Shown here piece by piece: positions 1 through 32,000 of a stretch of 32,000 nucleotides of DNA. This stretch comes from Crocosphaera subtropica ATCC 51142. GTDB taxonomy: Bacteria; Cyanobacteriota; Cyanobacteriia; Cyanobacteriales; Microcystaceae. A program made the position numbers and the translations under genes. The notes beneath the pieces are model-generated. The model saw only the letters and a program-made list of their open reading frames with translations. It did not search any database and was not told the DNA's origin. The stretch lies in NCBI RefSeq assembly GCF_000017845.1, contig NC_010546.1:3270001-3302000 (forward strand), written 5' to 3'. Positions within the stretch are counted from its first letter, which is position 1, and each line of letters begins with the position of its first letter.

Positions 1-151
1 CGATCGCCAATTTTCATATTCATTCAGTCTCTATGATCCTCCTATTAAGGCTATTATCGGGATGATTTACAACTTTACCATTTTTACTGAAGTAGAAATA
101 GGATTCAATCAGATTGCTTGGTATTGGTAAGTTAATTAATATAAAGAAAAC

Positions 152-181
152 TTGAACTTTTGTCAATTTTATGGCTACAAT
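152..181 (+). promoter_or_regulatory. Putative promoter of the HicA-fusion gene
   Basis: TTGAAC (152-157), an 18-nt spacer, then TACAAT (176-181). It lies 28 nt upstream of the ATG at 209. Confidence 0.35.
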
Positions 182-208
182 AAGAGTTTATAGTTAAATC
201 TTAAGAGC

Positions 209-1915
209 ATGATATTTCGTATCTTAAGAAAACAGTTATCTTATCGACAAGTTGCGGTTATTATTGGCCGATTACTGATTATCGAGTTTGTATTATTGGG
301 TTTTGGTATATTAGCAATCAGTAAACATTATTATACCTATGAACATCATAGTTTTTCTCAATTGCAAAGTATAGAGCATACCAAAGTTTTTCCGACATTA
401 CCGTTAGCTTTATCGTATGCCATAACTAATAATCAAACTGCTCAAATTAATGATATTTTGAATGCTGATTATGGTTTATGGAAATTAGTCATAACAGATC
501 CAGAAGGTAAAAAAGTAATTACTTATTCTCAAAAAAATCTTGAACAAGAAATAGGTTTCATAGACAATAGATTACCAGAAAATCTTAACAGTTATTCTTA
601 TCACTTACTTATTAATCCTTCTTCACCGAACGCTCAAGATTATTATTTTGGAGACAACCAGAGCCTTAATAAGTTAGATGAATTCATCAATTCCAAAATG
701 CTACTGGGTCGAGTTTATTATATTGGAAATATTTCCTATAATTTTCAACAAGAATTATTACAGTGGCTAGGAAATCCTTTTGCTAATAATAGTCGTTTTC
801 CTATTTATAATTTAACAATATTATTATTTATTATTGGCGGATTATTTATTTGGAGTTTTAGTGAGTTTTTCTTAGCGTATCGACTGTTGACCCATAGGGA
901 AAAAGAACAATTATCCCAAAGACTGAAATTGGAAAAGGAATTAGTCAAACAAGAAATTGAGAAAAGACAAATCGCTGATCAAAATCAAGAAATTTTCAAA
1001 AATAAGCAAATTCAATTACAAAAAGAAATAACGATACTTCAAAATAACTTAAAAGAAAAAATTGCTCAAAATTCACGCTTAATTGAAGAGAGAGAAAAAG
1101 AACAAGAAAAATTAGAGGAATTAGAAAATAGTCAAACTCAAAAAATCAAGAATCTTCAAACTATTATTGAAGAATATGAAAAAGAAATTTTAATTTTAGA
1201 AGTGTGGCAAGATAAATCTCAAGAATTAGAAGAAATAAAACAAGAAAAAAATAACTTATTAGTAGAATTATCAGAATACGAAAACTTAGAGAGAGAAAGT
1301 AAAAAACAAATTAAATCCCTTAGACACAAAATTGAACTCTTGATGAATCAAAAACAAGAAGCTGAACAGAAGATAAATGATTTACAGGAGGTTCAATTAT
1401 CTAATAAAACATCTATCCAAGAAAGGGAAGAAATGATCCAACAAGAGTTTGAAAGACAAATTAATTTAGTCAAGTTAGAATCAGAATATGCGTTTGAAGA
1501 AGCGCAAAATATAGAACAAGAAAAAGAAAAAATACTGCTACAAAATAAGGCAATTCGAGAACAACTTAACTCCGAAATTGAAAAAAATAAATATTTAGAA
1601 TTTGCCTTAGAAAGCTATAAAAAAGAAAAAGATGAGATCACTCAAGAATTGACCATCAATAATAATAGTAATTATCCGTCTATACCTACATCTTATTTAA
1701 CTAATATATCGAGCAGAAAAGCCATTAAAGCCTTTCAGAAATTAGGATTTGAAAAAGATAGACATAATGGAGATCATTTTATCCTAAAGAAAACAGAAAC
1801 TAACACCATTACTGTTCCTATTCCTCATCCTCGACAAGAACTCAATCCTCTCACGTTGAAAAATATTTTAATACAAACAAACACTTGTTTAGAGGATTTT
1901 CTAGATAATTTGTAA
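209..1915 (+). CDS. Membrane-anchored coiled-coil protein with C-terminal HicA/YcfA-like mRNA-interferase domain
   Basis: 568-aa ORF. Two hydrophobic segments (aa ~15-37 and ~199-224) bracket a ~160-aa loop. Residues ~228-485 are K/E/Q-rich and heptad-like (coiled coil). The last ~67 aa (nt 1712-1912), RKAIKAFQKLGFEKDRHNGDHFILKK..TVPIPHPRQELNPLTLKNILIQT, fit the HicA toxin pattern (LGF..r..GsHh...tvPvH..kel..gtlk.Il), and the His at the catalytic position is retained. Confidence 0.6.
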   Translation: MIFRILRKQLSYRQVAVIIGRLLIIEFVLLGFGILAISKHYYTYEHHSFSQLQSIEHTKVFPTLPLALSYAITNNQTAQINDILNADYGLWKLVITDPEGKKVITYSQKNLEQEIGFIDNRLPENLNSYSYHLLINPSSPNAQDYYFGDNQSLNKLDEFINSKMLLGRVYYIGNISYNFQQELLQWLGNPFANNSRFPIYNLTILLFIIGGLFIWSFSEFFLAYRLLTHREKEQLSQRLKLEKELVKQEIEKRQIADQNQEIFKNKQIQLQKEITILQNNLKEKIAQNSRLIEEREKEQEKLEELENSQTQKIKNLQTIIEEYEKEILILEVWQDKSQELEEIKQEKNNLLVELSEYENLERESKKQIKSLRHKIELLMNQKQEAEQKINDLQEVQLSNKTSIQEREEMIQQEFERQINLVKLESEYAFEEAQNIEQEKEKILLQNKAIREQLNSEIEKNKYLEFALESYKKEKDEITQELTINNNSNYPSIPTSYLTNISSRKAIKAFQKLGFEKDRHNGDHFILKKTETNTITVPIPHPRQELNPLTLKNILIQTNTCLEDFLDNL

Positions 1916-1932
1916 GGTTATTAGACAATGAT

Positions 1933-3081
1933 TTAACGACCTAGAGTTAATTCTTCTTTTTTGCCTAGAATACCTTGGGGTCGCCAAACCATTAAAATCA
2001 TCAAAATTAAACCAATAATCATAATCCTAAAATAACCAGCTTGACTGGGACTTAAAATGCCTAATTGGGGTAAAAGAAAACGAGTTAATGAATCATAAGC
2101 CCAGAAAATAATCGCTCCTAAAATGGTTCCTGCATTACTTCCTGATCCCCCCAAAACAACAATAATCCAAGTATTAAACGTAATTAAAGGATCAAACTTA
2201 TCAGGATAAATAGTAGTGAGTTGCCAAGCAAAGAAAGCCCCTGCAATTCCTGCGATCGCCCCTCCTAACATAAAAGATTGTAACTTATATAAAAGGACAT
2301 TTTTTCCTAAAGCCCTAGGAATTTCCTCATCTTCTCGAATGGCTTTGAGAATACGTCCCCAGGGTGAATTGACTAAAAATTCTAAACACCCATAAGTGAG
2401 GGCTAAAATCAATAAGACTAATACCATTAAACCAGCTTTATAGGTATAAAAAGATAGGGATGTTATCCCTGTGATATAAACTAATAAAATTAAAGTGGTG
2501 GCAATCACACCCCAAATTATTAAGCTTAAGGGTTTACGAGGTTGATAACTTTTCCCTTGTATTTCTTTATTCTGTTTCCATTCGTCAATCAAACTTTTAT
2601 AAAGAGTCCATTCTGCATAAATTGCCAATATGGTTAAAATAGCAATTAATGATAATTTGATGGGGAAAGTTGCTTCAATATTCAGTGGTAATGGATATTG
2701 TCTTAATCCTAATGCCCCTTTTGTCAACCATTCTTCATTTAATGCCACTAAACGGACTAATTCGGAGACTCCAATGGTAACAATCGCTAGATAATCTTCT
2801 CGAAGACGTAACGTAGACAGTCCAATTAATAGCCCTAAAATAGCTGCTAAAATTGCCCCGGCCAAAACGGCTAAGACAAACGGAACCCCTGTTAACGTTA
2901 ATAAAACGCTGGTATAAGCCCCTAGAGTCATAAAACCAACGACACCGAAGTTAATTAAGCCAGTAAAGCCCCATTGTAAGTTTAACCCTAGGGCAAAAAT
3001 ACCATATACTCCTGCTGAAGTGGTGATGTAGATAATGTAACCGCTAATGCCAATGAGTTGAACTAATAAGGCGTTATCCAT
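1933..3081 (-). CDS. Branched-chain/neutral amino-acid ABC transporter permease (LivM/NatC family)
   Basis: 382-aa polytopic membrane ORF with LivM-type sequence throughout (GFTGLINFGVVGFMTLGAY; LGKNVLLYKLQSFMLGGAIAGIAGAF). No partner ABC genes are adjacent, which matches the dispersed nat genes of cyanobacteria. Confidence 0.8.
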   Translation of the reverse strand: MDNALLVQLIGISGYIIYITTSAGVYGIFALGLNLQWGFTGLINFGVVGFMTLGAYTSVLLTLTGVPFVLAVLAGAILAAILGLLIGLSTLRLREDYLAIVTIGVSELVRLVALNEEWLTKGALGLRQYPLPLNIEATFPIKLSLIAILTILAIYAEWTLYKSLIDEWKQNKEIQGKSYQPRKPLSLIIWGVIATTLILLVYITGITSLSFYTYKAGLMVLVLLILALTYGCLEFLVNSPWGRILKAIREDEEIPRALGKNVLLYKLQSFMLGGAIAGIAGAFFAWQLTTIYPDKFDPLITFNTWIIVVLGGSGSNAGTILGAIIFWAYDSLTRFLLPQLGILSPSQAGYFRIMIIGLILMILMVWRPQGILGKKEELTLGR

Positions 3082-3139
3082 GAATACGAAAGCTTAAGAT
3101 AAATGGCAATGAGATTATACAGGAATTAAGAAAAATTGC

Positions 3140-5023
3140 CTAGACATCCTCTAAGTCTTCAATAACATAATTTTCTAACTCTATAATCGCTTTTAAAGAA
3201 GCTTGGGCTTTCCCTTCTTTTTTCGTTTGTCCTAATGCTTCTGTTTCGATTAAAATTTCATCTAACCATTGAACTTGACAACAACAGTGCCATTGATTTG
3301 CCATTCTCTGGTAGACATAAGCTGGTTTTTTAAGATTTAACCGTTGTAAAGTAGTATGTAAATGGGCAATGGGACTATTAATAGCTTCTTGGGGAACTGT
3401 TGATAAGTCTAATTCTTCTTCGATGACCACAGAAGAGGTCATTATGATGGTTTCTTCAGTCCAATAATCCTCTAAAGCCGTTTCATCAATCTGTGTGGGA
3501 TCATGCAAGGTATTTTCTAATTTTCCTTGCAACCAATAGCGGTTAGACTGATGTTTGGCTGTTTGTTTATTGCCCGCAATAGAAGGTTTCGTGGTGGTTT
3601 GTCCTTCAAACACTGTCCAAAAACCAAATTGTCCTGAAGGGGTTGTTTTCTCTATGTAATCAACAGTGGTTTGGCCAATGCTAGAAGCAATTTGCAAAAT
3701 TTGAGTGGCTAAGGCTGGTTGTGCTTCTAAATAGTTTAACAACTCATCTTTAATTAAGGTTCGATTATCAGGATTTTGATAATCTCCGAAGACTAAGTAA
3801 TATAAGTCAGAGGGTTTAAGGGTACGATTTTCTAACCTTTGTTTGGCTTCAGGGACTAATTTATCTAATTTGGAAACTTTGAGACTATCTTTCAAGATTT
3901 GGGAAAATTCTTTCTCAGATAGACTAGGAATTGTCTCTTTTTTATTTAAAACATTGACGGTTTTGACCAGACGTTGTTCTCGAAAATGTTCGTTACGCTT
4001 TTCTTTGACTTCCTGTTTTTTCTCGTTAATATGTTTGGCGATCGCTTCTAATTCTTCAACTGAATAAGGGGACTGTTTCTCCTCAATAAACACAGCTTTA
4101 AGAATACGATGATTAACATAGTCAGCCACTCGGCGAATGGGAGAGGTGAAATGGGTATAGGCAGGGAGACAAAGGGCAAAATGACCGATGACGGCCGGTG
4201 AATAAGCGGCCGGGTTTAACCAGCTTTGTAATTTTTGACGTACTAATTCCGGGAGTCCTAACGTGGTTAAGGTTTCAATTAAGATTTTACTTTCAGGGGC
4301 AATGGCTGAGGCGGTATGGTTACGGTATAAAATGGGCAGTTGATGTTCTTCGGCTAAACTGGCTACGGCAGTATTGGCTAACACCATGAATTCTTGGATA
4401 ATTTGTTGAGAATGATATCGGGGAGACTCAATTAATTTTCCTTCTTCATCTAGGGTGACACCGCCGATGGTACTTTGTCCGAATGCCCCTGCTTTTTGCC
4501 GTTTCCAGGCCAGTTTTTGCGCCCAAAGTTCACAATAGCGTAACACTTGAAACAAAGGTTGTGAAGGGTCATGTAAGGTGTGATCGGCTGTTGCGTAGGA
4601 GAATCGTTTGATGCTGGTTAAATGGGTGGACAGGAGTTGGGTTTGTTTAATGTTGGCTGACTCGTCTAAGGTGATGCGAATGGTCAGAGTCCATCGGGGT
4701 TGATCTTCTAAGAGGGATAGTTTATCTTCTGATAATTCACGGGGAAACATGGGTTTGTTGTGTGAAGCAAGGTAGCGAGTTTCCACCTGTGAAAATGCCC
4801 GTTGTTCGAGTTGGGACTTGATAGGAACTAATTCCGTAACATCAGCAATATGGACAGAAATGACCACTCCTGTTTGATTCGGTTCTATCCAAATAGCATC
4901 GTCGAGATCCTTAGAAGTTTCGCTATCAATGGTAAACCCTAAAACGGGTTTCCTATCACCCATCGTTAAGGGTTCTCTGATAAGTTGATCGATTTCACTG
5001 CGGAGAATGGGAGAAGGGGTCAT
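3140..5023 (-). CDS. RNB-domain exoribonuclease (RNase II/R family) lacking CSD/S1, with C-terminal dsRBD-like modules
   Basis: 627-aa ORF. The RNB motifs DLDDAIW (aa ~39-45) and HFTSPIRRVADYVNHRIL are present, and the RNB domain starts ~25 aa from the N-terminus. The C-terminal ~200 aa contain two segments with an alpha-beta3-alpha dsRBD-like pattern (..AGNKQTAKHQSNRYWLQ; ..LGQTKKEGKAQASLKAIIEL). Confidence 0.8.
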   Translation of the reverse strand: MTPSPILRSEIDQLIREPLTMGDRKPVLGFTIDSETSKDLDDAIWIEPNQTGVVISVHIADVTELVPIKSQLEQRAFSQVETRYLASHNKPMFPRELSEDKLSLLEDQPRWTLTIRITLDESANIKQTQLLSTHLTSIKRFSYATADHTLHDPSQPLFQVLRYCELWAQKLAWKRQKAGAFGQSTIGGVTLDEEGKLIESPRYHSQQIIQEFMVLANTAVASLAEEHQLPILYRNHTASAIAPESKILIETLTTLGLPELVRQKLQSWLNPAAYSPAVIGHFALCLPAYTHFTSPIRRVADYVNHRILKAVFIEEKQSPYSVEELEAIAKHINEKKQEVKEKRNEHFREQRLVKTVNVLNKKETIPSLSEKEFSQILKDSLKVSKLDKLVPEAKQRLENRTLKPSDLYYLVFGDYQNPDNRTLIKDELLNYLEAQPALATQILQIASSIGQTTVDYIEKTTPSGQFGFWTVFEGQTTTKPSIAGNKQTAKHQSNRYWLQGKLENTLHDPTQIDETALEDYWTEETIIMTSSVVIEEELDLSTVPQEAINSPIAHLHTTLQRLNLKKPAYVYQRMANQWHCCCQVQWLDEILIETEALGQTKKEGKAQASLKAIIELENYVIEDLEDV

Positions 5024-5233
5024 TTGAATGAAGTCAGAAGTCAGATGTTAAATTTATAGTTAGGGATTCTAATCACTAACTAAAATCAAGCAGATGTATT
5101 ATTAGAGTTTTATTTGCATTCATCCCCACTTAAAATGTTAGCATTTTTAAGAGAATTTGTAGTATTCCCCTTATGAAACCTCAATTCGATGCAGCTAACC
5201 CTTAGGGTGATTGAGGAATTATCCAGTTAGGTG

Positions 5234-5270
5234 TCTTGATGGATCAAGATTTTGTAGTTAATCTTAAGAT
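5234..5270. promoter_or_regulatory. Two related palindromes (candidate operator) upstream of the ferrochelatase-like gene
   Basis: TCTTGAT-GG-ATCAAGA (5234-5249) and the perfect 10-bp palindrome ATCTTAAGAT (5261-5270). They lie 115-150 nt upstream of the ATG at 5386. Confidence 0.3.
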
Positions 5271-5385
5271 AAAGAATTATGTCCCCCCCCAGGGGAAGGT
5301 ATTTTATACTATTGATTAGGGGGAGTTTACCCAATATCCACCCTATACTTGCTTTCATATTAACAGTATCATTGAGGTAACAATT

Positions 5386-6543
5386 ATGGTTGCAACGCCC
5401 AATAAACAACAAACTCATCCTGTTGAGGGAAGGGATAAAAGCGATCGCGTGGCGGTTTTATTAATGGGTTACGGTGAAGTGGAAAGTTATGAAGATTTTG
5501 CTAATTATAATGAACAGGCTTTAAATTTATTGACGGCTAAATTTGCACCGGTTCCCACTTGGATTTATCCCCCTTTAGCTAAGTTATTAGCGGTTTTTGA
5601 CCTCCATGAATGGCAACATCAACACGACCATTTTATTTCTCCCCATAATCATATTTTTGAACATCAACGGGAATCAATTGAACATAAATTACAAGAAAAA
5701 TGGGGCGATCGCATTCAAGTTTTTAAAGCGTTTAACTTCTGTAAACCGTTTTTACCTGAACAAGTTTTAACGGAAATTAAAGCTCAAGGATTTGATAAAA
5801 TATTAATCTATCCTCTGTTAGTGGTTGACTCTATTTTTACCAGTGGAATTGCCGTTGAACAGGTTAATAATGCCTTAGAATCTTTAACAGAAGGGGACGA
5901 ACATTGGTTAAAAGGGTTACGTTATATTCCTTCATTTTACAACGAACCAGCTTACTTAGATTTAATGGCGAAATTAGTCGAAGACAAAATCAAGAAAGAT
6001 TTAGCGGATAAATACCTTCCTTCTCAAATTGGGATTGTTTTATTAAATCATGGTTGTCCCCACGAAGCGAAAGGATTTACATCAGGAATTGATGAAAGTC
6101 AGATATTATATGAATTGGTCAGAGAACGCTTAATTCATCGTTATCCGTTGATTTCTGTGGGTTGGTTAAACCATCAAACTCCTTTGATTAAATGGACGCA
6201 ACCCAATGCAGAATTAGCAGCTAAAAATCTTATGGAATTAGGGGCAAAAGCCATTATCTTTATGCCCATTGGTTTTGCCACAGAAAATCATGAAACGCTT
6301 TTAGATGTCGAACATATCATTCATGGTTTACATAAGAAATCGTCCGATGTAACTTATGTGCAGATGCCTTGTGTTAATGATGAACCTGAATTTTGTGAAA
6401 TGGCTGCACAATGGGCAGATTCTCACATTGCAGACTTATTATCGGCCGAAGCATTAACGGTTAATCCTTCTTTAGCCGGGGGGAATTTAGACGTTAATCA
6501 TCATCATCATGATCATGGAAATGGTCATCATCATCATCATTAA
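5386..6543 (+). CDS. Ferrochelatase-family (class II chelatase) protein with His-rich insert and His-rich C-terminal tail
   Basis: 385-aa ORF with a GAGG SD ~9 nt upstream. It aligns by eye to HemH landmarks: VLLMGYGEV (N-terminal beta-strand/loop), LLNHGCPHE (the SAHSLP His region) and MPIGFATENHETLLDVE (VGFVADHLEVLYD). The tail reads HHHHDHGNGHHHHH, and an internal tract HEWQHQHDHFISPHNHIFEH is also His-rich. There is no CAB-type C-terminal helix. Confidence 0.65.
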   Translation: MVATPNKQQTHPVEGRDKSDRVAVLLMGYGEVESYEDFANYNEQALNLLTAKFAPVPTWIYPPLAKLLAVFDLHEWQHQHDHFISPHNHIFEHQRESIEHKLQEKWGDRIQVFKAFNFCKPFLPEQVLTEIKAQGFDKILIYPLLVVDSIFTSGIAVEQVNNALESLTEGDEHWLKGLRYIPSFYNEPAYLDLMAKLVEDKIKKDLADKYLPSQIGIVLLNHGCPHEAKGFTSGIDESQILYELVRERLIHRYPLISVGWLNHQTPLIKWTQPNAELAAKNLMELGAKAIIFMPIGFATENHETLLDVEHIIHGLHKKSSDVTYVQMPCVNDEPEFCEMAAQWADSHIADLLSAEALTVNPSLAGGNLDVNHHHHDHGNGHHHHH

Positions 6544-6555
6544 TTGATGTTAACA

Positions 6556-6600
6556 ATAGGAGTAAATTAAAATAGTTTACTCCTATATATGAATATTGTT
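6556..6600 (+). terminator. Rho-independent terminator after the ferrochelatase-like gene
   Basis: Perfect 11-bp stem ATAGGAGTAAA (6556-6566) / TTTACTCCTAT (6576-6586) with a 9-nt loop. A T-rich tract (..ATATTGTTTTT) follows. Confidence 0.6.
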
Positions 6601-6631
6601 TTTAATCGTTAGACTTATATAATCATTATTA

Positions 6632-6662
6632 TTGAAAATCTCAATCAGAATAAGTGTATAAT
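6632..6662 (+). promoter_or_regulatory. Putative sigma70-type promoter of the toxin-antitoxin pair
   Basis: TTGAAA (6632-6637), a 19-nt spacer, then a perfect TATAAT (6657-6662). It lies ~36 nt upstream of the antitoxin ATG. Confidence 0.4.
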
Positions 6663-6697
6663 ATCAGGGGAGATTTAAAAAATACCTAAAAACTCTC

Positions 6698-6901
6698 ATG
6701 ACTTTTCAAGACTATCCTTTTGCTCAAAAATTGATTACTGATACTGATGGTAATATCTGTCAAGTTATTATGGATTTTACTGATTATCAGAAACTCTTAG
6801 AAACTTTAGAAGATGAAGGATTATATCGTGCGATTATGGAAGTTAGGCAGGAGAAGCCTCTTACTGTGTCTGAAGCTCTTGAAGAATTAGAAAAGTCGTG
6901 A
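6698..6901 (+). CDS. Type II antitoxin (Phd/YefM- or RelB-like partner of RelE/ParE toxin)
   Basis: 67-aa acidic ORF. It overlaps the downstream toxin gene by 4 nt (GTGA). The motif DYQKLLETLEDEGLYRAI is typical of antitoxins paired with RelE/ParE toxins. Confidence 0.6.
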   Translation: MTFQDYPFAQKLITDTDGNICQVIMDFTDYQKLLETLEDEGLYRAIMEVRQEKPLTVSEALEELEKS

Positions 6902-7167
6902 AAACTAACTATCTTCCTAGCTTCATTAAAGATTTAAAAGCCTTAAAAAGTTCTCCCGTTTATATTAGGATCAAAACATTAGTTTTTGAAACTATTGTTA
7001 ACTATAATAGTATTCAAGAAATTAGAAATCTGAAAAAGCTTAAAGCAGAGGATAATGCTTATCGAATTAGAGTAGGAGATTATCGCATTGGGATATTAGT
7101 TGAAGAAGATTGTATTATTTTTGCTCGTGTCGCACATCGTCGTGAATTTTATCGTTATTTTCCTTAA
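6898..7167 (+). CDS. RelE/ParE-family toxin (plasmid stabilisation system protein)
   Basis: 89-aa ORF with a GTG start overlapping the antitoxin stop. The hallmark YRIRVGDYRIGILVEEDCIIFARVAHRREFY matches the RelE/StbE family signature. Confidence 0.85.
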   Translation: MKTNYLPSFIKDLKALKSSPVYIRIKTLVFETIVNYNSIQEIRNLKKLKAEDNAYRIRVGDYRIGILVEEDCIIFARVAHRREFYRYFP

Positions 7168-7285
7168 TCTGAATAAACAGCAATGTCTTTGGACACAACT
7201 GAGAGTAAGGGTTTATGATAAAAAGAAGTGAGGTTACTGTGTCGAAAGCACAAGATTAACCCCACTAAACTTAACTCAACTTTTG

Positions 7286-7335
7286 ACAGTTATCTGTGTC
7301 GGACAGATGCAGATAACTGTTATTTCTGTTTTTTG
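7286..7335 (+). terminator. Terminator of the relBE-like operon, shared hairpin with convergent PEP-CTERM gene
   Basis: 11-bp perfect stem ACAGTTATCTG (7286-7296) / CAGATAACTGT (7310-7320), extendable with wobble pairs. On the + strand TATTTCTGTTTTTTG follows. The hairpin abuts the stop codon of the minus-strand gene. Confidence 0.6.
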
Positions 7336-8438
7336 CCCTTAGCAGCAACACCGAGTCCACTAACCGCAAGGAGTCCGAGAATGGTTCCAGGTTCGGGTGC
7401 TTTTTGCTTATCAAATGTGACCTTGAGTCCTGCTACATCCCCAGAAGAGCCTTCTCCAACGATAGGATCTCCTGATTGAGTTCTCCCCCAAGGATAATTA
7501 ACTTTTGTCCAGGCACAACCATCCTGACTAGCATCTTCTAAACAATAATCTGGAACCAGTCCTGCTTGGACCAACTTGTTATTAAAGTCTTGTTCAGTTT
7601 CAGCCGTTAGGAACAATAAAGAAGAAGTTCCGAGGGTTGGAATTGTGCCTCCTGGTGTTAGCCATGTCCAAGTATAACCATTCGTAGGAGAAGAGGGTGG
7701 ATTTTGACGTTCTACTTCATCATCCACAACAGTGGTATATAGAACTTGAACAGGTTCAACGGCATTTGGATCTTCAATAATTGGAAGAAAATTCGAGCCT
7801 AATACGTCAGGTATCCAATTACCAGGGCAACCATTATCACCATCAATACAAGGTTGCTCTTGACGCTCTCCATTAGGAGTAGTTGGTTGTCCCAAAGGAT
7901 TATCAAAGATATCTGTACTAGCATTAGCAAATACTGTGTCTGGAATCCAACCAGCAGAACTGTAAGGACTAGGACCAACCCAAGCTGTCCCAGTTTTGCC
8001 TGTTTTTTCTTCTACTGCGACATCAAAAAATGATATTCCTGATTCAGCTTGGGGTAATGGATCAGTGTTATATACCTGGTACAAGAATACATACGGGGCA
8101 TCTAAATCAACTGAGCCATCTTGATTAGTTGGCAGAATAGGAATTCCCCATTCTGCTGATAGTTCTGCAGCCCAGTCACTGGTATCAGGCCGATAGACAG
8201 CAAAACTAACTGTACTATCGCACAATGGACATTGTTCTCCAGGCGGATCACCAACAGGAGGATTAGGTTCTACATTCAAAGGATCATTAGGTGGATTACT
8301 TGGATCAGGTGCTGCAAACACACTATAACCTTGATCAATAAAGGAACCAGCTTGAGCATTGCTTTGAATACCGACTGCCCCTACTACACCAGCGACACCT
8401 GCGATCGCCAATGTTTTCCATAACTTGGGTTGACTCAT
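7320..8438 (-). CDS. Secreted PEP-CTERM-anchored protein of unknown function
   Basis: 372-aa ORF. The N-terminal signal peptide is MSQPKLWKTLAIAGVAGVVGAVGIQSNAQA. The C-terminus, PEPGTILGLLAVSGLGVAAKGKKQK, has the PEP motif, a TM helix and a basic tail. The body is Pro/Asp/Asn-rich. Confidence 0.75.
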   Translation of the reverse strand: MSQPKLWKTLAIAGVAGVVGAVGIQSNAQAGSFIDQGYSVFAAPDPSNPPNDPLNVEPNPPVGDPPGEQCPLCDSTVSFAVYRPDTSDWAAELSAEWGIPILPTNQDGSVDLDAPYVFLYQVYNTDPLPQAESGISFFDVAVEEKTGKTGTAWVGPSPYSSAGWIPDTVFANASTDIFDNPLGQPTTPNGERQEQPCIDGDNGCPGNWIPDVLGSNFLPIIEDPNAVEPVQVLYTTVVDDEVERQNPPSSPTNGYTWTWLTPGGTIPTLGTSSLLFLTAETEQDFNNKLVQAGLVPDYCLEDASQDGCAWTKVNYPWGRTQSGDPIVGEGSSGDVAGLKVTFDKQKAPEPGTILGLLAVSGLGVAAKGKKQK

Positions 8439-8958
8439 TTTTCACTCCGTTAAAGAGAATTGTATTGTGCCGTTTACCCATCATCTTAAATGGGTTTTCA
8501 CAGGGAAATATAACGAAAGAAATTTTAAAAGTCAAGTATTTTTTGTAATGGTTTTTGGGAATAATTAAAAATCTTTAAAATTCTTTATCTATCGTTACAT
8601 TTTAATATTGATATAGAGAAAAAGTTAGGGGTTTTATGACTGATTTAAAACTTGGACAATCTTGTACAAAATGACAAGAAGTTATCTATAATACCTAAAA
8701 TGCTAAGAAATTTTTTAACTTAACTATTGACTCAAAACTTGCTTCTCTATAATATTTCTCAAAAGTAATCTAAATCTGTTGCAATCAAAAAAAATAAATT
8801 ATATCTATTAATTACATATTTTAAAATAAATGATCTGTTACAGAATAAGTGTTCTATAATGATACTAGAAGGGTTAAAAACTCTCTTCTATATATTCCCT
8901 AACCTTATCTTGCTAATGATATTTAGTTTTTTAATGAACTCATTAGGAGAGAAGAGAC

Positions 8959-9564
8959 ATGAAAGCTCTCTTAACTATCAAAGAAGCGGCTCAATTGTTA
9001 GGAGTCAGTGCCAAAACCCTTCGGCGTTGGGAGAAAGCCGGTAAAATCAAATCCTTGAGAACCCAAGGAGGACATCGGCGTTTCCGAAGAGAGGAATTAT
9101 TACAGTATAAAAATTTAGATTTATTAACAGTTGGGTATGCTAGAATTAACCAGCGACAACTGCCAGAGAATTTAGACAAACAAGTTAACTGTTTGAAAAA
9201 TTATTGTGAGTCTTCTGAGTTGAATTATGAGATCATTGAGGAGGTTAGTAGTAACGTTAACTCCCAAGGAATAATACAATTAATACAATTAATTTCTAAT
9301 CGAAAGATAGAAAAATTAATTTTAACGAATAAAGTTCAATTATTGAACCTAGCAGGTAATCTTATTTTTAGCCTGTGTCGATTATTTGAGGTAGAAGTTA
9401 TTATTCTCTACGATTCACAAGAAGAAATGTCTAAACAGTATTTAATGGAGGATTTTAAAGACATCATTCCAGCCTTAAGGCATTATTGCAATTGTGAGAA
9501 CACTGAAATCAATGGTAAAGTTTTAAATACAGTCGGAAAAATCACATCAGATAATAGGAAGTAA
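8959..9564 (+). CDS. MerR-HTH + IS607-type serine-recombinase-like protein, catalytic residues substituted (likely non-catalytic DNA-binding protein)
   Basis: 201-aa ORF. The N-terminal excisionase/MerR-type HTH reads IKEAAQLLGVSAKTLRRWEKAGKI. The resolvase-like core GYARINQRQ stands where IS607 TnpA and resolvases have GYxRVS(S/T)xxQ, so the nucleophile Ser is Asn64 (AAC at 9148-9150). The DRLxR region reads NKVQLLNLAG. Confidence 0.65.
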   Translation: MKALLTIKEAAQLLGVSAKTLRRWEKAGKIKSLRTQGGHRRFRREELLQYKNLDLLTVGYARINQRQLPENLDKQVNCLKNYCESSELNYEIIEEVSSNVNSQGIIQLIQLISNRKIEKLILTNKVQLLNLAGNLIFSLCRLFEVEVIILYDSQEEMSKQYLMEDFKDIIPALRHYCNCENTEINGKVLNTVGKITSDNRK

Positions 9565-9653
9565 ATTGGTAAAATTAATAATAAAACAGTACCTGGTGAA
9601 CAGTGACCCAAAAAATAGCTGATAACGGGTAACTGGCAATTGATTAATAGATA

Positions 9654-10463
9654 ATGGATTTACTAACTGCGGTTATTACCCTTCCTTTCGTGTTTGCTTT
9701 TGGTGCTTGTATCGGTAGCTTTCTCAATGTTGTTATTTATCGTTTACCTGAAGGACTCTCTTTAATTCATCCTCCTTCCCGTTGTCCCCATTGTGAACAT
9801 CCATTAGGAAAAACAGAAAATATCCCCGTTCTAGGATGGTTATGGTTAAGAGGCCGCTGTCGTTGGTGTCGTGCGCCGATTTCTGTGCGTTATCCTTTGG
9901 TAGAAGCGGTTACTGGTCTATTATTTTGTTTCGTCTTTTGGCAATATCAATTTACCCTTGCAACGATCGCTTATTGGGTGTTGATGAGTTGGTTAATTGC
10001 TCTTTCTATGATTGATTTTGACACCATGACCTTACCCGGAGTCTTAACCAAGTCAGGGTTAGTGTTAGGGTTGATCTTTCAAGGGGTGATGGGTTGGCAA
10101 GTGGCGCAAACCCCTGAATACTTAATAATAGGTGTTGTCAGTGCCGTTTTAGGAATTTGGTTATTTGATCTCATTGGTTTGGGTGGAACATTAGTGTTAG
10201 GCCAACAGGCGTTAGGAGGAGGAGACTCTAAATTAGCTGCCATGTTGGGTGCTTGGTTAGGATGGAAATATCTGTTAGTCACCAGTTTTTTAGCTTGTTT
10301 AGTGGGTTCTGTCTTTGGAATGGGAGGAATGATGTTAGGATTGATGGATCGTCGTCATCCCTTTCCTTTTGGTCCGTTTTTGGCTTTGGGTGCTATGTTA
10401 AGTGTATTTTTGGGAGAAGCCATCATCTCGACCTACATTCGGCTCTTTTTTCCTCTGAGTTAA
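9654..10463 (+). CDS. pilD: Type IV prepilin peptidase / N-methyltransferase (peptidase A24)
   Basis: 269-aa polytopic ORF. It has paired CxxC motifs (CPHCEHPL, CRWCRAPISVRYPLVE) and the catalytic Asp motifs MIDFDTM and GGGDSKL. Confidence 0.9.
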   Translation: MDLLTAVITLPFVFAFGACIGSFLNVVIYRLPEGLSLIHPPSRCPHCEHPLGKTENIPVLGWLWLRGRCRWCRAPISVRYPLVEAVTGLLFCFVFWQYQFTLATIAYWVLMSWLIALSMIDFDTMTLPGVLTKSGLVLGLIFQGVMGWQVAQTPEYLIIGVVSAVLGIWLFDLIGLGGTLVLGQQALGGGDSKLAAMLGAWLGWKYLLVTSFLACLVGSVFGMGGMMLGLMDRRHPFPFGPFLALGAMLSVFLGEAIISTYIRLFFPLS

Positions 10464-10605
10464 TGTTATGGATAAAGAAACCCTAACCTCTAACTCGAAA
10501 ACCATCCGATTAAAAAACTTTTCCTATCAACCCCTATCCTGCTGATGACATTTATTACTTTTAGTCGTAACGATAATCATTGGTTCAGTAGGACTCAATT
10601 CATAA

Positions 10606-10642
10606 TATTAGCCTACCCACAACAACTGTAGGTAGGCTAATA
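10606..10642. terminator. Bidirectional terminator hairpin between convergent pilD and rbcS
   Basis: Perfect 12-bp stem TATTAGCCTACC (10606-10617) / GGTAGGCTAATA (10631-10642) with a 13-nt loop. It lies 28 nt downstream of the rbcS stop, with A/T-rich flanks on both sides. Confidence 0.6.
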
Positions 10643-10670
10643 TTTACCGAACAAATTTCTCTAAAACAGC

Positions 10671-11006
10671 TTAGAATGCACGGTTATTGGGCTTATGAAC
10701 GATGAAACTCATGGTTTGACACTGTTTGATGTTGTCAAAACCAATCACACGAATATAAGCGTTAGGATACTCAGAACGACATTCCCGTACTTCAGCTAAT
10801 ACTTCTTGAGCAGAACTAGCACCGAATAAAGGTAACTTCCACATGGTCCAGAAGTGAGTTTCAGGTAAGGGGTTTTCTTCAAATTCAACCCCAGGAATCA
10901 TGCCTTGATCCAATACATATTGAACTTGACGAACAATTTGTTGATCGGTTAAAGGGGGTAAATAAGAAAGGGTTTCGTAACGACGCTCTTTAGGTAATGT
11001 TTTCAT
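10671..11006 (-). CDS. rbcS: RuBisCO small subunit
   Basis: 111-aa ORF with [44 protein letters not shown], the canonical RbcS sequence. It is the last gene of the rbcLXS operon. Confidence 0.95.
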
Positions 11007-11029
11007 TGTTGGTAGATTCCTATCTCAAG

Positions 11030-11428
11030 TTAATCACAATTAGGGTTCGAGTCATCATTCTCTGACTCAGAAGAAGTTGAGGACACGGAGGAAGAACGGG
11101 TAAGCCTCTCCAATAGCTGACGACGGTGTTCCATATTTGCCTGACTAATGCCGTGGCGCACCATCTGGGGCATAAATTCCATGACCTCTGAGGCTAGATA
11201 TTCTCGTACTTTGAGAATACGCATGACTAGCTCCTTATCTTCTCCCATTAACCCCTCAATAAAGCTTTCTCCCTTTTGGATATTATGAGAAGCAGTATAT
11301 TGCCTCAGCCATATGGCTTGCTTGGGGTTGGTTTCCGATAGTTGGTCAAGAATAATACGAACCGCTTGATAAGTCAGGTAATTTTGTATAACCTCTGCAG
11401 TGTCGTTAGCTATTTTTTTGGGATACAT
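11030..11428 (-). CDS. rbcX: RuBisCO assembly chaperone RbcX
   Basis: 132-aa ORF lying between rbcL and rbcS. The N-terminal TAEVIQNYLTYQAVRIILDQL..NP..AIWL matches conserved RbcX helices. Confidence 0.9.
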   Translation of the reverse strand: MYPKKIANDTAEVIQNYLTYQAVRIILDQLSETNPKQAIWLRQYTASHNIQKGESFIEGLMGEDKELVMRILKVREYLASEVMEFMPQMVRHGISQANMEHRRQLLERLTRSSSVSSTSSESENDDSNPNCD

Positions 11429-11509
11429 AAATGCCTACCTGTCCCTCCTCGGACACAGTTGTTAGTTTTTAGTCTGTTATATTCCTAAAAACTAACAATG
11501 ATCCCAAAA

Positions 11510-12925
11510 TTAGAGTGTATCCATTGCCTCAAACTCGAATGTAATTTCTTTCCAGAGTTCGCAAGCAGCAGCTAACTCAGGACTCCACTTACAAGCTTCG
11601 CGGATAACGTCATTACCTTCACGAGCTAAGTTACGGCCTTCGTTACGAGCTTGGATACAAGCTTCAAGAGCCACACGGTTAGCGGTTGCACCAGGAGCGT
11701 TACCCCAGGGGTGTCCTAAGGTACCACCACCGAACTGTAAGCAAGAGTCGTCGCCGAAGATTTCTACTAAGGCGGGCATATGCCATACATGGATACCACC
11801 AGACGCAACGGGCATGGTTCCAGGCATAGAAGCGTAGTCTTGGGTGAAGAAAATACCACGAGAGCGATCTTCTTCAACGTAGTCTTCACGCATGAGGTCA
11901 ACAAACCCCATAGTGATGCCTCTTTCCCCTTCTAATTTACCGACAACGGTTCCAGAGTGGAGGTGGTCACCACCAGAAAGACGTAAACACTTGGCTAAAA
12001 CGCGGAAGTGAATACCATGATTCTTCTGACGGTCAATTACGGCGTGCATCGCACGGTGGATGTGCAGTAAGATACCATTGTCACGACAGAACTTGGCTAA
12101 GGTGGTGTTAGCGGTGAAACCACCGGTTAAGAAGTCGTGCATAACGATAGGAGTGCCAATTTCTTTGGCGAACTCAGCCCGTTTCATCATTTCTTCGCAA
12201 GTACCGGCGGTGACGTTGAGGTAGTGACCTTTAACTTCGTTGGTTTCAGCTTGGGCTTTTTCAATCGCTTCTTGTACAAATAAGAAGCGATCGCGCCAAC
12301 GCATGAAGGGTTGAGAGTTGATGTTTTCGTCGTCTTTGGTGAAGTCTAAACCACCCCGTAAACATTCGTAAACGGCACGTCCGTAGTTCTTAGCGGATAG
12401 ACCGAGCTTGGGCTTAATGGTACAACCTAATAAGGGACGACCATATTTGTTTAATTTATCCCGTTCCACGGTGATCCCATGAGGAGGCCCTTGGAAGGTT
12501 TTGATTAAAGCAACGGGGAAACGGATGTCTTCTAAACGTAACGCCCGTAATGCTTTGAACCCGAAGACGTTACCTACTAATGAGGTTAAAACGTTGGTTA
12601 CAGATCCTTCTTCAAATAAATCTAAAGGATAGGCAATGAAACAGAAATACTGGTTGTCTTCGTTAGGTACGGGTTCGATGTCATAACAACGACCTTTGTA
12701 ACGATCTAAGTCGGTTAAGTTGTCGGTCCAAACAGTTGTCCAGGTTCCGGTAGAAGATTCTGCTGCAACGGCTGCACCGGCTTCTTCAGGAGGAACACCC
12801 GGTTGGGGGGTCATACGGAAGCACGCCAGTAGATCGGTATCTTTCGGAGTGTAGTCGGGGGTGTAATAGGTTAAGCGGTAGTCCTGAACACCGGCATTAA
12901 ACCCTGATTTTGTGGCCTGTGCCAT
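11510..12925 (-). CDS. rbcL: RuBisCO large subunit, form IB
   Basis: 471-aa ORF with the unmistakable RbcL sequence ([14 protein letters not shown]; [23 protein letters not shown]; [18 protein letters not shown]). A GGAGG SD lies ~9 nt upstream. Confidence 0.99.
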
Positions 12926-13089
12926 TTTGTTATTCCTCCATGAATGGGCATCGTTAATTTCTCATTTATCAATTTGTAAGTCGGTTTCCCCTGACCTACC
13001 GGTAATAGAGAAAATTTTAGAAAGTTATTCGGTCGCTCAAAGTCGCTTGTAGCAAACCGTTTATTCACTTATGTGCGTTTCGAGTCCTT

Positions 13090-13098
13090 ATCATATCA
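13090..13098 (-). promoter_or_regulatory. Possible extended -10 element for rbcLXS
   Basis: The minus strand reads TGATATGAT (TGn + TATGAT), ~165 nt upstream of the rbcL ATG. The -35 (TTAAAA) is weak. This is pattern-based only. Confidence 0.25.
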
Positions 13099-13171
13099 CG
13101 ATAGCTAGACTCTTTTAACATTCTTTTTACCCTTTTCTATGGGATTTTTTGATTACAATTTATAGACAGTC

Positions 13172-13190
13172 TCATTAATTTAACTAATGA
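13172..13190. promoter_or_regulatory. LysR-type (T-N11-A-like) palindrome upstream of rbcL
   Basis: TCATTA-N7-TAATGA, a perfect 6-bp inverted repeat ~250 nt upstream of the rbcL ATG. It fits the general LysR/RbcR-CcmR box architecture, but no specific consensus was verified. Confidence 0.3.
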
Positions 13191-13755
13191 GTGTTTATGC
13201 TTTGATACCTCTTATATAAGTTAGTTTTCCTCCATATCAGACATGGGATCACTTATTCTAAAAAATTTATAAATATTTACATCCCCTGGTCTGATGCACT
13301 GGGTAAGATTGCTTAATTTTTGGAGAATAAGAAATAGAATGAGGCTTGACAATTAATCACACTTGGTCATTCATAGGTATTTGTCAATGTATTTCTAATT
13401 ACTGATTGTGTTTTGACAATATATATAGAATCGTTCTAAAAATTGAGAAAGCTAACAATAAATCAATGTATTAAATTGATTATGAACATAAGTTATTCTT
13501 TTCGGATTTCCATTTATTTATTAACTGGTTTTCGTCAATAACTTTTATTGCTTCTTCTGTAAGTTATAATTTCTACCAAGTATATACTTGATAACTATCA
13601 TATTCGCAATGATATTCCGTTTCATCAGTTAGTTGAAAAACTTTATTGTTCAGCAATTTAAAAGTTATCAGAAAATAAGGTTACTATTAAATAGTAAATT
13701 TTAAAAAAATGATTCATTGCAAGGATAAACTAAAAAATTGGTATCTAATAATACT

Positions 13756-13944
13756 CTAATTTTCCTGTTCATAAATTTTTTCTCTATTTAGATACTCGTC
13801 TTTAACACCTAGTTTAAATGTAGCAAAGGGATACTTTTTCTTGGCTTTTGATTGAATAATAATTTCGACTTCATCACCTTCTTGAATACGATTAGGTAAA
13901 TTGTCTAAAAGGATAACTTTTTTTCCTTGTATATAACCTTTCAT
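13756..13944 (-). CDS. Small hypothetical protein, DUF104/antitoxin-like N-terminus (orphan)
   Basis: 62-aa ORF. GKKVILLDNLPNRIQEGDEVEIIIQ resembles the short beta-rich DUF104 / AbrB-like antitoxin pattern. No toxin ORF lies downstream. Weak call. Confidence 0.3.
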   Translation of the reverse strand: MKGYIQGKKVILLDNLPNRIQEGDEVEIIIQSKAKKKYPFATFKLGVKDEYLNREKIYEQEN

Positions 13945-14039
13945 ATTTTTTGAATAATCCTAAATTGAACTAATACTTGATATTATAAACTAACATTTTA
14001 CTTTATGTTATGATTATAAAATAAAAAAGTTTAGAGGTC

Positions 14040-14276
14040 GTGATTATGTGGTGGCGTTCTTCTAGATTAGATAGAATTGAAGCAAATATGGAAAAAATGG
14101 AACAAAATATGCAACGTATGCAGCAAAATATTAATGAACTTGCAGAGATTAGTACGGCAACAAATAGGAGAATTGATCGCTTTGTTGAAGAAATGCGAGA
14201 AGAAAGACAAAAAGATAGAGAACGGACTGAACAGCTACAACGTGCAGTAGAATATTTATTGAGTAAAGATAACTAA
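14040..14276 (+). CDS. Small coiled-coil protein, unknown function
   Basis: 78-aa ORF. The likely true start is the ATG at 14046, 8 nt after an AGAGG. The protein is a continuous charged heptad-like helix (RIEANMEKMEQNMQRMQQNINEL..). Confidence 0.4.
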   Translation: MIMWWRSSRLDRIEANMEKMEQNMQRMQQNINELAEISTATNRRIDRFVEEMREERQKDRERTEQLQRAVEYLLSKDN

Positions 14277-14382
14277 AGAATTACTATTAAAATCTATTAT
14301 CACCTTATAATAAAAATAGTCCCCATCAGCCAAAATCAGGGAACCACTAAAAAACAATACATTGATATAAGGATTATAATCT

Positions 14383-14676
14383 ATGAGCCAAACACCGATC
14401 ACAGTTACTTACTCTCTAGAAGAAATCTTGAAAGAGATTAATGGTAAATTAGACAAAATTGATACACGACTAAATAACTTAGAAGTAGGACAAGCTAGAC
14501 TAGAAGAGAAATTAACAGGAGATATAAAAGCTCTTGATGTAGAAGTCGAAGGAATTAATAAACGGTTAGACTCTCAAAAATTTATTAATCGTTCTGTTGC
14601 TGTTGGCTTTATTTTAGCCTTTATAACTGGAATAATAAAATTAGTTTTCCCTAACTTACTTAACTTCCCCCGTTAG
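14383..14676 (+). CDS. Small coiled-coil protein with C-terminal membrane anchor (XhlA-like architecture)
   Basis: 97-aa ORF. A coiled coil (LDKIDTRLNNLEVGQARLEEKL..GINKRLD) is followed by one hydrophobic helix (SVAVGFILAFITGIIKLVF). Confidence 0.5.
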   Translation: MSQTPITVTYSLEEILKEINGKLDKIDTRLNNLEVGQARLEEKLTGDIKALDVEVEGINKRLDSQKFINRSVAVGFILAFITGIIKLVFPNLLNFPR

Positions 14677-14685
14677 GTATAAATT

Positions 14686-16029
14686 TTACTCATCTATTTG
14701 TAGTCGATAAATAATCGTATTAGGATCAATTTGATTAATAATATTTTTAATGACCATACTCGGTCCCAAATCTCCCCAACTACAGCCTTTTTCTAAGTAT
14801 TCTTGTGCTGCTTTTCCAATAATATAAGTCCCATAAGCTGCGAGTCCCCCCTGCATAATAGCGGTACTTCCGTAAGTGGTTAAAATAGCAGGATTCTCGA
14901 TAAAACTTGACACAGCTAAGGCTGTTTTTCCTAACCCTAATATTAACCCTGTAGCAATTTCTGCTAATAATAAACCCCCAGAACTTATAAAGATTTTCCG
15001 CCATAATTTTCCTGCTTCATGATTCGTTATAGGTAGTCCATATAATCTCGCTAAGGAACGAATTAACATTAAATCAGTAACACTTCCTCCAACAATATCT
15101 AAGAAACCAATAGGGTTAACTGCAACCGCAATAGATTTATACTTAACATATTTCCAGATAATCGCTTCGGCTTCTTCTTGTCGATTTTTAATTGTTTTTT
15201 TAGCAATATTTTCCTCTGCTTTTTTCGCTTTTTGTAGGGCATTTAAACATAATAAAGATTTTCCTTCTTGATTCAAAATAGTTAAAATCTTGTTTTTTAG
15301 TTCATCAATTTGTGGCGGTGGTGTTTCCCATTCTTCTGCTGTTTTTCCATCAGGATATTTAACTAAAATAGGAATCGGTTGAGGAGAGGCTGCAACCCTG
15401 ACAATATCTTCAGAAGCCATTAAAAATCTCTCGTCAATGTTGGAACTTCGTCCAATATTTTGTAATTGTTCATAAATCGTATGAACATCTTTGTCGGGAT
15501 AGAGATCAATTTTATTAAAAACTAAAATGATCGGTTTAAAGGCTTTTTTTAACTGTAATAAAGCCTCATATTCAGTGCGAGTAATATCCTCAGAAATAAT
15601 AAACAAAATTAAATCAGCTTCATTAGCAATATTTCGGGCCATAATTTCCCGTTCTTTTCCCTCTATTTCATCCAATCCAGGGGTATCAATAAACTCAACT
15701 TTGATTTTACCACTGGGAGGAGTCCAGCGAACCGATTGGGGCCATTTCGTTACCCCGTGAATGGGTCCACTCTCTAGAATAGTTTGACCCATTAAAGCAT
15801 TAATTATGGCAGATTTCCCCCGACTGACTAAACCAAAAGTAGCAATTTTTATAACATTATTTTCTATCTTTTCTAACGAAGCTTTTAAGGCTTGTAAATC
15901 GGGTTTAACAGCTGCTTGTAATTCTAGATTAGGGGGATAATTCCAATGACGACGAACGCTAGTATACCAGGATAAAGCTTGTTGAAGACTAGCGCGAGTT
16001 TGTTGAATCTGGGTGTCTTGTTGAGTCAA
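14686..16029 (-). CDS. GTP-binding protein with C-terminal DUF697-type membrane domain
   Basis: 447-aa ORF. GTPase motifs are G1 GLVSRGKS, G3 DTPGLD and G4 NKIDL. The C-terminal ~130 aa are hydrophobic and Gly-rich (YcjF/DUF697-like). Confidence 0.8.
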   Translation of the reverse strand: MTQQDTQIQQTRASLQQALSWYTSVRRHWNYPPNLELQAAVKPDLQALKASLEKIENNVIKIATFGLVSRGKSAIINALMGQTILESGPIHGVTKWPQSVRWTPPSGKIKVEFIDTPGLDEIEGKEREIMARNIANEADLILFIISEDITRTEYEALLQLKKAFKPIILVFNKIDLYPDKDVHTIYEQLQNIGRSSNIDERFLMASEDIVRVAASPQPIPILVKYPDGKTAEEWETPPPQIDELKNKILTILNQEGKSLLCLNALQKAKKAEENIAKKTIKNRQEEAEAIIWKYVKYKSIAVAVNPIGFLDIVGGSVTDLMLIRSLARLYGLPITNHEAGKLWRKIFISSGGLLLAEIATGLILGLGKTALAVSSFIENPAILTTYGSTAIMQGGLAAYGTYIIGKAAQEYLEKGCSWGDLGPSMVIKNIINQIDPNTIIYRLQIDE

Positions 16030-16131
16030 AGGTAGTAATTAATAATCAATAATGGATAATTAATGATGTTAAAGAAAAGCAACTTTTTAAGAGTTATGAT
16101 ACCTTAAAAATGTTGTTTATCAATATGATCT

Positions 16132-17013
16132 ATGCGTTTATTTATTGCACTGATTTTAGGAACTTTTTTGGTGGTAGTGAGTGGGCAAACTAATCTTTTT
16201 GCAACTAATGTAATCTTACCTCCTCAAGATGATTATGCAGACTATATGTGGGAAGTCCATCATCATGAACAACCCCTCCCTACGGATATTTTAACGCAAG
16301 CACCAACTGAAGATGATACGGTTACCGCAGAGATGGTCACTTACGGGACTTTAGACGGAAAAGAGATCAAAGGTTATCTTGCGTCTCCGATGGATATCGA
16401 TCGCCCTTTACCTGGGATTATTGTTATCCATGAATGGTGGGGACTCAATGATAATATTAAAGCCATGACCCGTAAACTTGCAGCAGAAGGGTACACCGCT
16501 TTAGCAGTGGATATGTATAGCGGAGAAACAGCCGAAACCCCTGAAAAAGCCAGAGAATTAGTGACTGAGGCGAGAAATAATAGCGATCGCCTTAAGGATA
16601 ATCTGGCTTTAGCGTATCAATATTTGGAAGAAGAAGAAAAGGCCCCAAAAATTGCTTCTATCGGTTGGTGTTTTGGAGGAAGTTTATCTTTGCAAACGGC
16701 TTTGTTATTCCCCGAAACCCTTGATGCTGCTGTGATCTATTATGGGGGAGACTTAGAAACCGATGCAGAAGTTTTAAAACCTTTAGAAATGCCCATTTTA
16801 GGGATTTTTGGTGAGTTAGATGATCGGCCTTCCCCTGAAACCGTTGAAGCGTTTGAAATGGCCTTAAAGTCTCTTGATAAAGAAGTTGATGTCTATATCT
16901 ATCCCAATGCTGATCACGCTTTCGCTAACCCATCCGGGGAACGATACAACCCAGTAGCGGCCATGGATGCTTGGGATAAAACCGTAGCATTTTTTTCAGA
17001 ACATCTCAAATAA
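16132..17013 (+). CDS. Dienelactone hydrolase family protein, secreted/periplasmic
   Basis: 293-aa ORF with a signal peptide (MRLFIALILGTFLVVVSG). DLH motifs are present: IIVIHEWWGLNDNIK, the nucleophile-elbow region GWCFGG, and a C-terminal YPNADHAF. Confidence 0.85.
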   Translation: MRLFIALILGTFLVVVSGQTNLFATNVILPPQDDYADYMWEVHHHEQPLPTDILTQAPTEDDTVTAEMVTYGTLDGKEIKGYLASPMDIDRPLPGIIVIHEWWGLNDNIKAMTRKLAAEGYTALAVDMYSGETAETPEKARELVTEARNNSDRLKDNLALAYQYLEEEEKAPKIASIGWCFGGSLSLQTALLFPETLDAAVIYYGGDLETDAEVLKPLEMPILGIFGELDDRPSPETVEAFEMALKSLDKEVDVYIYPNADHAFANPSGERYNPVAAMDAWDKTVAFFSEHLK

Positions 17014-17109
17014 GCGAAGGTGCAAGATATGGGGATTCGATAAATTAGAAGAGGCATTAAAATTTAGAGAATATTCTGAACTATCCGTTTAATTTAATTA
17101 TATTCTCTC

Positions 17110-17255
17110 CCTGATCCCTGCTTTTCACTCCCTGCTTCTCACTTCCCCCAGATCAGAAAGAGAACCGACGACTTTCCGTGTTTCGTCTCGGTTCTCTTGT
17201 CTGGTTCGCTCCTCACACTATGTATAACTATATAGGAACCTTTGGATTTTGTCAT
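17110..17255 (+). ncRNA. Candidate small RNA locus (CU-rich tract + strong hairpin + Yfr1-like CUCCUCACAC core)
   Basis: Sits in a 278-bp gap between convergent genes. It has a tandem 14-nt CU-rich repeat (17115-17142) and a GC-rich hairpin GAGAACCGACGA../..TCGTCTCGGTTCTC (17160-17196) followed by TTGTCTGGTT. GCTCCTCACAC (17208-17218) matches 10/11 of the Yfr1 core ACUCCUCACAC as I recall it. A 7-bp AU hairpin follows (17218-17235), then a U-run. Strand and ends are uncertain. Confidence 0.3.
17115..17142 (+). repeat. Tandem 14-nt direct repeat (TCCCTGCTTTTCAC / TCCCTGCTTCTCAC)
   Basis: Two adjacent copies differ at one position. They are flanked by the inverted hexamers CTGATC and GATCAG. 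Confidence 0.8.
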
Positions 17256-17291
17256 GTTACTTAAGATTTATTTTTGATTTATTACATAGAT

Positions 17292-18167
17292 TTACAATCT
17301 GTGACGGGGTGGTTGTTCCGTTTGCGATAACCATAACCCTTGGAGCAAAATTTGTGTAATAGCGACTAAACCGAGTCTTGCTTGAGATAATTGCGGTTTA
17401 TATCGACTGGTTGCCCCAAAAATGCGGCAATGACGCTCGAACTCTAGAAAATGCTCACTTAAGGCTAATGCTAATTTGATCTCATGACTACCTGACTCAT
17501 TCAACAAACGATCCACAGTCAGAAGCATTTGAGAAATGAGCGATCGCTCAAATTGATTTAAACCTAAGCTAGACCAAGGAATCGAATGAGAAGTTGATAA
17601 AGGCCATTGGTAAGGCGGAAAAAGCGGATTTTTGAGTGTTATTAATTGTTCTTGTTCCCCTAACCGTAGTAAAGTGCAACAACGTGCATAGGTATATTGG
17701 AGAGGCCATAAATTGTCATGAGTTGTTGACTTTTGAGTGAACCTTTTTCGGGGATAGGGAAATATTTGCCAAGATTGTAACCAACAGGATAAACTGCGAT
17801 CGCACAAAGTAAACTCTAACCAACCCGGATCAAGGAGTTTGAGAGTAAAGGTTAAAGATAAGGTTTCCTCTGGGTGGTTGGGTTGTTGTTGTAGGGTGTT
17901 AAAAATAGTGTCTGCTAGTGTGAGGGGAGAGAGGGGAGAATGAGAGGATAATTGAAAAGCGATCGCACAACGATAAGTGAAAGCATCAATATTAGGTAAT
18001 CTGTATAGAGAAATAGGAAGGTTATTGCTAAGAAAATGAGTAAAATTTGCTCTATCTAAATTCAGCAATTGAGTGAAGAGAAACTGCTGTAACTGTTGCT
18101 GAATAGAAATATTAATTATTTTAATGGTTAAAGGATAAATACTCTTAATTATTCTGGTTTTTGTCAT
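17292..18167 (-). CDS. Stand-alone DALR (ArgRS-type anticodon-binding)-like domain protein
   Basis: 291-aa ORF. LQYTYARCCTLLRLGE resembles the YxQYAHARxxSxxR motif of the arginyl-tRNA synthetase DALR domain. The rest is helical and Leu/Gln-rich. Recognition rests on this one motif. Confidence 0.5.
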   Translation of the reverse strand: MTKTRIIKSIYPLTIKIINISIQQQLQQFLFTQLLNLDRANFTHFLSNNLPISLYRLPNIDAFTYRCAIAFQLSSHSPLSPLTLADTIFNTLQQQPNHPEETLSLTFTLKLLDPGWLEFTLCDRSLSCWLQSWQIFPYPRKRFTQKSTTHDNLWPLQYTYARCCTLLRLGEQEQLITLKNPLFPPYQWPLSTSHSIPWSSLGLNQFERSLISQMLLTVDRLLNESGSHEIKLALALSEHFLEFERHCRIFGATSRYKPQLSQARLGLVAITQILLQGLWLSQTEQPPRHRL

Positions 18168-18230
18168 CTTTAGTAAAATTAGCTAAAATAAGAGCTTCTT
18201 AACGATGATGATTTAAGCGTTGGTCTTTTT

Positions 18231-18971
18231 ATGAAAAGAAGAGACAGTCATTACTTTAATAATAAATCAGAGCAAATCTTTTCTTCTGAATCATTATTAA
18301 CTTCCCCCAAAGATCCCCCTTTTAATAATTGGCAAGAACTATATAACTGGGGGCGTTCCCATTGTCGTCAACGAATTTTCCATAAAGATCAAATTATTCC
18401 CACTCGTCCTGGTTTATTATATATTGTTAATAAAGGTGCTGTGCGATTGATGGGTTTAGCTTCTGTTAATGAAGAAAATAAACTGACACAGCATGAATCC
18501 ATAGAAGAGATTTTTTTAGGTATTTTAGGCACCGAAAGACCCTTTGAAATTGTAGAACATTCTTATAGTATTCTTCGAGTAGAAGCTCATGTTAATCAAA
18601 CCTCTGTCATTTGGTTATATTGGCATGAATTAGTTGACTCTTTAAATATTTATATTCAAGTTTTAGAATTATTTCGGCAACAACATCAAAATCAATTAGT
18701 ATGGATGAGTATCTTAGCCCAAAAACGAACCATTGATCGCTTAATGGGGTTGTTAATGTTATTAGCAACAGAAGAAGGAGAAAAAACAGAAAAGGGTTAT
18801 ACTTTACCTTATATTTTAACCCATGCTCAAATTGCTAGTGCGATCGGAACAACCAGAGTTAATGTCACTCGTTTAATGGGACAACTGCGACAACAAGGGG
18901 TGATTGAAGTTGATCCCAATAATCGAATTTGTTGGAAATATAATACTTTTGAAACTCAATTTAATCTTTAA
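18231..18971 (+). CDS. Crp/Fnr-family transcriptional regulator
   Basis: 246-aa ORF. The C-terminal HTH THAQIASAIGTTRVNVTRLMGQLRQQGVI is typical of Crp/Fnr regulators. The upstream beta-roll-like region includes LLYIVNKGAVRL. Confidence 0.75.
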   Translation: MKRRDSHYFNNKSEQIFSSESLLTSPKDPPFNNWQELYNWGRSHCRQRIFHKDQIIPTRPGLLYIVNKGAVRLMGLASVNEENKLTQHESIEEIFLGILGTERPFEIVEHSYSILRVEAHVNQTSVIWLYWHELVDSLNIYIQVLELFRQQHQNQLVWMSILAQKRTIDRLMGLLMLLATEEGEKTEKGYTLPYILTHAQIASAIGTTRVNVTRLMGQLRQQGVIEVDPNNRICWKYNTFETQFNL

Positions 18972-19226
18972 CATTAAAGATAAGCAGTTAAATAATCAAA
19001 CATTTATCCGTAGTTGGGTGTTAATGACTCTAATCGTTGCTATCTTAGGAAGTGATTCGGACGCTTGAGGAATCGCTAATCGTTAATTTTGATAGGACAG
19101 TTGGTTTTATCCTACTCAACCCAAGAGAGGATTTAACTTTCCCCTCATTATTTTAATAGGCAAAATTAACATTCTGTAATAAGATGAAAAAAATCTATGG
19201 AATGATAGTACCTAAAACAATAGGGG

Positions 19227-19589
19227 GTGAGGTATATGAAAGGAAAAGACAAACATCCCAACCCCACAGTAGTGGACTTAGCTCAAGACATACTACTTCG
19301 TACTACTATCCCTTTAGACAACCATGCGGCCTTACGATCAGGATTTGCGGGTTATCCCATTAATCCTCGCTGGAATGTCAATAAAGTTCGTGCTTGGAAA
19401 ACCGGTCGTCAGTTACGTCAAGCACTACAAGAAGGAGAACTAATTATTCGCTCATCGGATTCAATGTTAGTTCCCAGTGATAATGAACAAGAAGGGATAT
19501 CAGTCTGTCAAATACCGACGCAACCGTATAAGTGGATGTCCTGTGCAGAATGGGTAAAACAACTGTTTACAAATTATCAAACAGTTTAA
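19227..19589 (+). CDS. Hypothetical protein
   Basis: 120-aa ORF from a GTG. The more likely start is the ATG at 19236, preceded by GGGGGTGAGG. I recognised no family. Confidence 0.45.
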   Translation: MRYMKGKDKHPNPTVVDLAQDILLRTTIPLDNHAALRSGFAGYPINPRWNVNKVRAWKTGRQLRQALQEGELIIRSSDSMLVPSDNEQEGISVCQIPTQPYKWMSCAEWVKQLFTNYQTV

Positions 19590-19596
19590 TAGAGGG

Positions 19597-19613
19597 GGTG
19601 GGATTTTCCCACC
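19597..19613. terminator. Short GC hairpin between convergent hypothetical gene and ferredoxin gene
   Basis: GGTGGG (19597-19602), loop ATTTT, CCCACC (19608-19613). TTCTGTC follows on the + strand. It is the only structure in the 53-nt convergent gap. Confidence 0.45.
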
Positions 19614-19642
19614 TTCTGTCATTAGTGAACAATTTAGAATAT

Positions 19643-19960
19643 TTAGAATATCTCTTCTTCTTGATCAGTCAAGATTACACAATTAGAGGTAGGAGAGGCA
19701 GCACAAGTTAAGACATAACCAGCATCGACCAAAGCATAACCTAAAAACTGAACCGCTTGGGCTGTTTGTTCAACAGTTCCTTCGATCACTTTTCCGGCGC
19801 AAACCGTACAAGCTGCTGCACAACAACAAGCAGGAAGATCAATTCCCTGTTGTTTGGCGATATCTAAAATCACCTGATCCGATGCAACTTGAATGGTTCT
19901 TTGGGCTTGAGTTTTCGGGTTAATCAGGGTAACCGAAAATTCTTCTTGGCGACTGTTCAT
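19643..19960 (-). CDS. Plant-type [2Fe-2S] ferredoxin (atypical Cys-rich loop)
   Basis: 105-aa ORF that aligns to PetF-type ferredoxins (VTLIN..ILD.A...GIDLP..C.A..C..CAGK...G.V.Q......GYVLTC.A.PTS.C.I). The cluster-binding loop reads ACCCAAACTVCAGK. Confidence 0.85.
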   Translation of the reverse strand: MNSRQEEFSVTLINPKTQAQRTIQVASDQVILDIAKQQGIDLPACCCAAACTVCAGKVIEGTVEQTAQAVQFLGYALVDAGYVLTCAASPTSNCVILTDQEEEIF

Positions 19961-20081
19961 ATTAAGTCAAAGTCCTCAATTGAGATGGAGAAAGAATAGG
20001 CTTTACCTATCTCTTTCTACTATTCCCAAAAGGAGGGATCAATTTAACATTGAACATTAAAAAGGATTAAGTTGTCTTTCC

Positions 20082-21827
20082 TTAACCAACCGTTTCTGCT
20101 AATTGATGTTGTTGCCATAACTGTTGATAAAGACCAGGTTGATTCACTAAATTTTCATGGGTTCCTATTTGTATAATTCTCCCATGATCCATGACAAAAA
20201 TACGGTCAGTTTGTGCAGCAGCAGAGAGTTGGTGAGAAATAAAAATAATTGTTCTTTGTCTTTCTTGAGAGAGACTATTTAAAATATTAGTCGCTGTTTT
20301 GTTATCCACACTAGAAAGAGCATCATCTAAGATTAATACTGGAGAATTCATCAATAACGCTCGTCCCAAAGAAGTCCGTTGACGTTGTCCGCCAGATAAG
20401 GTTATGCCTCTCTCGCCAACGATGGTATCATATTGTTGAGGAAAGTTAAAAATTTCTTCGTGAATTTGTGCTTGTTTCGCTGCATACTCTACTTCAAAGG
20501 GTTCTTTTAGGGGATCACCATAACGAATATTATTGAGAATTGTGGTACTAAATAAAAAGCTATCTTGAGGAACATAGGCAATGGCTTGCCGTAAGGTTTT
20601 CAGGTCTAATTCTGTGATATCGTAACCATCAAGAAATAACTGTTCTTTTTCAATATCTAATAGACGGGGCAAACTATTAGCTAGGGTTGTTTTTCCTGAA
20701 CCAATAGGGCCAACAATGGCAATAATTTCCCCTGGTTCAATGATGAAATTAATATCTTTAATGGCAGGTTTTTGCTCCCCTGGATAAGTATAAGTTAAAT
20801 CTTGGGCCGTGATTTGTCCTTTAATTGATTTTATTGGTACAGAAAAACTATTAGCTGAATTATAAATTTTAGGTTGAGTTTGAAAGATAGCCTGAACTCG
20901 ATCAACACTCACTTCTCCCCGTTGATAAGCTGTAATGGTAAATCCTAATAAAGCAGTAGGAAAAACTAACCTTTCTACTAATATCAGTAAAGCGACAAAA
21001 TCCCCAATACTAATAATTCCTTGATTGATGGCTGATGTACCAAAAGCTAATAGTAATAAAAGACTGATATAAGATAATGCTTCAATTAATGGAAATAATA
21101 AATTACGAGTTTGAGCTAATTTTAAATTGGCCTGAAGAAGTTGACTATTTTTTTGAGCAAATGCTCGTCTTTCGTTCTCTTCTTGAGCATAAATTTTAAT
21201 CAAAGCAATGCCACTCATATCCTCTTGGATAAGTTGACTGACATCAGAAAGTTTTTCCTGTACATCTAACTGTTGTTGTTGTAATTTTCGGCTGAATATC
21301 TGTACCGCAATTAACATTAAGGGATAAACCGCTACAGCTAGTAAACTTAAACGCACATTAATGGCCAACATCGCAGGGAGGGTGAGTCCATAAGCAAAAA
21401 TGGTATTGGCTAAACTGAGTAAAGCAAATCCCACCAAACGACGAATATTGTCTACATCACTGGTAGCACGGTTAATTAAGTCTCCCGATGTATTTCTCGA
21501 AAAATAAGCTGGTTCTAGGGTCAATAAATGCTCAAAGATGCCTTGTTTGAGACTAAACTCTACATCCCGTCCCACTCCAAAAATACAGAGGCGAGATAAC
21601 ATCCGAATGGCCCAAGAAATGGAAGCTAAAATGAAAATAAGAATAACAGCCCGTAAAATTTCTTCAAAACTAAAGGCTTGTCTTAAATTATCAATACTAT
21701 CTCGAATTAAAAGGGGTATATAGACCCCTAACCCGTTCACCACAAGTAAGGCTACCATACCATAAGTAATAATACGCCAATGGGGACGGAGATAGGTGGC
21801 CAGTTGTTGGAGTCTTGCAAGTACCAT
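20082..21827 (-). CDS. ABC exporter, fused permease/ATPase (MsbA/multidrug type)
   Basis: 581-aa ORF with six N-terminal TM helices. Nucleotide-binding motifs are Walker A GPIGSGKTT, ABC signature LSGGQRQR and Walker B LILDDALS. Confidence 0.9.
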   Translation of the reverse strand: MVLARLQQLATYLRPHWRIITYGMVALLVVNGLGVYIPLLIRDSIDNLRQAFSFEEILRAVILIFILASISWAIRMLSRLCIFGVGRDVEFSLKQGIFEHLLTLEPAYFSRNTSGDLINRATSDVDNIRRLVGFALLSLANTIFAYGLTLPAMLAINVRLSLLAVAVYPLMLIAVQIFSRKLQQQQLDVQEKLSDVSQLIQEDMSGIALIKIYAQEENERRAFAQKNSQLLQANLKLAQTRNLLFPLIEALSYISLLLLLAFGTSAINQGIISIGDFVALLILVERLVFPTALLGFTITAYQRGEVSVDRVQAIFQTQPKIYNSANSFSVPIKSIKGQITAQDLTYTYPGEQKPAIKDINFIIEPGEIIAIVGPIGSGKTTLANSLPRLLDIEKEQLFLDGYDITELDLKTLRQAIAYVPQDSFLFSTTILNNIRYGDPLKEPFEVEYAAKQAQIHEEIFNFPQQYDTIVGERGITLSGGQRQRTSLGRALLMNSPVLILDDALSSVDNKTATNILNSLSQERQRTIIFISHQLSAAAQTDRIFVMDHGRIIQIGTHENLVNQPGLYQQLWQQHQLAETVG

Positions 21828-21879
21828 GAAGTCAATAATTGATGATGGTGAGAACGTTCCTTAAAAGGGTTATTATATC

Positions 21880-21920
21880 TTAACAATACAAAAGGGATCG
21901 CTAATCCTCAGCGATCCCTT
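21880..21920 (-). terminator. Rho-independent terminator of desA
   Basis: Perfect 11-bp stem AAGGGATCGCT (21892-21902) / AGCGATCCCTT (21910-21920). On the minus strand TTTGTATTGTT follows. It lies 36 nt downstream of the desA stop. Confidence 0.65.
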
Positions 21921-21956
21921 AACGTTGTCACAAAAAGGGTTTATGAATGGGGAAAA

Positions 21957-23006
21957 CTATTTTTTATTCTGATAATGTTGTTGAAAACTCTGATAGTTTG
22001 TCTCAGGATGATAAAGATGACATTGAGTTGTAATCTCATTCATTAACGGCCAAGAAAAGCGAAGTTCACACAAATAATCACCCCAGTTTTCCTTTAAACT
22101 TTCATGGGCTAAACGCAAATTATAGCTCGGTATTCCCGTAGAAATGTGATGGGGAATATGAACGTTAATGTCATGACAAAGAATTTCTACCCAACGGGGA
22201 TAATCACAGTGAACCGTACCACATAATTGAGCTTCTGCTTCGTTCCACTCTTCTTCTTTCTTAAAGGGAATATTCGGAACTGTATGATGGACTAAAGTAA
22301 AGGTACTCATCCAAAAATGAAACACTAACCAAGGTAACAACCAAAATTTGATAACACCCCATACTCCTAAGGTAGCGAAGGCAATGGGAAAGGCAATAAT
22401 AGCAGCTATAATAACCACTAAAGCAGAAAAGCGAATTTGTTCTCTGTCTTTTCCTTCAAATTTAGTCCAGTCAAAATGAATTTTCGCCCAGTGAACCACA
22501 GAAGCGAACCACCAAAAACGACCTCGTAACTGTCGATATCCCCACTTTTCAAAAGCAGAAAAAGTCTCATAAAATTCTGGCATAAATGGGTCCCAAGCGT
22601 TATCAACATCTAATTTATTGGTATGCTTGTGATGATGATTGTGGAGAATACGCCAACCATGAAAAGGATAAAATAGCGGTAAAAAAACAGTATGGCCAAC
22701 GAAATCATTGACCCAATTATTATTAGAAAAAGAACGATGTCCACAATCATGGCCAATGACAAATAATCCTGTCATGGCTGTTCCTGTAAAAGCCCATAAA
22801 ATAGGCAGTAAGTACCAAGGAGAAACGGCCAAAGCAGCCCATCCTAAAGCTACCATAGAAACTGTAAGAATCACCTTAAACCAGGCTTTTCGGGGGTTTT
22901 TAACAAAGACTTCTGAGGGTAATGTTTTTAAAATGTCACGCAACCGAATATTCCCATCCAATTGAGGAGGAACTAACGGTTTAGATTGAGGGAGCAATGT
23001 TGTCAT
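21957..23006 (-). CDS. desA: Acyl-lipid delta-12 (omega-6) fatty-acid desaturase
   Basis: 349-aa ORF with three His boxes (HDCGH, HNHHH, HIPHH). By recall it is near-collinear with Synechocystis DesA (GTVHCDYPRWVE.LCHDINVHIPHH; SYNLRLAH.SLKENWG). Confidence 0.9.
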   Translation of the reverse strand: MTTLLPQSKPLVPPQLDGNIRLRDILKTLPSEVFVKNPRKAWFKVILTVSMVALGWAALAVSPWYLLPILWAFTGTAMTGLFVIGHDCGHRSFSNNNWVNDFVGHTVFLPLFYPFHGWRILHNHHHKHTNKLDVDNAWDPFMPEFYETFSAFEKWGYRQLRGRFWWFASVVHWAKIHFDWTKFEGKDREQIRFSALVVIIAAIIAFPIAFATLGVWGVIKFWLLPWLVFHFWMSTFTLVHHTVPNIPFKKEEEWNEAEAQLCGTVHCDYPRWVEILCHDINVHIPHHISTGIPSYNLRLAHESLKENWGDYLCELRFSWPLMNEITTQCHLYHPETNYQSFQQHYQNKK

Positions 23007-23143
23007 GAATAACTTAAGGATAGTACAAAGTGTTAACGAGAGAGTAAGTTATGGGAAACTGAGGCTTGAAAACCTTGACAATTAGGGGAAGACCCGAATG
23101 ATGGGTCAAAAAATACAAGATTTCCCATGACTTAGCCTTAATA

Positions 23144-23152
23144 GTTATATCA
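23144..23152 (-). promoter_or_regulatory. Possible extended -10 element for desA
   Basis: The minus strand reads TGATATAAC (TGn + TATAAC). It sits just upstream of the structured leader at 23051-23128. Confidence 0.25.
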
Positions 23153-23596
23153 CATCATCAGGGACATAAGGGACAGGTCAAGAGAAAATTGTCTCAATCT
23201 TTTATTGATGAAAAGCTCAAGTTAGTTAGATGAAAATAGGAAGAAAAAAAGTTTTTAAATGAATTTCAATGATGATTTGCTATTTTTTAGCCATTGAATA
23301 ATCGAATCAGATGTCATCATCTGTTATATATCTTTCAAAAAAGATATATTTTATGGCTAGAAAACATTTATTTTTGAACGTTTAAAGAAGAGATTTTAAA
23401 TTTCAAACCAAGTATGAATTATCAATAACTAAAATAGATGAGAACATCAAAAATTTCCCATAAATAAAATCCCCGTCACATTTTTTAAAGAATCAAAGAG
23501 ACTCAAAACAGTTAAGATAGAAAAAGTCACTCATAATCTGACTGAGCGATATAGAAAGATAAAGCCAGATTAGTACCGCATTTAATATTCATTGCA

Positions 23597-25504
23597 ATGG
23601 TCAAAACTCCTGTTTCACCTACCCGCAAAGTTTCCAAACTAGAAAACATTAAAGAACGTAGCAACTTCTTAAGAGAGCCGTTAAAAACCGAATTATTAGA
23701 AGATAGTACCCATTTTAGCCAAGATGCGGTTCAAATACTCAAGTTTCATGGATCTTATCAACAAGATAACCGAGATAACCGAGTCAAAGGACAAGAAAAA
23801 GATTATCAAATGATGTTGCGGACCCGTAACCCTGGGGGCTTTATTCCCGCGCAACTTTACTCAACCTTGGATCGCCTCAGTGATGAATATGGTAACCAAA
23901 CCTTACGAGTTACCACCCGACAAGGGTTTCAACTGCATGGCATTTTAAAGAAAAATTTAAAATCAGCGATCGCTTCTATTGTCAAGAGCATGGGATCAAC
24001 CCTAGGAGCCTGTGGGGATCTTAACCGTAACGTCATGGCACCGGCAGCCCCTTATAAAAATCGCCCTGACTACCAATATGCTTGGGAATACGCTGATAAA
24101 ATCGCCGATCTCCTACGACCCCAAACCAACGCCTATTACGAAATCTGGTTAGATGGGGAAAAAGCCATTAGCGTCGAAGAAGATCCCGAAGTGGTGGCAG
24201 CCCGTCAACGGAACGGCAATGGAACTATCGTCAAAGATAGCGAAGAACCCCTCTATGGGCAACATTATATGCCCCGTAAATTTAAGTGTAGCGTCACTGT
24301 ACCAGGGGATAACTCCATCGATCTCTACACCCATGATGTGAGTTTAGTAGTCATCACCGATGATAATGGGGAATTACTGGGGTTTAACGTCCTCACCGGC
24401 GGTGGAATGGGGCGAACCCACAACAAAGAAGAAACCTTCGCTAGATTAGCCGATCCCCTGGGCTATGTGGCGAAAGAAGATGTGTTTGATTTGATGAAAG
24501 CCATCTTAGCCACCCAACGGGACTACGGCGATCGCATTCAACGCCGTCACGCCCGTATGAAGTATCTGATCGCAGATTGGGGGATCGATAAATTTAGAGG
24601 GAAGGTAGAAGAGTATTTAGGGAAAGCCCTAGAACCCTTTAAACCCCTTCCAGAGTGGAAATATGAAGATTATCTGGGTTGGCACGAACAGGGAGACGGT
24701 AAGCTCTTTTTAGGCCTCTCTATTGAAAATGGCCGAGTCAAAGATGAGGGGAGTTTTCAGTTAAAAACCGCTTTGAAAAAGATTACGGATGAATACGCCC
24801 TACCCATGCGTCTGACGGCTAATCATAACCTTATTTTCTATGAGATTGACCCTGAACATAGAGCCAGCATCGACAATATTTTAGTTCACTGTGGCATTGT
24901 CAGTGATCCTGAGAAAATTGACACTTTAACCCGTTATTCTATGGCTTGTCCCGCTTTACCCACCTGTGGATTAGCCATCACCGAATCAGAACGGGCTTTA
25001 CCAGGGATTTTAGAACGGATTCGAGGGGTATTACATCATGTGGGGTTAGGCTCACAAACAATCGTCATCCGAATGACTGGATGTCCTAACGGTTGCGCCC
25101 GTCCCTACATGGCCGAATTAGGATTTGTCGGCAGCGCACCCGGAATGTATCAAATTTGGTTAGGGGGCGATCCCCACCAAACCCAACTGGCTCAACCCTA
25201 CATCGAGAAATTACCAGAAAAAGACATTGAGAGCTTCCTAGAACCCTTGTTTGTTTACTATAAGGAAGAGAAAATCCATAAGGAGAGTTTTGGGCAATTT
25301 TGTCAAAGGGTGGGGTTTGATGCTCTGAAAACCTTCTCTGAAAGCTATAGCCCGAAAAAACGTCGCCGTGTACGGAAAAATCAACACCGAGTCAGTGTCC
25401 CTGATGCCATGTTTGCCCGTCTCAAACAAGCCTCCCAGGACGAAAACCGACCCATGAATCATATTGTGCAACAAGCATTAGAAGCCTATTTTGCTGAGGA
25501 GTAA
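23597..25504 (+). CDS. sir: Assimilatory ferredoxin-sulfite reductase
   Basis: 635-aa ORF with SiR-type motifs: [17 protein letters not shown] and the siroheme/4Fe-4S Cys ligands ([12 protein letters not shown].. [10 protein letters not shown]). The C-terminal ~50 aa form a basic, RHH-like tail. Confidence 0.9.
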
Positions 25505-25510
25505 ACAGGC

Positions 25511-25555
25511 AATGATCAGGAGTGACTTGAGTAGAGTCATTGCTCAGTGATCATT
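25511..25555 (+). terminator. Imperfect compound hairpin downstream of sir
   Basis: AATGATCA (25511-25518) pairs with TGATCATT (25548-25555). An inner pair TGACT (25523-25527) / AGTCA (25535-25539) lies between them. No U-tract follows, so function is uncertain. Confidence 0.3.
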
Positions 25556-25588
25556 CAATTAAGACTTATTCCTTAACCTGGGGGGAAT

Positions 25589-27007
25589 ATGGCTAGATAT
25601 CCCGACTTTTCACAGTATCACTACCACATTGAGCAAGTCTTAGGAAAAAATACGATGGGAGGAAGGGTTACCTATTTAGCCTCCCATCTTCATAACCAAA
25701 AAACCGTAGTGATCAAACAATACCAATTCGCCAAAATGGGCAATTGGAATAGTTACCGCGCCCATCAATCAGAAATTAAAGTCCTGCGATCGCTCAATCT
25801 AGCTAGTATTCCCCGCTATCTTGACTCCTTTGAAACCCCTAACGGTTTTTGTTTAGTTCAAGAATATAAACAAGCACAGTCTCTAGAGCAAGTTAAAGAG
25901 TTAACCCCCCCAGAAATTAAACAAGTTGCCCTCAATGTTCTTGAAATCCTCATTTATCTACAAAAACAGAATCCTCCCATTATTCATGGGGATATCAAAC
26001 CTGATAACATCTTAATTGATCAAAACAATGGGCTAAAAATTTACTTAGTTAACTTTGGGTTGGCCAAAATAGGTAGTTCCGAGTTAGGAATGAGTCGTAC
26101 CCTTCGGGGGACGGTAGGGTTTATGCCCCCTGAAGAAATGTTTAACCATCAATTAACCACCGCTTCTGATCTTTATAGTGTAGGAGCGACAGTGGTTTGT
26201 CTATTAACGAATACTCCCTCCCAAAAGATCAATCAATTAATTGCTCCCCACAGTTATCAACTCCATTATCAACATCTCCTTACCCATATTCATCCTCGTT
26301 TTAGACGATGGTTAAGGAAAATGACAGCCCCCAAACCCAGCGATCGCTTTACCAATGCCCTAACCGCTTACCAAGCTTTAGAACCCTTAAGCATCGAGGG
26401 TAAAGCCACTCTGTTACCTCGTTGGCCAATTCTTCATCAGTATTCTCTCAAATCCCTTGTTTTAGGCATTAGTATTCTTGTAGCCTTGGCGTTAGTAGGG
26501 ATGACGGGGTTTATGTATTGGCAAGGGCGTACTGTCAGATTATTGCTGACCACGAAAGACTGTGAGGGCTGTTATTTACGGCATTTGACCTTACGACAAG
26601 GAAATTTGATGGGGGCTAAGTTAGCTGAAGCTAATCTCAAAGATTCCAACCTTAAGCATTCTAACCTGGCAAACGCTGACTTAAGGGGAGTCAATCTCAG
26701 CAATGCTTACTTAAAAGGTGTTACCCTAACAGGAGCGAATTTACAAGGGGCTATTTTGCGAGGGGTTAATCTCATGGAAGCTAACTTACAAGGAGCCAAC
26801 CTCGAAGGAGCGAATTTAGAAGGAGCTATTTTAAATGAGGCAAATTTAACCCAAACTAATTTTAAATTTGCTAACTTACTTAATGCTAAACTAAAAGACA
26901 CACGACTGATTAAAAGTAACTTAGAAGGAGCCAATTTAGGGGGTGCCAATATGGAAGGGGCTAACCTAGAAAAAGCCATTTTACCTGATGGTCGCCTTTC
27001 TCAGTAG
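25589..27007 (+). CDS. Membrane Ser/Thr protein kinase-like protein with C-terminal pentapeptide-repeat domain
   Basis: 472-aa ORF. Hanks-type kinase landmarks are the Gly-loop GKNTMGG, VVIK (K43), the catalytic loop HGDIKPDN, NFG at the DFG position (N155) and MPPE. One TM helix spans aa ~286-310. About 28 A(D/N)LxG-type pentapeptides span aa ~325-468. Confidence 0.85.
   Translation: MARYPDFSQYHYHIEQVLGKNTMGGRVTYLASHLHNQKTVVIKQYQFAKMGNWNSYRAHQSEIKVLRSLNLASIPRYLDSFETPNGFCLVQEYKQAQSLEQVKELTPPEIKQVALNVLEILIYLQKQNPPIIHGDIKPDNILIDQNNGLKIYLVNFGLAKIGSSELGMSRTLRGTVGFMPPEEMFNHQLTTASDLYSVGATVVCLLTNTPSQKINQLIAPHSYQLHYQHLLTHIHPRFRRWLRKMTAPKPSDRFTNALTAYQALEPLSIEGKATLLPRWPILHQYSLKSLVLGISILVALALVGMTGFMYWQGRTVRLLLTTKDCEGCYLRHLTLRQGNLMGAKLAEANLKDSNLKHSNLANADLRGVNLSNAYLKGVTLTGANLQGAILRGVNLMEANLQGANLEGANLEGAILNEANLTQTNFKFANLLNAKLKDTRLIKSNLEGANLGGANMEGANLEKAILPDGRLSQ
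26561..26992 (+). repeat. Pentapeptide-repeat coding tract (about 28 consecutive A(D/N)LxG-type units)
   Basis: Visible 15-nt periodicity (..GGAGCCAACCTCGAAGGAGCGAATTTAGAAGGAGCT..) and the protein repeats ANLQGANLEGANLEGAIL. The tract creates a spurious long antisense ORF (26707-26979). Confidence 0.9.
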
Positions 27008-27071
27008 TCTCTAAATTTAGCTTCTCCTGACATGGTTTCTGCTGATGTAAACATTAATTAGAGGTAAAGCA

Positions 27072-27254
27072 ATGACTGATTTAGGTAAAGTTTTAGTTTT
27101 CATGGCTATGGGAGTTGTGATTGCTAAGTTCGTGGCTTCTTTCTTTGGAAAAGGTAATATTCCTTGGCTCAATAAATTGGTTACTATTATTTTATGTTTG
27201 TTTATTGGTTTTGAGGTGTATCAAATTGGTAAATTACTAATCAATCAACCATAG
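27072..27254 (+). CDS. Small two-helix membrane protein
   Basis: 60-aa ORF with a GAGG ~8 nt upstream. It has two hydrophobic helices and is the first gene of a tightly spaced + strand cluster. Confidence 0.4.
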   Translation: MTDLGKVLVFMAMGVVIAKFVASFFGKGNIPWLNKLVTIILCLFIGFEVYQIGKLLINQP

Positions 27255-27271
27255 ATATTCGAGGAAAAATT

Positions 27272-28291
27272 ATGGTACCTCAAGGAATTTATACCCTAGC
27301 CAATGATGTGGTTTACGATCAATTGGTAGCATTACTCAATAGTATTGAAGTCAATGTCAGTTCCTCCCTCCCTATTTGTATCATTCCCTATGATAATCGT
27401 TTAGATAAAGTCAAAACAGAGATCAAAAATCGACCGAATTTGAGTCTATTTGAGAATCAAGAATCCATTGACAGATGGGAAAAGTTTGCTCATAAAGTTT
27501 GGGAAGCTCATCCAAGAAATCAAGAAAGCAAAGCCAGTCGTCCAAGATGGTATAAGGGACATTTACATCGTAAATTTGTGGCGTTTGATGGTGAGTTTGA
27601 TCCCTTTATTTTTTATGAAGCTGATAATTTGGCTATGAAACCCATTGACGATGTTTTGAAGAAATTAGAAGACTATGATTTTGTCTTTGATGACTGGGAA
27701 CATCGTAAACCCACAGAAAACGCAGCCCTAAATATTCCTATTATAGAAGCCAGTGGTTGCTATACAGAAGAACAAGTTAGACCTAAAATTCATGATGCCA
27801 GTTTTTTTGGCTCGAAAAAAGGGTTATTCCCCCCCCAAGAATTAGCAGAATTAGAAGATAAATTAATTAAGCAAAGAGAGGTTGAATGGATTAATCGAAT
27901 TGGCTGGTGGGATGATGTTTTTCTCTATAACTATCTAACTTTACGGTGCGAACGACCAATTTACAATTTTACCCAGAGTCCCAATGGACAAGATAGAACA
28001 GGAAATTGTGCCGATGCTGATCCTTTTGTCAGTATTGATAATGTCCTTTATAATGAGCAAGGATTAAAGCCCATTCATCGTATCCATTATATGAATTATT
28101 CTTCGGGATCTTTTGCTCGTTTATGTCAAGGAGAAGATGCAGATATTAACTATAAAGATACTTTTTTATATTATCGTTTTTTGAAAAATCCCGACCAAAA
28201 ACCTAGTCAATTAATTCCGCCTAGTTCCCTGACGAAAGCAACTAGAAAACTGCAAGGAATTATGGGAAAAATTAAGCGCACCATCTCTTAA
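27272..28291 (+). CDS. Conserved hypothetical protein, possibly nucleotide-diphospho-sugar transferase (GT8-like) fold
   Basis: 339-aa ORF starting 17 nt after the previous gene. The N-terminal IYTLANDVVYDQLVALLNSI..ICIIPYD and the later FIFYEADNLAM resemble GT-A/GT8 landmarks. Family assignment is tentative. Confidence 0.55.
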   Translation: MVPQGIYTLANDVVYDQLVALLNSIEVNVSSSLPICIIPYDNRLDKVKTEIKNRPNLSLFENQESIDRWEKFAHKVWEAHPRNQESKASRPRWYKGHLHRKFVAFDGEFDPFIFYEADNLAMKPIDDVLKKLEDYDFVFDDWEHRKPTENAALNIPIIEASGCYTEEQVRPKIHDASFFGSKKGLFPPQELAELEDKLIKQREVEWINRIGWWDDVFLYNYLTLRCERPIYNFTQSPNGQDRTGNCADADPFVSIDNVLYNEQGLKPIHRIHYMNYSSGSFARLCQGEDADINYKDTFLYYRFLKNPDQKPSQLIPPSSLTKATRKLQGIMGKIKRTIS

Positions 28292-28297
28292 AATATT

Positions 28298-29287
28298 ATG
28301 GTTAAAGTCAGTGTTTGTATTCCCACTTATAACCGTTCCCATTACCTTACCTATGCGGTTAATAGTGTTCTTAATCAAACCTATACCGATTTTGAATTAA
28401 TTATCTGTGACGACGGTTCTCCTGATAATACCTCTGAAGTCGTTGCAGGATTTGAAGACAGACGAATTCATTATATTCGTCATGAGAAAAATATGGGAAG
28501 AAGTCGCAATATGCGATCGGGGTTTGAAGCATCTAAAGGAGACTATTTTATTAAGTTTGACGATGATGATGCCTTAACCCCAGAATTTCTAGAAAAAACA
28601 GTCAATATATTAGATAAAAATCCTCAAGTTGATTTTGTTTGTACTAACCATTGGGTGATTGATAAAGATAGCAAAAGGGTAGAGTCTGCCACCAAAGATA
28701 ATGCAGTACGTTGGGGTAAAGATAAACTTGAAGAAGGCATTATTCACGACTTAGATTGGCAAACCTTTTATTATCAAAGTTTACAAGTAGGATCAACATT
28801 ATTCCGTTTTTCTTGTTTAAAAGAAGTGGATTATATGGACCCAAAAGCAGACGGGTGTGAAGACTTTGACTTATTAGTTAGACTTGCATTAATTGGGAAA
28901 GTCAGCTATTTTTTACCCGACTATTTAATGGAATATCGTTTCCACGGAGGACAAACCAGTTTAGGACAAAATTTACACTTTTTACAGGCTAAATTATATT
29001 GTATTGAAAATTATAACTTTCAGAATCAAGCCTTAGAAAAACAACGTAAAATAAAATTAGCTCAAACCCAACAAGACTTAGGACTGAGATTAATTGAACA
29101 AGGAAAAACCCAACAAGGAAGAGAACTATTAAACTCATCAAAACAGGTTTTAGGAGTCTCAAAAAGAACTAATTTAGGGTTATTAATGTCCTATTTACCC
29201 CTTAAGTTACGGCAACTAATTTTAAAACAATTTCGTCAATGGAAACCAAAGGATTATACTGAAAAAGTACGCTCACAAACCAATTAG
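28298..29287 (+). CDS. Family 2 glycosyltransferase
   Basis: 329-aa ORF. VSVCIPTYNRSHYLTYAVNSVLNQTYTDFELIICDDGSPD and FDDDD match the GT2 signature. It starts 6 nt after the upstream gene. Confidence 0.85.
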   Translation: MVKVSVCIPTYNRSHYLTYAVNSVLNQTYTDFELIICDDGSPDNTSEVVAGFEDRRIHYIRHEKNMGRSRNMRSGFEASKGDYFIKFDDDDALTPEFLEKTVNILDKNPQVDFVCTNHWVIDKDSKRVESATKDNAVRWGKDKLEEGIIHDLDWQTFYYQSLQVGSTLFRFSCLKEVDYMDPKADGCEDFDLLVRLALIGKVSYFLPDYLMEYRFHGGQTSLGQNLHFLQAKLYCIENYNFQNQALEKQRKIKLAQTQQDLGLRLIEQGKTQQGRELLNSSKQVLGVSKRTNLGLLMSYLPLKLRQLILKQFRQWKPKDYTEKVRSQTN

Positions 29288-29298
29288 GATTATTTAAA

Positions 29299-30255
29299 AT
29301 GGGATTATTAATTGATGGGGTTTGGCACGATCAATGGTACGATACAAAAAGTACAGGAGGGCGTTTTGTTCGCCAACAATCTCAATTTCGTCATTGGATA
29401 ACCCAAGAGGGAAAAGAGGGATTTAAAGCCGAAGAAAACCGTTATCATTTATATGTTTCCTATGCTTGTCCTTGGGCCCACAGAACTTTAATTTTTCGGG
29501 CAATTAAAGGACTCGAAGCCATGATTTCTATCTCAGTTGTCCACTGGTTTATGGGGGAATATGGTTGGACATTTGAACCCGGAGAAGGGGTGATTTTTGA
29601 TCCCATTCATGAAGCTAACTATTTATATGAAGTTTATACCAAAGCGGATGAAAACTATACAGGAAGGGTAACGGTTCCTATTTTATGGGACAAGAAAACG
29701 AATACCATTGTTAATAACGAATCTTCTGAAATTATTCGGATGCTTAACAGTGAATTTGATCATCTTGGGGCAAAACCTGGAGATTATTATCCAGAAGCGT
29801 TAAGAGACGAGATTGATCAAGTTAACGACAGAATTTATAATACAGTCAATAATGGGGTTTATAAAGCTGGATTTGCTACTACCCAAGACGCTTACGAAGA
29901 AGCCTTTAACCCCCTCTTTGAAACCTTAGATTGGATAGAAGAAAGACTATCTCATTCACGGTATTTAATGGGGGATCAATTAACAGAGGCAGACTGGCGA
30001 TTATTTACCACTTTAGTGAGATTTGATCCGGTTTATGTGGGACATTTTAAATGTAATAAAAAGCGTATTGCTGACTATCCTAATTTATGGGGATATGTCA
30101 GAGAATTATATCAATTCCCCAAAGTAGCAGAAACGGTTAATTTTAAGCATATTAAAGGACATTATTATCAGAGTCATAAAACCATTAATCCCACAGGGGT
30201 TGTTCCTGTGGGACCCGATATTGATTTTAACTATCCTCATGGAAGGGCAGTTTAA
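29299..30255 (+). CDS. Xi-class glutathione S-transferase / glutathionyl-hydroquinone reductase (YqjG/ECM4-like)
   Basis: 318-aa ORF. YHLYVSYACPWAHRTLIFR carries the CPWA active site. VPILWD and NGVYKAGFA are typical of the family. Confidence 0.85.
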   Translation: MGLLIDGVWHDQWYDTKSTGGRFVRQQSQFRHWITQEGKEGFKAEENRYHLYVSYACPWAHRTLIFRAIKGLEAMISISVVHWFMGEYGWTFEPGEGVIFDPIHEANYLYEVYTKADENYTGRVTVPILWDKKTNTIVNNESSEIIRMLNSEFDHLGAKPGDYYPEALRDEIDQVNDRIYNTVNNGVYKAGFATTQDAYEEAFNPLFETLDWIEERLSHSRYLMGDQLTEADWRLFTTLVRFDPVYVGHFKCNKKRIADYPNLWGYVRELYQFPKVAETVNFKHIKGHYYQSHKTINPTGVVPVGPDIDFNYPHGRAV

Positions 30256-30412
30256 TACCAAATCCGCTTATCATCGTAGAGTAATCTTCTTTCTCCCTCT
30301 GCCTTCTCAAGATGATTATTTACTGTCTAAAGCGGATCTAGCATAACTCATATCTTGCACCTTAGTCATCAGCTATATTTCTATAATACTGAACGCTAAA
30401 TAACGTTTGATT

Positions 30413-31330
30413 TTAATGCCATTGCTTTAATAAATATTGATGAAACTCATGGGTATCAACTTCACTCATGGCTAAAATTTTTCGTCCTTGTTCCACTACT
30501 TTAATTCTTCCTTGAGAACGTCCTGTTGTTATTACTTTTGTTTCCCATTCTTGGAGAGAAAATAAATCAGGACGATGTAGATAAGATGTGGCTAAAACAT
30601 CCCAACAATAATAGTCTTGGGGTATGGCTAAAGCATAGCAAAGTCCGGCTAAATCTGAGAGTTGATAATGTCTTTGTTTCGCTAATTTTCGTATGAACTC
30701 AGGGGTTACAGGAACTTGATTAGTAATATCTAAAGAACAAACAATCAGAGGAATATTTGTTTGCCAAACCCTCTCAACGGCGATCGCATCCCAATAAGCA
30801 TTCCATTCTGCGCTACCATCATGTTCAGGGGCAAATTCTTTCTCAACGTTCCCTGGAACATTTAATGCGCCGCCCATCCAGACAATTTCTTTAATTTTTT
30901 CTTCAATGGAAGGATCGATGGCTAAAGCTGCAGCAACAGTCGTTAACGGTCCTGTTACCATTAAGGTAACAGGTTGAGAAACCCTCTGCAATGTTTCCAC
31001 CATAAACTGTTGTCCTGTTTGGGAAACTAAAGGGGTTTTGATAGTGTCTTCTTGATTAAGAATAGGAAAATTATCCATAATCAAAGAATCACGACGATAT
31101 AAGGCTGGAAAGGGATGGATGCCTCTTACGGTACTTTCTGCAACTGGAATATGATGACATCCCATCAAATCAAGTAGTTTTCGAGTTACATTCAAGGCTG
31201 CGTTAATATAACAATCAGCAGGGGTGACAATAATGCCTAAAACCTCAACATCGGGCATTGTCATCAATAAAAGAGTAGCTAAAATATCATCGATTGCCCC
31301 ATCGTGATCTAATAAAACTAATTTAGACAT
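30413..31330 (-). CDS. Inosine-uridine-preferring nucleoside hydrolase family protein
   Basis: 305-aa ORF. The N-terminal LLDHDGAIDD is the DxDxxxDD Ca-binding fingerprint of IU-nucleoside hydrolases. Confidence 0.85.
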   Translation of the reverse strand: MSKLVLLDHDGAIDDILATLLLMTMPDVEVLGIIVTPADCYINAALNVTRKLLDLMGCHHIPVAESTVRGIHPFPALYRRDSLIMDNFPILNQEDTIKTPLVSQTGQQFMVETLQRVSQPVTLMVTGPLTTVAAALAIDPSIEEKIKEIVWMGGALNVPGNVEKEFAPEHDGSAEWNAYWDAIAVERVWQTNIPLIVCSLDITNQVPVTPEFIRKLAKQRHYQLSDLAGLCYALAIPQDYYCWDVLATSYLHRPDLFSLQEWETKVITTGRSQGRIKVVEQGRKILAMSEVDTHEFHQYLLKQWH

Positions 31331-31344
31331 GATTCGGTTGAATT

Positions 31345-31385
31345 CATTAATTAGAAAAGCGGGTTAGATTTAGATTCCCGCTTTT
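31345..31385 (-). terminator. Terminator after the DUF2949-like gene
   Basis: 9-bp stem AAAAGCGGG (31355-31363) / CCCGCTTTT (31377-31385) with a 13-nt loop. On the minus strand the stem ends in a U-run (..CCCGCUUUUCUAAUU). Confidence 0.55.
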
Positions 31386-31461
31386 ACTAAAGAGTATTGT
31401 AGATAATTGGTTCGGACTATGAATAGTGAATTTGATGAATAACATAGTGAGGTAAAGTAAA

Positions 31462-31686
31462 TTACACTGATGTTTTTTCTAGCCAATCGTAAATTTTATC
31501 CAACTCGTTTAAATCAATTAGACCATATTGCCATAAAAGCATGGGTAACGGACCTCGGGTTTGTTCCATAGACCGTTGGGCAATGGCAATGGAATCATGA
31601 GATAAAGAAAGTTCTTCGTGTAAAAAACGTAAAAACTGTTTATATGTAGTGTGTGACATAGTTATTTTACCTTGTGAATTCGTCAC
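31462..31686 (-). CDS. DUF2949-like small cyanobacterial protein
   Basis: 74-aa ORF from a GTG. The ATG at 31659 (MSHTTYKQF..) is the more likely start. LRFLHEELSLS..IAIAQR....GPLPMLLWQYGLI.L.ELDKIYDWLE resembles the DUF2949 family as I recall it. Confidence 0.6.
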   Translation of the reverse strand: MTNSQGKITMSHTTYKQFLRFLHEELSLSHDSIAIAQRSMEQTRGPLPMLLWQYGLIDLNELDKIYDWLEKTSV

Positions 31687-32000
31687 TGATCACGATCTTG
31701 ATTTCGTCTTAATTAAGGGATTATTTAATTAATTTGGGTAGACGAAAGTCTCCCTTAGAAAAGTAATCTTTTAATCTCCAGGTTTCTAGGAGATGTTTAT
31801 CTCTCTACCCTGTATTTCTTTCTAAGGGGTTTAAGTCATCAGAATAACAACTATTTGACCGAAATCATCCAGTTCTTTTCCTTTTTTTTCTTCACACCAC
31901 TCATCATGACACTGATTGATCTCCGTCAATCAAGTATAGAACTTTCTAGCTTTTGCTATAGAAGTTAGTTCTTCCTTCTATACTATGGGTAGATCGTATT

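Follow-up and report, generated by a model that had tools for sequence, protein, structure and literature searches.

A HicA-ended, sensor-like membrane protein of Crocosphaera subtropica without a detectable HicB belongs to a modular cyanobacterial family

INTRODUCTION

HicA toxins (PF07927; structures 1whz, 4c26/6g26, 5yrz and 4p78) are canonically free proteins of ~60-85 aa encoded beside hicB, and their fold is dsRBD-like (Gerdes 2024, mBio, PMC10865869). Control of a toxin within one polypeptide is also on record, in CapRel(SJ46) and in the fused HicAB and HicBA proteins of Classes 11-13 (PMC10865869), where a recognisable antitoxin domain is present. Closest to the protein studied here are the members of Class 14, 'SMC-HicA', which that survey presents as monocistronic, with a long coiled coil, a C-terminal HicA dsRBD and no HicB. 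It also mentions for them a 'globular domain' that is predicted well and a connection with NERD domains.

Other points of reference lie outside the toxins. Two-TM sensor kinases such as WalK, PhoQ and DcuS consist of a first TM helix, an extracytoplasmic alpha/beta loop domain of PAS/PDC type, a second TM helix and a cytoplasmic helix, with DHp and catalytic ATPase domains as output. The CARF effectors of type III CRISPR systems (Card1, Csx1, CARF-RelE, CARF-DUF2103) combine a constant sensor, which is cytoplasmic and binds cyclic oligoadenylate, with swappable nuclease or toxin outputs. In IRE1, the eukaryotic sensor of ER stress, a TM segment connects the sensor on the lumenal side with a cytosolic RNase that becomes active on oligomerisation. 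Bacterial RNase Y has its RNA-cleaving domain joined through a coiled coil to a TM anchor, and both enzymes confine RNA cleavage to the membrane surface.

Here we analyse a gene of Crocosphaera subtropica ATCC 51142 within a stretch of 32,000 nt (contig NC_010546.1, positions 3,270,001 to 3,302,000; hereafter the window, from whose first letter coordinates are counted). A first-pass annotation had described its product as a HicA toxin domain fused to a membrane-anchored, sensor-like coiled-coil protein, with no HicB.

RESULTS

Gene, neighbourhood and conservation of the fusion

The features of the locus are as follows.

152..181, plus strand: TTGAAC-18-TACAAT, resembling a promoter and lying 28 nt before the ATG; a weak candidate, not above chance
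209..1915, plus strand: whole gene, monocistronic, with an ATG start, for a 568-aa two-pass membrane, coiled-coil, HicA protein
209..247, plus strand: short basic N-terminus, aa 1-13 (R4, R7, K8, R13), placed on the cytoplasmic side by the positive-inside rule
248..322, plus strand: TM1, aa ~14-38, from hydropathy and an AlphaFold2 helix at 12-60; R21 in 95 of 105 family sequences
323..796, plus strand: predicted extracytoplasmic alpha/beta domain, aa ~39-196, the core of the sensor module and the fastest-evolving part of the protein
797..880, plus strand: TM2, aa ~197-224, from hydropathy and AlphaFold2; E219, at its cytoplasmic end, kept in >90% of the family
881..1639, plus strand: cytoplasmic heptad coiled coil, aa 225-477, from composition, a/d occupancy and AlphaFold2
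1640..1708, plus strand: linker, aa 478-500, with the conserved motif IPxSxLxNIS directly before the HicA domain in alignments
1709..1912, plus strand: HicA (dsRBD-like) putative RNase domain, aa 501-568, from Pfam and PDB profile matches; the most conserved part of the protein
1775..1777, plus strand: codon of His523, the putative catalytic histidine of the G-D-H motif, invariant in 14 HicA-type sequences
1916..1932, no strand: 17-nt gap to the convergent BPD_transp_2 permease gene, with no space for a downstream hicB

The reading frame, free of internal stops, runs to 1915. As the convergent permease ORF on the minus strand (1933..3081; BPD_transp_2, E=8e-57) terminates at 1933, the 17-nt spacing given in the first-pass annotation is exact. 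Upstream, beyond the window edge, lies the divergent ftrV. Promoter and terminator scans around the gene did no better than chance, the former returning 8 sites where 10.9 are expected in shuffles.

The same frame recurs widely. Sixteen homologues share 60-80% identity with the protein, 13 of them being 567-568 aa long with the same layout, and the succession of TM-loop-TM, coiled coil and HicA is found in 12 species-level Crocosphaera/Cyanothece genomes as well as in Arthrospira/Limnospira, Laspinema, Microcoleus and Sodalinema. HicA-type proteins of distant cyanobacteria are similar in length, at 567-572 aa in four clusters and between 411 and 758 aa over the whole set. That two genes were joined through an error of assembly or annotation or through a frameshift can be practically dismissed: the frame of the gene has no internal stop, an identical open frame in independent assemblies from 12 species and several genera refutes the idea, and nothing was found in its favour. 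The neighbourhood, with ftrV, an amino-acid permease and rbcLXS nearby, is stable and syntenic in all 12 Crocosphaera species. The gene is vertically inherited across the genus among housekeeping genes, a situation that is atypical of defence or toxin genes.

The C-terminal HicA domain

Pfam HicA_toxin (PF07927) matches residues 503-557 at E=3.2e-14, its score of 53.2 bits exceeding the gathering cutoff of 27, and the C-terminal 74 aa alone reach E=8e-16, which bears out the HicA-like C-terminal module proposed initially. A single-sequence phmmer search of the domain against the PDB gave no match; a profile of 14 HicA-type sequences matched 1whz_A at E=3e-10 and the Burkholderia pseudomallei HicA entries 4c26/6g26 at ~5e-4 (4c26_A, 4e-4). 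In the AlphaFold2 model the domain is drawn in the alpha-beta-beta-beta-alpha order of canonical HicA (helix 502-511, strands 514-517, 525-528 and 535-537, helix 547-557), with a local pLDDT of only 43-70. In the HicA literature the histidine of the Gly-x-His motif is the catalytic residue. It is retained, as the first reading of the sequence had it: G521-D522-H523 is encoded at nt 1769-1777, in alignments with 1whz and the B. pseudomallei entries His523 falls on the histidine position of Gly-x-His, at which the latter carry Ala, and G-[SD]-H is invariant in 14/14 aligned HicA-type family members from several genera. Judging from these sequence matches, the HicA endoribonuclease domain would be catalytically intact.

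Among Crocosphaera orthologues the HicA domain is 89% identical and the loop domain 55%, the former being the best-conserved region overall, a sign of selection on HicA function. Strong purifying selection of this kind would also be expected of a constitutive housekeeping RNase, or an RNA binder, that is tethered to the membrane and processes or localises mRNAs, the loop serving for anchoring or partner binding. Such a role, to which we give a minor though appreciable probability, is favoured in addition by a layout resembling that of RNase Y, by the syntenic context among housekeeping genes in 12/12 Crocosphaera species, by the similar lengths (567-572 aa in four clusters) of HicA-type proteins in distant cyanobacteria and by the dsRBD-like HicA fold (Gerdes 2024, PMC10865869). 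Retention of the putative catalytic histidine speaks against its pure RNA-binder version; the outputs carried by related proteins, described below, bear on the remainder.

Absence of hicB near the gene

Pfam detected no HicB family domain in the 568-aa protein even at E<=1, nor any other antitoxin domain. Likewise, tblastn with four cyanobacterial HicBs gave no match in the window or in any of 23 related loci, and no hicB lies near the gene in the loci of the 12 Crocosphaera species or in those of Arthrospira, Laspinema and one further relative, the search reaching ~5-6 kb in most loci of the five genera and less at contig ends. A hicB immediately upstream, just outside the window, was also considered and is rejected, the gene there being the divergent ftrV. 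The protein therefore has a HicB neither fused nor adjoining, its neighbours being ftrV on one side and the convergent permease gene on the other, in agreement with the first-pass annotation. Family members ending in YoeB-type or Gp49-type domains have no recognisable adjacent antitoxin either.

It could also be that the protein is an ordinary HicA toxin with an added N-terminal extension, held in check in trans by a HicB whose gene lies elsewhere in the genome. Crocosphaera genomes do carry canonical hicAB/hicBA pairs, according to Table S1 of Gerdes 2024 (PMC10865869), and the domain is 34% identical to a class-2 HicA of C. chwakensis, EAZ94169. However, cross-neutralisation is unlikely at 34% identity, the lack of hicB holds over the ~5-6 kb covered in most loci of five genera (less at contig ends), and the antitoxin-less arrangement recurs for YoeB and Gp49 outputs; we regard neutralisation in trans as improbable.

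Topology, coiled coil and linker

Kyte-Doolittle hydropathy delimits two hydrophobic segments, at aa ~15-37 and ~199-223, and basic residues before TM1 and after TM2 predict an N-in, loop-out, C-in orientation, with the loop domain extracytoplasmic. Pro and Gly are both missing from the following 253 residues (225-477). Hydrophobic residues occupy 61% of the heptad a/d positions there and 32% of positions overall, the register is constant over long stretches, and residues 198-477 form one helix in the AlphaFold2 model. The arrangement proposed at first sight (TM1, a loop of ~160 aa, TM2 and a long coiled coil) is borne out by these data. In the linker, HicA-type members of several genera invariably have the serine numbered S15 in alignment A5. 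The full-length AlphaFold2 model, built with 17 close orthologues, is of low confidence (pLDDT 57) and was used for secondary structure only, being uninformative on the packing of the HicA domain.

Nearly half of the protein is coiled coil. With ~250 residues, it would be a very long path for a conformational signal; the kinase paralogues described below have only ~70. Searching the PDB by sequence with the family profile brought up coiled-coil proteins only, among them myosin, tropomyosin and SMC arms, which we attribute to composition rather than homology.

The share of coiled coil, together with weak crescentin, tropomyosin and SMC matches from that region, might suggest a structural, coiled-coil-rich or cytoskeletal protein, the HicA-like end being a degenerate, non-catalytic knob for binding protein or RNA. 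There is little likelihood of this, given that HicA is the best-conserved part, that the histidine of G-x-H is invariant across genera and that paralogues carry intact enzymatic outputs. Still less credible, and in our estimation very improbable, is that the protein is SMC-like and works on DNA, the interpretation given to Class 14 from the analogy with Wadjet and Lamassu. Coiled-coil proteins with a C-terminal HicA have been termed SMC fusions (Gerdes 2024, PMC10865869), and the window protein has a weak match to the SMC model TIGR02169 (E=0.17), but this match is confined to the coiled coil (aa 230-484) and reaches 9.5 bits where the cutoff is 729. Pfam found no SMC_N, AAA or ATPase head domain, and the N-terminus is TM-loop-TM. 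SMC identity is refuted by the absent ATPase head.

The putative sensor module

Word-index searches, whether with the N-terminal 240 aa or with HicA alone, gave fragments only, and it was an exhaustive profile search (profile A2/A4, with the window protein as seed) that defined the family. The TM1-loop-TM2 module is present in 198 clusters at 50% identity (E<1e-3), all named ones cyanobacterial, and over positions ~18-240 the E-values of homologues range from 1e-47 to 1e-10. Pfam gave no match on the loop-domain region in 31 proteins scanned, and NCBIfam none there for the window protein. In the literature we found no description of this family, only Gerdes 2024 (PMC10865869) being relevant. 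The module would thus be a widespread cyanobacterial sensor domain that lies outside current domain databases.

Conserved residues are R21, Y44, Q53, T96, R168, Y170, W186 and E219, of which T96 and R168 are invariant in 105 sequences. In the loop of 86/105 members there is a cysteine pair, T-D-C-x5-8-C, which is consistent with an oxidising, extracytoplasmic location; the pair is lost in Crocosphaera orthologues. AlphaFold2 models the module as an alpha/beta domain between two TM helices (pLDDT 88). Foldseek with the sensor-domain model found no match in the PDB with E<=0.001, the top one being a WalK-YycH model (9a5d_A, E=0.028, TM 0.31), followed by GAF, PAS and Cache matches at E>0.1. Assignment of the domain to the PAS, PDC or Cache folds was accordingly not retained, and 'PAS/Cache-like' is a hint only.

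Different outputs on the same scaffold

The C-termini of a 149-protein family alignment were clustered and representatives scanned with Pfam. The module is joined to HATPase_c histidine kinases in 17 cluster-level paralogues, 16 of which have an H-box HD[ILMV]xKAPLL, and one kinase gene is followed by a Response_reg gene. Other outputs are NERD, DUF2325-like, Gp49 (Gp49/HigB-like), Card1-like (PD-(D/E)xK) and YoeB domains. Some C-terminal domains match the effector portion of the PADLOC models CARF_PDDEXK and CARF7-DUF2103, with E down to 2.5e-44. The window protein itself matched none of the families of PADLOC-DB 2.0 at E<=0.01, and over the N-terminal module PADLOC gave nothing in 10 family members, the window protein included, with matches only in coiled coils and C-terminal domains. 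For one unnamed C-terminal group (G6; LExLGF...GxH.K), a relationship to HicA was not established (hhalign probability 8%, E=0.004). In CHAT-nSTAND1 proteins the module domain sits at the extreme C-terminus, after a single TM helix; STAND-type proteins of conflict systems carry their sensors at the C-terminal end (PMC10907252).

Modules attached to different outputs are up to 54-57% identical, which indicates an exchange of outputs on a sensor that stayed conserved. The term 'sensor-like', applied originally on resemblance, is now founded on homology, since the module is shared as input with proteins carrying an H-box and HATPase_c, one of them with a response-regulator gene next to it. By this sequence relationship the module presumably acts as a signal input domain, and the protein is the HicA-output branch of a large modular cyanobacterial family. 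The architecture first described is strengthened by these results, and the protein is not a one-off. For the housekeeping RNase considered above, it is awkward that the same module feeds bona fide histidine kinases and occupies the sensor position of STAND NTPases. Moreover, the outputs on the scaffold are mostly toxins or nucleases swapped between close relatives, which would be odd for such an enzyme.

DISCUSSION

What best accounts for these observations, in our view with a probability slightly above even, is a transmembrane sensor that would control an RNase in cis, in place of an antitoxin. The protein would be a receptor of the inner membrane, the thylakoid membrane being equally possible, and its coiled coil of ~250 residues is probably a parallel dimer. 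A cue sensed outside the cytoplasm may be passed through TM2 to the coiled coil, as in the kinase paralogues, and the tethered RNase may be switched on or off as the two HicA domains cluster or change their geometry, or as the linker becomes exposed. RNA would then be cleaved at or near the membrane, scaffold and membrane confinement substituting for the HicB antitoxin. The analysis establishes the architecture and its conservation, the lack of a neighbouring hicB, the retained histidine and the homology of the module with that of kinase and STAND proteins. RNase activity, its regulation by a signal, the nature of that signal and the physiological role, which may be a stress response or abortive infection, are inferred, as is the proteolytic release put forward in the first-pass annotation. 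Against this reading stand the housekeeping context, the lost cysteine pair, the long coiled coil, the lack of a significant Foldseek relative, the missing PADLOC match over the N-terminal module and the low confidence of the full-length AlphaFold2 model.

With canonical HicA the protein shares the profile match of its last 68 aa and the Gly-x-His histidine and, in a model of low local confidence, the order of secondary structure; it differs in its 568 aa, the terminal position of HicA, the lack of a nearby hicB and its vertical inheritance. CapRel(SJ46) and the fused HicAB/HicBA proteins resemble it in that the toxin would be controlled within one polypeptide, although no antitoxin domain was detected in it by Pfam. 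The resemblance is greater with Class 14, compared here by its description in Gerdes 2024 (PMC10865869): the proteins described there are also monocistronic and HicB-less with a long coiled coil and a C-terminal HicA, and their 'globular domain' and NERD link echo the sensor domain and the NERD paralogues. Coiled-coil HicA fusions without HicB are, on that account, already known, so that the fusion as such is not entirely new. Unlike what the class name implies, the window protein is devoid of an SMC ATPase head and has a two-TM module as its N-terminus; the 'SMC' label does not fit it, and 'SMC-HicA' is likely a mislabel.

The two-TM sensor kinases have the same order of TM1, alpha/beta loop, TM2 and cytoplasmic helix, 17 cluster-level paralogues are kinases with the same module, and the best Foldseek match is a WalK model. 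Their output is DHp plus catalytic ATPase as opposed to a putative RNase domain, the coiled coil is ~250 residues here versus ~70, and the likeness of the loop to known sensor folds falls short of significance (E=0.028). In its constant sensor with swappable nuclease or toxin outputs the family recalls the CARF effectors, but its domain is flanked by membrane segments and predicted to be extracytoplasmic, with no CRISPR context. With IRE1 and RNase Y there is a functional analogy only, and no relationship in sequence or fold.

More broadly, the family might represent hitherto unrecognised one-component transmembrane receptors of cyanobacteria in which a conserved extracytoplasmic sensor directly gates cytoplasmic HicA, YoeB, HigB-like, NERD or PD-(D/E)xK effectors via a coiled coil, with neither antitoxins nor second messengers, a proposal that we hold tentatively and consider somewhat less probable than its converse. 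If true, bacteria would have an equivalent of IRE1-style signalling, in which a cue from outside leads to RNA or DNA cleavage inside the cell, and the transcriptional report of that cue would fall to the kinase paralogues. The trigger and purpose of toxin-antitoxin RNases have been a long-running question, and a toxin domain hard-wired to a sensor without an antitoxin would unite trigger and effector in one polypeptide, making the question directly testable. The kinase paralogues with the same sensor are possible reporters for the ligand, with which the HicA, YoeB and NERD versions could then show the switching of cleavage. From this arrangement it would seem that domestication can turn toxin domains into regulated outputs of membrane receptors, in genes that are stable and vertically inherited.

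Architecture of the fusion protein

The first-pass annotation had described a HicA toxin domain fused, with no HicB, to a membrane-anchored, sensor-like coiled-coil protein, and every element of that description was recovered where it had been placed. ORF listing returned the gene and, convergent with it, a permease gene whose stop lies 17 nt from its own:

209..1915 (+): HicA-fusion gene, single open frame with ATG start, 568 aa
1933..3081 (-): branched-chain amino-acid-type permease gene (BPD_transp_2, Pfam E=8e-57)

HicA_toxin (PF07927) was the sole Pfam match in the protein, at aa 503-557 (E=3.2e-14, 53.2 bits; gathering cutoff 27), and the C-terminal 74 aa scanned alone gave E=8e-16; HicB families were absent even at E<=1. 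Exactly two hydrophobic segments were found by hydropathy (aa ~15-37 and ~199-223), and the basic residues at the N-terminus (R4, R7, K8, R13) together with a basic stretch behind TM2 predict an N-in, loop-out, C-in topology. The following region, aa 225-477, contains no Pro or Gly and is rich in E, K, L, Q and I, with 61% hydrophobic residues at heptad a/d positions versus 32% overall and long runs in constant register, as a coiled coil would have. AlphaFold2 modelled the full-length protein, at low confidence (pLDDT 57), as one helix (198-477) followed by an alpha-beta-beta-beta-alpha unit (502-557). The only NCBIfam match was to SMC, through the coiled coil, at 9.5 bits against a cutoff of 729; since the protein has no ATPase head the SMC label fails, and a true SMC is a much less likely reading.

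Genomic context and search for hicB

The absence of an adjoining hicB, including beyond the window edge, was borne out. Upstream of the HicA-gene ATG in homologous contigs lies a divergent ftrV (ferredoxin-thioredoxin reductase variable chain, 78 aa), present in 12/12 species loci, with the permease downstream in most. Four cyanobacterial HicB proteins, taken from the supplementary table of Gerdes 2024 (PMC10865869), gave no tblastn match in the window or in 23 loci of related genes (L001-L023), and a positive control, the canonical class-2 HicA of C. chwakensis, did recover the window HicA domain at 34% identity. Neutralisation in trans by a distant HicB is much less likely than control within the protein itself. 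The other window genes are housekeeping genes, namely an RNB exoribonuclease, a ferrochelatase-like gene, a prepilin peptidase and rbcL-rbcX-rbcS:

3140-5023 (-): exoribonuclease of RNase II/R type, 627 aa, with an RNB domain (E=7e-64)
5386-6543 (+): protein of the ferrochelatase family (E=2e-40), weakly matching CbiX, with a histidine-rich C-terminal tail, ...NHHHHDHGNGHHHHH
7320-8438 (-): 372-aa ORF; in Pfam just a weak match (E=0.01), to a PEP-CTERM sorting motif at the C-terminus
10671-12925 (-): RuBisCO operon rbcL-rbcX-rbcS, with the prepilin peptidase and a MerR-type regulator upstream

The window is not a defence island, the RuBisCO operon and the genes upstream of it confirming a core-chromosome context. 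The HIP1 octamer palindrome GCGATCGC occurs at 15 sites (e.g. 2252-2259 and 4038-4045) against 0.11 expected by chance, an abundance that is a cyanobacterial genome signature and fits a cyanobacterial chromosome. The His-rich tail suggests that the ferrochelatase-family protein may be a metal-binding chelatase variant. The RNB protein, encoded two genes from the HicA gene, bears a ~315-aa C-terminal extension ending in a sub-threshold dsrm (dsRBD) match (E=9e-4, 20 bits versus a cutoff of 23), and the HicA fold is likewise dsRBD-like. A functional link between the two is doubtful, however, because the RNB gene was not found in the sequence retrieved around the other Crocosphaera species loci.

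Conservation of the fusion and of its HicA domain

Sixteen homologues were found in Crocosphaera/Cyanothece (60-80% identity), 13 of them 567-568 aa long with the same layout. A scan of one genome per species recovered the gene from 12 species-level genomes, those of C. watsonii WH 8501 and C. chwakensis CCY0110 among them, and two independent read-set assemblies encode a protein identical to that of the window. An assembly or frameshift artefact, in which two genes had been joined, is therefore much less likely than a genuine fusion. Among 15 full-length orthologues, mean pairwise identity was 89% for the HicA domain, 80-83% for the two TM segments, 75% for the coiled coil and 55% for the loop; constraint is strongest on the RNase-like end, and the loop is the fastest evolving part.

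A survey of homologues extended the fusion to four further genera or genus pairs, all with members named HicA/YcfA: Arthrospira/Limnospira (570 aa), Laspinema (568 aa), Microcoleus (567 aa) and Sodalinema/Phormidium (589 aa). Gene contexts of HicA-type members differ mutually (Arthrospira L017/L018, Laspinema L019, and L022); the genes stand alone or beside unrelated neighbours, where neighbours are readable, and no HicB was found at these loci. One copy of the Arthrospira HicA-type protein in the databases (P0175, from A. platensis str. Paraca) is annotated 'chromosome partitioning protein ParA', and elsewhere the coiled coil draws SMC, tropomyosin and crescentin matches; these exemplify misannotation of the family driven by its coiled coil.

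Both G-[SD]-H and the serine of a linker motif just ahead of the HicA domain, IPxSxLxNIS, are invariant in 14/14 aligned HicA-type sequences. A profile of the domain matched solved HicAs (1whz_A, E=3e-10; B. pseudomallei HicA 4c26/6g26, ~5e-4; more weakly 9svk, 5yrz and 4p78). The family histidine aligns at their Gly-x-His, the site of the catalytic histidine of HicA toxins (His24 in B. pseudomallei); the 4c26 and 6g26 sequences read Gly-Ser-Ala there, these entries being the inactive H24A form. A structural coiled-coil protein carrying a dead HicA is much less likely. Judged by its PF07927 match and Gly-x-His histidine, the C-terminal domain belongs to the HicA family. The gene is not a HicAB module, since it has neither the adjoining antitoxin nor the small toxin of such modules.

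A putative sensor module with interchangeable outputs

The architectural interpretation is not only supported but extended by a family sharing the TM1-loop-TM2 module. A profile built on aa 1-245 of 14 orthologues was run in an exhaustive search of 1.84 billion cluster representatives. At E<=1e-3 it matched 198 clusters, 140 of which also pass E<=1e-10; almost all of these proteins are 450-800 aa long and are matched N-terminally across TM1, loop and TM2. Organism-named clusters were all cyanobacterial (Arthrospira/Limnospira, Sodalinema/Phormidium, Laspinema, Microcoleus, Cylindrospermopsis, Nostoc, Floridaenema, Crocosphaera). No Pfam model covered the module in any of 31 members scanned, the window protein included, and NCBIfam had none over it in the window protein. 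In the model that AlphaFold2 gave from a 105-sequence alignment (pLDDT 88, pTM 0.78), TM1 is a long helix (12-60), after which come two helices, a four-stranded sheet interspersed with helices, another helix (179-188) and TM2 (197-244). Foldseek against the PDB returned nothing significant; the top entry, 9a5d_A (E=0.028), is a model of the full-length sensor kinase WalK, and GAF, PAS and Cache ligand-binding domains come next (all E>0.1), a suggestive list, although membership of these folds is not claimed.

T96 and R168 are invariant (105/105), and Y44, Q53, P65, S69, L134, P137, G167, Y170, W186 and Y200 are each conserved in >90%. So are R21 (codon 269-271) and E219 (codon 863-865), at the cytoplasmic ends of TM1 and TM2, which might form a membrane-interface salt bridge taking part in signalling. 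A loop cysteine pair, T-D-C-x5-8-C, occurs in 86/105 members and has been lost from the Crocosphaera proteins; it would fit an oxidising, extracytoplasmic compartment.

The last 110 residues of family members were clustered and representatives scanned with Pfam and PADLOC.

Table. C-terminal outputs on the sensor scaffold
NERD nuclease: 30 clusters (Pfam E=1e-12 to 1e-14)
DUF2325-like: 20 clusters (under Pfam cutoff)
HATPase_c: 17 clusters (Pfam E up to 2e-13)
HicA: 10 clusters plus the Crocosphaera cluster (local HicA profile and C-terminal clustering; six named HicA/YcfA by NCBI/JGI)
Unnamed group: 11 clusters (matches C-termini of PADLOC HEC-07/NsnC)
Second unnamed group: 5 clusters (no match)
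Gp49/HigB-like toxin: 3 clusters (E=1e-17)
CARF7-associated DUF2103-like: 3 clusters (PADLOC E=2.5e-44)
Card1-like PD-(D/E)xK: 2 clusters (PADLOC CARF_PDDEXK E=1e-9)
DUF2293: 2 clusters (Pfam, barely over cutoff)
YoeB toxin: 1 cluster (E=1.4e-26)

Four more clusters, P0106 (977 aa), P0134 (990 aa) and two of shorter length (P0130, P0135), are nSTAND1 proteins whose extreme C-terminus is the sensor domain, preceded by one TM helix. Such conflict-system proteins have their sensor in this position (PMC10907252); a CHAT domain was seen in P0106, the sole full-length nSTAND1 member scanned. The HATPase_c group consists of genuine sensor kinases, with an H-box HD[ILMV]xKAPLL ~70-100 residues past TM2 in 16/17 members and, at locus L020, a response-regulator gene directly after the kinase gene. 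The nearest module relative of a HicA-type member is also HicA-type in 10/11 cases; over the family the nearest neighbour has the same output in only 61/106, and modules bearing different outputs reach 54-57% identity. The conserved sensor has changed outputs repeatedly.

No recognisable cognate antitoxin adjoined the YoeB-type and Gp49-type members sampled. Three small convergent ORFs (94, 72 and 109 aa; the third encodes a DUF4258 protein) lie clustered at L024:4561-5375 (-), downstream of the YoeB-type member, and may be an unrelated toxin-antitoxin-like cassette. Sensor-family genes also tend to adjoin or neighbour large proteins that join Phosphonate-bd (PhnD-like periplasmic binding) to nuclease or kinase domains:

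L020:1849-3834: NERD + Phosphonate-bd
L021:7073-8929: Phosphonate-bd + SNase
L019:1902-3980: Pkinase + Phosphonate-bd

These suggest a second, parallel class of cyanobacterial extracytoplasmic-sensor/nuclease receptors, possibly working together with the sensor family.

Possible mechanism and relation to known systems

The protein thus combines two TM segments enclosing an alpha/beta domain with an extended heptad coiled coil and a HicA that looks intact; there is no antitoxin in cis or nearby, and its sensor module is common to histidine kinases and STAND NTPases in a family whose outputs are swapped. The main rival reading of this architecture, an RNase Y-type protein tethered to the membrane that would cut or bind RNA constitutively, seems to us rather improbable. 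The first-pass annotation had inferred an RNase or RNA binder held at the membrane and controlled in cis, and we lean towards a gated RNase. The loop domain would perceive a periplasmic or thylakoid-lumenal cue, relayed by TM2 and a dimeric coiled coil in the manner of the kinase paralogues. The tethered RNase would then change its activity, either because the geometry or clustering of two HicA domains shifts or because the conserved linker is exposed or cleaved, and RNA would be cut at or near the membrane, the scaffold and membrane confinement standing in for HicB. Physiologically, this could be a stress-induced translation brake or abortive infection. Conflict or programmed arrest is suggested by the range of toxins and nucleases and by the link to CHAT-nSTAND1; a domesticated regulatory role is what the stable housekeeping surroundings and the vertical inheritance in Crocosphaera speak for.

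Fusions of HicA to a coiled coil that lack HicB had been noted before. Among the 14 genetic contexts of HicA catalogued by Gerdes (mBio 2024, PMC10865869), Class 14 is 'a SMC domain fused to a C-terminal HicA domain', mostly coiled coil, with a well-predicted 'globular domain' and, in some members, NERD domains; this description, as distinct from an accession list, fits the sensor family suspiciously well. The searchable text of that paper and of other literature describes neither the membrane topology and sensor module nor the module's use by kinases and STAND proteins and the parallel YoeB, HigB-like and nuclease outputs, and neither the receptor nature nor the modular sensor family seems to have been described before. 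The window protein represents a rare case of a toxin-type RNase physically wired to a candidate sensor, and its kinase paralogues could help to identify the signal.
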